This document shows positions 1-64,000 of a stretch of 64,000 nucleotides of DNA, piece by piece. The notes beneath the pieces were generated by a model. That model was given only the letters and a program-made list of their open reading frames with translations, did no database searches and had not been told where the DNA came from. Each line of letters opens with the position of its first letter. Within the stretch, counting starts at the first letter, position 1. The translations under genes and the position numbers were made by a program. The stretch is from Salinivirgaceae bacterium. Lineage in GTDB: Bacteria > Bacteroidota > Bacteroidia > Bacteroidales > SZUA-534. The stretch is taken from the NCBI GenBank assembly GCA_017617355.1, contig JAFZWI010000023.1:10899-74898 (forward strand), given 5' to 3'.

Positions 1-79
1 AAAGTGAGCAATGACCCAAAACTTTTGACAAACGACAATTAAAGCGCCAGAAAACGAACACCACAAATAAAAACATTTG

Positions 80-87
80 TATATTTG
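80..87 (+). promoter_or_regulatory. Bacteroidota sigma70 -7 promoter element (TATATTTG)
   Basis: Matches the TAnnTTTG consensus ~55 nt upstream of the ORF at 143. Confidence 0.5.
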
Positions 88-142
88 TGGCTTTAAGAAC
101 AAACTTTTGTTTAATTTATTGTTTAATTAAAAATTTAAAAAG

Positions 143-982
143 ATGAAAAAAAGATTCATGTTTGCAACTATGATGGTTGCTATGTGTTCAACAGCTCTTT
201 TCACCTCTTGCGGTGAAGAAGAAGCACTTGAAGGTTCTGTAGAGGAGCAATTCAAATTTGGTGAGTTGACAGCTATTGCTAACCCTGATGGTACAATAGA
301 TATCAGCGGTCACATTGCTACCAACACCAAACTTAAAGAGTTCGCTTTGTACAACGAAGATGGTTCTATCGCTTACGATTTTCTTGAGGCTAATGACCAG
401 GTTAAAACCAAAAACAAAGAGTTGGATGAGAATGGCAAAGCTGTTAAAGACAAATTCTTTGAGCTTGACATTAAGTCAACTGGCAAATTACCTGTAGCTA
501 TCTATACTCTTAGAATTAAAACCAAAAAGGCTGGCACTTTTGAAGAGGGTATTGGTGAGGCATATAAATTTATGGTAGGTACTGGCGCAAATGACACTCT
601 TGGTTCACAAATTTCTCTGCGCGACAAAAAATGCTTTAAGTTGGGTGATTTCTATAATACAGAAGATGGCTCTTTGAAAAATGCAGCATATGCTAACAGC
701 ATTGAGATATATCTAACATCTGACCTCAAAATTGCTTCTGCAAAAGGTTTGAAAGTTGCCACAACAACAAATGACGTAAGATCTCAAGAGGAAGCAGATG
801 CTATCAAAGCTGCTTTAGCTGACGCAAAAGTATATGAAGCCAATAAATGTGTTATCACAACTACAGATTGCATCGCTACTTATAATATAGAAGTTATTGA
901 TGCAAATGCTGTTTGGTTAAGCGGCGTTCGTATCAATTCTAAGGGTACTTTGAAGATTGACACTTCAGCTGCTTTCAATTAA
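143..982 (+). CDS. Hypothetical lipoprotein
   Basis: 279 aa; signal peptide II MKKRF...LFTSC followed by an acidic stretch (GEEEALE) like the Bacteroidota lipoprotein export signal; followed by a terminator. Confidence 0.8.
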   Translation: MKKRFMFATMMVAMCSTALFTSCGEEEALEGSVEEQFKFGELTAIANPDGTIDISGHIATNTKLKEFALYNEDGSIAYDFLEANDQVKTKNKELDENGKAVKDKFFELDIKSTGKLPVAIYTLRIKTKKAGTFEEGIGEAYKFMVGTGANDTLGSQISLRDKKCFKLGDFYNTEDGSLKNAAYANSIEIYLTSDLKIASAKGLKVATTTNDVRSQEEADAIKAALADAKVYEANKCVITTTDCIATYNIEVIDANAVWLSGVRINSKGTLKIDTSAAFN

Positions 983-1006
983 TCAGTAATTGTCAAATAA
1001 CGAACG

Positions 1007-1037
1007 AGAGCCGCTCAATAGAGCGGCTCTTTTTTTT
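1007..1037 (+). terminator. Rho-independent terminator
   Basis: agagccgctc-aata-gagcggctct perfect stem followed by a T tract. Confidence 0.9.
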
Positions 1038-1065
1038 GTCTAATAAATAATAACACAAAGAGCTG

Positions 1066-1145
1066 TACCGAAAACTTTTGCCGGTTTTACAAAAAGTTTT
1101 CACTATACTGAAAACTTTTGCTACTTTTGTAAAAAGTTTTCAGTA
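1066..1145. repeat. Two tandem 40-bp palindromic units (TACTGAAAACTTTT-N12-AAAAGTTTTCAGTA)
   Basis: 1066-1105 taccgaaaacttttgccggttttacaaaaagttttcacta; 1106-1145 tactgaaaacttttgctacttttgtaaaaagttttcagta; the spacer of copy 2 contains a TACTTTTG -7 promoter motif. Confidence 0.9.
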
Positions 1146-1153
1146 GAAGCGTT

Positions 1154-2350
1154 ATGATAAGCAGAGAAAAATACATCGCACAAATCAGGCCGTTTTACGA
1201 GAGCGACTTGATAAAGGTCATTACCGGAATTCGCCGCTGCGGAAAGTCGGTGGTGTTGGAGCAAATAAAGAACGAACTTGCTGCGCAAGGCAAACGAATC
1301 GCCTATCTGAATTTTGAGGATAGGCAAGTTTCGGCAACAATAACAACCGATTTGGAATTGACCGAACACATTGAAAATGAACTTTCGGCCAACCCAAACG
1401 AGAAACTGTATGTGTTTTTGGACGAGGTTCAGATGGTGAAAAATTGGAATCTTGCCTGCCGTTCGCTTCGGTTGCGGAATGTTTCGCTTTTCATCACCGG
1501 CTCAAACTCGAAACTGCTTTCACGCGAGTTTACAAAGGAGTTGAGCGGACGTTATGTCTCTTTCACAATCAGACCGTTTGTGTATAAGGAGATTGTGGAA
1601 TATGCCAAAGAGCTCGGTCGCAATGTGTCGGTGAATGATTATCTTATTTATGGCGGCTTTCCGAAACGTTTTGAATTTCAAGGACAAGAAGAGATGCTGC
1701 GCTACTTGAACGATTTGGATGAGACAATTGTCCTGAACGACATCATTAACCGCTACAGCATTCGTAAGCAAGAGATTTTCAAGAAGTTGGTGAACTATGT
1801 GCTTATATCGAATGCAAGAATTTTCAGCTCAAATTCGGTTCACCGCTATTTAAAATCGCAAAAGACTGATTGTTCGATAAATACGGTGATGAAATATATC
1901 GATTATCTTGAAGAAGCCTACGTTGTAAGGAAACTTCCGCAGTATTCAACCAAGGCGAAAAAGCAACTTGAGTTTTACACCAAACTCTATGATGAGGATG
2001 TGGCATTTAACTCAATCCGCCAACCGAACAATCGTTTTGATATTACACATAACCTTGAGAATGTAGTATATAACGAGCTTGTATATATGGGCTACAACCT
2101 AACGGTGTATAACGTGAACGACAAGGAAATCGACTTTTTGGCCGCTAAAAACGGGCGGGAATATCTTGTGCAGGTTGCGTACAGCGTAGTTGAGGAAATC
2201 ACCTACAAGCGTGAGTTTGCGGCATTTAACGAGCTCGATAACTCGCGCAAAAAGATTCTCATAACCAACGATGATAACGATTTCTCGACAAGCACCGTGC
2301 AGCATATACGGCTTGCTGATTTCTTGATGATGAACGATTTAGAAGGTTAG
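1154..2350 (+). CDS. AAA+ ATP-binding protein (AAA_14 + DUF4143, COG1373-type) with C-terminal PD-(D/E)XK-like domain
   Basis: Walker A GIRRCGKS, Walker B VFLDEVQ, ITGSNS, YGGFP, C-terminal LENVVYNEL...EIDF...LVQVAY. Confidence 0.9.
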   Translation: MISREKYIAQIRPFYESDLIKVITGIRRCGKSVVLEQIKNELAAQGKRIAYLNFEDRQVSATITTDLELTEHIENELSANPNEKLYVFLDEVQMVKNWNLACRSLRLRNVSLFITGSNSKLLSREFTKELSGRYVSFTIRPFVYKEIVEYAKELGRNVSVNDYLIYGGFPKRFEFQGQEEMLRYLNDLDETIVLNDIINRYSIRKQEIFKKLVNYVLISNARIFSSNSVHRYLKSQKTDCSINTVMKYIDYLEEAYVVRKLPQYSTKAKKQLEFYTKLYDEDVAFNSIRQPNNRFDITHNLENVVYNELVYMGYNLTVYNVNDKEIDFLAAKNGREYLVQVAYSVVEEITYKREFAAFNELDNSRKKILITNDDNDFSTSTVQHIRLADFLMMNDLEG

Positions 2351-2360
2351 CGTGATTCTC

Positions 2361-2400
2361 TACTGAAAACTTTTGCCGATTTTATAAAAAGTTTTCAGTA
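2361..2400. repeat. Third copy of the 40-bp palindromic unit
   Basis: tactgaaaacttttgccgattttataaaaagttttcagta; contains the last codon and stop of pgeF on the - strand. Confidence 0.9.
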
Positions 2401-3174
2401 AGCAATTTCTCCTTCCACCATTATCCCCGTTCCAATCCGTCCCAAAGTGTGATTGTGCCTGTACGAGAAAAACTCATTCGGGTGGCATTTAGTGCAGATT
2501 TGCGCCACCTCAATGTTTTCTGGCAGCAGGCCGGCTGTAATAAGATGCTGACGATTGACGGCCGTCAAATCGATGTGCGGACGCAGCCATTCGGGTTTGT
2601 GCAAGATAGCTTCGGGCCATGATGAGAACTGTTCGGCAACATCGTCACCCACCTCGAAACAGCAACCCCCAATGCACGGGCCCAACGCTGCAACCATACG
2701 GCTTGGCTTTGAGCCGAACTCGCGTTGCATGGCCTCAACTGTAAGGCGAACAATACCGCCCACAGTGCCGCGCCAGCCAGCGTGAATGGCCGCAGCCGCA
2801 CGGTTTTCAGCGTCGTAGAGAAGAACCGATTGGCAATCGGCTGTCAGCACCATAATGCAAACGCCTGGCTGATTGGTTATAAGCGCATCGGTATTAGGAA
2901 TACGGCTGTCAATAGTAAGAGCGCCAAGGCCGGCATTAGTTCCGTTTACAACGGCGATATTTAGGCTGTGTGTCTGCTCGGCGGTTGTCAGACGGTTGAT
3001 GTTGAAACCAACTGAAGCAGCCAAGCGACGGCGGTTTTCCACACCGTTGGGGCTGCGTAGATTGATATCGCCCAACGCACCCTGACGGCACGAAGTCACA
3101 AAATGGCGTATACCACCACACCGGTCCAGACTGCCAAAGGTGTAATACGGAAAATCGGCGGCATGAAAAAGCAT
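2395..3174 (-). CDS. pgeF: Peptidoglycan editing factor PgeF / YfiH (laccase-domain protein)
   Basis: Motifs QTHS, TDALIT, VLTADC, AIHAGWRG, GPCIG..CFEVG, CTKC..FFSYR; ATG at 3174 (TTG at 3180 is an alternative start). Confidence 0.9.
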   Translation of the reverse strand: MLFHAADFPYYTFGSLDRCGGIRHFVTSCRQGALGDINLRSPNGVENRRRLAASVGFNINRLTTAEQTHSLNIAVVNGTNAGLGALTIDSRIPNTDALITNQPGVCIMVLTADCQSVLLYDAENRAAAAIHAGWRGTVGGIVRLTVEAMQREFGSKPSRMVAALGPCIGGCCFEVGDDVAEQFSSWPEAILHKPEWLRPHIDLTAVNRQHLITAGLLPENIEVAQICTKCHPNEFFSYRHNHTLGRIGTGIMVEGEIAY

Positions 3175-3186
3175 GAACAACGACGC

Positions 3187-5550
3187 TTATGCGTTTCCTG
3201 AATCGATGCCGTGCTCTTTCATATATGATTGTATCTCAAGCATCAGGCGGTCTTTGAGCTCATGCTCGCGGTTGCGGTTCTCCGATACAACAATCACATG
3301 GTCAGGCTGCTCGTTAAGATACACAACCTTATAGTATTCAGTGGTGCGCAGTTGCTTTCCGCGAATCAGCGATTTATTCTTACGCCGAGCCTTGCCAGTA
3401 TTCAGCAATGCTGGCCAGAACTCGTTAATGAACTGTTCGCGCGCCACTTCGTCTTGCGTGACAAGCGAGACATACGGAACACCGATAAACGTGTCGCCGA
3501 CATTGTAGAAGAACATCAGGCGCTTCGACATGCTCATTATTTTTCCGCTCAAATCGATTTCGGCAACCATTAATCCTTTGTAGTAGGCGCTGATTTGCGC
3601 GTTCAGCTGGTCTTGCCGCTTGGTGGCCTCCTCTTGTGTGGCCTGCATCTCCTCAAGGTTCTGGCGCATTTCCTCCTCATGCTGCGACAGCACTTCGGTC
3701 TGTTCGTTCGACTGCTCAAGCAGCTTTGCGTTGTGTGCGTTGATGCTGACATTGGAAACAGCCGACGCCATATTCTCGCACAGATGCTCCACAAAATCTA
3801 TCTTGTATTTCTCAATATGATTGTACGATATAAGCTCCATTATGCCGTAAATCTCATCGTTGACAATCATCGGAGCGAGCAGCAGGTTGCGCGGCTTCTG
3901 CTCCTCGCGTTTGCCCTGTGTGAATGTCACAAAGCTGTCGGGCACATCTTCGAGATAGATAAGACGCATCTCGTCGATAACGCGGCCGAAAAGACCGTCT
4001 TTAGCCGTTACAACGGTGTCGAGCATTATCTGCTTTCCGTAGGCTATGGCGGCCTTGCTCTCGAACTTCAGCTCTGTGTCATATTCATCTTCTATCTTGA
4101 AATAAACCGCGCCCTGCACAATATTCATATATTTCAGCAGCTCGTTAAGCACGTTGTAGGCGAAGCTGTCAGCGTTCTCGTTCTCCTGACGGATAATCTC
4201 GCCAAATTCGGCCAGGCCGTGGGTAACCCAGTTGCGCTGTGCGTCGAATTCTTTCTTCTGGTCCTCCTCCTCTTTGGCTTTAACAAGGCTTTTCTGCATG
4301 GCGATAAGCGACTCGCCCAGAGTGTCCTCGTTGCTGAGCAGCCGGTATTGGGCGTCGTAGTTGCCCTTGCCTATCTCTCCGGCAAAGTTCACCGATGCTT
4401 TCAAGCCGTCGCACAACACTTCAATCGACTCGGTAAGGTCGGTTATCTCGCTCTTAATACGTGTCTTATGCATCTTCTCGTCGCTGATGACACCCAGCGA
4501 CAAGTCGGCCAGTTTGTTGTTAATGCCGACAATGGTTCCCGATATTGTCCGGGCCACTATTGAAATAACTATCGAAATGATAATGAGGCCAATAATGGTT
4601 ATGATAAGCAAACGCAGAAGACTGCTGCTCCGTTGTTTGAAGCTGCTCTTCCACGACGATACAGTAACCACGTGCCAATAACTCTGCGCGTTGTCAAAAC
4701 ATGCCTTGTTGCAAACAATAATCGATTTCTCGCCGTTGATATCGTTGCCTATGTAAAGAGTGTCGCGGGCAATACTGTCGATGTCCGCAACAATAGTCTG
4801 TTTCGTACCTGTCAGTTTGGTGTCGCGGCTGTAGAGATATTTTCCGGATTCTGAAATCAGATAATTCTTTTCGTCTTTGCCGTCGGGGTTCAGCACAAGC
4901 AGTTTCTTCAAATCGTGTATCGAAAGGTCGATGCCCACAACGCCCATAAACTCATCCCAGACGATTATTGGAGCCACTATTGATGTCATCAGAATGGAGT
5001 CTTTGCCGTTATAAGAATAGAAGTAGGGCTCCACCATTTTGGTCTTTTTTGTGTCGCGCGGCAGGGTGTAGAAATCCTCCTCGTATTGCGTGTCGGTTGT
5101 CTCTTCCGATTTTATCTCTTCGTCAACCCGATAGAAAGAGGGCGAGAAGCTGCCAATGGAATTGGAGTTAACCTTGTCAATGTAGTTTTCGTCAAGATTG
5201 TCGATGCTGTTCGGCTCCCAAATCGACCAGGCTGCACAGAGGTCAGGATTTTCCAATAATGTCTGGTGCAAAAGGTCGCTGAAGAATGGCCGGCGCTCGG
5301 TTTCCTCAATATCGTTGTAGTTGGCCATTGTGGCAGCCAAGGTCTCCACTATCTTTGTGCGGCTTGCAACAAGTCCCTCAATGCGGCTGGTTATGTCGCT
5401 CGATTCCTGTTTCATTTCGGTGTACGAGTCGGCTTTGAGATTTTCCGCCACTTCGTAGATGATATAACCCATTGCGGCTATATACATTATAAGCGATGTG
5501 CCCAACAGGTTGAGCACCATTTTCCGGTGGATAGTCTTTTTAAAAATCAT
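3187..5550 (-). CDS. Membrane sensor: TM-dCache-TM-HAMP-GAF-coiled coil-PAS-like, no kinase domain
   Basis: Two TM helices flanking a Cache-like region (EPYFYSY..ILMTSIVAPI..FMGVVGID), GAF (LLLAPMIVNDEIYGIMELIS), EEEMRQNLEEMQATQEE coil. Confidence 0.8.
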   Translation of the reverse strand: MIFKKTIHRKMVLNLLGTSLIMYIAAMGYIIYEVAENLKADSYTEMKQESSDITSRIEGLVASRTKIVETLAATMANYNDIEETERRPFFSDLLHQTLLENPDLCAAWSIWEPNSIDNLDENYIDKVNSNSIGSFSPSFYRVDEEIKSEETTDTQYEEDFYTLPRDTKKTKMVEPYFYSYNGKDSILMTSIVAPIIVWDEFMGVVGIDLSIHDLKKLLVLNPDGKDEKNYLISESGKYLYSRDTKLTGTKQTIVADIDSIARDTLYIGNDINGEKSIIVCNKACFDNAQSYWHVVTVSSWKSSFKQRSSSLLRLLIITIIGLIIISIVISIVARTISGTIVGINNKLADLSLGVISDEKMHKTRIKSEITDLTESIEVLCDGLKASVNFAGEIGKGNYDAQYRLLSNEDTLGESLIAMQKSLVKAKEEEDQKKEFDAQRNWVTHGLAEFGEIIRQENENADSFAYNVLNELLKYMNIVQGAVYFKIEDEYDTELKFESKAAIAYGKQIMLDTVVTAKDGLFGRVIDEMRLIYLEDVPDSFVTFTQGKREEQKPRNLLLAPMIVNDEIYGIMELISYNHIEKYKIDFVEHLCENMASAVSNVSINAHNAKLLEQSNEQTEVLSQHEEEMRQNLEEMQATQEEATKRQDQLNAQISAYYKGLMVAEIDLSGKIMSMSKRLMFFYNVGDTFIGVPYVSLVTQDEVAREQFINEFWPALLNTGKARRKNKSLIRGKQLRTTEYYKVVYLNEQPDHVIVVSENRNREHELKDRLMLEIQSYMKEHGIDSGNA

Positions 5551-5582
5551 CTCTTTTCTATTTAGTTTCCAGAAAAACGTTT

Positions 5583-8309
5583 TTACTCATCAATCAGACC
5601 GATAAGCTCTGTAAGCTCATTGTAGGCCTCTTCCCATTTGCTCTTTGCGTCGACAAACACTTGCGGGATACGCTCGGTGCCCGAATTTTTCGTTATCGAG
5701 TTTATAATGGTGTCGAGCATGTCGGTTATCGGCTTAACTCCCAGATAATTGATTTTTGTCCGCAGGGCCTTCACCTCCATTTTCAGCACTTTGTAATTGT
5801 TGCTCTCCATGGTTTTTTCGATGTCAGCAAACTGTGCGGGAATCTGCTCGTAGTAGCGGCGCAGCATGTTGTCAATCTTCTTCTCGTCGTTTTTGTAAGC
5901 GGCGTTCATGTTGGTCAGGTCGATAAGGCGGCGCTTCTTGTTAGCCGATGTTTTCAGCATGCTTTTCAACTCCTCTGGTATCACGCCTTCGGCAACCATA
6001 TCTATCTGAGCCTCGTATTTCTTTTGTGTTGTTATGTCGAATCCAACAGCAACAATATCTACTATCTTCTTTGTGTCGTCGTAGATTGGAATGAAATGCA
6101 TGCGGAGCCAAACGGCGTCTTTTCCCTCGCCAAATTGCTCGTCCTCCTCCATAATGTTGCCTGCCAGTATCTCGTCCCAGAAGTGCTCATGCGCCTTGGC
6201 CTCAACTTCGGTCATCTGGACATCGGCCTTGTGGCGTTTGCCCACAACCTTGTTGCGACGCGTCTGCACAAAGTTCAGGAACTCCTCGTTGGCGTCGGTA
6301 ACGCGTTGCTGAAGGTCGTAGTGGACTATTGGCACAATGTTGCTAAGTGATTCGATAACCGCCAACAGCCCCTCCTCTTTATGCGTTGTCTCCTCCTGCG
6401 TGGCCTGCATTTCCTCCATGTTCTGGCGAATCTCCTCCTCTTGCTGTTCAAGCACTTCGGCCTGCTGTTTGGCTTTGCTGAGCAGCAGTGTCGTCTGAGC
6501 GTTTATCTTCACTGTCGACAATGTGGATGCTATGTTCTCCGACAGCTTTTCGACAAATGCTATCTGATACTGCTCGAAAACCTTGAGCGAGTAAAGCTCA
6601 ATGGCGCCCACCAATTTGCTGTTGTAGATGAGCGGCACAATCAAGGCCGATTTTGGCAGCGAACGGCCCAATCCTGAGCCGATGCGCTCCATATCATCGG
6701 GTATCTCACTGATGAATATCGTCTCGCGCTCGTGATAGATGCGCCCCATAAGGCCGTCGCTAGGGCTGAAGAACGTTTTTTCGCCCTTTTCTTTGCCGAA
6801 GCCCAAATGCGACACCAGTTCAAGCCCCTCGCGGTCCTCGGGAACAATGTAGAGAGCGCCCATTTGCGCGTTAAGGTAAAGTGTCAGTGTCTTTATTATC
6901 TCAGCGCTTATTGTCTGCATATCTTTGTTGTCGATACGCAAAACCTTGTTGAACAGGTTGATACCAGACGACGCCCAGTTCAGTTGCTCCTCCTCGGCGT
7001 GACGCTGGTTTTCCTCCTCTTTGGCCTCATCGAGGCTCGATTTCATCTCGATAATGGCGTTGCCCAGAACATCACGGTCGCTCAGCGGACTGAATTTGTA
7101 GTCGGAGTTGCCGTTGCCTATGTTCTCGGCAAATTTGGTTACCTGCAGCAGACCTTCGACCACCTTGTTCGACGAATCGGTCATCTGCCCAAGCTCGTTG
7201 TTGCTCTCAACACGCATCTCAAGCGTCTCGTCAACCTTGCCCTGCGCCAGACGGTTGATAACCTCGTTAACCTTCTTTATCGGGTTGACAATGCCCTGTG
7301 TCAGTATGGCGATGATGAGCGCAAGCAGCAACAGACCGATAAGAATGGCGCGTGTTACCACGTTGAGAGATTCGGCCATTTGTTCGTCGATGTTATCGTC
7401 GGTAACAACCACTATTTTCCATTGTGCGTTAAGGTTTTCGGGCAATATGGTTTGAATGTTGCAATAAGTGTCACCAGTGCTTCTATTTATCAAAGTACGA
7501 TTCACAACATCTTCCGATGACTCGTAGAGGAAGCCGCCAATCAATGTGTCTATCTCGTTGTAGAGTTGGCCGTTGAAGTTCTTGTCAGGGTTAGCGGCGA
7601 TAATGTGTCCCTTGGGCGAGAGGATGAAAACATGCTGGTTTCGTTCTTTCCCTATTGAATCGATTATTGTCTGCAGCGAGTTGGCGTTGATGTCTATCCC
7701 TATCACACCGGCAAAACTGCCGTTTTTGTTTATCGGCATTGCCATTGGGATGCGCATGGTGCGCTTGGCTGTCGAACCGTCGTAAAGATAGTAATCAGGT
7801 TCGGCTATGATTGGAGCACCGGCGTCTTTACATATAAAGTAGGGGTCCTCCATTTCGTCGTAAACCTGAGCTATGGTTTTTGAGCTGACCTCGGCACCGT
7901 ACGATGTGTTCTCGGCTTTAAGTGTGGTACGCCCCTCCTCGCTCGAGGCGTCAAGATACTGGCTGTCGAAGCTGAGCCACACAAACGACAATGCCTGGTT
8001 GTCCTCGCAGGCTTTCTTAATGGTTTTGTTGTAAAACGCGTCGTTTCCGGAGAAAGCCTGGTCATCGACCGACTCCACTATCGACCGCAAAGTCAGCAAT
8101 GTCTGATATTGGTCGGACGACATATTGCTGATTATTGTCGATACGTCGCTGATAACTGCGGCGTCCTTCTTTTCCATTGACTCGACAATCGAATTTCGGA
8201 ACTGCCGTGTGGCAAACCCCGAAGCAAACAGGATTACGGCGAAAACTGTTCCTAAAACCAAGCATAGCACTCTGATACTGAGGCGGATTCTGATTTTCAT
8301 ATCTATCAT
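5583..8309 (-). CDS. Paralogous membrane sensor: dCache-HAMP-GAF-PAS with C-terminal HPt-like helical domain
   Basis: Same architecture (FAGVIGID, ALIVPLIYNSKLVGAIELYS, EEEIRQNMEEMQATQEE), PAS/PAC (DANEEF...WLRMHFIPI...GFDIT), C-terminal IDLTNM...LRTKINYLG. Confidence 0.8.
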   Translation of the reverse strand: MIDMKIRIRLSIRVLCLVLGTVFAVILFASGFATRQFRNSIVESMEKKDAAVISDVSTIISNMSSDQYQTLLTLRSIVESVDDQAFSGNDAFYNKTIKKACEDNQALSFVWLSFDSQYLDASSEEGRTTLKAENTSYGAEVSSKTIAQVYDEMEDPYFICKDAGAPIIAEPDYYLYDGSTAKRTMRIPMAMPINKNGSFAGVIGIDINANSLQTIIDSIGKERNQHVFILSPKGHIIAANPDKNFNGQLYNEIDTLIGGFLYESSEDVVNRTLINRSTGDTYCNIQTILPENLNAQWKIVVVTDDNIDEQMAESLNVVTRAILIGLLLLALIIAILTQGIVNPIKKVNEVINRLAQGKVDETLEMRVESNNELGQMTDSSNKVVEGLLQVTKFAENIGNGNSDYKFSPLSDRDVLGNAIIEMKSSLDEAKEEENQRHAEEEQLNWASSGINLFNKVLRIDNKDMQTISAEIIKTLTLYLNAQMGALYIVPEDREGLELVSHLGFGKEKGEKTFFSPSDGLMGRIYHERETIFISEIPDDMERIGSGLGRSLPKSALIVPLIYNSKLVGAIELYSLKVFEQYQIAFVEKLSENIASTLSTVKINAQTTLLLSKAKQQAEVLEQQEEEIRQNMEEMQATQEETTHKEEGLLAVIESLSNIVPIVHYDLQQRVTDANEEFLNFVQTRRNKVVGKRHKADVQMTEVEAKAHEHFWDEILAGNIMEEDEQFGEGKDAVWLRMHFIPIYDDTKKIVDIVAVGFDITTQKKYEAQIDMVAEGVIPEELKSMLKTSANKKRRLIDLTNMNAAYKNDEKKIDNMLRRYYEQIPAQFADIEKTMESNNYKVLKMEVKALRTKINYLGVKPITDMLDTIINSITKNSGTERIPQVFVDAKSKWEEAYNELTELIGLIDE

Positions 8310-8514
8310 TTTTTCTTTTTGAAACCCGAAGCCGGAACCACCGTTTTACACGACGCGGCACCCGACTGAACCAAAAAATAAATATGCACATTTTTTTTTA
8401 TCGGGAAGAATTTTTGGTGAGATTTTTTGAGATAGTAAGGTAGTGACACCCAGCATCGCAGAAAAGCGACGCTTCTTGGTGTAAATAAGAAATTGCGGAA
8501 GGTCAGATAGCGAT

Positions 8515-9714
8515 TCAAATATCGCGGCGGAGTTTTTCGAATCCGTATTTTAATCCGATTGTTACAGTATGAACTGCGCCACTTGTTTTGAGTGTTGGCG
8601 AATCAATGTTTATCGGCATAAATGAGTAACGAAGCGAGGGCGAAAAAATAAGTTGGTTATATCGGCCTTTACGATTAGGAACAAGACCGCCTTCTATTTC
8701 GTAATCAACCTCAACGGCAATCACTGGCTGCATTTTTCCTTTTATCCTTGCTTTTTTGAGGTTTTCGTTTTTTTCTTGTTCTTTCTCGTCGGGTGCAAGC
8801 CTAAACCAGCCTATACCCAAAGTTGGTGTTATTGCAATTGAATATGGACAATGAATAGAATAACCAGCATTAATACCATATATTTCGCTGGAACTTTTCC
8901 CTCCATTTTTCAAGATAGCATCATTAAAATCGATGTCATCATTAACATTTCCCCAAGCACCCTCAATATTTGCGTTTAGAACGAAATTGGCGTATGATAG
9001 GCCAAAATACATATTTACCGCAAGTCCATTATTCACCAGTTTGCCGAATTGACCTTGATTGAAGGCTGCTCCGGCGGAAACCCTAAAGTCAATTGTTGGC
9101 CTTGTATGGACGTATTTGTCCCTAATCAGGTTTCTTACAAATGTCTCGTACTCGCTCATTGGGTGGCGGGCAAGATACTCGTCGCTGGCGTCGTTCAACA
9201 TCTCCCTTCGGTCGCCCTTGGTTTGGGGGGCATATTGCTTAACAAACAACAGTAGAAAATCGCGGCCGCTCTCGCTGAGCGATTCGTCGTTTTCAATATC
9301 CTGCTTGTAAAAGTCGTAGTTCATGTAGAGCGAATCGACAAGCAACGGGAAAATGCTGTATTTGAACGGATTGGTTCGTTTTCGGTATTGCTCGATAGTG
9401 AGCGAGTCGAAAATCATTTCGGAGGCGGCCAGCTGATATTTTTGCAGCCAAATGGCCAATAGCCACACCTCGCCTTGCGACAGGGCTTTGAATTTGTCGT
9501 TTTCAAACTCGGTGCGGGCGTAGAACATCAGCTCCTCAGCTTTGGTGCGGTCGTTGTCTATGATTGCCTCGAAAATGCGGTCGCGGCACTTCTCAATCAT
9601 CTCGGTTTTCGATTGGTGCGTTGTCAGGTATTGGCGCATTGCGGCGGTATCAACCTGCGCGCTGGCGCAAATACTGCTTGCGGCAACTATTATTGTTAGA
9701 ATTATCTTTCTCAT
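8515..9714 (-). CDS. Putative outer-membrane protein (helical N-domain + C-terminal beta-barrel)
   Basis: Signal peptide I (ASA-QV); amphipathic beta strands in the C-terminal half; paralogous to 9721-10959. Confidence 0.65.
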   Translation of the reverse strand: MRKIILTIIVAASSICASAQVDTAAMRQYLTTHQSKTEMIEKCRDRIFEAIIDNDRTKAEELMFYARTEFENDKFKALSQGEVWLLAIWLQKYQLAASEMIFDSLTIEQYRKRTNPFKYSIFPLLVDSLYMNYDFYKQDIENDESLSESGRDFLLLFVKQYAPQTKGDRREMLNDASDEYLARHPMSEYETFVRNLIRDKYVHTRPTIDFRVSAGAAFNQGQFGKLVNNGLAVNMYFGLSYANFVLNANIEGAWGNVNDDIDFNDAILKNGGKSSSEIYGINAGYSIHCPYSIAITPTLGIGWFRLAPDEKEQEKNENLKKARIKGKMQPVIAVEVDYEIEGGLVPNRKGRYNQLIFSPSLRYSFMPINIDSPTLKTSGAVHTVTIGLKYGFEKLRRDI

Positions 9715-9720
9715 AATGAA

Positions 9721-10959
9721 TTAATAAGCGCGTTTTTTGTCACAAAGACCAATTTTGAACACTGCTGACAGAGTGGTAATTGCTCCGTATGTGACAGTTT
9801 CCTCAATTTTAGTTCTGACGGGTTGAACCGAGAGTCGCAGAATAGGACCCCAAAAGCACCCTTGATAATTGTCAAGGAAAAACTTCTCGTATCGTATTTC
9901 GGCGCCAATGGTTGGCATAATCGATGTTAGCTGTTGGTCGTTCAGCGGATTATCTTTATTGTCGTAATCATGATGAGCGTAAAACGCTGTGTAACCTAAA
10001 CCAACGCGGGGAATAAACACCCATTTTTCGTTAAGTGGGAATAATCTGCCTATGCAAAATTGACTTGTCGCCGCATTCGAGCTTTCTCCTTTTTTCCAAA
10101 CAGCTTCGTCAGAAAACGAGATGTCTTTTTTCGGTAAATTGCCAAACATGCCGACAAACTGCCACGATACTTCCCAACGCTTGTACCCAACGGCAATGTC
10201 GCATTGGAAAGCTCCATTGCACGTCTCGAACCAATCAGTAATACCGCCCGACAATAGACAAACCCCCGGTCCCATACTGACATCAAGAAACATGCCTTCA
10301 AAGTCTTTTGTGAACTTGTAAGCTAGGTTCCGCTTCACATAATAGTCGTATTTGCTGCCGGGGTGATTTTCCAAAAACTTGTCGCTCTCGCGATTCATTG
10401 TTTTAGTATAGTTGCCGTTTTTTGTTTCAAATTGCTTAAGAAAAACATCGATAAAATCCTTGTCGGTTTCAGAGAGACGACTATCGGCATGGGCGGCCTG
10501 TTTTATGGCATCGAGATTTTCAAACACCTTGCTGTGAGCCACATAATAAAGGTTAGTGTTGAATATGATTTTTGGACCAAGCTCGGCATTGCGCGCCGAG
10601 TCAAGAGCCACTACATCGTTCAGAAAATCGTCGAAGCGGTTCAGGTAAAGGTCGATGCACCACAACTCGCGCGGCGCCAGCGGCAGATAAACGCTGTCTT
10701 CGAGCGTCATGGCGTATTCTTTCAAGTTGTAAACCATTTCCTTATCGTCGTCGGCAATGCTTTCGGCAAGGAGACTAAGGCATTTTTTTATCAAGTCGCT
10801 GCGGGTATCGTCAAGCAACCCTAATCGGTTCATTTGCTGGAATTTGATTCTGTCGACGGCCGTACTGTCGACAATAATATCTTCGGCAGTGGACTGTGCT
10901 TTCAACTGTCCGAACATTGCGGCCAGCATAAGGCACAATATGGCAATTTTGTTTTTCAT
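9721..10959 (-). CDS. Putative outer-membrane protein (helical N-domain + C-terminal beta-barrel)
   Basis: Signal peptide I (LKA-QS); shares motif blocks with 8515-9714. Confidence 0.65.
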   Translation of the reverse strand: MKNKIAILCLMLAAMFGQLKAQSTAEDIIVDSTAVDRIKFQQMNRLGLLDDTRSDLIKKCLSLLAESIADDDKEMVYNLKEYAMTLEDSVYLPLAPRELWCIDLYLNRFDDFLNDVVALDSARNAELGPKIIFNTNLYYVAHSKVFENLDAIKQAAHADSRLSETDKDFIDVFLKQFETKNGNYTKTMNRESDKFLENHPGSKYDYYVKRNLAYKFTKDFEGMFLDVSMGPGVCLLSGGITDWFETCNGAFQCDIAVGYKRWEVSWQFVGMFGNLPKKDISFSDEAVWKKGESSNAATSQFCIGRLFPLNEKWVFIPRVGLGYTAFYAHHDYDNKDNPLNDQQLTSIMPTIGAEIRYEKFFLDNYQGCFWGPILRLSVQPVRTKIEETVTYGAITTLSAVFKIGLCDKKRAY

Positions 10960-10984
10960 AATGTTAGGTGTTTAATTGCGGGGT

Positions 10985-11044
10985 CAAATATAGTTATCAA
11001 CGGCATTCTTTTAAATTTCTCTTTTAACTATTTTTCTACCTTTG
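10985..11044. promoter_or_regulatory. Divergent -7 promoter elements
   Basis: TATATTTG on the - strand (10985-10992) toward the OMP pair; TACCTTTG on the + strand (11037-11044) toward ruvA. Confidence 0.6.
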
Positions 11045-11077
11045 CACCTCTAATAAATAAAGGCAAGTTACTGAATT

Positions 11078-11659
11078 ATGTACGAATACATTCAAGGGCG
11101 GATTGCTGAACTGACACCGGCTTTCGTGGTCATCGACAACGGCGGCATCGGGTATATGATTCTCATATCGCTGAACACATACACATCGCTTTCGGGCAAG
11201 GAACAGGCCATTGTTTTCACACACTACATTGTACGTGAGGACGCACAGCTGCTCTACGGTTTCGCATCGAAGACAGAGCGTGAGGTTTTTCGGCTGCTAC
11301 TCACCGTTTCGGGCGTTGGCGCCAACACAGCGCGAATGGTTTTGTCGTCGCTGAGTGCCAGCGAGTTACGCGATGCCGTGCTCACCGGAAACGTGGCGAT
11401 GATAAAAAGCATCAAAGGCGTTGGTCAGAAGACAGCCGAGCGCATTATTGTCGATTTGAAAGATAAAATCGGAAAAACTGAGGCCAACACAGATTTTTTG
11501 TTCGCTCAAAGCAATACAAACCGCGAAGAAGCGTTATCTGCATTGGTGGCTTTGGGTTTTCAGAAAAACGTGGTGGAGAAACTGCTCGACAAGCTGCTTA
11601 AAGAAAACCCGACCATGCAGGTTGAGGAAATGGTCAAAAAAGCCTTAAAGTCGATATAA
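11078..11659 (+). CDS. ruvA: Holliday junction branch migration protein RuvA
   Basis: MYEYIQG, VREDAQLLYGF, VSGVGANTA, IKGVGQKTAERIIVDLKDK, EALSALVALGF. Confidence 0.97.
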   Translation: MYEYIQGRIAELTPAFVVIDNGGIGYMILISLNTYTSLSGKEQAIVFTHYIVREDAQLLYGFASKTEREVFRLLLTVSGVGANTARMVLSSLSASELRDAVLTGNVAMIKSIKGVGQKTAERIIVDLKDKIGKTEANTDFLFAQSNTNREEALSALVALGFQKNVVEKLLDKLLKENPTMQVEEMVKKALKSI

Positions 11660-11665
11660 TTTTTA

Positions 11666-14600
11666 ATGAGGCGGAGGTTGAAAACAAAGCTGCGCATTGC
11701 TATTGCAGCCATTTTCATTATTGCTGCTGAGGGCGTGTTTGCGCAATCGGGCGGCGATACTACCGCTTTGCCTTTCCGCATAGCCAAACCCAAAGCAACA
11801 CCCTACGAGCCGTCGCGGCCGGCATCGAACCTCAACCTGAAAGACCCGTCGAACTTCACCAACGAAGTTGAGTATGACGAGGCCACCGACCAATACATCA
11901 TCCACCAGAAAGTAGGCGGCGTTGACATTCGTCCGCCTTTCAACATGTCGCGCGAGGAGTTCAACAGCTATGATGTTGACCGCTCGATGCGCAACTATTG
12001 GCGGCAGCGTTACCAAGGCGAGAATTTTGAGCGCCAGGGCTCGTCGCTTACCAAAATCAATGTCAACAACGAACTTTTCGAGACCATTTTCGGCAGCAAT
12101 GTCATCGACATCAAGCCGCAAGGAACGGCGTCGCTTAAATTCGGCGTCAAGATAACCAACACAGCTAACCCAAACATTGCGCAATCGCTGCGCCGGCAGA
12201 CTATCTTCGATTTCGATGAGAAGATACAGATGAGCGTAGCCGGAAAAATTGGTGAGAATCTGGAACTGAAAATCAGCTACGACACTGAGTCACAGTTCGA
12301 TTTCGACAACACAGCCAATCTGAAATTCCAAGGTAAGGAGGATGACATTATCCAGAAGATTGAGGCCGGAAACGTGTCATTGCCGCTCTCCACATCGCTC
12401 ATCACTGGAAGCCAGAGCCTGTTTGGCGTGCTGACAGAGCTGAAATTCGGCAAACTCTACGTTTCAACAGTCATTTCGCAGCAGAAAGGCGAGTCGAAGA
12501 CTATAACCACACAAGGCGGAGCGCAGACAAGCACCTTCGACGTATCGGCTGTCGATTACGATAAGAACCGCCACTTCTTTCTGTCGCACTTCTTCCGCGC
12601 ACAATACGACAATGCCCTCAAACAGTTGCCGGTGATTGTGACAAGCGTGCAGATTACAAAAATCGAAGTATGGGTAACAAACAATAAGAAATCGACCGAA
12701 AACGCACATAACATTGTAGCATTCATGGACTTGGGCGAGGAGCGCGAGGAATATCCGATGTATAACCGCAAAGACCGCGCCGTGCTGAACTCCGATGTCA
12801 ACTTCTACCGCTATGCGGCTCCTGACAATGGTGCCAACAGCCTCTACGACGATGTGGTATCGACCGATGGCATACGCAACATAGACCAGGTGACCAAGCT
12901 GCTCGACGCCAAAGGCTACGCCAGCGCCCGCGACTATGAGAAAGTTGAATACGCCCGCAAACTGAACAGCAACGAGTATTCGGTAAACACACAGCTGGGC
13001 TACATAACGCTGAACTCCGCCCTCAACAGCGACGAGATTCTGGCCGTGGCTTTCGAGTTCACCTACAACGGACAGAGCTACAAGGTGGGCGAGTTCTCGA
13101 GCGACGGAATAAACAACCCCAACAACCTAGTTGTCAAATTGTTGAAAGGCAGCAACTTCACCCCAAAATATCCAAACTGGGACCTAATGATGAAAAACGT
13201 CTATTCGCTTGGTGCCTATCAGCTCAACCGCGATGATTTTGTGCTCGAAGTTGAGTATTACAACAACAAATCGCGGGTGCGCAAGCTATCGAACGCCTAT
13301 CTGTCGAACGAGATAAAAAACACCAAGCTGCTCAACCTTATGGGCCTCGACAACCTTGACAGCAAAAACAACTACGTGAAAGGCGGCAACGGTTTCTTCG
13401 ACTTTGTGAACGGCATAACAGTCAACGCCACCAACGGACGCATCTATTTTCCTGTTGTTGAGCCATTTGGCGGTCACTTGCACGATACTTTGGGCGGCGA
13501 TGCCCAATCGAAAGAGTTTGTGTTCCAGGAATTGTACGACTCCACCCAGTACAAGGCCATACAGATGACAGCCAAAAACAAATTCTACCTGAAAGGCTCG
13601 TACAAATCGGCCGGCGGCTCCGAGATTATCCTCAACTCATTCAACATTCCGCAAGGCTCGGTGACAGTAACGGCAGGCGGTATTACGCTTGTCGAGAATG
13701 TCGATTACACGGTCGATTACAGCATGGGGCGCGTCAAAATCATCAACGAGAGCTACCTTGTGTCGGGCACGCCGATAAAAGTGAACCTCGAAAGCAACTC
13801 TGACTTCAATCTGATGACGAAAACGCTATTGGGTACCCACCTCGACTACCGCTTCAGCGACCGCTTCAATTTAGGCGGAACAGTTATGCGCCTGACTGAG
13901 AAACCAACCACCACCAAAGTGAACGTTGGCGAAGACCCTATCTCGAACACCATTTGGGGGTTGAATGGCTCATATGAAGTTGAGTTGCCGCTTGTTACAA
14001 AAATTCTCGACTGGCTGCCATTGCTGGAGACCAAAGAGCCTTCATCGTTGTCGGTACAAGGCGAGTTTGCGCAGCTTGTGCCGGGCCACAACAAGGCTGT
14101 GGGCAAGAGCGGCGAGGTCTTTATCGACGATTTTGAGAGCAGCGAGTCGAACTACGACATGACCAGCCGCGAAGCATGGCGCATTGCCAGCATTCCGCAG
14201 GACAACATCTTCAGCGAAGCATCGCTCTACGGCGACCTTCGCTCAGGCTTCAACCGCGCCAAACTTGCGTGGTACAAGATTGACCCGCTGATGTTCCAAT
14301 CAAGCTCTCCGGTGTCGAAAGCCGAGCAGTCGAGGCTGAACGCCTACCGCGTACCGGAGCTTAACATCTACCCCAACCGCGACCAGTCGTCGGGCGACGC
14401 TCTCTACCTCACCACCTTCGACCTTGCCTATGACCCAACGTTGCGCGGTCCCTACAACTACAGCATCGACGACTATGACGAGACTGGCCATTTTATGAAT
14501 CCGCAAAACAAATGGGCAGGCATCATGCGCGAGACAACCATAAAGAACTTCGAGACATCGAATATCGGTTATCTTGAATTCTGGATGATGGACCCGTTTG

Positions 14601-17600
14601 TCGAGGAAGACTCTCTCAACCCTGGCGGACAACTCTATTTCAACTTCGGTAACATATCGGAGGATGTGCTGAAAGACGGCCGTAAAAGCTATGAGAACGG
14701 CCTGCCGACAACCTATCCGCCCGACCCTGCCACATATGATGTTACCGTCTGGGGCCGTGTGCCGGCTGTGCAGACAAGCACTCTCAGCTTTGTCAACGAC
14801 GAGAACCAACGTCGGTATCAGGACGTCGGCCTCGACGGATTGAGCGGTACGGCTTTCAGCGGCGGACAATCGGACGAGCAGGTTTTCTTCTCGTCTTACT
14901 TGGACGAACTGAAAAACGTGCTTGACGATGATGTCTATCGCAGTTTCTACGACGACCCTTCGGGCGATGACTACCACTACTTCAAAGGCAGTGACTACGA
15001 CGAAGCGGGCTACGGCATTGTCGACCGCTATATGAACTACAACGGCATGGAGGGGAACTCGCCCGTGAGCACAGGTGCAACCTCAACCTACTCAACATCG
15101 ATGCCAGACGTTGAGGACCTTAACAGCGACTACACGCTTTGCGAGTCGGAGTCGTACTTCCAATACCGGGTTGACTTGAGCCGCGAGAACATGGTTGTGG
15201 GCACAAACTACATTGTCGATGAGCGCAGCATTACAAATACAATGCCCAACTCTGAGCATAAATCGGTTAAGTGGTATCTTTTCCGCATCCCGCTTAGTTC
15301 TAACGAGCGCCAGCAGATTGGTAATATTGAAGACTTTACGTCTATCCGCTTTATGCGTATGTTCCTGCACGGCTGGAGCGAGAAAGTCGTGCTGCGCTTC
15401 GCCACCCTCAACCTTGTAAAGAGCGACTGGTTCACCTACGACTACGACCTAAAAGACGGCAGCGAGAGCCTTGTAAGCAGCGAGAACAACGACGATGCAG
15501 CAGCCGCTTTCAGCATGTCGACAATCAACATTGAGGAGAACGGCAGCCGCACACCTGTCAACTATCTATTGCCTCCTGGCGTAACGCGCGAGCAGGACCC
15601 GTCGCAGACACAGCTTGTGGAGCTGAACGAACAGAGTATGTCGATGAAAGTTGTCGATTTGGCCGACGGCTACTCTAAATCGGTTTACAAGACAACGAGC
15701 GTCGATATGCGTAACTATAAGAAACTGAAGATGTTCATCCACGCCGAAGCGGTTGATGACGAAACCTCGCTCGATGACGATGAAGTAACATGCTTCATCC
15801 GCATAGGCCAGGACTATACGGAGAACTACTACGAATATGAGGTGCCGCTGAAACTGACGCCGTGGTGGACGTCGCGGCCTTACCCTGACAACAAACAGAA
15901 CCGCGAACTTGTGTGGCCCGAGGAAAACAACATGGAGATTATCTTCCAGGAACTTGTTGATGCCAAACTTGAACGCAACGCCGAGATTTCGGCCGGAAAC
16001 CCGTCAGTGTCGCAGTCACTGCCATACGTTGTAACAACCACATCGGGGCACTCAAAGCGCCGGATAACCGTTGTGGGCAACCCTAACATCGCGCTTGTCA
16101 AATCACTTATGATTGGCGTGCGCAACCCTCTGGCTAAAACCAATCCTTTCCGCTCGAACGACGACGGCCGCAGCAAATCAATCGAGATTTGGATAAACGA
16201 GCTCCGCCTAACTGATTTCGACGAGAGCGGTGGCTGGGCCGTGCAGGGCGGAATGAACCTTAAACTGGCCGATTTTGGTAATGTCAATATGGCCGGAAGC
16301 ACAACGCAAGCAGGTTTCGGAAGCATTGAGCAATCAACATCGGAACGCTCGAAAGAACAAACTAAACAACTTGATGTTGCAGCTAACTTCGAGCTTGGCA
16401 AACTTCTGCCCAAAGACCTGAATGTGCGCCTACCGATGTTTATGAGCTACTCACGCACGGCTGTCAATCCGGAGTATAACCCGTTCGACCCCGATGTCAA
16501 AATCAAAGAGGCCACAAAAAAGATGACGCCAAAGGAGAAAAAAGAGTATCTAAAAGACATTCAAGAACTTACCGAGCGTAAGAGCATCAGCTTCACAAAC
16601 GTTGGTTACGGAGGCCGCACCAAGAAACAGGCTGTCAAAAAAGAGAAGAAAGCCGACAACGGCGAAGAGAAAAAGCCTGAAAAGAAAAAGAGCAACAAGA
16701 CACACTTCTACTCGCCGCAGAACTTTAGTGCAAGCTATGCATACGTTGAGAAGAACTACAACGACTACAGCACCGCCTACGACAACACCAAAACGCACAC
16801 AGGCTCGCTCAATTACACGTTCAACAACCAGCCCAAAGCCATTGAGCCGTTCAAGAACGTGAAGGTTTTGAAAAAGCCTTATCTGCGAATTATCGGCGAT
16901 TTCAACTTCTATCTGGCTCCGGCACAGATAGCATGGCGCACGGGCGTTGAGCGCGAATACAACCAGACGCTGTTGCGCAACACCAACCTGAATATAACAT
17001 CGGAAGGCGAAGAATACACGCCAACCTGTGACAAACGGTTCGACTGGGAGCGCGAGTTCAGCATCAAATACAACCTGTCGAAAGGTATCAAATTCACTTG
17101 GCAGATGAACACCATGGCGCTTATTGAGGAGCCCGAAGGCTTGATTGACAAAACCAACCGCACTGAATACGAGCAGTTTAAAAAAGAAGTCTGGGAGTCG
17201 GTTTTGAACGGCGGTGTTCCCGACAAGCACAACCAGAAGTTCACGGCATCGTACACCGTGCCTATCAACAAGTTGCCCGGCTTTGCGTGGACATCGCTGA
17301 CGGCGCGCTACGCCTCAACCTACGAATGGGACCGCGGACCTGAGATGCGCGACACATCGCTTTTTGCAGGAAACAGCATCGGCAACACCAATCAGATAAC
17401 CATAAACGCACAAGGCAACCTCGACAATCTGTATAAGAAATATAAGCCGCTCGACGAGCTGAACAAGAAATACCGCCAGACTCGCGAGAAACGCTTAGCA
17501 ACCCGCATGGAGACCGTGTCGGCACGCAAGGAGAACTTCTCTGCCAAAGCCGGCGAGACCAAGACTATAACTCACAACCTGCGCACAGAAGAAGACATTC

Positions 17601-19180
17601 AGGTAAAGGTTACGCAAAGCGGAAAAACACTTAAATCATCGTTTGAGATAGTTAATGGTAACCGCGTGAAAGTAAAAATGGAAGAAGCCGCCGACAATGC
17701 TATTGTTACTATCAGCGGCAAACGGTCAACCGAGGACTCTCCTGTCCGCCGCATAATGGAAGGTGTCGTTCTGGGTGTTACGGGCTTCAAAAACGTATCG
17801 TTCGCCTATACCGAATCCAATGCCATGACACTTGAAGGATACACGCCCAAATACAGCTTCACCGAGCTGCGCACCAATCCGGGTCTGCCGTTCATCTTTG
17901 GTTACCAAGACACTGCCTTTGCCGACCGCACAGCCCGCAACGGCTTGCTCATCAACAACCGCGACCTTGTAGAGCCATTCCTTACTACCAATCAGAAGCG
18001 CATCGACATAAAGGCGACTTACCAGCCCGTTAAGGCTCTTAAGATAGACTTTACCGGACAGCGCTCCATTACAAAGAAAAGCAGCGAATACTACTATGTC
18101 GGCAACTGGAACCCCAAGCGCGACGAATACGATGTCTATCGCTCAACACGTTTGGAATCAGGCGCATACAACATCAACATCTGGTCGTTGAAGACGGCTT
18201 TCGACAAGCGGCCGACCGAGAAGCACACGTCATCGGAAGCCTTTGCAGAGTACCGCAGCAACTTGCGCAAATTCGCCTGGCGTCAAGCTGATATGCGCCG
18301 CGGACACGCCCCGATGAGCTTTGGCGAGTACAATCCTGTGTATGACGCCGATTCGATGCCCGACGGCTATACAATATCGAACCCCGACATTGCCGTTCCT
18401 GCGTTCCTGTTGGCTTACACCGGCCGCGAATCTGGTTTGGATTTCACAAGCTGGAAACACTTCCGCCCGGGCTGGCGCGTTAAATACGACGGACTTGCCA
18501 ACTACAATATATTCAAGAAGCGAATCAAGACCATTTCGCTGTCGCACAGCTACACAAGCACATTCTCAATCAGCTCGTACCACAGCAACAGCTACTATAA
18601 CTACGAGCAGGCCAAACGTCCCGAATACGCCAATCTGTCGTGGGCCACAAGCTCGGTCAACGCCGGCATGTTTGTCCCCTACTACGACCTGACATCGTTT
18701 GCTGTTTCAGAATCTTTTGCGCCGTTGTTTGGAGTCGATGTAACATGGAAAAGCAGCATGAGCTCGAAGTTGGAGTTCAAACGCAGCCGCACTATGACTA
18801 TGAACCTGACCAACAACCAGATGCTTGAAGTTCACAAGCGCGAGTATGTGATTGGTTCCGGCTATCGGATTGAAGATTTTGTGCTGCCGTTCAAAACGCG
18901 CCAGGGACAACAGATTGTGAGCGACCTCAACCTGCGCGCCGACTTCACTGTCAGCGACAACATCAGCGTAACCCGCGACCTTGTTTATCAAACCGACGAG
19001 ATAACATCGGGCCAGCTTGGTCTTGCAATGAGTTTGTCGGCCGAGTATGAGCTGAACGAAAAAGTAACGCTCAAACTCTACTACGACTACGACCTGACAA
19101 ACCCGAAGACATCTAACTCGTACCGCAACAGCACTACCGAATTCGGATTTGAACTGAAAATTGCTTTGGCAAAACTTTAA
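11666..19180 (+). CDS. sprA: Type IX secretion/gliding translocon SprA (Sov)
   Basis: 2504 aa with signal peptide; EDDIIQKIEAGNVSLPL, NRHFFLSH, WDLMMKNVY, DFTSIRFMRMFL, WINELRL; conserved ruvA-sprA adjacency. Confidence 0.95.
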   Translation: MRRRLKTKLRIAIAAIFIIAAEGVFAQSGGDTTALPFRIAKPKATPYEPSRPASNLNLKDPSNFTNEVEYDEATDQYIIHQKVGGVDIRPPFNMSREEFNSYDVDRSMRNYWRQRYQGENFERQGSSLTKINVNNELFETIFGSNVIDIKPQGTASLKFGVKITNTANPNIAQSLRRQTIFDFDEKIQMSVAGKIGENLELKISYDTESQFDFDNTANLKFQGKEDDIIQKIEAGNVSLPLSTSLITGSQSLFGVLTELKFGKLYVSTVISQQKGESKTITTQGGAQTSTFDVSAVDYDKNRHFFLSHFFRAQYDNALKQLPVIVTSVQITKIEVWVTNNKKSTENAHNIVAFMDLGEEREEYPMYNRKDRAVLNSDVNFYRYAAPDNGANSLYDDVVSTDGIRNIDQVTKLLDAKGYASARDYEKVEYARKLNSNEYSVNTQLGYITLNSALNSDEILAVAFEFTYNGQSYKVGEFSSDGINNPNNLVVKLLKGSNFTPKYPNWDLMMKNVYSLGAYQLNRDDFVLEVEYYNNKSRVRKLSNAYLSNEIKNTKLLNLMGLDNLDSKNNYVKGGNGFFDFVNGITVNATNGRIYFPVVEPFGGHLHDTLGGDAQSKEFVFQELYDSTQYKAIQMTAKNKFYLKGSYKSAGGSEIILNSFNIPQGSVTVTAGGITLVENVDYTVDYSMGRVKIINESYLVSGTPIKVNLESNSDFNLMTKTLLGTHLDYRFSDRFNLGGTVMRLTEKPTTTKVNVGEDPISNTIWGLNGSYEVELPLVTKILDWLPLLETKEPSSLSVQGEFAQLVPGHNKAVGKSGEVFIDDFESSESNYDMTSREAWRIASIPQDNIFSEASLYGDLRSGFNRAKLAWYKIDPLMFQSSSPVSKAEQSRLNAYRVPELNIYPNRDQSSGDALYLTTFDLAYDPTLRGPYNYSIDDYDETGHFMNPQNKWAGIMRETTIKNFETSNIGYLEFWMMDPFVEEDSLNPGGQLYFNFGNISEDVLKDGRKSYENGLPTTYPPDPATYDVTVWGRVPAVQTSTLSFVNDENQRRYQDVGLDGLSGTAFSGGQSDEQVFFSSYLDELKNVLDDDVYRSFYDDPSGDDYHYFKGSDYDEAGYGIVDRYMNYNGMEGNSPVSTGATSTYSTSMPDVEDLNSDYTLCESESYFQYRVDLSRENMVVGTNYIVDERSITNTMPNSEHKSVKWYLFRIPLSSNERQQIGNIEDFTSIRFMRMFLHGWSEKVVLRFATLNLVKSDWFTYDYDLKDGSESLVSSENNDDAAAAFSMSTINIEENGSRTPVNYLLPPGVTREQDPSQTQLVELNEQSMSMKVVDLADGYSKSVYKTTSVDMRNYKKLKMFIHAEAVDDETSLDDDEVTCFIRIGQDYTENYYEYEVPLKLTPWWTSRPYPDNKQNRELVWPEENNMEIIFQELVDAKLERNAEISAGNPSVSQSLPYVVTTTSGHSKRRITVVGNPNIALVKSLMIGVRNPLAKTNPFRSNDDGRSKSIEIWINELRLTDFDESGGWAVQGGMNLKLADFGNVNMAGSTTQAGFGSIEQSTSERSKEQTKQLDVAANFELGKLLPKDLNVRLPMFMSYSRTAVNPEYNPFDPDVKIKEATKKMTPKEKKEYLKDIQELTERKSISFTNVGYGGRTKKQAVKKEKKADNGEEKKPEKKKSNKTHFYSPQNFSASYAYVEKNYNDYSTAYDNTKTHTGSLNYTFNNQPKAIEPFKNVKVLKKPYLRIIGDFNFYLAPAQIAWRTGVEREYNQTLLRNTNLNITSEGEEYTPTCDKRFDWEREFSIKYNLSKGIKFTWQMNTMALIEEPEGLIDKTNRTEYEQFKKEVWESVLNGGVPDKHNQKFTASYTVPINKLPGFAWTSLTARYASTYEWDRGPEMRDTSLFAGNSIGNTNQITINAQGNLDNLYKKYKPLDELNKKYRQTREKRLATRMETVSARKENFSAKAGETKTITHNLRTEEDIQVKVTQSGKTLKSSFEIVNGNRVKVKMEEAADNAIVTISGKRSTEDSPVRRIMEGVVLGVTGFKNVSFAYTESNAMTLEGYTPKYSFTELRTNPGLPFIFGYQDTAFADRTARNGLLINNRDLVEPFLTTNQKRIDIKATYQPVKALKIDFTGQRSITKKSSEYYYVGNWNPKRDEYDVYRSTRLESGAYNINIWSLKTAFDKRPTEKHTSSEAFAEYRSNLRKFAWRQADMRRGHAPMSFGEYNPVYDADSMPDGYTISNPDIAVPAFLLAYTGRESGLDFTSWKHFRPGWRVKYDGLANYNIFKKRIKTISLSHSYTSTFSISSYHSNSYYNYEQAKRPEYANLSWATSSVNAGMFVPYYDLTSFAVSESFAPLFGVDVTWKSSMSSKLEFKRSRTMTMNLTNNQMLEVHKREYVIGSGYRIEDFVLPFKTRQGQQIVSDLNLRADFTVSDNISVTRDLVYQTDEITSGQLGLAMSLSAEYELNEKVTLKLYYDYDLTNPKTSNSYRNSTTEFGFELKIALAKL

Positions 19181-19183
19181 ATA

Positions 19184-20239
19184 ATGGCACCTTATCGGCA
19201 GAACGGACGCACATTGCTTGGCAGACATTTTTTGTTGGCCGCGTGTGTTATGATGTTTTCCGTTACGACTTGGGCGCAGTCTGGCAAAAAGGTCTTTCAG
19301 TTTGTCGAGTTGCCGACATCGGCGCGCATTGGAGCCTTGGGCGGTGTTCCGCAGGCCATTGCCGAAGCCGATTTGAATCTGGCGGCCGCCAATCCGGCGT
19401 TTTTGTCAGCTGAAACAGAAAACAAACTTGCCGTCAATTATGTCAATTATGTTGCCGGAATATCGGTGGCCGATGTGGCTTACAGTTTTCATACACCATT
19501 TGCGCCGGGCACGCTTGCTGCCGGATTGCAGTATCTGAACAGCGGCAAAAACACCCGATACGACGAATTTGGCAACACTGCCGGTAGCTTCTCGTCAAAC
19601 GAGTGGGCCGTCCGCCTGTCATACTGCCAGCATTTCGATTCCTGCTTTTCGATAGGAGCCACTGTTAAGCCGGCTTTTTCGAGCCTTGGCGGCTATTTTT
19701 CAATGGGTTTGCTTGCCGATGTGTCAGCTGCCTACAGATTCCGCAACGGCAACACCGCCGCATCAATTCTGTTGCGCAATTTTGGCGCGCAGATTGTTTC
19801 CTACGACGGCAATTATGCCGACACTCCGTTTGAAATTCTGGCCTCGATAAGTCACCAACTTGAACACGCACCGTTCCGTATGTCGTTGGTTTTGCAACAA
19901 ATGCAGAAATTCAACCTTAAACCGCAAAAAGCCAACATGCCCGATATGGATTCGGAAGTTGAAGACAACAGTAACAAACTTCCAGATTTTATCGATAACT
20001 GTCTACGCCATTGCGTTTTAGGTGTTGAATTATTCCCCGATAAATCCTTCAACGCTCGTGTGGGATTCAACTACAAACGGCGTCAGGAGCTGAAGTTGAG
20101 CAATTCGCCAGGAATGGCCGGAGTGTCGCTTGGTTTCGGGCTACGGCTCAAACGGTTCAGCATTGAATATGCCAACGCTTGCTACACGCTTGGCGGCCGT
20201 TCAAACCTCTTCTCTCTGTTAATCAATTTGCCGAAATAA
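19184..20239 (+). CDS. porQ: Type IX secretion system protein PorQ (PorV-like barrel)
   Basis: VFQFVELPTSARIGALGG, NPA, HAPFRMS, GFNYKRRQELK, GVSLGFG. Confidence 0.8.
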   Translation: MAPYRQNGRTLLGRHFLLAACVMMFSVTTWAQSGKKVFQFVELPTSARIGALGGVPQAIAEADLNLAAANPAFLSAETENKLAVNYVNYVAGISVADVAYSFHTPFAPGTLAAGLQYLNSGKNTRYDEFGNTAGSFSSNEWAVRLSYCQHFDSCFSIGATVKPAFSSLGGYFSMGLLADVSAAYRFRNGNTAASILLRNFGAQIVSYDGNYADTPFEILASISHQLEHAPFRMSLVLQQMQKFNLKPQKANMPDMDSEVEDNSNKLPDFIDNCLRHCVLGVELFPDKSFNARVGFNYKRRQELKLSNSPGMAGVSLGFGLRLKRFSIEYANACYTLGGRSNLFSLLINLPK

Positions 20240-20270
20240 CTCATCGTAATAAATTTTAAATCATACTAAT

Positions 20271-20618
20271 ATGAAAATAGCTATTCCAACTCGCGACGGC
20301 CACGTTGATGACCATTTCGGACACTGCGCCGAATACACTATTTTTACAGTAGATAACAAACAGATAATCAGCAAAGAGACCTTGCCTTCGCCACAAGGTT
20401 GCGGATGCAAGAGCAATATTGCCAGCACATTACAGCAAATGGGCGTTACTATGATGCTGGCCGGAAACATTGGCAATGGAGCTATAGAGAAACTTAACGC
20501 TCACAATATCAGAATAATACGTGGATGCTCAGGCGCTGTTGAAGATACCATTGCCGCCTTTATTGCCGGAAATCTCACCGACTCAGGCCTTACTTGCGCG
20601 CATCATGAATGCCATTGA
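20271..20618 (+). CDS. NifB/NifX family Fe-Mo cluster-binding protein
   Basis: MKIAIPT..VDDHFGHC, GCGCKS, LAGNIGNGA, C-terminal CAHHECH. Confidence 0.9.
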   Translation: MKIAIPTRDGHVDDHFGHCAEYTIFTVDNKQIISKETLPSPQGCGCKSNIASTLQQMGVTMMLAGNIGNGAIEKLNAHNIRIIRGCSGAVEDTIAAFIAGNLTDSGLTCAHHECH

Positions 20619-20621
20619 TAA

Positions 20622-22436
20622 TTGGAAACAGAAGAACAACATATCGCCCGCCTAAAGGAATTGGTTGCCGTACTGCCAGAGAGCCCCGGCGTTTATCAGT
20701 ATTTAGATAAAAACGGGACTATCATCTACGTGGGCAAGGCCAAACGACTGAAAAGGCGCGTATCGTCGTACTTCAACAAATACCAGGAACGGGCGAAAAT
20801 CCGCGTTTTGGTCCGCAACATCAACGACATTAAGCACATTGTGGTTGATACCGAGCAAGACGCACTGTTGCTTGAGAACAACCTGATTAAGAAATATCAG
20901 CCACGCTACAACTCGCTTCTGAAAGACGACAAGACCTATCCCTGGATTTGCATCAAAAACGAGCCGTTTCCGCGCATTTTCTCAACGCGCCATTTTGTCC
21001 GCGACGGCTCAACCTATTTCGGCCCTTATACGTCAGGATTCGCCTTAAAAACGCTGTTAGAACTTATCCGGCAGCTTTATCCTATACGCACCTGCGCACT
21101 CAACTTGAGCCGCGAGGCTGTTGAAAAAGGCAAATACAAAATCTGCCTCGAGCATCATATTGGCAACTGCCTTGGCCCTTGCGAGGGACGGCAGACAGAA
21201 GAGGATTACGCCGAAGCCGTGTCGAATATCAAAGAGATTTTGAAAGGCAACTCAAACGAGGTGATTGAGTTGCTGAAATCTAAAATGAACAATTTAAGTA
21301 AGGGTTATAAATTTGAAGAGGCTCAACAGATTAAAAATAAAATTGACAAGCTGTCGGAGTTCCAAAGCAAATCGACCATTGTCAGCCCGACAATCCATAA
21401 TGTCGATGTCTTTTCGATTATCGATGATGACGATTGCGCCTATATCAATTTTATGAAAGTGGTGAACGGCGCCATTGTGCAGGTACACACTTTCGAGATG
21501 CAGAAACATATTGAGGAAGACAAGGAATCGACGCTTCTGTCGGTTATTCAGGAGGCTCGGGAGCGTTATCTGAGCACATCGCACGAGATAATTGTGCCTT
21601 TCGACTTGGATTTTGAACTTGACAACATAACATTTACCATTCCGCAACGCGGCGACAAGAAGAAACTGCTTGAATTGAGCCAGCGTAACGCCCTGACTTA
21701 CAAACACGAAAAACTGAAACAACAGCTTAACCGCAACCCCGAAAAACGCACCGAGCGTATTATGGAGACAATGAAAAAAGATTTGCGGTTGAAAGAGTGT
21801 CCGGTACTGATTGAGGGCTTTGACAACTCTAACATTCAGGGAACCAATCCGGTAGCATCGTGCGTGGTGTTCCGCAACGGCAAACCCAGCAAGCGCGACT
21901 ATCGCCATTTCAACATTAAAACCGTGGTGGGTGCCAACGACTTCGCTTCAATGGAGGAAATCATTTACCGTCGTTACAGCCGTCAGCTTGAGGAGGGCAA
22001 CGAGTTGCCACAACTTATTTTGATTGACGGCGGCAAAGGCCAGTTGGGCGCGGCAGTCAACAGCCTGAGCCGGCTCGGCCTAATGGGAAAGATTTCGGTT
22101 ATCGGCATTGCCAAGCGGCTCGAGGAACTCTACTACCCCGGCGACCCTGTGCCACTCTATCTTGACAAGAACAGTGAGACGCTGAAAGTGCTTCAAAACG
22201 TGCGAAACGAGTCACACCGTTTCGGCATAACCTTCCACCGCGACAAACGTTCAAAGGCTTTCCTTGTGTCGGAACTCGATTCGATAAAAGGCATAGGTGA
22301 CAAGACAAAAGAGGCGTTGTTTAACGAGTTGAAGACCGTTGAGGCGATGCGAGAGGCTCCGTTTGAAGTTCTCGAAAAAATAGTCGGACACGCAAAGGCC
22401 GTGTTGGTTTTCAACCATTTTCACCCCAAAGCTTAG
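20622..22436 (+). CDS. uvrC: Excinuclease ABC subunit C
   Basis: PESPGVYQY, IYVGKAK, LLENNLIKKYQPRYN, FDNSNIQG, LILIDGGKGQL, HhH IKGIG; TTG start. Confidence 0.97.
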   Translation: METEEQHIARLKELVAVLPESPGVYQYLDKNGTIIYVGKAKRLKRRVSSYFNKYQERAKIRVLVRNINDIKHIVVDTEQDALLLENNLIKKYQPRYNSLLKDDKTYPWICIKNEPFPRIFSTRHFVRDGSTYFGPYTSGFALKTLLELIRQLYPIRTCALNLSREAVEKGKYKICLEHHIGNCLGPCEGRQTEEDYAEAVSNIKEILKGNSNEVIELLKSKMNNLSKGYKFEEAQQIKNKIDKLSEFQSKSTIVSPTIHNVDVFSIIDDDDCAYINFMKVVNGAIVQVHTFEMQKHIEEDKESTLLSVIQEARERYLSTSHEIIVPFDLDFELDNITFTIPQRGDKKKLLELSQRNALTYKHEKLKQQLNRNPEKRTERIMETMKKDLRLKECPVLIEGFDNSNIQGTNPVASCVVFRNGKPSKRDYRHFNIKTVVGANDFASMEEIIYRRYSRQLEEGNELPQLILIDGGKGQLGAAVNSLSRLGLMGKISVIGIAKRLEELYYPGDPVPLYLDKNSETLKVLQNVRNESHRFGITFHRDKRSKAFLVSELDSIKGIGDKTKEALFNELKTVEAMREAPFEVLEKIVGHAKAVLVFNHFHPKA

Positions 22437-22553
22437 AGCTTTTCCAACAACCGAAGGAATGTCCTTCAGCTTTATTTTGAACTTTTTCCGTTGTTCGTAT
22501 TATTACAATTTCTAATTTTGGTTGATTTTTTCAGAAGAACTAATATTTAAGTT

Positions 22554-23576
22554 ATGGAAAACATTGATTGGGCCAACATAGGATTTGGCTACAGAAAGAC
22601 CGACTACAATGTTCGTTGCTACTATCGCGACGGCAAATGGGGCGAAATTGAAGTTTGCTCCGAAGAAACAATCCCGATGCACATGGCTGCCACCTGCCTA
22701 CACTACGGACAGGAAGCCTTTGAAGGCTTGAAGGCATACCGTTGCCCTGATGGCAAAGTGCGAGTCTTCCGTTCTGACGAGAACGCAGCCCGTCTGCAAT
22801 CGACCTGCCGCGGCATTTTGATGCCCGAAATTTCAACAGAAAAATTCAATGAGATGATTGATATGGTGGTCCGCCTCAACGAGCGTTTCATTCCGCCTTA
22901 CGAGACTGGCGCCACTCTCTATCTGCGTCCGCTGCTTGTCGGCACAAGCGCACAAGTGGGTGTTCATCCGGCATCGGAATATCTGTTCTTGATTTTTGCA
23001 ACGCCGGTAGGTCCGTACTTCAAGGGCGGATTTGCTTGCAATCCATACGTGATTATCCGCGAGTTCGACCGTTCGGCTCCGCTCGGCACTGGTATCTACA
23101 AGGTTGGTGGTAACTACGCCGCCAGCTTGCGTGCCAACAAAATGGCTCACGACCTGGGCTATGCCTGCGAGTTCTATCTCGATGCAAAAGAGAAAAAATA
23201 TATGGATGAGTGCGGTGCCGCTAACTTCTTCGGTATCAAGAACAACACTTACGTGACACCGAAATCAAGTTCGATTCTGCCGTCAATCACCAACAAGAGC
23301 CTTATGCAGCTTGCTGAGGACCTTGGAATGACGGTTGAGCGCCGCCAGATTCCTGAAGAGGAATTGGCAACATTCGAAGAGGCAGGAGCTTGCGGAACAG
23401 CAGCCGTTATCTCGCCAATCTCGAAGATTGACGACCTTGAGCAGAAAAAGACTTTCGTCTTCTCGAAGGACGGCAAACCCGGTCCGGTTTCGACGAAGCT
23501 CTACAACTTGCTGCGCGGTATCCAATACGGTACCGAGCCTGACAAGCACAACTGGACTCGTGTGGTTATTGGATAA
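22554..23576 (+). CDS. ilvE: Branched-chain amino acid aminotransferase
   Basis: LHYGQEAFEGLKA, LYLRP, KVGGNYAAS, ILPSIT, CGTAAVISPI. Confidence 0.95.
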   Translation: MENIDWANIGFGYRKTDYNVRCYYRDGKWGEIEVCSEETIPMHMAATCLHYGQEAFEGLKAYRCPDGKVRVFRSDENAARLQSTCRGILMPEISTEKFNEMIDMVVRLNERFIPPYETGATLYLRPLLVGTSAQVGVHPASEYLFLIFATPVGPYFKGGFACNPYVIIREFDRSAPLGTGIYKVGGNYAASLRANKMAHDLGYACEFYLDAKEKKYMDECGAANFFGIKNNTYVTPKSSSILPSITNKSLMQLAEDLGMTVERRQIPEEELATFEEAGACGTAAVISPISKIDDLEQKKTFVFSKDGKPGPVSTKLYNLLRGIQYGTEPDKHNWTRVVIG

Positions 23577-23619
23577 AATGTTGAATTATAACGAATAAAC
23601 TTTTATAAGTATGATGATT

Positions 23620-23656
23620 AAAAACGCTTTGGAATGATTATTCTGGGGCGTTTTTT
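23620..23656 (+). terminator. Rho-independent terminator
   Basis: aaaaacgctttggaat-gatt-attctggggcgtttttt. Confidence 0.75.
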
Positions 23657-23841
23657 GTAAAATATTATATAGAGCCAACGTGCTTGTTCTCAGTTAGATA
23701 AAATCTGGTAAATTTTCGCTGCGAGAATATAGTACGAGAAGTTCACGTCTCCGGGCGTGAATTGTTTCGTCTTATTTGCAGCAAACGGTTTACCAGAGCC
23801 TTTCTAATTGAATAAGATTGATTCAATTCAGGCCTTTATTT

Positions 23842-24078
23842 ATGCCGCACATAGGAAGTTTGATAAAACAGGAGTTAGAGCGTCAGGAACGCCCAGCAAA
23901 GTGGCTTGCCAAAAGGCTTTGTTGCGACCGAACCAACATTTATAAGATTTTTCTGAAAGAAAGCATTGATGTTCAAATGCTTGTGCGGATATCGATTGCC
24001 TTGAAACACAATTTCCTAAAAGAATACGCTGATTTAACCGAAAAAGAAATCAGTGAATTATTAGCGACAAAAGAGTGA
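23842..24078 (+). CDS. XRE-family helix-turn-helix regulator
   Basis: HIGSLIKQELERQER..WLAKRLCCDRTNIYKIF..SID..L.RIS..LKHNF, typical small Bacteroidales XRE protein. Confidence 0.85.
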   Translation: MPHIGSLIKQELERQERPAKWLAKRLCCDRTNIYKIFLKESIDVQMLVRISIALKHNFLKEYADLTEKEISELLATKE

Positions 24079-24177
24079 CAAACATTCACGGCTTTTGGTT
24101 GTAATTCGGGCAGTTATGCGCCATTTTGTGAGTTGATTTTAAAACTTACAATTATGTTCGGATTCAAAAACACTAAA

Positions 24178-24621
24178 ATGTTTAAAAGTATCTGTTTGAT
24201 ACTTGCTTGTTCTATTTTGTTCTCGTCTTGTCACACTATAAGATATGTGTCATTACAAGATGAATATAATAACCAACTAAAAGATAAAAACTACGCTGAA
24301 ATAGTAGAAATGCTTGGTCCTCCTGACAGAACTGCTCCTGACGGGAAGGGGGGAGAAATATTGATATATGAAATAAAAAGTCAACAAGGGTATTCTGCAA
24401 AAGGAAAATATACCAACACTATCAATCTCACAGAGACAAAAAAACAAACTAACATATTCCTTAATGAGGATAAGATTTGCTATAATGTTAAATCTGATGA
24501 TGTCAGACCCGAAAAAGTATTCAGTGTTGGCAGAACAATCGGGTTGGTTGTCCCTGTGACAATAGGTGGAATTCTGATATTATTGTCAGCAGCTGCAGAA
24601 GAGTCAACTTCGAATTATTAA
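24178..24621 (+). CDS. Hypothetical lipoprotein with C-terminal TM helix
   Basis: Lipobox LFSSC; LGPPDR..DG.GGEILIYE (BamE/SmpA-like turn); alternative starts at 24154/24133. Confidence 0.65.
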   Translation: MFKSICLILACSILFSSCHTIRYVSLQDEYNNQLKDKNYAEIVEMLGPPDRTAPDGKGGEILIYEIKSQQGYSAKGKYTNTINLTETKKQTNIFLNEDKICYNVKSDDVRPEKVFSVGRTIGLVVPVTIGGILILLSAAAEESTSNY

Positions 24622-24641
24622 TAGATTATTTGGCAATAAAC

Positions 24642-24673
24642 AAAAGCCCCGCATTCTCATTCGGGGCTTTTTT
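24642..24673. terminator. Bidirectional terminator
   Basis: aaaagccccg-cattctcatt-cggggctttttt between convergent genes. Confidence 0.85.
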
Positions 24674-24700
24674 ATGCGTTGTAAATATCGATTTATAGCT

Positions 24701-26365
24701 TTACCACAATGCCAGTATCAGCGTCTGCGCCAGCACAATACGCAGGAACATGGCCAAAGGATAAACCGTTGAATAAGCCACCGACGGGCGGTCGTTTTCT
24801 GCTATCATATTCGAATAGTAAAGTGCGGGCGGATTGGTATTGGTTCCCGAAATCATTCCCACAATTGTGAAGTAGTTCAAATGGAAAACTTTTCGGGCTA
24901 TGCAACCGATAATCAGCACCGGAATCATTGTTATGAGCAATCCGTAGCCTACCCAAAGCAGACCGTCACCGTTAATAAGCGTGTCAAAGAAATGCTCGCC
25001 TGCCTCAAGCCCGACACAAGCAAGGAACAACGATATGCCTATCTCTCGGAGCATCAGATTGGCGCTTTGTGTTGTGTAGCACGTCAAGCCTATCTTATGT
25101 CCAAACGCACCCATTAAAAGTGACACGATAAGCGGACCGCCAGCCAACCCCAGCTTCGCCGGCTGCGGCATTCCTGGAAAAGCGATTGGGATATATCCGA
25201 CAATTATTCCCAAGAAAATTCCGGCAAAAATGGTGGAAAGATGCGGCTCGTTGAGGTGCTTAACCGAGTTGCCAAGGAATTTTTCGACAAGGCTGAGATT
25301 CTCCTCGCTGCCGACAATTTTAACCTTGTCGCCTATATGCAGAACCAAATCGGCAGTGGCCACAAGCTCAACACCCGAACGGAACACGCGCGTCACATTA
25401 ACATTGAACGACTTGCGCAGCTCAAGGTTTTGAAGGCTTTTTCCTTCGAGCCGTTTGTTGGTTATCAATATTTTACGCTGTTTCAGTTCTTCGGTCTGCG
25501 CGTTTAGCAAATCGTTTTGGATTTTCTCGCCGAACAGCTTGTCAAGCTCCGCCTCGCGTTGTTTGGGGGCTATAACGCGCACCAAATCGCCTTTCTCAAG
25601 AACAGTGTCGCCGGTTGGCACAAACACATTGCCCAAATGGCTGATTCGCGCAAAAATCACCTCTTTGTTGAACAGACGCGATATCTCTTTCACCTGTTTT
25701 CCGATGATTTCCTCATTCGAAATGCTGTAACTGCAACGGGCTGGCTCCTCGTTGCTTTTTCCAGCAACCGACTTCCGCTCATCGTCGTAATTGATTCTGA
25801 ATATGCATTTTATAAGAACAATGCTCAAAATAACGCCTATCACACCCATAGGATAAGCAACGGCGTAACCAAGCGATATTGAAGGCATGTCGCCTGTCGG
25901 ATTCATCTGGTTGATAGCCTGTTGCGCGGCACCCAGGCCAGGAGTGTTGGTTACTGCGCCCTGCATCACTCCTATCAGCATTGTGAAATCGATATTACCT
26001 AAAAAGTAGAAAATCAGCAATGTAACAATTATGTTCAGAGTGATGCTGCCGACTGCCAAACCGTTAAGCAGCAATCCAGACTGTTTGAACGATGAGAAAA
26101 AGTTTGGACCAACCTGCAGACCGATGCTGAAGACAAACAGTATCAAGCCGAAATCTTTCATAAAATGCGAAATCGACGGATTGAGGGTGAATCCGAAATG
26201 CGATACAATTATTCCGACAAAAAGCACGAATGTCGAGCCAAGCGATATTCCTTTGAATTTCAGTTTTCCAAGTATTGAGCCGACGGCCACTACAAAAGCG
26301 AAAATCATTACTGTGCGCCCAACCGATTCGTTAAAAAGCAGCGATTCAAACCAATTCATATTCAT
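24701..26365 (-). CDS. YidE/YbjL (AspT-like) antiporter with TrkA-C domains
   Basis: FGLILFVFSIGLQVGP, GAVTNTPGLGAAQ, LGLAGGPLIV, GTNTNPPAL, YSTVYPL. Confidence 0.9.
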   Translation of the reverse strand: MNMNWFESLLFNESVGRTVMIFAFVVAVGSILGKLKFKGISLGSTFVLFVGIIVSHFGFTLNPSISHFMKDFGLILFVFSIGLQVGPNFFSSFKQSGLLLNGLAVGSITLNIIVTLLIFYFLGNIDFTMLIGVMQGAVTNTPGLGAAQQAINQMNPTGDMPSISLGYAVAYPMGVIGVILSIVLIKCIFRINYDDERKSVAGKSNEEPARCSYSISNEEIIGKQVKEISRLFNKEVIFARISHLGNVFVPTGDTVLEKGDLVRVIAPKQREAELDKLFGEKIQNDLLNAQTEELKQRKILITNKRLEGKSLQNLELRKSFNVNVTRVFRSGVELVATADLVLHIGDKVKIVGSEENLSLVEKFLGNSVKHLNEPHLSTIFAGIFLGIIVGYIPIAFPGMPQPAKLGLAGGPLIVSLLMGAFGHKIGLTCYTTQSANLMLREIGISLFLACVGLEAGEHFFDTLINGDGLLWVGYGLLITMIPVLIIGCIARKVFHLNYFTIVGMISGTNTNPPALYYSNMIAENDRPSVAYSTVYPLAMFLRIVLAQTLILALW

Positions 26366-26380
26366 TCATTTTTTTCGGCC

Positions 26381-26455
26381 GCAAAATTATTCAATATCTT
26401 ACATTTGTGAAATTGAATGATTCTATAAGAACGATTAATAAAAACGATTGATATT
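26381..26455. promoter_or_regulatory. Divergent promoter region, LysR/transporter
   Basis: TAATTTTG on the - strand (~26382-26389) and TACATTTG on the + strand (26400-26407); classic LysR divergent layout. Confidence 0.5.
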
Positions 26456-27346
26456 ATGGAACTGCGACAACTTAAATATTTCGTGAAAACCGCTGAGACT
26501 CTGAATTTTACCGAAGCGGCCAAACTTTTGTTCATTACCCAGAGCACACTGTCGCAACAGATAAAACAGCTTGAAAATGAGTTGCAAACCTTACTGTTCG
26601 ACCGCATCGGAAAAAAAATTTACCTGACCGAAGCCGGTACTGAGTTTCTGCCTTTCGCCAAAAAAACTATCGCCGACAGCGAGTTCGGCATCCAACGTCT
26701 GCGCGACTTGCAGAACATTCAAACCGGAGAGCTTCGCATAGGCGTTATTTTCACACTTAGTGATTTGATAACCAGCACTATAATCTCTTTCTCAAAAAAA
26801 TATCCGAACATCAAACTTGTTGTCATAAACAAACCAGTAAGCGAATTACTCGATTTGCTGAAAGAGAGGGAGTTAGACCTGATTTTGTCATACAAACCAG
26901 ACAACGAAGATAATCAGATTGAATATTACAGCCTGTTCGATTCAAATCTTTCCGTCATAGTCAATTATCGGCATCCACTTGTTGCACAACGCGAAGTTTC
27001 GCCGTCGCTTTTGAAACAGTTTCCGCTTGTGCTGCCGTCGGTTGGTTCACAAGCGCGCCTGATGATTGACCAGATTTTGAACAACCACCATGTAAGGCTC
27101 ACGCCGCAAATTGAAATATCGAGCATGACTATAATGCTGAAACTGGTTGAAACCGGCCATTGGATTGCTGTTATGTCGGAAACGCTTATCCGCGGTCATG
27201 AAACTCTGCGGGCCATACCGATAGCAGGAAAACAACATCAGATGCACCCGGCCGTAATTGTGCTGAAAGAAAGCTATCAAAAGCTTTCGGCCAAAGAATT
27301 TATCAGGATTTTGTTCGAAAATCTCAATCCGAAAACCGAAAAATGA
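26456..27346 (+). CDS. LysR family transcriptional regulator
   Basis: MELRQLKYF..LNFTEAA..LFITQSTLSQQIKQLENEL...LFDRIGK. Confidence 0.95.
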   Translation: MELRQLKYFVKTAETLNFTEAAKLLFITQSTLSQQIKQLENELQTLLFDRIGKKIYLTEAGTEFLPFAKKTIADSEFGIQRLRDLQNIQTGELRIGVIFTLSDLITSTIISFSKKYPNIKLVVINKPVSELLDLLKERELDLILSYKPDNEDNQIEYYSLFDSNLSVIVNYRHPLVAQREVSPSLLKQFPLVLPSVGSQARLMIDQILNNHHVRLTPQIEISSMTIMLKLVETGHWIAVMSETLIRGHETLRAIPIAGKQHQMHPAVIVLKESYQKLSAKEFIRILFENLNPKTEK

Positions 27347-27364
27347 TGTTTATCACGCGGCAAG

Positions 27365-27970
27365 CTACTCGCAAACGTACTTTTCGATAATTGCTTTAAG
27401 CTCGCTAAGATTGCGTGCCACAGGGAACTGCGGATAGTCTTTAACCACATTGTCAGGCGGACAATACAAAATGCCGACATCGGCCGACTCTACCATTGGA
27501 ATGTCGTTGTATGAGTCGCCAAACGCCAAAACCTTGTATTTCAAACTTTGGAAAGCTTCAACTGTTCTGCGTTTGGGGTCAGCCTGGCGCAGTTTGTAAT
27601 CGACAACCCGGCCTGTCGGGTCTATCTCAAGCGAATGGCAGAGCAAAAACGGATTTTCCAATTGCTCCATTAGCGGCTTTGCAAACTCAACAAAAGTGTC
27701 GGAAACTATGGCAAACCGTGTGACGCTACGGAGCCAGCGTGTAAACTCAAGAGCTCCTTCGAGCGGCTTCATTGTCGATATAACTTCCTGTATATCTTGT
27801 ATTTTAAGGTTGTGTTCGTCAAGGATTTTCAACCTGTAACGCATCAGCTCATCGTAATCTTTAATGTCGCGCGTTGTAAGTTTTAACGCATCAATACCTG
27901 TTTTCTTGGCAAAATTAATCCACACCTCAGGCACAAACACACCTTCTAAATCAGCACATACAATCCACAT
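27365..27970 (-). CDS. thrH: Phosphoserine phosphatase/homoserine phosphotransferase
   Basis: DLEGVFVPEVW, LTTRDIKDYDELM, IVSDTF, GDSYND. Confidence 0.92.
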   Translation of the reverse strand: MWIVCADLEGVFVPEVWINFAKKTGIDALKLTTRDIKDYDELMRYRLKILDEHNLKIQDIQEVISTMKPLEGALEFTRWLRSVTRFAIVSDTFVEFAKPLMEQLENPFLLCHSLEIDPTGRVVDYKLRQADPKRRTVEAFQSLKYKVLAFGDSYNDIPMVESADVGILYCPPDNVVKDYPQFPVARNLSELKAIIEKYVCE

Positions 27971-28102
27971 AGTTTTCCTTTTATGTTTGACACCACAAAA
28001 TTACCTTTTGTTTTATATGTTCAAAATAGTAATTGTTTTTATAATATAAAATAGATATATCTTATTGATTTATAGTGTTTTATATTATATTACATATATA
28101 AA

Positions 28103-28118
28103 TGTTTCACGTGGAACT
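28103..28118. promoter_or_regulatory. parS centromere-like site
   Basis: TGTTTCACGTGGAACT versus consensus TGTTTCACGTGAAACA; overlaps the mnmG stop codon. Confidence 0.85.
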
Positions 28119-29979
28119 ATCGCCCAAAATAGACCAATAACACGTTTATGTCGTTGGGGCTGACGCCGGAAATTCGGGATGCCTGGCCAATGGTTGTGGG
28201 CGCATATTTGGTCAGCTTTGTCCGCGCCTCTATGGTTATCGACTGCAATTTTGAATAGTCAAAGTTATCGGGGATTTTCAAGTTCTCCAGCTTGCGTAGC
28301 TTTTCGGCATTGTTTTTCTCACGTTCCACGTATCCAGAATATTTGATATCAAACTCCGCTCCTTCTATCACTTCGCGCGTTGTGTTCTTGTATTCCGACA
28401 GGGCGTCTATCGACTCAATCATATTGTTCAATGTGACGTTTGGCCGTGACAGTATCTGTGAGCACTTCTGGCCTTCAACCACTGGTGACTCATCGTTTGA
28501 CGATAGAAACTTATTTGCTTCTTCTAACCTAACTTTAGTTGTTTTTAGGAAGCCAACCAGGTCGGATATTTGCTTTTCTTTTTCTTTGTATTGATTCAAT
28601 TGTTCTTCTTTGGCCAACCCTATGTTGTAAGACTTTTCGGTCAAACGCGCATCAGCATTGTCTTGGCGCAACAACATCCGATATTCAGCACGACTGGTGA
28701 ACATCCGGTAAGGTTCGTCAACACCTTTATAAATAAGGTCATCAATCAACACGCCAATGTAGGCTTCGTCTCGATTCAAAACAAATGGTTCTTTCTCATT
28801 GCAGAAAAGATGCGCATTGATACCAGCCACTATTCCTTGTGCAGCAGCTTCCTCGTATCCTGTCGTTCCATTAATCTGACCGGCAAAATAGAGTCCTGAA
28901 ATAAGTTTTGTCTCCAAGGTTGGCTTTAATTGAGTTGGTGGAAAATAGTCATACTCAATAGCATATCCCGGACGATAAATTTTAGCATTCTCGAGTCCAG
29001 GTATCTTGTGAATAGCCTTATACTGCACTTGCCAAGGCAGCGATGATGAGAAGCCGTTTATATAATATTCGTTGGTTGAAAAGCCCTCTGGTTCCAAGAA
29101 CAACTGATGAGAATCCTTATCACTGAATGTAACAAGCTTGCTTTCGATGCTCGGACAATAACGCGGTCCTATACCAATAATCGTGTGATTGAATATTGGT
29201 GAATCAACAAAACCCTTGCGTAATTCTTCGTGCACAGCTTCATTGGTTCTTGTGATATAGCAAGGTATTTGTCGGTCGTGATACGATTTTTTTGTTGAGT
29301 AGCTAAAAAAATACGGGTCGTCATCACCATTTTGAATGGTACATTTGCTGAAATCGATAGTTTTTCCGTTGATTCTGGCAGGAGTTCCTGTCTTCATTCG
29401 GCCAGATTCAAAACCTAACGAAACAAGATTTTCAGTCAAACCTGAAGACGGTAATTCGGAAAATCTGCCACCAGAAAACTGTACACGACCAACGTGCATC
29501 ATGCCATTAAGGAAAGTACCATTGGTAAGAACAACTGTTTTGGATTTAAACTCAAAACCAAGTTGGGTTTTCACTCCACACACTCGTTTTTTTTCTGTTA
29601 GCAACGACACAACACTATCCTGAAACAAATCAAGATTTTCGATGCTTTCGAGTTGTTTGCGCCATTCTATTGAGAACAGTGTACGGTCGCATTGCGCACG
29701 CGGACTCCACATGGCCGGTCCTTTTGACCGGTTTAACATTCTGTATTGTATAGCCGATTTGTCGGTTATTATACCTGTATATCCACCCAACGCATCAATT
29801 TCCTTAACTATCTGGCCTTTAGCTATACCACCAATAGCCGGATTACACGACATACAAGCAAATTTTGTCATGTCCATTGTAATCAACAAGGTTTTTGAGC
29901 CCATATTTGCGGCAGCAGCGGCGGCTTCACAACCAGCATGACCGCCACCTACAACAATAACATCGTATTCAAATAACAT
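28117..29979 (-). CDS. mnmG: tRNA uridine-5-carboxymethylaminomethyl synthesis enzyme MnmG (GidA)
   Basis: [64 protein letters not shown]. Confidence 0.98.
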
Positions 29980-29980
29980 C

Positions 29981-30394
29981 TTAAATGAATAAAGGAAGAT
30001 ATTGGTTTTCTTTTTGTCGCATCAGTTTTGCGTCTTCGTCGGTTTTATCTTTATAACCAATAAAGTGCAATACGCCATGCACCATTACACGAGCAAGTTC
30101 TTTTTTAAATTCAACCTCATATTCTTTGGCATTATCTTTTACAGTATCGACACTGATGAAAATGTCGCCCGAAATAACACCGTCTTCAGAATAATCGAAA
30201 GAAATGACATCGGTGTAATAATCGTGATTTAGATATTGCTTGTTAATATTAAGCAAATACTCGTCCGAACAAAAAATGTAATTGACTTCGCCTAATGTTC
30301 TGTTTTCGTTTGCTAAAACAGTTTCAATATTTTTCTCGACATTCAAGTCGTTGACATCAAACTCGTCAGTCTCCTCAAAAAAGAAATTAATCAC
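29981..30394 (-). CDS. ybeY: rRNA maturation RNase YbeY
   Basis: [30 protein letters not shown]. Confidence 0.95.
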
Positions 30395-30789
30395 TATATA
30401 TTAAATATTAAGGTTACTTCTGCCCCGTTTTTGTCGAATTTAAGGTCATCGGTCAGATTTCGCATAAGGAAAATGCCGCGGCCGTCGGGCTGTTCAATCA
30501 GTTCTGGTTTAGTAGGGTCTGGTATTTTATCTATGTCGAACCCTGGTCCCTCGTCCGAAACAGTAATTTGAAGAATATGTTTGTCGCGGAAAACCTTTAT
30601 GCGAACTTGTTTTTCCGGGTCCGATTTATTGCCGTGAACAATAGCGTTCGTTACCGCTTCAATAGTCGATATAAGAATGTTACCATACAATTCGGTGGCA
30701 ATCGACTGTTCAATAGCAAGTTCGTCGATGAAATTCTCGACGAAATAAACGTTGTCAATCTTCGACTTTATTATCAATTCGTTATTCAT
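30394..30789 (-). CDS. Anti-sigma-factor-like ATP-binding protein (HATPase_c, RsbW-like)
   Basis: EAVTNAIVHGN, VSDEGPGFD, PDPT, GRGIFLM. Confidence 0.9.
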   Translation of the reverse strand: MNNELIIKSKIDNVYFVENFIDELAIEQSIATELYGNILISTIEAVTNAIVHGNKSDPEKQVRIKVFRDKHILQITVSDEGPGFDIDKIPDPTKPELIEQPDGRGIFLMRNLTDDLKFDKNGAEVTLIFNI

Positions 30790-33700
30790 TTGCTGTTGTA
30801 TTTAACTGATTGATATATTCTTCGTACTTCTTTTTGTAAAACGAATTTAACCTCAAATTGTTCTTATTCAACAAATCCACATTCTTATCAAAAGTAAAAT
30901 CTTCCGGCAAATTATCGGGCGATTTTCTATTAATATTTTTCGACGCAGTCGATTCGCGTTTATTATCCTCCTCACGTTCATTCTCGGCATTCTCAGCTTC
31001 AAGCAGTTTTGTAAGAATTTTTTGCTGGCGAAGCATTGTTTGTGCCGAAAGCCTATTGTTTGCCAAATCGCGATGATTAGCCTGCATTAGTTTATCAATC
31101 TCTTGCAAGATTTTTGCGGTTTTGTCATCAATATCAGAGTTATACATCATTTGTTGAAGCATTTGTTGATATATCTCATTCTGCATCAGCGATTTTGCTA
31201 ACTCGTTATTTAATTGTTTGCCGTTGTCGTTTTTCATCTGATTCAACAAATCCTTCATCTGATTCTTTAAACTCTCCTGCATTTTACGCATATCAGACAA
31301 TGATTGTTTTGTTTCCGGCTGTTTTTTTTGCTTTTTCTTTTTACTGGAACCAGCACCTACACCAGAAGCATTATTTATATCCTTCAAAGACTCAGACAAT
31401 AACAAAATCATATCATTAGTCTGTTTCAGTGCCTCGCGTTGATTTTTCTTCGCTTTATATGAATTCTGCTCCTGCATATTTTTCAACGATGAAATAAGTT
31501 CGTCTTCAATAAGAAAGGCAGATTTTGATATCTGGTTATTCAAATATGGTGTTCGGAGCGACAAGGCATAAAGACTGTCGCGAACCAATTTGAAATTATC
31601 AAGTATCTTGGTTAGTCTTATGACAGCGTCTTGGTTTACTTTATTAACATCTGACATTGAAGCATATACGTTTTCCAATTCGAACGATACTTCAAAAAGA
31701 TTGTCAAGCATAACTCTCAAATCATCGGCATTTTCCGATTCGGTGGTAGCATTATTGTCATCAATCATTTTTTTCAACTCTTGTGACAACTTTTCCATTT
31801 TTTCGGCATTCTGCTTAACAGACTCATTAAAACCGTCGGTATTATTTTGCTCTAGTGCATTCTTTTCGTTATTAAATTCATTTTCAATATTTTCAAACTC
31901 GCTTTCGAAATCATTCATTTCAAAAGGTCGAGTTAAAGTATTGTTTTCTTCCTTAATATTTTGATATTCATTTTTCAGCTCATTTAAAATCTTTTCCTGA
32001 TTATTCACATCAGTAACAATATCATATTTTTCTTTGTCGATAAGCCCTTCTTGTTTTTTAGATAACTTATTAAGATTGTCGGCCAGATTAAGAATGTTTT
32101 CCTCAATCTTGATTTTTTTAACTAGCTCATATTGCTTATCGATAGATTTTTCAAAATTTTCATATTCTCTTTTTAATTGCTCAGGTGTTAATTCTTTATT
32201 CTGGTTATTGGACAATTGTTGAATATCTTGAAGCATACGTTTCATTTCATCGTCGAGCAAGTCATTAATCATTTCATTAATAAGTTGTTGTTTTTCAAAC
32301 AACTCTTTATTTTGCTCCGGAATTAATGAATTGGTAGCCTGTTTATAATCATTGCTTATTAGATTCAGTTGGTCTTGTAGCTTTTGTGTTTTGTCAGCTA
32401 TTTGTTTCAGAATGTTATTTTGTTCCCAATCGGTTAAATTTTCATCAAGCATACGCTTTCGCAATTTTTCGATGTCTGTTTTGAGCTCATTAGACAAACT
32501 TTGGGCACTCATAAACCGATAAAACAAATCGTTGTACTTCTTCTCCTTATCGGCAGTTTTTTGAATAATATTCTTAGCTACATGATTAAATATTGCTGAT
32601 TGTGTTTTCTTTATACCATTTACAGCATCATTATCAAATATTTCGAACCAGAATGAAATGTTTCTTTCTTCGAAATCTGTATTATTATCTAAATGATAAT
32701 CATAGAAGAATTTTTGTGAGAGAATATTCTTATAAATAGGAACAACGAAAGTATCAATGCCCGTGTTTTCTTGTTTGAATAATAATAATTTAGTAAAACC
32801 ATAGTCATCTGAAATTTTACCAGTAAAGTCTAAATGTCCGTCATAAGAGGCGCTGTCGTTAATCTGCGCTTCTATTTCGGGATATGAATCATTCACACAT
32901 ACAATATTGAAATCGATAAAATTTCGTTTAATATGACTGTTCGATAAGCGAATTATAAATTTTTCATTTTTGAGAACTCGTAACCTGTACTTATTAGGAT
33001 TTTGAAAAGAATAAGACTTAATTAGAGTAGTATCAACAAGCGAAACAATAGATAAAGTATCATAATTCTGCCCAGCAAAAGTGAAATTCAAAAATGTTCC
33101 TTGTGGAACAATTAAAATATTCTGGTTTTCAACTGTTGTGTCTGACTTATTAATATACTTAGGATATTGAATTTCAGCAGAATAAGCCAATAATAATGGT
33201 GGTTCGTACACATTGACGGAGTATGATTTTGAACAATAGTCCCCGCTAGTTATATTAAACTTGAATGGATTTCTGACACTTTTAAAAACATAATTGTACA
33301 AAGTGTCTGTTAGCTGGTTTAGAACATATTTATTTCCATTAGCATTAATAAAAACATCATAATTTAAGTCATTGTTTTTGATTATTATATTGACGTTCAA
33401 ATCCTTACCTTGTTCAATGAATAAAGATTCTTCATCTATTTCTACAATTAGCGTGTGGCGGGCGCTAAAATCATCTGAAAAATGAAATATCTCAGCAAAT
33501 CCTGTAATTACATGGTTATGAAGTGGTATAAATAATAAGAGTAATACGACAGCGGATAAAAGGTTATAACGGTTTGAATAAAATATGTTTTGCTTTATGA
33601 CCTTATTAAAATCAACATCGGTAATAAATTCTAATTTTTGGTTAATACTCTCTGTAACAAGTTGGGATTGAGGTAGTTTAGATAATTCTAAAATATTAAT

Positions 33701-34027
33701 AGGAACATCTTTAACCTGAGGAATAGATGATTGAATTAGTTGGCAGAACTGTTTATCTGTTTTTCCTTTTATTAAATGAGCCAAACATAAAATAGGTAAC
33801 AAAACATAAAAGATTGTAAGACCTAAAATACTGATTGATAGAAATAATAGTAGACAAACACGAAATTGACTGCTAAAAGTAAAGTATGACTCTAAAAGTG
33901 ATGCAATAAGTATAAATGAAAAAGAAAAGACAATTGTTTTGAAAACTCCTTCAATCAGCTTACGCAAATAATAAGCACGACGGAATTGATTGAGTTTTGC
34001 ATTGAACTGTTCAATTCTGCTATTCAT
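30782..34027 (-). CDS. Large membrane-anchored coiled-coil protein (DUF4175-like)
   Basis: N-terminal TM helices, ISDDYGF and FEIFDNDAVNG motifs, long Q/E/K-rich coiled coil. Confidence 0.75.
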   Translation of the reverse strand: MNSRIEQFNAKLNQFRRAYYLRKLIEGVFKTIVFSFSFILIASLLESYFTFSSQFRVCLLLFLSISILGLTIFYVLLPILCLAHLIKGKTDKQFCQLIQSSIPQVKDVPINILELSKLPQSQLVTESINQKLEFITDVDFNKVIKQNIFYSNRYNLLSAVVLLLLFIPLHNHVITGFAEIFHFSDDFSARHTLIVEIDEESLFIEQGKDLNVNIIIKNNDLNYDVFINANGNKYVLNQLTDTLYNYVFKSVRNPFKFNITSGDYCSKSYSVNVYEPPLLLAYSAEIQYPKYINKSDTTVENQNILIVPQGTFLNFTFAGQNYDTLSIVSLVDTTLIKSYSFQNPNKYRLRVLKNEKFIIRLSNSHIKRNFIDFNIVCVNDSYPEIEAQINDSASYDGHLDFTGKISDDYGFTKLLLFKQENTGIDTFVVPIYKNILSQKFFYDYHLDNNTDFEERNISFWFEIFDNDAVNGIKKTQSAIFNHVAKNIIQKTADKEKKYNDLFYRFMSAQSLSNELKTDIEKLRKRMLDENLTDWEQNNILKQIADKTQKLQDQLNLISNDYKQATNSLIPEQNKELFEKQQLINEMINDLLDDEMKRMLQDIQQLSNNQNKELTPEQLKREYENFEKSIDKQYELVKKIKIEENILNLADNLNKLSKKQEGLIDKEKYDIVTDVNNQEKILNELKNEYQNIKEENNTLTRPFEMNDFESEFENIENEFNNEKNALEQNNTDGFNESVKQNAEKMEKLSQELKKMIDDNNATTESENADDLRVMLDNLFEVSFELENVYASMSDVNKVNQDAVIRLTKILDNFKLVRDSLYALSLRTPYLNNQISKSAFLIEDELISSLKNMQEQNSYKAKKNQREALKQTNDMILLLSESLKDINNASGVGAGSSKKKKQKKQPETKQSLSDMRKMQESLKNQMKDLLNQMKNDNGKQLNNELAKSLMQNEIYQQMLQQMMYNSDIDDKTAKILQEIDKLMQANHRDLANNRLSAQTMLRQQKILTKLLEAENAENEREEDNKRESTASKNINRKSPDNLPEDFTFDKNVDLLNKNNLRLNSFYKKKYEEYINQLNTTANE

Positions 34028-34028
34028 T

Positions 34029-35228
34029 TTAGTTTTTAATTCGAGCCAGCCAATCCTGAGGATTTAACTTCTGATTTTCCTTCCAAATCTGGAATTGAAG
34101 AACCGATTTGTTTCCGTCTTCCCTATCAGTAAATATTTTACCGATAGTCTGCTTAGTTTTAACTTTATCGCCTTGTTTAACAAATACTTCTGAAAGATTT
34201 GAATAAACAGACAAGTAATTACCATGACGAATTATAACAGTTTTATGCGCCCCAGGTATAACAAAAACTCGTGTGACGTCGCCGTCAAATACTGAACGTA
34301 TGTAAGAATCCTCAGTAGTTGAAATATCTATGCCATCGTTTCGAATGAAAACACCTTTAAGAACAGGATGTGGATTTTCCCCGAAAAATCCAGTAATGAC
34401 ACCTCGCTCAGTAGGCCAAGGAAGCTTGCTTTTGTTACTGATAAAGTTGTCGGCAAGTTTCTTTTCTTCAGGAGTAAGCTGAAAAACTTTCATATCCGCC
34501 TTTTTCGACTTTTTAAGTTCTTCGGCTATTACTTTCTCAATTTCACTTTGCAACTTGTTTGCCAACTGAACTTGTTCATCAAGTTTCTTTTTAAGTTCAG
34601 TTTTTTGTTTGTCAAGTTGTAGAATCATAACATTTTGGTCAGATTTTTCACGCTTGAGTTCATCTGTTTCCGTCCTATGTTCCGAAAGTAGATTTTCCTT
34701 ATCAGAATGTAATGATTTTAGTTCTGAGAGCTGTTTTTCTATTTCTAATTTAGTTTGTAAAAGTTGTTTTGCTTGAAGCGTACGGTAATTGCTGTATTGT
34801 TGAAGATATTTGATTCGTTTGAATGCTACATTAACATTATCTGATGCCAAAATGAACATCATACGACTGTACTTGTTACGGTTTTTATAATAATGAGTAA
34901 TGATTTTGGCATACTCTTGCTTCAATTCCTCATAATCCTTTTCAAGATTTGATATGAGTTCCTGCTGGTCTGTTATTTTATATTCAATTATTTGAATTTC
35001 ATTATTAATATCAGAGATAATCTTTTCGCGACTTTTGATTTTTGAATTGATTAACAATAATTTGCTATATGAATCTTTCTTGTTTTTTTCTGTTTTTGCA
35101 ATCAATTCATTCGTATAAATAATATCCTTTTCATTTTGGATTTTCTGCCGTTCAAGTTCTTGACGTGACTGAGCGAAAACACAGCAAAAAGAAAACAAAA
35201 AACAAAGTAAAACACTATATCTCAACAT
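34029..35228 (-). CDS. Murein hydrolase activator EnvC family (coiled coil + M23 domain)
   Basis: Signal peptide, coiled coil, LPWP, NDGIDI, VIIRHGNYLSVYSNL, KLNPQDWL. Confidence 0.88.
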   Translation of the reverse strand: MLRYSVLLCFLFSFCCVFAQSRQELERQKIQNEKDIIYTNELIAKTEKNKKDSYSKLLLINSKIKSREKIISDINNEIQIIEYKITDQQELISNLEKDYEELKQEYAKIITHYYKNRNKYSRMMFILASDNVNVAFKRIKYLQQYSNYRTLQAKQLLQTKLEIEKQLSELKSLHSDKENLLSEHRTETDELKREKSDQNVMILQLDKQKTELKKKLDEQVQLANKLQSEIEKVIAEELKKSKKADMKVFQLTPEEKKLADNFISNKSKLPWPTERGVITGFFGENPHPVLKGVFIRNDGIDISTTEDSYIRSVFDGDVTRVFVIPGAHKTVIIRHGNYLSVYSNLSEVFVKQGDKVKTKQTIGKIFTDREDGNKSVLQFQIWKENQKLNPQDWLARIKN

Positions 35229-36018
35229 CTTTAATTTCTATCTTTTTATAATTCTCAGTCGACGGCTTAGAATGAATAGAACTTTTGTTTTTTAACAAAT
35301 CTACATTTTCTATATTCATTTTCAGCTCAATGTTTTTCTTATTAAAAGAAGCGACCAAAACAATCTCGGTCGGAAAACTATAGTTGGCAACAAAATTAGA
35401 ATAATTAACTTTTAAATAATTTCCGTCATACGATTTATAATCAACCTTTTCTACATTACCATACGAATCAAATTGTGTTGTAATAAAATAGTTAAAATCG
35501 CTGTCTGGCTTATGTAAGTCATTAACTATGAATTTTTGAAAGTCGGGCAGATAATGACAGTTACTTATCGAAACAGAATTGCCAAAATATGAATTTGAAA
35601 ATATTGAATAACACAAAGAAAAATCAAAGACGTCAGCAAAATCGGCACAACTGCCTGAATAATATTCCTTGTCAATCTTATTAACGATGAAGACAGAATC
35701 AGTGTTTACATAAAATTGTACTAATTCAATGCCAACTGAATATGATAAAACACTGATATACAAAGAAGAATCATTGAAAACTGAAACTTTACCAACAATT
35801 TTATTGTCTTTGCCGGCCAGTGACACGACTGATTTAAACTTATATTTTATACTATTAGTAGCAAAAAAATGATGACGCTTTTCTATTTTGGTTTGCAAAG
35901 CAGTCAAATCAGAAACTGGGCGTGTATTTGTTATTGATTTTGAACAAGATGTTATCAAAATGACTAAAAAAAACGCCAATGTTCTATTCAATGTATTTAT
36001 GATTAGCGATTTTCTCAT
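35215..36018 (-). CDS. DUF4292-like lipoprotein
   Basis: Lipobox ITSC; DSVFIVNKIDKEYY motif; conserved position between the TPR gene and envC. Confidence 0.7.
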   Translation of the reverse strand: MRKSLIINTLNRTLAFFLVILITSCSKSITNTRPVSDLTALQTKIEKRHHFFATNSIKYKFKSVVSLAGKDNKIVGKVSVFNDSSLYISVLSYSVGIELVQFYVNTDSVFIVNKIDKEYYSGSCADFADVFDFSLCYSIFSNSYFGNSVSISNCHYLPDFQKFIVNDLHKPDSDFNYFITTQFDSYGNVEKVDYKSYDGNYLKVNYSNFVANYSFPTEIVLVASFNKKNIELKMNIENVDLLKNKSSIHSKPSTENYKKIEIKDVEI

Positions 36019-37699
36019 TCAGTTTTGTATTATCCTGTCCTACTCCAATTTTACTTGCCCTTATCCATTGCTCAATTGCCTGGTCAATGTCGTTGTTAAA
36101 ATATAAAATATCACCATAATGCTCAATAATAACAGCACTGCGTGTTCTATCATAATTGACAGCTTTTTCGATATATTTCAACGCATCGGTATAATTCTCC
36201 ATTTGAAAAAGAATCCATGCGTAGGTATCAAGATATGTTGAATTTTCAGGTTCCTTACGAATAGTTTTGAACGACATCTGCTCAGCTTTTTCAAGGTTTG
36301 TCTTGTCAAGCGACAAATAGTAACTATAGTTGTTTAGAACCATAACATTATCAGGCTCAATTTCAAGAAATTTGTCAAAATAGCTATAAGCGATATCTTT
36401 ATTAGAAAGCTTGTAATTTACTTCACCAAGGAACGACAGAAAATCTGGCTGTAATGGGTCATCTTTAGAAATAATCTTATAGCCAAATTCCAATGAGGTT
36501 TTAGCCTTTTCTATTTTAGACAACTGAAAAGCGCTAATGCCATTCAGTAAATAAAGAAATGGCATATTGGGAAAATATTCAATGGCCTCGCTGCTGTGTT
36601 TAAACATCGAAATCCAATCAACCATTTGGTTGTCAATCAGTAGAATTTGCTCCCATATCTGATATTTGTCTTTCCGTTTTTCTATTACATTTTGCAAAGC
36701 AGTCCGAGCAATATCAATATTTCCCAAACTCATTTGAAAATTGGCATAAATGGTATTTACATCCGGGTCGTTTGGGTAATTTTTAACAAGTATCTCGCAT
36801 AATTGAAATAACTTATCAAGTTCTTCTGGCGAATTGGTATGCTGCGTTTGCATCACCAGGATATTGACTTTTACATCGGAAGGAACATCACGCGACGGAA
36901 AGGCTTTAAATAGCTCCGAATACATGTTGTCATAATCATTCATTATCTGATAACAGCCAGCCAAACCAATATGAGAAAATCCGTCGTTGGGATTAATTTT
37001 CAAAATATCGTTATATGTCGATATTGAAGTTTTTATGTCATTGGTTTGCAGATAGAAATCAGCCAACAAGCGTTTGTAATGCAGGTCATCGGGAAAAGCG
37101 AAAACAAGTTTTTCTAATTCGGCTGCAGCTTTCTTTTTCTTATTGAGTCTTAAATAAATATTCTTCTTTTGGATAGATACAGCCTCATCAATGCCGAATT
37201 TGTTTTCAATCTTATTGTAAATATCCAACACTCCATTCAAATCGTTGTCTTCAAGATAAACATCGGCAAGTGCCAAATAAAAGTCAAACTCGTTAGGTTT
37301 TTGATTTATAAGTGTTTGGAATATGTTTTTTGCCTTGTCGAAATGATTATTCAAACTGTAAATGGTTCCAGCCAAATACATATACCATTCATTATCAGGA
37401 GAAAGCAAAAGACACTTGTCAATATACTCTTCTGAGAGTATTAATTCATTCTTTTTAAGATAAATGGCGGCCAAACGATAAAGAATGAAAGGATTATCGG
37501 GCTTTTGGCTCAAACAAAGTTGATAATAGTTTTCGGCCAAATCGAAGTTTTCATCAAGAAAACATTTATCGGCCTCAAAGAAATTGTAAGAGTAATTTAT
37601 CTCATCATCGAACAAAAAGACCTCAGATTCATTGTTTTGAGCAAATGAAACGAATGAAAAAAACAACAATAATAAAACTGAAGAAAGTCTTTTATTCAT
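35984..37699 (-). CDS. Tetratricopeptide repeat protein
   Basis: Signal peptide, multiple TPRs, LNNYSYYLSL...NSTYLDTYAWILF...EHYGDIL. Confidence 0.9.
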   Translation of the reverse strand: MNKRLSSVLLLLFFSFVSFAQNNESEVFLFDDEINYSYNFFEADKCFLDENFDLAENYYQLCLSQKPDNPFILYRLAAIYLKKNELILSEEYIDKCLLLSPDNEWYMYLAGTIYSLNNHFDKAKNIFQTLINQKPNEFDFYLALADVYLEDNDLNGVLDIYNKIENKFGIDEAVSIQKKNIYLRLNKKKKAAAELEKLVFAFPDDLHYKRLLADFYLQTNDIKTSISTYNDILKINPNDGFSHIGLAGCYQIMNDYDNMYSELFKAFPSRDVPSDVKVNILVMQTQHTNSPEELDKLFQLCEILVKNYPNDPDVNTIYANFQMSLGNIDIARTALQNVIEKRKDKYQIWEQILLIDNQMVDWISMFKHSSEAIEYFPNMPFLYLLNGISAFQLSKIEKAKTSLEFGYKIISKDDPLQPDFLSFLGEVNYKLSNKDIAYSYFDKFLEIEPDNVMVLNNYSYYLSLDKTNLEKAEQMSFKTIRKEPENSTYLDTYAWILFQMENYTDALKYIEKAVNYDRTRSAVIIEHYGDILYFNNDIDQAIEQWIRASKIGVGQDNTKLNEKIANHKYIE

Positions 37700-37702
37700 C
37701 TT

Positions 37703-38134
37703 CTACTTACCTGTGTGACCAAAGCCGCCGGCACCGCGTTCTGTCTCGTTAATCTCTTCAACTTCAACAAAATCAACCTTTTCGTGTTTTGCTATAACCA
37801 TTTGGCAGATACGTTCACCAGACTTTATTGTAAAATCGGCGTTACTCAAATTGATAAGAATCACCTTAATCTCGCCACGATAATCAGCATCAATTGTGCC
37901 AGGCGAGTTCAGAACTGTAATTCCACTTTTTATTGCTAATCCGCTACGAGGGCGAATCTGAGCTTCGTATCCGTCAGGCAACTCAATATAAAGTCCTGTC
38001 GGAATAAGTTTGCGTTCAAACGGTTTTAAAATGATGTCAGCATCGATAAAAGCACGCAAATCCATTCCGGCCGAACTTGCTGTCTCGTAAGCCGGCAATT
38101 GGTTATCTGACTTATTTATAATCTTTACATGCAT
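37703..38134 (-). CDS. dut: dUTP diphosphatase
   Basis: [34 protein letters not shown]. Confidence 0.98.
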
Positions 38135-39588
38135 AATAGTTTCTTAATTTTTTTCCGCTCAAAATAATACAAAATGCCGATATAAAACAGCATAAACAGC
38201 GTACTTACTGAAAGCGATGTTATTATATTATTGAAAATGAATAATTTTCTGATATAAAGAAAAATAACAGCCAAAACAATGTAAGCCAAAATCTTCCCAA
38301 CATTGTACCCGACTGGATAAACCTTGCGGCCCCAGAAGTATGAAACAACAACCATAACAAAATAGCAAGCGATTGTTGCAATAGCCGAACCCAAATATCC
38401 GATTTTTGGTATAAGTAAAATATTAAGAATAAGCGTGATAGCAACACCTATAAGCGAAATAACAGCTCCGCAGTAAGTCTTGTTGTTGATTTTGTACCAA
38501 ACCGACAAATTGTAATAAATGCCTAAGAACATATTCGCCAAAAGAATAACAGGCACAATGGCAAGACCAACATGGAACTTGCTACCAATGAAATATTTAA
38601 ATACATCAATGTACATTGTTACCATTAGGAAAATCAGCAAGCAGAAGATGACGAAATAATCCATTACCACACGATACGACTCTTTAGCGTCAGTTGAAAC
38701 TGATTTTTTGAAAAAGAAAGGTTCGGCCGCATAATTGAACATCTGAATGAAAATGGTCATCAAAACAGCCAGCTTATAGTTACCAGAATAAATACCTACC
38801 TGCTCAAGAGCATTCAAATCGTTAGATGACAAATATTTAATAAAGATTTTATCTGACACATCGTTTATCACACCGGCAATTCCAATAACAATCAGCGGCC
38901 AGGTGTAATTAAGCATCATAAGATATTTCTTAGGTGAAATGTCAAACCTAAAGCTGCGATATTCAGGAAGAACAAGAAGGAAAGTAACAGTTGACGCCAC
39001 CATGTTGCTGATGAAAGCGTAACCTATATTGATGTCAGGATTATAAAAAGAAGCAAGCGTTTCATTTTCAGAATCTTTACAAATAACAAAGAAGAAAATG
39101 TTAAGCAGAATGTTGACCGAAACGTTTATCAGCTTTATGATAGAAAATTTAAGTGCACGGTTCTGGTTTCTCATTCGGGCAAAAGGAATCGATGTTATAA
39201 CATCGAAGAAAATGATGAACGCAAAGCAGACAATATAATTCACATTGTTTTCATACTCAATAACATGCGCAATTCCGTTTTTGAATATAAGTGCAAACGC
39301 CAGAAAAAGAGTGGCAAAAACCGAAGTGCTGAAAACGGCATGGTTATATGTGCTTTGCTCCTCGTCTTTGTTGACACTGTAGCGGAAGTAAGTAGTCTCC
39401 ATTCCATGAATCAGCAACACTAGCAAAAGCGACGAGTAAGCGTAAAGTTCTGAAACAGAGCCATATTGTTCTTCGCTAAATATTCTTGTATAAAAAGGAG
39501 TGAGCAGCAAATAATTGAGCAGCCGCGGAACAATTGTTCCTAAACCATATATCATTGTCTGCCCGGCAAGGCCTTTGAAAAACTTCAT
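38125..39588 (-). CDS. Polysaccharide flippase (MOP/Wzx-like)
   Basis: [41 protein letters not shown]; many TM helices. Confidence 0.88.
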
Positions 39589-40299
39589 AAAACAATTAAA
39601 TCAGCAGTTTGCAAAAATAATAACTCAAGCAAAGCAACAGTTATTGCTGTCGTTAAAAATTGACATATTTTTGATTTCGAAAATCAAGACAAAATTGTCC
39701 GCAGAAAACAAAAAAGCCAGATTTTGTCAACAAAAATCATCACATATTATTTATATATATTGATTTAATTATTTAAAAAATATGATGTATATTATTATCT
39801 GTTGAAATTGTGGAAAGAAACACGGAAAAAAACTTGGATTTTTAAAAGAGACAATTTGAAGAAGCGTATTTAACAATATTATAACAGGTGCTTTAATTAA
39901 AAATCAAGGTATTATGTATTGGAACAAACAGATTGTTGAAAACTTGAAAGCTGATAAAATTGTTGAAAAACCAAAATGTTAAAAACCAAACAGAGTGTTG
40001 ATTTTTCAAACAAAAAAAGTCCTTGAAAAAATTTGCAAGAACAATATTTTTTATATCCGATTGTTAAAAATAAAAAGCAAGAAAAATTTCATAAAAGAAA
40101 TAAACAGCAGTCTTTTTATGATATTAACAATTTAACATAATATTTTAAAATTCATTATCAATCATATACTAAAAATCGGATTCATATAAGATTGAATTTT
40201 AAAAAATTAACCATTGTTAAAAACATCAATAAAAAGCAAAAGGTTTATATTTGTTTGATTTATAGAAACAAATGATTTTAAAATCGTAACGGAATTAAA
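39589..40299. other. Putative chromosomal replication origin (oriC)
   Basis: ~710-bp very AT-rich divergent intergenic region with ~10 DnaA-box-like 9-mers (e.g. tgttgaaat 39800, tgtggaaag 39809, tgttgaaaa 39934 and 39961, tgttaaaaa 39977/40062/40215); gene orientation flips here; parS and mnmG nearby. Confidence 0.7.
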
Positions 40300-41121
40300 A
40301 TGAGAATGTTTAGGACACTTTTGATTTCAATATCGATAATAATTTTTTCTGTCGCAAAGAGTTATTCCCAGCAAGAAAACGCATGGCAAGTAGGTGAAAA
40401 CATCAGATTAACGATAGGTTATACTTTAGGTTTTATAGAATTGAAAGCAGCACAGGCAAACATCACAGCAAATGCTTGTAAATATGAAGAAAAAGATGCC
40501 GTCACTCTTGAGATAGGGGCAAAAACAATTAAAGCGTTCAAGGCTTTCAAAGTTCGCGACACTCTCCGGGCAATAGTTGATGCAGAAACAATGGAACCGT
40601 ACTTTACTCAAGTGCAATCGCACGAAGACGATTACTTTGCTTCGTACCAGACCACTTATACGAAAGACGAAAATGGTGAAAATCTTTTACGTATAAAAAA
40701 ATACAAACGTGACGGCTTGAAAAAGGATACTACAATCAGAAATGAGAAAATGTATTTAGACGTTGTTACCATATTATATGGACTGCGAAATACCGATTTC
40801 AGCAAAATTTATAAAAACCAAAAAATTCCAATGCCGTCGGTTTTTCAAATGGACCTTTATGACCTTTATTGGAGATATGCAGGAAAAGAACTCATAACAC
40901 TCAGAAAAGGAGAAACTTACAAATGTTTGAAGATATGTCCTTACTTTGTTGAGGGTGACCTTTTCGATAAAGGTGAGGTTATGACCATTTGGCTTACTGA
41001 TGACCAAAACAAGATACCTATTCTAATAGAATCGAAACTTAAGATAGGCAGCATAAGGGCTGTAATGGAAAATGTAAAAGGAAACAAGTATCCGATGACT
41101 TCAAAGGTTGCAAAACAATAA
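40300..41121 (+). CDS. DUF3108 domain secreted protein
   Basis: Signal peptide; GENIRL..Y, FKVRDT, WLTDDQNKIPILIESKLKIGSIRA; TATATTTG promoter at 40246-40253. Confidence 0.8.
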   Translation: MRMFRTLLISISIIIFSVAKSYSQQENAWQVGENIRLTIGYTLGFIELKAAQANITANACKYEEKDAVTLEIGAKTIKAFKAFKVRDTLRAIVDAETMEPYFTQVQSHEDDYFASYQTTYTKDENGENLLRIKKYKRDGLKKDTTIRNEKMYLDVVTILYGLRNTDFSKIYKNQKIPMPSVFQMDLYDLYWRYAGKELITLRKGETYKCLKICPYFVEGDLFDKGEVMTIWLTDDQNKIPILIESKLKIGSIRAVMENVKGNKYPMTSKVAKQ

Positions 41122-41149
41122 TTAAGTTTGCGACCAAAACAAAATTTAG

Positions 41150-43003
41150 ATGAATTTGAAACACATACAAATAATATCAATCGTATTTGTTTTGTTTATA
41201 ACTGGTTGTGCAAAACAATCGTCACCGGTGGGCGGACCAAAAGATACCGAACCTCCAGTTGCTTTGCGAAGCTCACCTGTCAACTATTCCACAAATTTCA
41301 AAGGCAAAAAATTTATTGTCGAATTTGATGAGTTCATCGATTTGAAGAATGTAAATCAGGAACTTATTGTGTCACCACCGCTCGAAAAAAAGCCGAAGGT
41401 TTTGATGCGTGGAAAGAAAATGGTTGTTACAATAAACAACCAATTGGCCGATAGCACAACATACAACTTCAACTTTTTCAACTCGATAACCGACTTAAAC
41501 GAAGGAAATATACTTGAGAATTTTCAGTTTGAGTTTTCGACAGGCAGCTCGTTTGACTCAATATATTTGGGCGGCCGATTGTTGGGTGCTTTTGACTGCA
41601 ACCCAATCGAGAACGCATACATATTGCTTTACAGAAGTTATGACGATTCGATTCCGCGCAAGACAAAACCTGAATGTGTGGGCAAAACCAATAAAGACGG
41701 CTATTTTATAGTGCCTAATATGCGCGATGTTCCATATTACATTTTTGCGCTTAAAGATATGAATAACAACATGTTATTTGATTTACCGAATGAGGCGATA
41801 GCATTTTGCGACAGCGTTTTCCGCCCGACATTCAAACCTGCCGAGTTCACTGACACACTGCGCATTATTGAATCAATATCGAAAAACAAAAAAGACACAG
41901 TTTTCCGTGATTCAATCTATACTTATACAGTAATGGTTACTACCATTGACGATATAAAGCTGAATATGTTTACCGAAGAACATAAAATTCAGTATCTGCA
42001 TGGCATTTATCGGAAACAAGACAGACTATGTTCCATTGCTTTCAATAGTGAACTCGACGAATCGTTCTCATTCAAATTGATTTCAGATTCAACTTATAGT
42101 GAAAACTGGTATCAGATTGAGGGAGAGCAACCCACCGATTCAGTAGTGTTTTGGATAACCGATTCGACAATCTATAAGAAAGACACAATAAAAATTGCTG
42201 TAAGTTATTTAATGACAGACACAGTTGATTATGTCAGAACCGATACGCTTGATTTTATTTTCGACAGCAAGCAAGCCAATAAAGAAAAGGCCAGCAAGGA
42301 TAAAAAGAAACGAGGAAACAATTTGTTGACAAAAATAATAGGCGAAGAAAACACTGATAATGCTGACAAAGAAGAAAAAAGAAAAGAATCGGAATTGAAA
42401 ATAAACCACAATATGAAGGAAGATTTCGATTTGAATCAACCAGTAAAACTTACAATGAAATATCCTATAAAACACTATTCGGCTGAAAATGTGAAATTTG
42501 TAAGAAAGGAAGAGGAAAATGAATATAAAGTTGATTTCACAATAGAAAAAGACAGCGTCAGCGACCGGATATTTAATTTGAAATTCAGTCCCAAAGAGGC
42601 GTCAAAATATTATGTAGAAATACCAGAAGGCTCGTTTACAGATATTTACGGCAACACTAACGACACTCTTAAAACAGAGTTTTTTACACGTGGTTCCGAG
42701 TATTACAGTAGCATAATAATGAACCTAAGTGGAGTGAAAAACCCGAATTGTATTTTACAATTGCTCAATGCCAAAGAAAAAGTGCTTGAAGAACATAAAG
42801 TTACAGGCAATACAACAATCACTATCAATTATTTGTCGCCCGGAACCTACAAATGCAAACTAATTTACGATGATAATGGTAATGGAGTTTGGGATACAGG
42901 CAATTACAAAGAACGTAGACAACCTGAAAAAGTATTCTACTTTGGTAGAAATATTGAGACAAAATCAGGTTGGGATATGGAATACACTTGGATTGTTGAA
43001 TGA
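41150..43003 (+). CDS. Ig-like (Big_5) domain-containing lipoprotein
   Basis: Lipobox TGCA, P.GGPKDTEPP, FDEFI, ITDLNEGN, DDNGNGVWDTGNY...QPE. Confidence 0.85.
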   Translation: MNLKHIQIISIVFVLFITGCAKQSSPVGGPKDTEPPVALRSSPVNYSTNFKGKKFIVEFDEFIDLKNVNQELIVSPPLEKKPKVLMRGKKMVVTINNQLADSTTYNFNFFNSITDLNEGNILENFQFEFSTGSSFDSIYLGGRLLGAFDCNPIENAYILLYRSYDDSIPRKTKPECVGKTNKDGYFIVPNMRDVPYYIFALKDMNNNMLFDLPNEAIAFCDSVFRPTFKPAEFTDTLRIIESISKNKKDTVFRDSIYTYTVMVTTIDDIKLNMFTEEHKIQYLHGIYRKQDRLCSIAFNSELDESFSFKLISDSTYSENWYQIEGEQPTDSVVFWITDSTIYKKDTIKIAVSYLMTDTVDYVRTDTLDFIFDSKQANKEKASKDKKKRGNNLLTKIIGEENTDNADKEEKRKESELKINHNMKEDFDLNQPVKLTMKYPIKHYSAENVKFVRKEEENEYKVDFTIEKDSVSDRIFNLKFSPKEASKYYVEIPEGSFTDIYGNTNDTLKTEFFTRGSEYYSSIIMNLSGVKNPNCILQLLNAKEKVLEEHKVTGNTTITINYLSPGTYKCKLIYDDNGNGVWDTGNYKERRQPEKVFYFGRNIETKSGWDMEYTWIVE

Positions 43004-43803
43004 TGTGTAAAAAAGCGATAGTTTTTTTTCTGTGCCTCTTGCCGCTATTTGCTCATCCGCAGTTTAATTACAACTACGGAAAATTCAAGCCGGGAGAGTC
43101 GTTCACTCTAGATATTTATTACAACTGGGGCTTCATCTGGCTGAATGCAGGTTGGGCAAAATTCGAAATAAGAGACACATTATATAATAAAACAAAGGCG
43201 CTCCATTTGTACAGCACTGGCGCGACAAATCCGGGCTACGACTGGTTTTTCAAAGTTCGCGATACATATGAGGCTATAGTGGAACCTAACGAATACCGGC
43301 CATATTGGTTCCGATGCAACACACACGAAGGTAGTTTTTGGGATAAAGAGGAGGCCGTTTTTAATTATGCCGACAGCATAGCCATAACCAAAACTGAAAC
43401 AGCCAAAAGAGCTTACGGAATAGACACTATCAAAATAAACAGGCAAGTAACCGATTTGGTTTCAGCAATATACATCTGCAGGTCTATCGATTTCAAAAAT
43501 ATAAAAGTAAACCAGCAAGTGCCGATACCAGTGATTGTTGGAAACAAATTTTATAATCTGCATATCAGATATTTAGGAAAAGAAGATGTAACAGACCGCA
43601 ACGAAAAAACTCACACTTGTCGGAAATTTGCAGTGATGATGGTTAGCGGCACAATTTTCAACGGTGGCGAAGACCTTGTTGCCTGGGTTACTGCTGATGA
43701 CAAGTGTGTTCCGATACTTGTTCAGGCCAAAATTGCTGTTGGGTCGATAAAAGCATTTTTGTCAAAATACGAAGAAAACGCATACAAAAACGAAAAAAAA
43801 TAG
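43000..43803 (+). CDS. DUF3108 domain secreted protein
   Basis: YYNWGFIWLNAG, DWFFKVRDTY, WVTADDKCVPILVQAKIAVGSIKA. Confidence 0.85.
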   Translation: MMCKKAIVFFLCLLPLFAHPQFNYNYGKFKPGESFTLDIYYNWGFIWLNAGWAKFEIRDTLYNKTKALHLYSTGATNPGYDWFFKVRDTYEAIVEPNEYRPYWFRCNTHEGSFWDKEEAVFNYADSIAITKTETAKRAYGIDTIKINRQVTDLVSAIYICRSIDFKNIKVNQQVPIPVIVGNKFYNLHIRYLGKEDVTDRNEKTHTCRKFAVMMVSGTIFNGGEDLVAWVTADDKCVPILVQAKIAVGSIKAFLSKYEENAYKNEKK

Positions 43804-43850
43804 AAAAACCGCCAAAACATTCTATTTTTGTCATTCAAATTCTGTTGAAA

Positions 43851-44729
43851 ATGAACAAAAAAGAAAAACGAATCTCTTCGCGACAATTGCGAAGTTCTTA
43901 TATAACAACAGTTATCAGCATCTCGTTGGTGCTGTTTGTAATAGGATTGGTGGGTTTGCTGATTCTGAACGCACACAAGATTTCGCAGCATGTTAAAGAA
44001 AACATTGAATTGACTATCTTTTTGAACGACGATGTCAAAGAGGTGGAAATGATTCGATTTGAAAACATTCTAAAAACATCGGATTTTGTAAGACAAACAG
44101 CATTTGTTTCGAAAGATTCAGCTGCACGCGAGTTGACACAAGAGATAGGGGAGGATTTTGTTAGTTTCTTGGGATACAATCCATTGTCGCCGTCGATAGA
44201 AGTGAAGCTGAAAGCCGATTACGCTAACATTGACAGCATTGCTAAAATTGAGAAGAAGCTGTCCAAATATTCGTTGGTGAAAGAGGTATCATACCAAAAG
44301 TCACTGATTGAAACTATAAATCAGAATGTCAAAAGGATAAGCATTATCTTGCTTATTTTCTGTGGACTGCTGTTCATCATATCGCTTTCATTAATCAACA
44401 ACACCATACGACTGTCAGTTTATGCGCGCCGATTCCTGATAAAGACAATGGAGCTTGTTGGTGCCACACGGTCGTTTGTCCGTGCGCCGTTCATTATCAA
44501 AAGTTTGTGTCATGCACTTTACAGCATAATAATAGCTTACATTCTGCTAGGCGGTGTTATCTATATGATAAATGAGCATGTGCAAGAGCTTGAGATAATG
44601 TGCGAGCTTGATACAATTGCCATTCTTTATGCTGGCATTATGGTTGTTGGCTTCTTAATTGTCTGGATTTCAAACTTTTTCGCAGTCAACAGATATTTAC
44701 GGATGAAAGGAAACGAACTTTACGCTTAA
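43851..44729 (+). CDS. ftsX: Cell division permease FtsX
   Basis: ITTVISISLVLF, FLGYNPL, LINNTIRLSVYARRFLIKTMELVGAT; ATG at 43851 preceded by TATTTTTG. Confidence 0.92.
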   Translation: MNKKEKRISSRQLRSSYITTVISISLVLFVIGLVGLLILNAHKISQHVKENIELTIFLNDDVKEVEMIRFENILKTSDFVRQTAFVSKDSAARELTQEIGEDFVSFLGYNPLSPSIEVKLKADYANIDSIAKIEKKLSKYSLVKEVSYQKSLIETINQNVKRISIILLIFCGLLFIISLSLINNTIRLSVYARRFLIKTMELVGATRSFVRAPFIIKSLCHALYSIIIAYILLGGVIYMINEHVQELEIMCELDTIAILYAGIMVVGFLIVWISNFFAVNRYLRMKGNELYA

Positions 44730-44739
44730 AATAACAGAA

Positions 44740-44982
44740 ATGGAAGAGAATAAATCAAAAAGCGGCTTTGCCTTAAGCCAGAAAAACTATAGGTTCATAC
44801 TGATTGGCATAGCATTGATAATCTTTGGTTTTATACTTATGACAGGAGGCCGTTCAAACGACCCGCAGGTGTTCAACGAAGCAATGTTCAGCGCGCGCCG
44901 GATAATTGTGGCGCCAATCATTGTTTTAGCCGGATTCTTTTTCGAAATCTATGCCATAATGCACAAACCGGAAAAAGAGTAA
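44740..44982 (+). CDS. DUF3098 membrane protein
   Basis: NYRFILIG..GFILMTGG..FS.RRIIVAP; conserved position after ftsX. Confidence 0.85.
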   Translation: MEENKSKSGFALSQKNYRFILIGIALIIFGFILMTGGRSNDPQVFNEAMFSARRIIVAPIIVLAGFFFEIYAIMHKPEKE

Positions 44983-44994
44983 CAATTTCATTCA

Positions 44995-45720
44995 ATGATA
45001 TTTACACCCGGAAAAGAGCAATATGATTTTGAGGAAGGGCAAATCATATTGATTAACAAACCGCTGAAATGGACTTCGTTCGATGTTGTGAACAAAGTGC
45101 GTTATCTGCTTAGGAATCAGTTTGGTTACAAAAAAATAAAAGTTGGCCATTGCGGAACTTTGGACCCTTTGGCTACGGGCCTTCTGATAGTTTGCACCGG
45201 CAAATTCACCAAAAAGATAGAAGAGCTGCAGGCAAGCGTTAAAGAATATGTCGGCACATTTGTACTGGGTGCCACAACTCCTTCGTATGACCTTGAAACC
45301 GAGATAGATAATAGATATTCTACCGAAGGAATAACCGAAGAAAAAGTGAGAGAGGCGCTCAAGTCGTTCGAAGGAGAGCAAGAGCAGATTCCGCCTCTTT
45401 TTTCGGCCAAAATGGTTGACGGACAGCGAGCTTATATTGCCGCCCGTAAAGGAAAAAATGTCGAAATGAAACCTTCGCTAATCAACATTGAGAAATGTGA
45501 ACTGGTTAGCTATAATTTTCCTGAAGTAACGGCCCGGATAGTATGCAGTAAAGGCACGTATATCAGGTCGATAGCGCGCGATTTGGGTGAAAGACTAAAC
45601 TCCGGAGCGTATCTTGGCGGACTGCAGCGCACACGTATAGGTGATTTCACTTTAAATAATGCTGTTGATATTTTGGAATTTGAAAAAATTATAAAAAATT
45701 GCGCCGAATTTCGCGGATAG
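44995..45720 (+). CDS. truB: tRNA pseudouridine(55) synthase
   Basis: KPLKWTSFDVV, KVGHCGTLDPLATGLL, CSKGTYIRSIARDLG. Confidence 0.97.
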   Translation: MIFTPGKEQYDFEEGQIILINKPLKWTSFDVVNKVRYLLRNQFGYKKIKVGHCGTLDPLATGLLIVCTGKFTKKIEELQASVKEYVGTFVLGATTPSYDLETEIDNRYSTEGITEEKVREALKSFEGEQEQIPPLFSAKMVDGQRAYIAARKGKNVEMKPSLINIEKCELVSYNFPEVTARIVCSKGTYIRSIARDLGERLNSGAYLGGLQRTRIGDFTLNNAVDILEFEKIIKNCAEFRG

Positions 45721-45795
45721 GCAAACGAACTCATTTTCTTAACAATAAGAACAGAAAAACTCAGTTTATTATTCATATAAAAACATAAATTTCCA

Positions 45796-46845
45796 ATGAA
45801 ACTTTCACAATTTAACTACGATTTACCAGAGGACAGGATAGCGTTGTACCCTACTGAAAACCGTGATGAATCAAGATTGTTAGTTTTGAACCGTAAGACA
45901 GGACAGGTTGAACATAAGATTTTCAAGGAAATAATCAATTATTTCGATGACAAGGATGTGTTTGTGTTCAACAACACCAAAGTTTTTCCGGCACGTTTGT
46001 ATGGAAATAAAGAAAAAACTGGAGCAAAAATCGAAGTTTTCCTGCTTCGTGAGCTGAACCACGACCAGCGTCTTTGGGACGTTTTGGTTGACCCGGCCCG
46101 CAAAATTCGCATAGGCAACAAGCTCTATTTTGGAGAAGACGATTCGCTTGTGGCTGAAGTTATAGACAACACCACATCGCGAGGCCGTACGCTTCGCTTC
46201 TTGTTCGACGGCCCGTACGAAGAGTTCAAGAAGACGCTTTACTCGCTTGGTGAAACACCACTGCCGCGTTCAATCAAACGCCCGGTTGAGCCAGAAGACG
46301 CAATACGTTATCAGACGATATTTGCCAAACACGAAGGCGCTGTTGCCGCTCCTACAGCTGGTTTGCACTTCAGCCGCGAACTTCTGAAACGCTGCGAGAT
46401 AAAGGGCATAAAATTCGCCGAGATAACACTTCACATCGGACTTGGAAATTTCCGCTCTGTCGATGTTGAGGATTTGACAAAACATAAAATGGATTCCGAA
46501 CAGATTTTCATATCGGAGGAAGCCGCCAATATTGTCAACAAGGCAAAAGAGGAGAAACATCAGGTTTGCGCCATAAGCACAACAGTGATGCGTACACTCG
46601 AAAGCTCGGTATCGACATACGGATACCTGAAGCCTTATGAAGGCTGGACAAATAAATTCATTTTCCCGCCATACGACTTCAGCGTGGCATCATCGATGGT
46701 GTCGAACTTCCATTTGCCGCAATCGACAATGCTGATGATGGTTGCCGCTTACGCCGGCTACGACCTATTGATGGACACCTACCAACTTGCCCTTAAAGAA
46801 GGGTACAGGTTTGGTGCTTATGGAGACGCAATGCTGATTATCTGA
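45796..46845 (+). CDS. queA: S-adenosylmethionine:tRNA ribosyltransferase-isomerase
   Basis: [48 protein letters not shown]. Confidence 0.97.
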
Positions 46846-46863
46846 TAAATAAAACTTACTATC

Positions 46864-47775
46864 GTGGACAACTTGAAAGATTTTGAATCGGCCAATGGCA
46901 ACGGAAACAAGAAATATGTTGTTATAATTGCTATAGAAACCATTTTATTAGCTGTAATGTGTGTGCTTTATTTCACCAAACAGCACACAACCACCGTGCA
47001 GCAAGTGCAAATAGTAACTGTCAGTGCTGAAAAAGACTCGCTGGCGGCACAATATCAGAATTTGTTGGCTGATTACGAGAATATCGAAACAACAAATGAT
47101 AGTATTTCGGCACAACTTGAACAACAGAAGGAGCACATCCGTGAGTTGATGACAGAACTGAAGACCACAAAATCGGAGAACAAAGCGCAGATTGCCAAAA
47201 TGAAAAAAGAGCTGAAAACCCTGCGCGATGTGATGAAAAACTTTGTGCATCAGATAGATTCGCTCAACACTCTTAACATTCAGTTGACCGAGGAGAACAC
47301 CGAAGTGAAAAAGCAGATTACAGCAGCCAAAAAAGAGAACAAGCAACTGACTCAAAAATATGAGGAGTCGCAGGCCAAAGTGGCGAAGGCTTCTGTCATT
47401 AAGGCTATCAATTCGTCGATGACAAGCTTCAACGCCAAAGGCAAACCCGCCAATAAAGCCAAGAAAATCAAACGGTTGGCTGTAAGTTTCACACTCGATG
47501 AAAACCCGATTGCACCGCGCGGCAACAAAAAAGTGTATGTCCGCATCACTTCGCCCGACGGGCTGATGCTTATCAACAAGGAGCAGGACACCTTCAAATT
47601 TGAGGATGACAAAATCACCTTCTCGGCTCTGCGCCAGGTTGATTACAAAGGCGAAAAGATTGACATGGTAATTTACTATGAGTGCGAGGAGGGAGAGCTG
47701 AAGACCGGCATCTATAAAACCGATATCTTCTGCGACGGCAACATGATTGGAACAACAGAAATCGAATTGAAGTAA
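46864..47775 (+). CDS. Membrane-anchored coiled-coil protein with C-terminal beta domain
   Basis: One N-terminal TM helix, long coiled coil (HQIDSLN), F.L.EN.IA..G.K.VYVRI..PDG. Confidence 0.75.
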   Translation: MDNLKDFESANGNGNKKYVVIIAIETILLAVMCVLYFTKQHTTTVQQVQIVTVSAEKDSLAAQYQNLLADYENIETTNDSISAQLEQQKEHIRELMTELKTTKSENKAQIAKMKKELKTLRDVMKNFVHQIDSLNTLNIQLTEENTEVKKQITAAKKENKQLTQKYEESQAKVAKASVIKAINSSMTSFNAKGKPANKAKKIKRLAVSFTLDENPIAPRGNKKVYVRITSPDGLMLINKEQDTFKFEDDKITFSALRQVDYKGEKIDMVIYYECEEGELKTGIYKTDIFCDGNMIGTTEIELK

Positions 47776-47794
47776 AACCTTAAATCCGGTTGTT

Positions 47795-48154
47795 ATGAAA
47801 TGGTTGCATAATCTATTGAAATGTTTCTCGTTTTCTGCCGTATTATTCACATTTCAAGCATGTTATGGTGACGGCTCCGATTACGACTATTTTGAAGAAA
47901 TGCGATTCATTGTTACCGACGAGTCGGGCAAATGCATTCCCGATGTTGAGGTTTTGTCAAAAACCAAAGAATCGGAAGACTGGTTTAATATAGGAATAAC
48001 CGATATAAAAGGAACCGTCTATGGATGTGATATTTACAACGAATGCGACAGTATCTGGTTCAAATTCAAGCCGAAAGACTATTACCAGGAAAAAGACACC
48101 GTTGTAAAATATACAGGGCCGGCAAAATACGTGATAAAACTCAACAAGAAGTAA
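47795..48154 (+). CDS. Putative lipoprotein partner of the radical SAM enzyme (TIGR04134-like)
   Basis: Lipobox FQAC followed by YG; VTDESG..IP carboxypeptidase-regulatory-like fold; directly upstream of the rSAM gene. Confidence 0.65.
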   Translation: MKWLHNLLKCFSFSAVLFTFQACYGDGSDYDYFEEMRFIVTDESGKCIPDVEVLSKTKESEDWFNIGITDIKGTVYGCDIYNECDSIWFKFKPKDYYQEKDTVVKYTGPAKYVIKLNKK

Positions 48155-48186
48155 TCTGTTGGTTTGCGGGCACTTAAAATTCTATT

Positions 48187-49257
48187 ATGAGAGCCGCTAT
48201 CCGCAATCTTCTGTTCCGGTTCTTCCGTTGGAACGAGACTAAAGTCCACGAACTCAATTATCTGTTTTGGGAGTGCACAACCCGTTGCAATCTGCATTGC
48301 CGTCATTGTGGCAGCGATTGTTCGGAGTCGAAAGGCGAGCCCGACATGCCGCTGGTCGATTTTATTGGTGCGCTGAAAACCATTCCTCCGAAAGAGAAAG
48401 TCAAGAAATTTCATGTTGTGCTGACGGGCGGGGAACCGTTGCTAAGGCCTGATATTGAGGAGATTGGTCGCCAACTGCGCGCCAACGGCTGTCATTGGGG
48501 AATGGTGAGCAACGGATATTTCTACACGGCCGAAAAACAGAAAAAACTACTATTGGCCGGCATGGAATCGCTGACAATCAGCCTCGACGGATTGGAAAGC
48601 TCTCACGACTGGATGCGCGGAAAAACCGGCAGTTTCAGTCATGCCATATCGGCTATCGGTCTTGCTGCCAAAGAGAAACGATTAACATTCGATGTGGTGA
48701 CATGTGTCAACAAACGCAACATTGGTGAGCTGGAGGAAATCTACAATTTACTTAGCGGCCTGGGTGTGCGGCAGTGGAGGATATTCACAATAATACCAAT
48801 AGGCCGTGCCAAAAACGAGCCCGATTTGCACCTGACCGACAGCCAATTCATTGAACTCATGGAGTTTATTAAGGAAAAACGCGAGCAGCCAAACCAACCG
48901 ATGCGGGTGACATTCAGCTGCGAGGGATATCTTGGCCGCTACGAGTGCCAAGTGCGCAACATGCCGTTTTTCTGCCATGCAGGCATCAACATTGCATCAG
49001 TTTTGATTGACGGCCGCATCTGCGCTTGCCCAAACATTGACCGTGACCGTTTTTCGCAAGGAAGCATCTACACCGACAACTTTTTCGAGGTTTGGAACAA
49101 CAGGTTTGAACCGTTCAGAAACCGCAAATGGGCCAAAAAAGGAATTTGCAAAGAGTGCAAAGCTTTCAATCTCTGCCTCGGAAACGGAATGCATAACTGG
49201 CACGGCGCATGCGACGAGGTAATCAACTGCCATTATCGGAAAACCCTCGGCAAGTAA
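48187..49257 (+). CDS. Radical SAM/SPASM protein (TIGR04133-like, rSAM/lipoprotein system)
   Basis: LFWECTTRCNLHCRHCGSDC, TGGEPL, SPASM cysteines C.AG...ICACP...CKEC....CLG.GMH. Confidence 0.9.
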   Translation: MRAAIRNLLFRFFRWNETKVHELNYLFWECTTRCNLHCRHCGSDCSESKGEPDMPLVDFIGALKTIPPKEKVKKFHVVLTGGEPLLRPDIEEIGRQLRANGCHWGMVSNGYFYTAEKQKKLLLAGMESLTISLDGLESSHDWMRGKTGSFSHAISAIGLAAKEKRLTFDVVTCVNKRNIGELEEIYNLLSGLGVRQWRIFTIIPIGRAKNEPDLHLTDSQFIELMEFIKEKREQPNQPMRVTFSCEGYLGRYECQVRNMPFFCHAGINIASVLIDGRICACPNIDRDRFSQGSIYTDNFFEVWNNRFEPFRNRKWAKKGICKECKAFNLCLGNGMHNWHGACDEVINCHYRKTLGK

Positions 49258-49325
49258 AAATCTGCGGAATAATTGGTTTACATCACCGACATTTTCTATC
49301 TTCGGCATAACAAAAACTTTGAGTT

Positions 49326-50669
49326 ATGAACGCATTTCACGCCTACGACATTCGCGGAATCTATCCCGACCAATTCAACAAAGACGATGTTTACAAAATC
49401 GGCTTTTTTATTCCTGAACTGTTCAAAACCAACAAGATACTTGTGGGCCGCGATATGCGTACATCGTCGCCGGAGATTTTTGAGTCGCTGTGCCGCGGCA
49501 TAACCGATGCGGGCGCCGATGTTTACGCCGCCGGGCTCACCACCACGCCAATGGTCTACTATGCCACCGCAAAATTCAATTTCGAAGCGTCGGTGCAGAT
49601 AACGGCCTCGCATAACTCGAAGGAATACAATGGTTTGAAGATTTCGAGGGCACAGGCGCTGCCCGTTGGCCTTGACTCGGGTTTGGGCGAACTCAAGACA
49701 ATGGTAGAGACGCGCCAAGTGGCTCCCGTGGCCAAAAAAGGAAAAATTGTTGATTTCGATTTCAAAGCCGAATACATTGATTTTCAGCGGAAATACCTTA
49801 AAAATTTGTCGAATCTAAAAATAGCTATCGATTGCTCGAACGGTATGGCATCGATGCTGATTCACGATATTTTGGGCGATGCGCCAACCTACATCTACGA
49901 CACGCTCGACGGAACCTTCCCACACCACGAGCCGAATCCGCTCATCGAGGCAAACTGCGCTGACCTTGAGGAACTTGTAAAACGTGAAAAAGCTGATGTT
50001 GGCGTCATCTACGACGGCGATGCCGACCGCGTGATGTTCATAGATGAGCAGGGTCGCTTCATCAGCCCCGACCTGATTATCGGTCTGCTGGCGCACTATT
50101 TCCTTGAGGAGAAAGGCTTGAAAGGCAATGTGTTGCAAGACATACGCACATCAAAGGCCGTGGGCGAGTACATCGAGAAATTTGGTTCAAAAATGAACAT
50201 GTGGCGAGTTGGTCGCGCTTATGCCGCACTCAAACTGCGCGAGATAGACGGCATCTACGGCGGTGAGCTGGCCGGACACTACTACTTCCGTGACTTTTAC
50301 TACTCCGATTCGGGCATAATGGCCTCGCTCATAGTGCTTGGCATTGTGTCGAACTTGAAAAAGCAGGGAAAAACATTCTCGCAAGCCATTGCCGGCATTG
50401 CAAAATATTGCAATTCAGGCGAAATCAACTTCAAAATTGAGAAGAAAAAAGAGGCCATGGACGCCGTGCGCGACTATTTCACCGGCACCGAAAAGCCAAC
50501 AGCCATGTTCGATTTCGACGGCTACCGCGTTGAGTTCCCCGACTGGTGGTTCAACATCCGCCCGTCGAACACCGAGCCTTATCTGCGACTTCTGGCCGAA
50601 GCCAAAACACAGAAGATGCTCGACGAGAAACTGAAGAAAATCAAAGAGATAATCGGCACATTCAATTAA
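49326..50669 (+). CDS. Phosphomannomutase/phosphoglucomutase
   Basis: YDIRG, ITASHN, DGDADR, GGELAGH, RPSNTEP. Confidence 0.95.
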   Translation: MNAFHAYDIRGIYPDQFNKDDVYKIGFFIPELFKTNKILVGRDMRTSSPEIFESLCRGITDAGADVYAAGLTTTPMVYYATAKFNFEASVQITASHNSKEYNGLKISRAQALPVGLDSGLGELKTMVETRQVAPVAKKGKIVDFDFKAEYIDFQRKYLKNLSNLKIAIDCSNGMASMLIHDILGDAPTYIYDTLDGTFPHHEPNPLIEANCADLEELVKREKADVGVIYDGDADRVMFIDEQGRFISPDLIIGLLAHYFLEEKGLKGNVLQDIRTSKAVGEYIEKFGSKMNMWRVGRAYAALKLREIDGIYGGELAGHYYFRDFYYSDSGIMASLIVLGIVSNLKKQGKTFSQAIAGIAKYCNSGEINFKIEKKKEAMDAVRDYFTGTEKPTAMFDFDGYRVEFPDWWFNIRPSNTEPYLRLLAEAKTQKMLDEKLKKIKEIIGTFN

Positions 50670-50882
50670 AAAAGAGAGAGTTGGAGCAAGGCTGGTTTAA
50701 TTGAATTTTGAGCGTGGACAGAAAAAAGCACGAGCAAAAAACCGTTTTATTGGCATAACTTTTGTAACAACAATCATAAAATTTTTGCAATAACATTTTG
50801 CATACCGTTTATTTCATTACTTTTGGTTGCGTGTGCAATAGACATACGCCATTGCGACAATTTATAAGAAAACAACTTAAAA

Positions 50883-51776
50883 ATGTGTAAAATGAACATA
50901 TATCGCGCACTAACGGCAGTTTTGCTAATATGCTTAGTAACAGCATGTTCGAACGAGAAAAAGCAAAAACAACAGCAGCTTGCTGAGGCTCTTGCCGTTG
51001 ACAGCAGCATGAGTCAGACAACAGCGAAAAAGATATTCTTTAATCTGCCTTCGCCTGTTGAAATTACACAGACATTGCTGAAAACCGAAGAGGATTTTGA
51101 CGCCAACCTGCTTAATTCGGCCGACAATCTTGACAAATATAACACATCGAGCGCGCTGGCGTTGAACTTTGGTGTGTATGGCGCCGACTTGTGCTATTGC
51201 CGCGTTTACGACCAGTTGCAGGAAGCTATCAGCTATCTGTCAGTAATCAAAAAAGTTACTGAAAAGCTGCAAATCCCTGAGGAGGAAGGCTCGGAAACAA
51301 TCAACCGCGTTGAGCAAAGCATCGAAAACCGCGACACCATATTTTATATCATTTCGGATACTTACGCAAAAGCCGACAGCTATCTGAAAGAAACAGAGCG
51401 CGACATGACAGCATCGCTCATTTTGGTGGGTGCTTGGGTTGAGGGAATGCACTACGCCACACAACTGGCCATTAGACCGAACACCAAAGGTGATATGGTG
51501 CAGAGCATTATCGACCAGAAACATACGGTTACGAACCTTATCAATCTAATGGAGGAATACAAAGGAACACCTGAAATTGCTGTTCTGATTGACGATTTCA
51601 ACAAACTCCAGGAAGAATACAACAACATTGAAATTGTCTACGACAAATCGGTTGTGGTAACCGACCAAGACAAACACTCGACAACCATTGACGCGCCGGT
51701 GACAGTGAAAGTAACCGCCGACCAAGTGAAGAAAATCGCAGAATTGGTTGATAAAATCAGAAACAATATAATTTAA
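50883..51776 (+). CDS. Conserved hypothetical helical lipoprotein
   Basis: Lipobox VTAC; LPSPVE, ALNFGVYGADL.Y, GAWVEGMH. Confidence 0.75.
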   Translation: MCKMNIYRALTAVLLICLVTACSNEKKQKQQQLAEALAVDSSMSQTTAKKIFFNLPSPVEITQTLLKTEEDFDANLLNSADNLDKYNTSSALALNFGVYGADLCYCRVYDQLQEAISYLSVIKKVTEKLQIPEEEGSETINRVEQSIENRDTIFYIISDTYAKADSYLKETERDMTASLILVGAWVEGMHYATQLAIRPNTKGDMVQSIIDQKHTVTNLINLMEEYKGTPEIAVLIDDFNKLQEEYNNIEIVYDKSVVVTDQDKHSTTIDAPVTVKVTADQVKKIAELVDKIRNNII

Positions 51777-51805
51777 CAGAATATTGATAATTAAAAAGAT
51801 ACGAC

Positions 51806-52240
51806 ATGAAAAAGATAATTAGAATTTTAGCGGTTGCCATAGCTTGTATGACTCTTCAGACAAGTGTTGACGCTCAATGCAAAACATTTATCAAGAATGT
51901 GTGCAAGCCGAAACTCGACCCGTACATCTATAACGGACAGATGAACAGCGCTGTGCTGAATCAGGGCGATATTGCCGAGCTGATGCTGACATTCTACAGC
52001 AACCAAGATTACCGTATTGTTGTTTGCGCCGACGAGTTTGACGATGTTCAGTTCCGTCTGGTTGACCTGACTGGCAAGGAGCTTTACTCGAACACCAACC
52101 ACGGCAATGCCGACCACTGGGACTTCTCGACCAACTCGACACAGCTGCTTACTGTTGAGGTGAGCATCCCCGAGAACAAGACCAGCGAGGACACTAAAAG
52201 CGGTTGCGTATCGATTTTAGTAGGTTTCAAGGAAAAATAA
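51806..52240 (+). CDS. Conserved hypothetical secreted protein
   Basis: Signal peptide (VDA-QC), C...C, GQMN, YRIVVC, SGCVSILVGFK. Confidence 0.75.
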   Translation: MKKIIRILAVAIACMTLQTSVDAQCKTFIKNVCKPKLDPYIYNGQMNSAVLNQGDIAELMLTFYSNQDYRIVVCADEFDDVQFRLVDLTGKELYSNTNHGNADHWDFSTNSTQLLTVEVSIPENKTSEDTKSGCVSILVGFKEK

Positions 52241-52305
52241 ATAGTCAAAAACGGGTTCTTTTTTAAAAAAGGGCTCGGTTTAAAAGAAAAACTGTATATT
52301 TGTAT

Positions 52306-52343
52306 AAAAGAGTTCCGCATAAAAGCGGGATTCTTTTTGTTTT
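52306..52343 (+). terminator. Terminator-like hairpin upstream of greA
   Basis: aaaagagttccgc-ataaaa-gcgggattctttt plus T tract, immediately after TATATTTG (52295-52302). Confidence 0.6.
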
Positions 52344-52367
52344 ATATCAAAATTAAAAAAGAGAATC

Positions 52368-52847
52368 ATGGACAAAGTATCCTACATTACAAGCGAAGGA
52401 TTGAAAAAACTTGTTGCTGAAGTGGAATACCTGAAATCAGTGGAACGTCCACGTATATCGCAAGCCATAGCTGAAGCGCGCGACAAGGGAGATTTATCGG
52501 AAAATGCAGAATATGATGCTGCAAAAGAGGCGCAGGGACTGCTCGAGATGAAAATATCGCAGCTTGAGGCAAAAATCATCAACTCGCGCGTTATTGACGA
52601 ATCGAAACTTGATTTTTCGAAGGTGCAGATATTGTCGAAAGTGAAAATCAAAAATGTCGCCAACGGCGCGACAATGACATACAGCATTGTTTCGGAAACC
52701 GAAGCAAACCTGAAGGAATTCAAGATTTCGGTTAGCACGCCAATAGCGCAAGGCCTTATGGGACACAAGGTTGGCGAAATAGCCGAGGTTAAGGTTCCGA
52801 ACGGAATAATGAAATTTGAAATTCTTGAAATAGGACCAATCGCGTAA
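52368..52847 (+). CDS. greA: Transcription elongation factor GreA
   Basis: ARDKGDLSENAEYDAAKE, ISVSTPIAQGLMG. Confidence 0.97.
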   Translation: MDKVSYITSEGLKKLVAEVEYLKSVERPRISQAIAEARDKGDLSENAEYDAAKEAQGLLEMKISQLEAKIINSRVIDESKLDFSKVQILSKVKIKNVANGATMTYSIVSETEANLKEFKISVSTPIAQGLMGHKVGEIAEVKVPNGIMKFEILEIGPIA

Positions 52848-52851
52848 GACA

Positions 52852-53244
52852 ATGGCATCGATATTCACAAAAATCGTAAACGGCGAAATCCCATGCTACA
52901 AGATAGCTGAGGACAAGGACTATTTTGCTTTTCTCGACATCAGCCCGGTGCAGAAAGGACACGTGCTGGTTATTCCGAAACAGGAAGTTGACTACATCTT
53001 TGACCTTGAGCCAGCCGTTTTAGGTGGTTTGCATCAGTTTGCGCAGCGCGTGGCAAAGGCTATTAAGAAAGCCATTCCGTGCCGCAAGGTGGCTGTTGTG
53101 GTTCTGGGACTTGAAGTTCCGCACGCACACATTCATCTTATTCCGATGAACAGCGAGGCCGATATCCGTTTCGATAAAAAACAGACATTGACCAAAGAGG
53201 AGTTTGAGGCCATTGCAGCAAAAATCAGCAAAGAGTTTGTATAG
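52852..53244 (+). CDS. HIT family nucleotide-binding protein
   Basis: SIFTKIV.GEIP, AFLDISP..GHVLVIPK, HAHIHLIP histidine triad. Confidence 0.95.
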   Translation: MASIFTKIVNGEIPCYKIAEDKDYFAFLDISPVQKGHVLVIPKQEVDYIFDLEPAVLGGLHQFAQRVAKAIKKAIPCRKVAVVVLGLEVPHAHIHLIPMNSEADIRFDKKQTLTKEEFEAIAAKISKEFV

Positions 53245-53267
53245 ATAAAACATTGTTTATAAGCACG

Positions 53268-53296
53268 AAACGCAACCGCTGAGGTTGCGTTTTTTG
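53268..53296 (+). terminator. Rho-independent terminator
   Basis: aaacgcaacc-gctga-ggttgcgttt plus T tract. Confidence 0.85.
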
Positions 53297-53350
53297 TTTT
53301 CGTTTCATTTTCTATTAAATGGAGTTTTTTATCTATCTTTACGAAGATGC

Positions 53351-53462
53351 AACTATTGCAAAAAATGCAACAGTTCAAATTTAGAGAATAAGACAAAAAT
53401 TGAGTTGTCAAAGATTACTTGACAGCTCGGCAAAAAAGCACTTGTCGCAAAAAATGCGACAA
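53351..53462. promoter_or_regulatory. Cluster of three palindromes (putative operators)
   Basis: aactattgca-aaaaa-tgcaacagtt (53351-53375); gagttgtcaa-N7-ttgacagctc (53402-53428); ttgtcgca-aaaaa-tgcgacaa (53442-53462). Confidence 0.55.
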
Positions 53463-53488
53463 TTCAATAGATTAAAAGGCAAATAGTT

Positions 53489-53668
53489 ATGTCGGAAGAG
53501 CAAATAAACAGTTACAGGCTGACAAGTATGGAGGAGCCAACCGACGAAATGCTGGCTTACATTATGCGAGAGGCGGCTGAAGATGCACGCACAAGCAACG
53601 AAGCGGCTCTGAAAAAGTATTTTGAAGAGATTGCAGAGATGCGCAAAAAATATGCAGAGAAGCAATGA
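53489..53668 (+). CDS. Small acidic helical protein, putative antitoxin (absent from the ORF track)
   Basis: 59 aa MSEEQINSYRLTSMEEPTDEMLAYIMREAAEDARTSNEAALKKYFEEIAEMRKKYAEKQ; ATGA overlap with the next gene. Confidence 0.75.
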   Translation: MSEEQINSYRLTSMEEPTDEMLAYIMREAAEDARTSNEAALKKYFEEIAEMRKKYAEKQ

Positions 53669-54258
53669 GCGAAAAGAAGCCAGTATTGATAATCGTTGCA
53701 GGTCCAAATGGTTCGGGCAAAACCACGGTAACAAGCAAAATTCTTCGCCACCAGTGGTTGGAGAATTCTGTGTATATCAACCCCGACATTGTGGCACAAG
53801 AGCGTTTTGGCGATTGGAACTCGGCGGAGGCCGTGCTTAAATCGGTGAAATACTGCGAGGAGTGGCGCGAAAAATGCTTGGCGGAAAAACAAAGCCTGAT
53901 ATTCGAGACCGTTTTCTCGACCGACGAAAAGATTGATTTTATCAACCGCGCCCTTGAAGCGGGATTTTTTGTGCGACTGTTTTTTGTCTGCACATCATCG
54001 CCAGCCCTTAATGCCGCGCGCATTGCCAACAGAGTGTTGAAAGGCGGACACGATGTGCCTATTACCAAAATTGTGAGCCGTTACCAAAAATCCATTTTTA
54101 ATTGCAGCCGCATTGTACGGAAAATCCAACGTGTTTATCTGTACGATAATTCGGCAGAAAATACTGAAGCACAATTGCTTATCAGATATGCCGACGGCAA
54201 AGTTGCCAAACGCTACGTTGAGCAACTACCTGAATGGGCGAAACAAATTGTTGAATGA
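53665..54258 (+). CDS. Zeta-toxin-like P-loop kinase (COG4185-type)
   Basis: IVAGPNGSGKTT, YINPD.VA, FETVFS, ARIANRV.KGGHDVP..KI.SRY, YDNS. Confidence 0.88.
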   Translation: MSEKKPVLIIVAGPNGSGKTTVTSKILRHQWLENSVYINPDIVAQERFGDWNSAEAVLKSVKYCEEWREKCLAEKQSLIFETVFSTDEKIDFINRALEAGFFVRLFFVCTSSPALNAARIANRVLKGGHDVPITKIVSRYQKSIFNCSRIVRKIQRVYLYDNSAENTEAQLLIRYADGKVAKRYVEQLPEWAKQIVE

Positions 54259-54701
54259 TAGAGATTTATAAATAGCAACGAATTAAACGAATAGTAAGAA
54301 ACAGAAAGTAAATTTTGAATTAACATATTGTAAATTATAGTGTTTGCTATAGTTCGGATTCATCTGAAATGTGAGAACTTCCTATGAATTAAAACCGAAA
54401 GTACTAGGCAGACGCCACGCTTTAGGCGTGGGTCTGGCTTTCGGTTTTATGGCACTCTCACAGCCACAGATGAAAAAGTTAAGATTCACGCTTAACTTTT
54501 GTCTGGAGATTAGCAAATAGCCCAAGCAAATCTTCACACATAAATTCTGCAACAATTTAAGCACTCGAAGATGAGCGAACGAGTTCACCTTATGGCATGA
54601 ACTGCAGGCTTGTCGGGAGTGCACGGTTTTGCAGAGCCTTTGTGTCCGTTAATGTCGGCAGTTCAGCCAAAGGTGTTTTTGAACACACAAAAACACTAAA
54701 T

Positions 54702-56156
54702 ATGGCAAAAGCAGTCAAAAAGCACGGACGGGTTTATACACCCAATTACATTGTCAAGATTATTCTTGACTTTGGAGGATACAGTACCCCTAATATTTTA
54801 CAAAAACACGTTATCGACAATAGCTGTGGCGATGGTGCCTTTTTGGTAGAAATCGTTGATAGATATTGCTCTGAATTTATCAAGCAAAGAGCGGATTTAG
54901 AAACGCTTAAAAAGCACTTGGAAACGTATATCCATGGTATTGAGCTAGATACCGTTGAAAGCAAGCTATGCGTTCAAAACCTTTGTAAGGTTGCAGAAAA
55001 ATATGGCGTTACGGATTTGACTTGGGATATCCAAAACACAGATACACTGACAGTTGACCATTTCAATGGAAAAATAGATTATGTGTTTGGAAACCCACCA
55101 TATGTCCGAGTTCACAATCTTGATAGCAGTTATGAGGCAGTAAAAAAGTACCGGTTTGCAGAAGGCGGAATGACCGACTTGTTCATTGTCTTTTTTGAAA
55201 TAGGGTTCAACATGTTGGCCAAAGATGGTCTAATGTGCCTTATTACACCGAGTTCATGGTTAAGCAGCTTAGCGGGAAAAAATCTGCGCAAATACACCCA
55301 AATGCACCATAATTTGTCAGGAGTGATTGACTTAGAACATTTTCAAGCATTTGAAGCAACAACCTACACTTTGATTTCCCGTTTTTCTAAATCCAAGAAA
55401 AATAACACCATAGAGTATTATACATTTAACGAACATACGACAGACAAACAATTTCAAGATGAGTTGTCATATACGGATATCACAATAGGCAACAACTTCT
55501 ATTTTTCTAAAAAAGAGAGTCTTGCTCTTTTGAAAAATATAAAGACAACACACTCATATAAATATGTTTCCGTAAAAAATGGATTTGCCACACTCGCCGA
55601 CAAAATATTCATAGGAGAGTTTGATTTTGCTGAGGGTACGATAGATATTCTAAAAGCTTCAAATGGGAAATGGAGTAAGTGTGTTTATCCTTACGATAAA
55701 AACGGTAAGCCGTTGGCTCTTAACGAGTTCGCCAACAATAAGCAAGCGTTCGATTATTTGTCATCACACAAAGTAGAACTGTCAAAAGACAGAGATATTG
55801 AAGATGACCAGTATTGGTATTTGTTTGGGCGGACACAAGCCATAAAAGATGTTTGCAAAACCAAATACGCCATAAACATAATTGTGCGCGATGTTACGAG
55901 CATAAAACTCGAAGTTGTAAAGCCCGGACAAGGCATTTATAGTGGTTTATACATTCTGACAGATATTGAATTTGAAACCATAGAACAACTGATTCATTCC
56001 GAAGATTTTATCAATTATATAAAACTATTGAAGAATTATAAAAGTGGAGGTTATTACACTTTCGCCTCAAAAGATTTGGAACAATACTTAAACTATAAAT
56101 TGACAGAAAAATATGGACAATCAAGAATTTCTAATGGTAGTCGGGAACTCTTTTAA
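54702..56156 (+). CDS. Type II N6-adenine DNA methyltransferase (gamma class)
   Basis: GRVYTP, motif I DNSCGDGAF, motif IV GNPPYVR, LITPSSW; ATG at 54702 preferred. Confidence 0.9.
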   Translation: MAKAVKKHGRVYTPNYIVKIILDFGGYSTPNILQKHVIDNSCGDGAFLVEIVDRYCSEFIKQRADLETLKKHLETYIHGIELDTVESKLCVQNLCKVAEKYGVTDLTWDIQNTDTLTVDHFNGKIDYVFGNPPYVRVHNLDSSYEAVKKYRFAEGGMTDLFIVFFEIGFNMLAKDGLMCLITPSSWLSSLAGKNLRKYTQMHHNLSGVIDLEHFQAFEATTYTLISRFSKSKKNNTIEYYTFNEHTTDKQFQDELSYTDITIGNNFYFSKKESLALLKNIKTTHSYKYVSVKNGFATLADKIFIGEFDFAEGTIDILKASNGKWSKCVYPYDKNGKPLALNEFANNKQAFDYLSSHKVELSKDRDIEDDQYWYLFGRTQAIKDVCKTKYAINIIVRDVTSIKLEVVKPGQGIYSGLYILTDIEFETIEQLIHSEDFINYIKLLKNYKSGGYYTFASKDLEQYLNYKLTEKYGQSRISNGSRELF

Positions 56157-56820
56157 GAAGTTCCTCGAAACAGGTTCTCGAAGCAACGAGAAACTTAAAA
56201 TTCTTCATGGAGCGATAGCCAAGGATTTGAAAGAGAGATTGGGCAATGGTTATTGGGTTCAATCATTGGGTGTTGGCTCTGGAAAAGAAATGAAAATCGA
56301 TGGTCGTTACATTGACAAGGCTGTTGATATTACTATTCTGAAAGGAGTTAAACCAATTGCAGGTATCGGCGTGAAGTTTGTTATGCAGAACTATTCACAG
56401 AACTCAAACAACTATTTTGAAAACATGCTTGGTGAAACGGCAAACATTCGTTGCGCCAATATTCCTTATTTTCAAATATTTATTATTCCCGACAAACTGC
56501 CATACTACAAAAATGATGGTACAATCCAGAAATGGGAGGAGTTTACCGCACATAACTCGGCAAAGTATATGACATTATCAAAAGATGATATACAAACTTC
56601 CATACATACACCAACCAAAACCCTTCTGTTTGTTATTCATTTACCAGAAATAGAGGAAGAAATAAAGGATAAAAATGAGTATGTTTCGTATTATTCGGAA
56701 CAAGAAAACATGTGTGTATGTGAATCGCAAGCGGAATACGGCCAATTCTCGTCAGCTGTTATTTATAATGATTATGAGGATTTTGCCGAGAAGGTTGCAC
56801 ATTATATTCATTTTCTATAA
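56113..56820 (+). CDS. Putative type II restriction endonuclease
   Basis: Overlaps the MTase end; PD-(D/E)XK-like segment KAVDITI...GIGVKF and NYSQNSNNYFENMLGE. Confidence 0.65.
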   Translation: MDNQEFLMVVGNSFKKFLETGSRSNEKLKILHGAIAKDLKERLGNGYWVQSLGVGSGKEMKIDGRYIDKAVDITILKGVKPIAGIGVKFVMQNYSQNSNNYFENMLGETANIRCANIPYFQIFIIPDKLPYYKNDGTIQKWEEFTAHNSAKYMTLSKDDIQTSIHTPTKTLLFVIHLPEIEEEIKDKNEYVSYYSEQENMCVCESQAEYGQFSSAVIYNDYEDFAEKVAHYIHFL

Positions 56821-56937
56821 TTAGGAAAGCAAAATGTAAGGTTGTCAGAATGGCTGCCTTATATGTTTGTGATTGAAAAAGTGCAACGCGCCGTAGCACT
56901 TTTGCCGCAGTCGCATAAATTGTTGATTCTGAAAAAA

Positions 56938-56965
56938 TAGAGACGTCATAATATGGCGTCTCTAC
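56938..56965 (-). repeat. GTAG-type REP palindrome
   Basis: Reverse complement GTAGAGACGCCATATTATGACGTCTCTA. Confidence 0.7.
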
Positions 56966-56996
56966 GTGTTTTATGCCGTAACCCATTGTTTAATCA

Positions 56997-57185
56997 GTTC
57001 TGAAAGGACGGCATAACACAAGCGGTGGTGTGAACCTCCGCTCAAATACGCGAACCACAAACCGAGCCCCGACGGGGCGGCATATAATAAATTGTTGTGC
57101 CGTGCCTTCGGCGTTCATTTTATGGGCTGGCGCCTATCCGGGGTTTACACCCCGGCCTGTAATATGTCACGCCTTCGGCGTTTGG
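56997..57185. repeat. Composite REP-like element with several GC-rich hairpins
   Basis: gccccgacggggc, ccggggtttacaccccgg, gcggtggtgtgaacctccgc, and two copies of gccttcggcgtt. Confidence 0.6.
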
Positions 57186-57228
57186 ATTTTTAAAATGTGG
57201 TAATCAAATGTGGATTCGTGGTTATTTT

Positions 57229-57255
57229 ACGGATGCCACGGCGTGACATCCCTAC
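57229..57255 (-). repeat. GTAG-type REP palindrome
   Basis: Reverse complement GTAGGGATGTCACGCCGTGGCATCCGT. Confidence 0.65.
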
Positions 57256-57353
57256 ATATAAATTCGGTTTCAATTCCGATTCGTTTGGTTAGAAACAAAA
57301 TATAATCGTAAGATTTATGTAGTTTTGGCTCCCAATAACGACCGTTTTGTCTG

Positions 57354-58538
57354 GTGATGACTTCTTGCAAAGAGAAACTCGACGAGCTGAATATTGTGAT
57401 TGTTGTGCCGACCTACAACAACGCTAAAACCATTGGCGGTGTTTTGACCGACATCAAGCAATATGCCAATCACATTATTGTTGTGAACGACGGCTCAACC
57501 GACGATACCGCGCAGATACTGAGCGAGATAGAGGGCATCGAGATAATAACACACCAGCGCAACAGCGGCAAGGGCACAGCGCTGAAAAACGGTCTTTGCA
57601 AGGCGAAAGACGACGGCTACCGTTACGCCATAACCATTGACAGCGACGGGCAGCATTTCGCCTCCGACATACCGACATTTGTGAAAGAGATAGAGGCGAC
57701 GCCCGACACATTGCTTGTTGGCGGGCGTAATATCCAGGCCGACAATATGCCGGGCAAAAACACCTTTGCCAACAAGTTCTCAAACTTTTGGTTCAAACTG
57801 GAAACGGGCGTCAAACTGCCTGATACACAGTCGGGTTACCGGCTTTATCCGCTGCAACTGATGAATGTGCAGAAATGGTATTACACAGCCAAATACGAGT
57901 TTGAGCTTGAGGCTTTGGTTTTTGCATCGTGGGGCGGAGTTGAGGTCCGCAACATACCGATAAACGTCTATTATCCGCCTGAGGGAGAGCGCGTTTCGCA
58001 TTTCCGCCCGTGGCGCGATTTCACACGCATCAGCATCCTGAACACAATTTTGGTGCTGATAGCCTTGCTTTGGATTTATCCGCGCAACTTCTGCCGAAAG
58101 CTGACAAAAGAGAATATCAAGTTGTTCATCAACAATAATATAACACACTCGCCCGACTCTAATCTGCGAATAACGGCCGCCGTGATGTTAGGCATTTTTA
58201 TGGGCATTGTTCCGGTTTGGGGCTACCAGATGCTGATAGCTTTCGCCATAGCTCATGTGCTCAAACTGAACAAAGTGATAACGCTTGTGGCTTCAAACAT
58301 CAGTATTCCGCCAATGATTCCGTTTCTGATTTACGGCAGTTATTTTACCGGCTGCAAGATTCTGCAAGTGCCTATCGAGTTGAGTTTGAGCAACATAACA
58401 CTCGAGAGCGTTAAAAATTCGCTCATTCCGTATGTTGTTGGAAGTGTTATATTTGCGGCTTTGTGCAGCGTGGCGGTGGGATTGGTGGTTTTTGGGCTGT
58501 TGGCTGTGTTTAGAAGGAAGAAAAGGATTTCTGAATAA
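57354..58538 (+). CDS. Glycosyltransferase family 2 with C-terminal DUF2062
   Basis: VPTYNN, VVNDGSTD, TIDSDGQH, DTQSGYRLYPL, RVSHFRP.RDF, SNISIPPMIP. Confidence 0.92.
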   Translation: MMTSCKEKLDELNIVIVVPTYNNAKTIGGVLTDIKQYANHIIVVNDGSTDDTAQILSEIEGIEIITHQRNSGKGTALKNGLCKAKDDGYRYAITIDSDGQHFASDIPTFVKEIEATPDTLLVGGRNIQADNMPGKNTFANKFSNFWFKLETGVKLPDTQSGYRLYPLQLMNVQKWYYTAKYEFELEALVFASWGGVEVRNIPINVYYPPEGERVSHFRPWRDFTRISILNTILVLIALLWIYPRNFCRKLTKENIKLFINNNITHSPDSNLRITAAVMLGIFMGIVPVWGYQMLIAFAIAHVLKLNKVITLVASNISIPPMIPFLIYGSYFTGCKILQVPIELSLSNITLESVKNSLIPYVVGSVIFAALCSVAVGLVVFGLLAVFRRKKRISE

Positions 58539-58547
58539 GACATTATT

Positions 58548-61500
58548 GTGAGCAAGATTTTTATCGGCATATACAAATTCTTTCAAAGTCATAAGGCACT
58601 TCTTTATAGTTTCCTGACAATCTGCGTTGTAGCCATGGCACTGGTGGCCAGCCGCATCAGTATCAGGCAGAACATAACTGATTTTTTCCCGACAAAAGGC
58701 GAAGGCGATAAGACGGCCGAAGTATTTCAGAATCTGAACGTTAAAGACAAAATGGTTGTCATTTTCTCGCCTGTGGGGAATGCGCCAGTCGATAGCCTGA
58801 TAACAACAGCCGAGGAGTTTGCTGGCACGCTGAACGAAACGTGCGGCGAGTATCTGAAAGGAATTATGTTGCGAATAGACGACAGGCTTGTTGGCGGAGT
58901 CAGCGATTTCATTTACAACAATTTACCATTATTTCTTACCGAAGCCGATTATGCCCGCCTTGACACACTGATAACCCAACCTGCCATTGAGCGGCGGATG
59001 CGGCAGAACTATCAGAATATGATTTCGCCCATAGGCATCGGCACGCGGAAATTCATCTTGCGCGACCCAATGGGCATAGGCACGCAAACACTTGAGAATC
59101 TGCAAGATTTCGAGATAGAGTCGGGCAATGCAATGGTTGACAACTATCTGTTCACGGGCGACACCTCGTCGCTGATGATGATTTTGACTCCGAAATACAA
59201 TCTTGGGCATATTGGAGAGAATAAGGGTTTTGTAATCCGTTTTGAGGAGGAGCTGCAGAAATTCAACAACCGGCATCCGGGTGTGTACGCCGAGTATTTT
59301 GGCGGAGCGTCGGTGAGTGTTTACAACGCCCTGCAGATACAAAACGACACCACACTGACATCGCTTATAGCATTGATAATCATAGCGGTATTCATATCGC
59401 TTATTTTCAAACGCAAGCGTACCATTCCGCTTGTCATTGTGCCGGCATTGTTCGGCGGACTGTTTGCTTTGGCGGTTATGTCGCTGGTGAAAGGTGAGAT
59501 TTCGGCGGCGGCCATTGGCGCGGGCGCGGCTATCATCGGCATTGCGCTTAGCTACTCAATCCACATGCTGGCCCACCAAAACCATGTGCGCACAGTTGAA
59601 CAATTAATCGACGAGTTGGCCTACCCGCTTACCGTCGGCAGTTTCACAACCATTGGCGCCTTTTTTGCGCTGGTGTTCACGTCATCGGCCATTCTGCGCG
59701 ACTTCGGTCTTTTTGCCTCGCTCACACTCATCGGCACAACGCTTTTCTGCCTTATCTTCTTGCCGCATTTCCTTAGTGGCCAGGCAGATATAAAGCAAGG
59801 CAGAGTGCTGAAATTCATCGAGAAGATAAACTCGTATCATTACGAAAAGAATCGCTGGATTGTCGGCGGTTTGCTGATTCTGATTGTAATAAGCTGTTTT
59901 ACGGCCGGAAAGGTGCGTTTCAACAGCGATATGATGACGATGTACTACGAGCCGGAGCATCTGAAAACGGCCCGCGAGAAGATAGAGGCGTTTTACGATA
60001 CCGAAGCCAAAAACGTGATGTTTGTGAGCGTTGGCACAACCGACGATTCGGTAGCTGCCGTTTATGCTGACATCAACCGCCAGCTCGACAGCCTTAAAAA
60101 TGAAGGACTTATAAAAGATTTTGCATCGGCTGAGCGATTTGTGCCGAGCCTAAAAGAGCAACAACACAGGCTTCAGCTTTGGAACGATTTCTGGACACCC
60201 GAGCGCCGACAGTTGTTGGAACGGACAATAGGCTCGGAATGTGAGCGATACAAGTTCAAGGCATCGGCTTTCAACGGCTTTTACAAGTGGTTTAACAGCG
60301 AATTTTCGACAGTCGATTTTACCAAAACCGACGGCGCTTTTGCCGAGTTGCTGGCCGAATGGGTAGTGCCGGCCGACAATTTCAGAATGTTGGTGTCGCA
60401 GGTGCGGCTCAACGAGTCGGATAAAGAGCAAGTTTACAAGCTGATGCAGCGCAACGACGATTTGGTGATTTTTGACCGTGCCTATTTTACCAACCGCTGG
60501 GTGGGCAATGTGAACGATGATTTCAACTGGATACTTTACACTTCTTCGTTCCTGATTTTCTTTGCGTTACTAATATCGTACGGGCGCATAGAGCTTACGT
60601 TGATGAGCTTTTTGCCGATGCTTGTAAGCTGGTTTGTGATTTTAGGTTTAATGGGACTTTTCGGCATAGAATTCAATATCATCAACATCATCATTTCAAC
60701 ATTCATATTCGGCATAGGCGACGATTTCAGCATCTTCATAATGGACGGCCTGCAAAGCAAATACCGAACGGGCCGCGAGATTCTGAACTCGCACAAGACG
60801 GCTATTTTCTGTTCGGCATTCACCATTGTTGTGGGTATGGGAGCGCTTGTTTTCGCACAGCATCCGGCCTTGCAGTCCATTTCGCTGATATCGATTTTGG
60901 GAATACTGACGGTGGTGCTGGTAGCGTTCACCATTCAGCCTATCATCTTTAATTTCTTCATTGCAAACCCGGCAGCCAAAGGAAATATGCCTTATGCGGC
61001 ATCTGATTTGATTCTGACGGTGCTGGGCTTCGGCATGTTTACGATATGCTGTTTCATCCTTCGGTTGTTCACGTTTGTGCTTTATCTGGTTCCGATAAGG
61101 AAAATTCACAAACGGCGGCTGATATGTTTCCTTATGAACAGGGCCAGTCGCTTGATATTCTTTGCTTTTCCGCACGTAAAAAGGCTTCATCGCAATACTA
61201 CAGGAAAGTTTGACGAGCAGCCGGCAATCATCATAGCCAATCACCAGTCGTTTATGGATATACTGACAATGCTTTCCGTTTCGACGCGCGTGGTAATGGT
61301 TACAAACAAGTGGGTTTGGCACTCGCCGGTTTTTGGCGGACTGATACGCTATGCGGGATTCATCTACACTGGCGACGGTGTCGATATAAACCAAGAGATT
61401 GTGAGTGAGCGTATTAAAGAGGGTTTCTCCGTGGTGATATTTCCTGAAGGCTCACGTTCTGTCGACAGCAAAATACGTCGCTTCCATAAAGGAGCATTTT

Positions 61501-62399
61501 TGTTGGCCGAGAAACTTAAACTCGACATTGTTCCGATTTTGCTTTATGGTGCAGGCGATGTTATTCCTAAAAAGCAGCCGTTCATTGTGCGTCACGGCTT
61601 GATAGCAACTAGCGTTCTGCCACGCATAAAATATACCGACCGTTCGTGGGGTGACGATTATCGCGAACGCACAAAGAAGATTTCGGCCTGGTTCAAACAA
61701 CAATATCAGCAGCTTTACGATGAGCTGACAAACACTCACAGCAGCGCTATTCACAGTCGCATAATGCACAATTTCATCTTCAAAGGACCGGTTGAGGAGT
61801 GGTATCTGCGCGTGAAAATACGCATGGAAGGCAACTACGAGCTGTTTGACCAGCTTGTGCCGCGCCGTGCCCGCATAACCGATATTGGTTGCGGCTATGG
61901 TCCGTTGTGTTATATGCTTGCGCAGACATCGGCTGACCGCGAGATACTGGGCATCGACTACGATGACGATAAAATTGCCGTTGCACAGAACGGCTGGCTG
62001 AGACAGCATTGCAATCTGAGGTTCGAGCAAGCTAACGCATTGGAATACAGCTTGCCGCAAAGCGATGTCTTTATTATGAACGATATGTTGCACTATATGA
62101 GCGCCGAGCATCAGAATCAGCTGATTCACAAATGCGTGGCTGCCTTGGCCGACGGTGGAATGATTATCATCCGCGACGGTAACACCGAGGAGCAGGAGCG
62201 CCACCGTCTGACACGTTTCACCGAGCTGATGTCGACACGCATTATCAAGTTCAACAAAACCGAGGAACAGCTTGTCTTTCTGTCGGAAACACGTATGCGG
62301 CAGATTGCCGACGAATGCGGAATGAGCATTGAGACAATCCAAAACGACCGTTACACGTCGAATACTATTTATATACTGAAACGGAAAGCTATTGCTTGA
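58548..62399 (+). CDS. Trifunctional MMPL exporter / acyltransferase / class I SAM methyltransferase
   Basis: Two MMPL TM bundles, NHQSFMD and FPEGSRS (PlsC), DIGCGYG (SAM); GTG start. Confidence 0.9.
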   Translation: MSKIFIGIYKFFQSHKALLYSFLTICVVAMALVASRISIRQNITDFFPTKGEGDKTAEVFQNLNVKDKMVVIFSPVGNAPVDSLITTAEEFAGTLNETCGEYLKGIMLRIDDRLVGGVSDFIYNNLPLFLTEADYARLDTLITQPAIERRMRQNYQNMISPIGIGTRKFILRDPMGIGTQTLENLQDFEIESGNAMVDNYLFTGDTSSLMMILTPKYNLGHIGENKGFVIRFEEELQKFNNRHPGVYAEYFGGASVSVYNALQIQNDTTLTSLIALIIIAVFISLIFKRKRTIPLVIVPALFGGLFALAVMSLVKGEISAAAIGAGAAIIGIALSYSIHMLAHQNHVRTVEQLIDELAYPLTVGSFTTIGAFFALVFTSSAILRDFGLFASLTLIGTTLFCLIFLPHFLSGQADIKQGRVLKFIEKINSYHYEKNRWIVGGLLILIVISCFTAGKVRFNSDMMTMYYEPEHLKTAREKIEAFYDTEAKNVMFVSVGTTDDSVAAVYADINRQLDSLKNEGLIKDFASAERFVPSLKEQQHRLQLWNDFWTPERRQLLERTIGSECERYKFKASAFNGFYKWFNSEFSTVDFTKTDGAFAELLAEWVVPADNFRMLVSQVRLNESDKEQVYKLMQRNDDLVIFDRAYFTNRWVGNVNDDFNWILYTSSFLIFFALLISYGRIELTLMSFLPMLVSWFVILGLMGLFGIEFNIINIIISTFIFGIGDDFSIFIMDGLQSKYRTGREILNSHKTAIFCSAFTIVVGMGALVFAQHPALQSISLISILGILTVVLVAFTIQPIIFNFFIANPAAKGNMPYAASDLILTVLGFGMFTICCFILRLFTFVLYLVPIRKIHKRRLICFLMNRASRLIFFAFPHVKRLHRNTTGKFDEQPAIIIANHQSFMDILTMLSVSTRVVMVTNKWVWHSPVFGGLIRYAGFIYTGDGVDINQEIVSERIKEGFSVVIFPEGSRSVDSKIRRFHKGAFLLAEKLKLDIVPILLYGAGDVIPKKQPFIVRHGLIATSVLPRIKYTDRSWGDDYRERTKKISAWFKQQYQQLYDELTNTHSSAIHSRIMHNFIFKGPVEEWYLRVKIRMEGNYELFDQLVPRRARITDIGCGYGPLCYMLAQTSADREILGIDYDDDKIAVAQNGWLRQHCNLRFEQANALEYSLPQSDVFIMNDMLHYMSAEHQNQLIHKCVAALADGGMIIIRDGNTEEQERHRLTRFTELMSTRIIKFNKTEEQLVFLSETRMRQIADECGMSIETIQNDRYTSNTIYILKRKAIA

Positions 62400-64000
62400 A
62401 GAATTTGAAAGCCTGCAAGATACGCAGGTGATGCGTCTCGTGGTTGGCTATGGCCGGCTTCATCATCTTTTTGGCTGTGTTAAGAATGTCGTTGGGTGAG
62501 TAGCCGCAGATTTCGTATAACTCATGCGATGCGCCATGCTCGACAAAAGCGTCGGGGATACCAAGCCGAACAACTTCGGCATTATACTGATTGTCAGCCA
62601 TAAACTCAAGCACAGCGCTACCAAAACCACCTTTCAAAACACCGTCTTCAATGGTGATGATTTTGGTGAATTTCTTGAACACTTTATGCAGCAATTCCTC
62701 GTCAATCGGCTTCACAAAACGCATATCGTAGTGAGCGTAATCGATGTCGGCTTCAAGCAGTTTGTCCGATATCTCATTCACAAAATTGCCGGTGTTGCCA
62801 ATCGTCAAAATGGCTAACGATGAGCCTTCGCGCAGCGTGCGGCCTTTGCCTATTGGAATCAGTTCGAATGGTTTCTGCCAATCGGCGTTTGGTGTTTTTC
62901 CGCGCGGATAGCGGATTGAGAACGGCCCTTGCGGACGATTTTGCGCGGTGAACATCATATTGCGGAGCTCGCACTCGTCCATTGGGGCGGCAACGGTCAT
63001 ATTCGGGATGCTGCGCATGAAAGCTATGTCGAAAGCGCCGTGGTGTGTTGCGCCGTCGGCACCGACAATGCCGGCGCGGTCGAGGCAGAAGACAACGTTG
63101 AGGTTCTGCAGAGCCACATCGTGGATAATCTGGTCGTAGGCACGCTGCATGAAAGTAGAGTAGATGTTGCAGAAAGGCATCATTCCTTGTGCGGCAAGTC
63201 CTGCGGCAAACGTTACGGCGTGTTCTTCGGCAATGCCCACATCGAAAGTGCGGTCGGGCATCTTCTCTAGCATAATGTTCATACTGCAGCCTGTAGGCAT
63301 GGCGGGCGTTATGCCTACAATCTTCGGGTTGCGCTCGGCTAGTTCAAGCAGTGTGTGGCCGAAAACATCCTGAAAACGCGGACGCGGGTCGGACGATGTT
63401 TTTATTATCTCGCCAGTCTCCTTGTCGAACAAGCCGGGAGCGTGCCAAGTGGTTTGGTCTTGCTCGGCTTGCGGGAAGCCCTTGCCTTTCACGGTTTTAA
63501 CGTGCAGCAGTTTTGGTCCCGGAATGCGTTTCAAGTCGTCGAGAACTTTGGTCAGATAGATGACATCATGGCCGTCGATAGGACCGAAGTAGCGGAAATT
63601 CAACGCCTCGAACAAGTTGCCCTGTTTCAGCAGAATCGACTTCACGCCGCGGTCAATTTTTTGGATAAGCGACTGAGTGTTAGGCCCGAAGCGGTTCAGC
63701 TTGCCCAACACATTCCACACTTCGTCTTTCAATTTGTTGTATCGTTGCGATGTCGAGACATCTACCAGATAATCTTTGAAAGCGCCCACGCTCGGGTCGA
63801 TAGCCATGTTGTTATCGTTCAGAATGACAAGCAGGTTGGTCTTTTGAACGCCGGCGTTGTTGAGGCCTTCGAAAGCCAGGCCGCCAGTCATTGAGCCGTC
63901 ACCGATGATAGCCACCACATTGCGGTCAGTCTCGCCTTTGAGTTTTGAGCCCATGGCCAAACCCAAGGCGGCTGATATTGAGGTTGATGCGTGTCCAGCG
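62389..64000 (-). CDS. dxs: 1-deoxy-D-xylulose-5-phosphate synthase (5' part beyond the window edge)
   Basis: GHASTSISAALG, IGDGSMTGGLAFEGLNN, FDVGIAEEHAV, YSTFMQRAYDQ, DRAG.VGADG.TH, IRYPRG. Confidence 0.96.
   Translation of the reverse strand, partial: AGHASTSISAALGLAMGSKLKGETDRNVVAIIGDGSMTGGLAFEGLNNAGVQKTNLLVILNDNNMAIDPSVGAFKDYLVDVSTSQRYNKLKDEVWNVLGKLNRFGPNTQSLIQKIDRGVKSILLKQGNLFEALNFRYFGPIDGHDVIYLTKVLDDLKRIPGPKLLHVKTVKGKGFPQAEQDQTTWHAPGLFDKETGEIIKTSSDPRPRFQDVFGHTLLELAERNPKIVGITPAMPTGCSMNIMLEKMPDRTFDVGIAEEHAVTFAAGLAAQGMMPFCNIYSTFMQRAYDQIIHDVALQNLNVVFCLDRAGIVGADGATHHGAFDIAFMRSIPNMTVAAPMDECELRNMMFTAQNRPQGPFSIRYPRGKTPNADWQKPFELIPIGKGRTLREGSSLAILTIGNTGNFVNEISDKLLEADIDYAHYDMRFVKPIDEELLHKVFKKFTKIITIEDGVLKGGFGSAVLEFMADNQYNAEVVRLGIPDAFVEHGASHELYEICGYSPNDILNTAKKMMKPAIANHETHHLRILQAFKFFKQ

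Follow-up and report, generated by a model that had tools for sequence, protein, structure and literature searches.

Single-gene units bounded by short palindromic sites are known from integron attC cassettes and Xer-dependent dif modules, and in IS10/IS50-type autoregulation the promoter of the transposase gene overlaps the terminal repeats to which the transposase binds. The AAA_14/DUF4143 (PDC-S01) genes, reportedly flagged as defence candidates through their embedding in defence loci, are among the most numerous uncharacterised genes of gut and rumen bacteria and archaea, and are routinely counted as defence systems without a functional test. In passages from two papers, PDC-S01 is presented as an ATPase with a fused PD-(D/E)XK-superfamily domain and as the fourth commonest defence candidate in prokaryotes, still unvalidated (PMC12988326), and as the single locus met most often in rumen genomes (PMC13356809); these passages mention neither flanking palindromes, nor self-regulation, nor cassette mobility.

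Here we analysed one such gene in a 64,000-nucleotide stretch of a Salinivirgaceae genome (hereafter, the window). Bases 1066–2400 of the window are probably a horizontally mobile single-gene cassette whose palindromes are putative binding sites for its own product.

Results

The cassette (1066–2400, forward strand, 1335 bp) comprises two upstream palindromes, an ATPase gene and one downstream palindrome. Each palindrome unit is 40 bp long, with 14-nt arms and a 12-nt spacer, and has no strand of its own. The pattern TACTGAAAACTTTT-N12-AAAAGTTTTCAGTA matched at 1066–1105 (copy 1, distal; two mismatches, one per arm; spacer GCCGGTTTTACA), at 1106–1145 (copy 2, proximal; no mismatches) and at 2361–2400 (copy 3, the right cassette end; no mismatches; spacer GCCGATTTTATA), with 0.00 matches in dinucleotide shuffles. 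Copies 1 and 2 abut exactly, without a gap; copy 2, which covers the promoter and is the putative operator, stops 8 nt short of the ATG of the ATPase gene (1154–2350, forward strand, 398 aa), and copy 3 starts 10 nt after its stop codon. The copy 2 spacer contains TACTTTTG (1122–1129, forward strand), which as read from the sequence fits TAnnTTTG, the consensus of the Bacteroidota −7 promoter box. Both neighbouring genes lie outside the cassette. To the left is a lipoprotein gene (143–1037, forward strand) that had no Pfam match and has its own GC-rich hairpin and T-run terminator at 1007–1037; to the right is pgeF (2395–3180, reverse strand; Cu-oxidase_4 family by open reading frame and Pfam), whose last codon (TAC) and stop (TGA) fall within the right arm of copy 3.

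The first-pass annotation had described three 40-bp palindromes enclosing the ATPase gene, a promoter box within the copy 2 spacer and a copy 3 that supplies the end of pgeF, and all of this was borne out. It had also described conserved arms around a variable spacer: the arms are indeed conserved, but the spacer is not freely variable, as it occurs in two types, one shared by copies 1 and 3 and the promoter type of copy 2. At other loci the arm symmetry is usually one base longer (C...G), giving 15-nt arms. The palindrome is not a dispersed repeat; the only copies in the genome (2.56-Mb assembly, 82% complete) are the three at the ATPase locus, with no match for a reversed-pattern control.

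The cassette protein, a STAND/Orc-like AAA+ ATPase, combines a winged helix with a restriction-endonuclease-fold domain and belongs to the AAA_14/DUF4143 family (COG1373; PADLOC candidate PDC-S01). Its only Pfam domains are AAA_14 (PF13173; aa 19–147, E = 2.3e-30) and DUF4143 (PF13635; aa 196–343, E = 2.2e-12, over the curated cut-off), and the PADLOC model PDC-S01 (PDLC04787) matched it at full length (aa 1–393 of 398, E = 4.4e-118). Across 64 sequences, neither Walker A (G-x-x-x-x-GKS) nor the DE motif showed any variation. An AlphaFold2 model (pLDDT 94.5) placed the winged helix at about aa 206–280 and a restriction-endonuclease-like alpha-beta-beta-beta-alpha-beta domain at about aa 297–391. 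A sequence search of the PDB with the ATPase returned no match; fold matches of the model were 2fna, 2qen, Orc1/Cdc6 (2qby, 2v1u) and CED-4, with Orc1/Cdc6 bound to origin DNA among the best. The third helix of the winged helix was its best conserved part (0.85 vs a domain mean of 0.74), and comparison of the recognition helix with palindrome variants gave only weak hints.

The canonical catalytic D...(D/E)-x-K that active PD-(D/E)XK nucleases have on core strands two and three was not found in the nuclease-fold domain. D327 is kept, and at the ExK position 117 of 121 subfamily sequences have Q-x-(A/C/T/S), the remaining four being fragments. This replacement weakens models in which the ATPase cuts the cassette ends. 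E354, which is invariant, and K367, nearly invariant, could together make up a rearranged site. Six ATPase paralogues of the same genome retain E-x-K, and none of the seven paralogues examined has the 40-bp palindrome.

We then compared the palindrome and its neighbours across genomes. A scan of one-genome-per-species collections for the exact 22 arm bases gave 117 stretches, from which 80 loci were fetched. An ATPase homologue (28–93% identity) lay beside the palindrome in 51 of the 80 by tblastn, and Pfam added two more (L090 and L104). Counted by distinct contigs, the palindrome adjoined an ATPase homologue on 48 of 74, a figure conditional on the choice of arms because the scan selects exact arms; the phyla represented were Bacteroidota, Bacillota, Fibrobacterota and Spirochaetota. 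The exact palindrome was found in none of the seven closest relatives sampled by protein (55–64% identity). Among 75 homologues picked by protein rather than by palindrome, 30 had an inverted repeat with 12 or more matched arm bases in the 160 bp upstream, vs 1.3% of shuffled sequences, and the sequence of the upstream palindrome differed by ATPase clade. A Moraxella plasmid homologue lacked such a palindrome and had only short TTGGAAA-type repeats upstream. Some close relatives carried symmetric changes in both arms (TGCAAACTTTT, TGAACACTTTTT, TGAAAGATTT), which a DNA hairpin would explain as readily as a protein dimer.

The first-pass annotation had asked whether the palindromes consistently flank ATPase genes. 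Adjacency itself held up on the contigs just counted; a downstream copy was present in only 8 of 44 cassettes (about one in six) and in 3 of 30 from other ATPase clades, so flanking by palindromes is not general. On the upstream side a second copy was usual, at a distance of 40–41 bp; loci with two upstream copies, the window included, had a period of 40 or 41 bp in 24 of 27 cases. The spacers of outer copies matched at a mean of 10.8 of 12 positions within a locus vs 6.9 of 12 between loci, a difference reached in 1 of 120 permutations.

The proximal spacer carried promoter boxes of the host type. TAnnTTTG was present in 11 of 14 Bacteroidota cassettes, and the palindrome ended at most 12 nt from the start codon in 10 of the 14. 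TTGACA (at least five of six bases) occurred in 12 of 15 Bacillota and both of two Spirochaetota cassettes; the Treponema copy reads TTGACA-N16-TAGAAT, followed by ATG. No palindrome in Bacillota ended within 12 nt of the start codon, most ending 21–27 nt before it, and the seven Fibrobacterota spacers contained neither TAnnTTTG nor TTGACA.

As in a self-repressed gene with a palindromic operator, the palindrome of the cassette overlaps the promoter and the protein has a predicted winged helix. From sequence comparison, we infer that the palindromes are putative operators of the ATPase itself, its co-transfer and co-variation with the palindrome being what marks it as the candidate binder. An ATPase dimer, or part of an oligomer, would sit on the proximal palindrome and contact both arms; with the promoter box inside that spacer, bound protein would shut out RNA polymerase and the gene would be self-repressed. 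The distal copy, 40–41 bp or some four helical turns off, would add cooperativity. By comparison, both the host-type boxes and the clade-specific palindromes support the autoregulation proposed by the first-pass annotation.

Some palindromes stand without the gene. Genomes G021 and G023 have palindromes, and a search at E ≤ 1e-20 found a cognate ATPase in neither; locus L042 contains six tandem units; the operator model alone leaves such solo palindromes without a cognate ATPase unexplained. At an esterase locus, a solo palindrome was shared by three species (G026, G029 and G030) with 94% identity over the whole intergenic region. In other species of the genus this gene pair was not adjacent, or was separated by a 74-bp spacer, and no clean empty site was seen.

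Solo palindromes sit between convergent housekeeping genes, as terminators might, and single-stranded DNA folds of the palindromes are predicted to be stable (−10.8 and −12 kcal/mol, z −5.4 to −6.7). We nevertheless regard it as extremely improbable that the palindromes are RNA structures, be it as terminators or as a regulatory hairpin: a transcript started from the box in the spacer would include the right arm of the proximal copy and miss the left one. Furthermore, the palindromes are not followed by a T-run, GC-rich terminators distinct from them lie on either side of a solo copy and behind the lipoprotein gene, and an Rfam scan of 900–2600 gave no family at gathering score.

Three species of the genus carry the unit 1066–2400, each in a different setting, with homology ending at the outer palindrome edges. 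DNA homology covered 1066–2398 in G018 (85%) and 1066–2400 in G024 (87%), with different flanks and different neighbouring genes in both. The order in G018 is "palindrome palindrome ATPase palindrome | ABC transporter"; at the corresponding place G023 reads "palindrome palindrome | ABC transporter". For one copy from Treponema, protein identity of the ATPase is 81%, and DNA homology begins at 1066/1070. Across loci the flanks were unrelated, with tblastx similarity in 5 of 528 upstream and 3 of 595 downstream pairs. Among metagenome contigs, for which four runs were covered, loose ends likewise fell at 1066 and 2400. The outer palindromes are shown to mark the physical ends of the transferred DNA.

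In run X5, a contig joined 1039 to 2399 via 11 other bases, representing the empty lipoprotein–pgeF site in one contig only, of 236 nt and depth 3.2. An empty site holding a single palindrome had been anticipated; the empty junction was recovered, but it contains no palindrome, and pgeF there is one residue shorter with its own TAA stop. Run X3 contigs were 99.6–99.8% identical in the cassette interior, and both the contig leaving the right cassette end and a stretch of the lipoprotein gene to the left were about 88% identical. Another X3 contig lacked exactly the 40 bp of copy 1 (joint 1065→1106). The gene is accordingly not simply conserved by vertical descent at this site, as empty or alternative alleles exist. 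We also considered copy 3 as old host sequence shared with G021, and dropped this reading because the junctions differ by 21 nt and the empty allele is free of the palindrome.

These comparisons bear directly on the alternative of an ordinary regulator gene, inherited mostly vertically, with the palindromes serving purely as its operators and the downstream copy and the boundary coincidences being by-products of palindrome instability. Long perfect palindromes are known to provoke deletions, and a microhomology deletion in G020 ends inside a palindrome; upstream palindromes are also the general rule and downstream ones rare. We judge this reading quite unlikely in view of protein identity of up to 81% between Bacteroidales and Treponema, the three different cassette contexts within one genus, the unrelated flanks among loci, the empty allele, and an interior 99.7% identical beside a right flank at about 88%.

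No duplicated flank was found in any of the eight flanked cassettes (8/8). This absence of a target-site duplication, the perfect hairpin-forming ends and the presence of one Y1_Tnp gene in the genome would suit a hairpin-dependent element (an IS200/IS605-type PATE or a REP) served by a Y1 (HUH) transposase encoded elsewhere. The hairpins around that single Y1 gene are, however, GC-rich and unrelated, and it was rejected as the mobiliser; the genome has only three palindrome copies, and neither the promoter in the spacer nor the tie to an ATPase clade would be explained. We hold an element of this kind to be very unlikely.

As the first-pass annotation stated for the window, no recombinase was found there: its contig has no tyrosine recombinase (PF00589), three being present on other contigs, and a search of the whole genome found no serine recombinase (PF00239). 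This weighs on the alternative that the palindromes are sites of a site-specific recombinase acting in trans (attC-like or Xer/dif-module-like), with the ATPase as a non-binding passenger. Gene-free solo and tandem copies, including those in L042, speak for it, as do deletion endpoints at palindromes in L051 and L054. In G021 and G023, moreover, the 40-bp palindrome closes a PIN toxin-antitoxin block and homology between the two genomes stops at the palindrome edge, and the second palindrome of G023 looks hybrid, with a proximal-type left arm and an outer-type spacer. Yet the palindrome is tied to one ATPase clade on the 48 contigs, other clades have palindromes of their own, the promoter of the gene lies inside the proximal spacer, and the empty site offers no palindrome as a partner. 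Since nothing besides the ATPase is co-transferred, hosts of four phyla would also need the same recombinase specificity. A recombinase acting in trans is, on balance, unlikely.

Returning to the cassette with self-binding sites, insertion and loss occur most likely by breakage or recombination at the palindromes, with no classical recombinase encoded in cis. Of the earlier proposal that the gene moves by recombination at, or nuclease action on, the palindromes, the discrete mobile unit stands, given the boundaries, the empty junction and the unrelated flanks; the nuclease part is undercut by the replacement of ExK in all 117 alignable members. There is a small chance that the ATPase is itself the mobilising enzyme of a new minimal mobile element, binding terminal palindromes that double as its operator and driving excision and insertion without a DDE, HUH, tyrosine or serine recombinase.

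Discussion

A 1.3-kb palindrome-bounded ATPase cassette shared by unrelated gut bacteria suggests a self-regulating mobile element. For the PDC-S01 family, the locus provides a defined DNA site of 40 bp, a predicted circuit of self-repression, and a mobile unit that is likewise defined and has an empty site. It has the makings of a portable module, in which the arms (putatively protein-binding) are constant over four phyla and the spacer holds a promoter box that the host can read; such a host-matched spacer would elegantly serve a gene whose expression has to survive transfer between hosts with different promoters. Inferring defence from embedding in defence loci may pick up mobile cassettes. 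If the ATPase mobilises itself, a large part of PDC-S01 would consist of selfish mobile genes mistaken for defence, their insertion into restriction and other variable loci giving them the look of a defence system.

Compared with PDC-S01 as described, the cassette ATPase is alike in its full-length model match and both Pfam domains, and the palindrome subfamily differs in lacking the canonical ExK. The best whole-chain structural matches were SSO1545 (2fna, E = 1.7e-11) and PABY2304 (2qen, E = 2.6e-9), with TM 0.51–0.57 and only 15–17% identity; we know of no described function for these archaeal ATPases. The cassette shares with archaeal Orc1/Cdc6 and origin boxes, and with plasmid Rep and iterons, an AAA+/winged-helix protein (by its model) encoded beside repeats that are putative binding sites. 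It has neither sequence-level membership of these groups nor evidence of replication, and Orc1/Cdc6 lacks the C-terminal endonuclease-fold domain.

Like IS10/IS50-type elements, the cassette has one gene, repeats (putative binding sites) at both ends and a promoter in the left-end repeat. It differs in having no DDE, HUH, tyrosine or serine catalytic domain, so that the transposase of a classical IS is absent along with the target-site duplication, and most family members have no right-end copy. Its single Y1_Tnp gene with unrelated hairpins and its three palindrome copies also set this genome apart from IS200/IS605-type or REP arrangements. Like integron cassettes and dif modules, the cassette is bounded by palindromes, carries no recombinase of its own and sits in variable slots near PIN and ParE toxin-antitoxin genes. 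Its palindromes, perfect or nearly so, follow a 14-12-14 plan vs the imperfect attC and the 11-6-11 dif sites; no integrase lies nearby, with no PF00589 on the contig, and the cassette has its own promoter inside and a site tied to one protein family.

Palindrome-bounded ATPase gene

We recovered all three 40-bp units (14-nt arms, 12-nt spacer) exactly where the first-pass annotation had placed them, and shuffled sequence gave no match. Copy 1 (distal, 1066–1105) has two arm mismatches; copy 2 (proximal, 1106–1145) holds TACTTTTG at 1122–1129 in its spacer, the TAnnTTTG box that had been attributed to it; and the right arm of copy 3 (downstream, 2361–2400) does include the last codon and stop of pgeF. 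The enclosed 398-aa ORF (1154–2350) is indeed a DUF4143-type ATPase gene, with Pfam AAA_14 and DUF4143 matches and a full-length match to the PADLOC phage-defence candidate model PDC-S01 (E 4e-118).

A genome-wide dispersed repeat is contradicted by the whole 2.56-Mb assembly (82% complete), in which the palindrome was found solely as these three copies, with just two further isolated 11-nt half-sites. The assembly has nine DUF4143 matches, and the window's palindrome was absent from all seven other DUF4143 paralogues examined there. One AAA_14/DUF4143 paralogue (contig C112, 45243–46364, minus strand), which retains the canonical E-x-K, has its own 30-bp palindrome, ATTCCGAAAAAGTTATAACTTTTACGGAAT, upstream. 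Separately, the window's minus strand carries tandem large ORFs of 787 and 908 aa (3187–5550 and 5583–8309), apparently paralogues, each with an N-terminal membrane segment and sharing EEMRQN(L/M)EEMQATQEE.

Discrete unit within the genus

Close orthologues (74–93% identity) were present in just 4 of 16 genus genomes (G000, that of the window, and G018, G024 and G027). Homology between G000 and G018 spans 1066–2398, and that between G000 and G024 spans 1066–2400, ending at the outer palindrome edges; the neighbours are a lipoprotein gene and pgeF in G000, ParE and an ABC transporter in G018, and a 116-aa and a 166-aa ORF in G024. A further genome, G023, has two abutting palindromes ahead of the same ABC transporter as G018 without the ATPase, and no orthologue at E<=1e-20. 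Its second palindrome joins a proximal-type left arm to an outer-type spacer (one diagnostic base, 9/12 spacer bases) and, on this thin basis, could be the product expected from a crossover between copies 2 and 3.

Metagenomes were evaluated as assembled contigs rather than reads, in which rare forms and circles are invisible. In a 236-nt contig of run X5 (depth 3.2), 1039 is followed by 11 other bases and then by 2399, and the left flank differs at 2 positions over 109 nt. This junction is an empty site, in which pgeF is one residue shorter and ends on its own TAA; an empty lipoprotein–pgeF site had been predicted to hold a single palindrome, but none is there. Together with the differing contexts, it contradicts vertical conservation without an empty-site allele. 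One contig of run X3 is missing precisely copy 1 (joint 1065->1106). Inside the cassette, that run matches the window at 99.6–99.8% identity (1 difference in 473 nt; 3 in 695 nt); identity is ~88% both in a lipoprotein-gene stretch on the left (212 nt with 18 differences and 8 gaps) and in the contig running from inside copy 3 into pgeF (42 differences in 367 nt). Among the differences listed, the first on the right falls directly after 2400 and those on the left at 888–940. Three runs include contigs with loose ends at 1066 and 2400.

The lipoprotein–pgeF slot is retained within the genus only in G000, G020 and G021. In G021 (L029) it holds an antitoxin–PIN pair followed by one palindrome, and in G020 (L255) a decayed antitoxin–PIN pair with a deletion bounded by two ACTTTTGCC microhomologies, of which one lies inside the palindrome. 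On the right, the G000 and G021 junctions lie 21 nt apart, so these are apparently separate insertions. This intergenic slot (983–2400) is a small variable hotspot, occupied by the ATPase cassette, a PIN pair with a palindrome, or a decayed PIN pair.

The earlier statement that the window encodes no recombinase extends further: its contig has no tyrosine recombinase, and the genome yielded no serine recombinase. A Y1 transposase was rejected as mobiliser because the sole Y1 gene in G000 has hairpins unrelated to the palindrome; this IS200/RAYT-like gene (C96:2244–2585) has repeated GC-rich, CCCCGAAGGGG-type hairpins on its flanks.

Palindrome and ATPase across phyla

A scan for the exact 22 arm bases, with one genome per species, gave 117 stretches, and 80 loci were examined. 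An ATPase homologue lay directly beside the palindrome in 51 (tblastn, 28–93% identity), and Pfam added two more distant homologues (L090 and L104). With six contigs bearing two loci apiece counted once, the association with DUF4143/AAA_14 genes held on 48 of 74 contigs, whereas about 26 of the 74 carried the palindrome without an ATPase in the 2 kb searched per side. Palindrome-bearing contigs were labelled gut/rumen, from Bacteroidales, Clostridia, Bacilli, Selenomonadaceae, Fibrobacter and Treponema/Spirochaetales. The 600-bp flanks were similar in only 5/528 upstream and 3/595 downstream pairs (33–35 unique cassettes), all close relatives; thus the palindromes and one ATPase gene are the sole conserved unit. 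A Treponema copy has 81% protein identity, with DNA homology to the window from 1066/1070 to 2332. A distant AAA_14/DUF4143 paralogue (L090:1998–3368), missed by tblastn at E 1e-5, has the same palindrome arms on both sides, and its Bacteroidales genome has a second flanked cassette on a separate contig (L093).

Promoter within the proximal palindrome

TAnnTTTG and TTGACA are promoter consensus sequences. We compared 38 cassettes (37 and the window), counting the truncated L051; a six-member group at 28–32% identity (L060, L074, L077, L095, L107, L118) and the gene-fragment loci L054, L075 and L101 lie outside this set. In Bacteroidota, the spacer held TAnnTTTG in 11/14, TTGACA (at least 5/6) occurred in 0/14, and the palindrome ended within 12 nt of the start codon in 10/14; the respective counts were 1/15, 12/15 and 0/15 (mostly 21–27 nt) in Bacillota, and 0/2, 2/2 and 1/2 in Spirochaetota, where the Treponema copy reads TTGACA-N16-TAGAAT, then ATG. 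Fibrobacterota had neither motif (0/7 each), A/T-rich, TATATT-like spacers, and an end within 12 nt in 6/7. These results suggest that the proximal palindrome carries a promoter in its host's dialect.

A second upstream palindrome was present in 27 loci, window included, with a period of 40 or 41 bp, about four helical turns, in 24. A protein occupying the two arms of the proximal palindrome would mask the predicted promoter, an arrangement with the geometry of an operator.

Outer copies and breakpoints

In the five cassettes with both copies, distal and downstream spacers matched at 10.8/12 positions within a locus versus 6.9/12 between loci, a sum reached in 1 of 120 permutations; the downstream copy was inverted in one of the five. 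This likeness fits either one site duplicated at insertion or recombination between copies. None of the eight flanked cassettes (8/8) had a short target-site duplication.

Solo palindromes often lie between convergent housekeeping genes, beside separate GC-rich terminators, and several adjoin restriction-modification or toxin-antitoxin genes. In a Clostridia locus (L042:1958–2197), six tandem 40-bp units precede a small XRE-type HTH_3 gene, with no ATPase within the 3.3 kb examined. L051 consists of a palindrome, ATPase residues 1–56 and a palindrome, and L054 of a palindrome followed by residues ~333 to the end. Solo palindromes, six tandem units and truncated genes abutting palindromes poorly fit a simple operator; they look like footprints of loss, and show the palindromes to be frequent breakpoints.

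The ATPase and its wider family

The AlphaFold2 model (64 sequences, pLDDT 94.5) comprises an AAA+ core, helical lid, winged helix (~aa 206–280) and alpha-beta-beta-beta-alpha-beta domain (aa 297–391). Among solved structures, the archaeal ATPases 2fna and 2qen matched best; Orc1/Cdc6 bound to origin DNA came next, and CED-4 and plant NLRs after that. The endonuclease-fold domain has invariant E302 and D327. Of 121 subfamily sequences, 117 read Q-x-(A/C/T/S) at the ExK position, the remaining four being fragments; six G000 paralogues retain E-x-K. Since ExK is replaced, with E354 never varying in 64 sequences and K367 hardly ever, the subfamily's site is either rearranged or no longer catalytic.

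In a protein-based sample of homologues on metagenome contigs (80 loci, 29–64% identity; 75 usable), the 160 bp upstream contained an inverted repeat of 12 or more matched arm bases in 30/75 loci, versus 1.3% of 1500 dinucleotide shuffles. A further arm copy lay upstream in 9 of these 30 and downstream in 3. The repeat is clade-dependent, TTATCAGTTATAACTGATAA in one clade and AAGTTATTTCG-type in another, and the closest relatives (55–64% identity) have palindrome variants whose two arms carry corresponding changes. This pattern fits sites read by each clade's own protein; a hairpin would also fit. Homologues below 60% identity occur in 257 plasmid and 19 phage-labelled records, and a variant palindrome precedes a 62% homologue in an unverified phage-labelled record of 4.7 kb. 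On a Moraxella osloensis plasmid (L252, NZ_CP024179.1), a 32% homologue lies between two 'recombinase family' genes, with a Fic gene adjoining and TTGGAAA/TTTCCAA half-sites repeated upstream of its start.

Sequence comparison largely upholds the proposal that 1066–2400 is a self-regulated mobile cassette; what binds the palindrome and how the cassette moves, we infer. The guilt-by-embedding preprint does not use the word stem 'palindrom' anywhere in its main text (0 occurrences), and these palindromes are not described in the portions covered of the literature on the family names DUF4143, PDC-S01 and COG1373. In those portions, DUF4143 is a PD-(D/E)XK-like family of unknown function, PDC-S01 is very abundant and not validated (PMC12988326, PMC13356809), and COG1373 appears in a table of genes common to different genera (PMC10782964).
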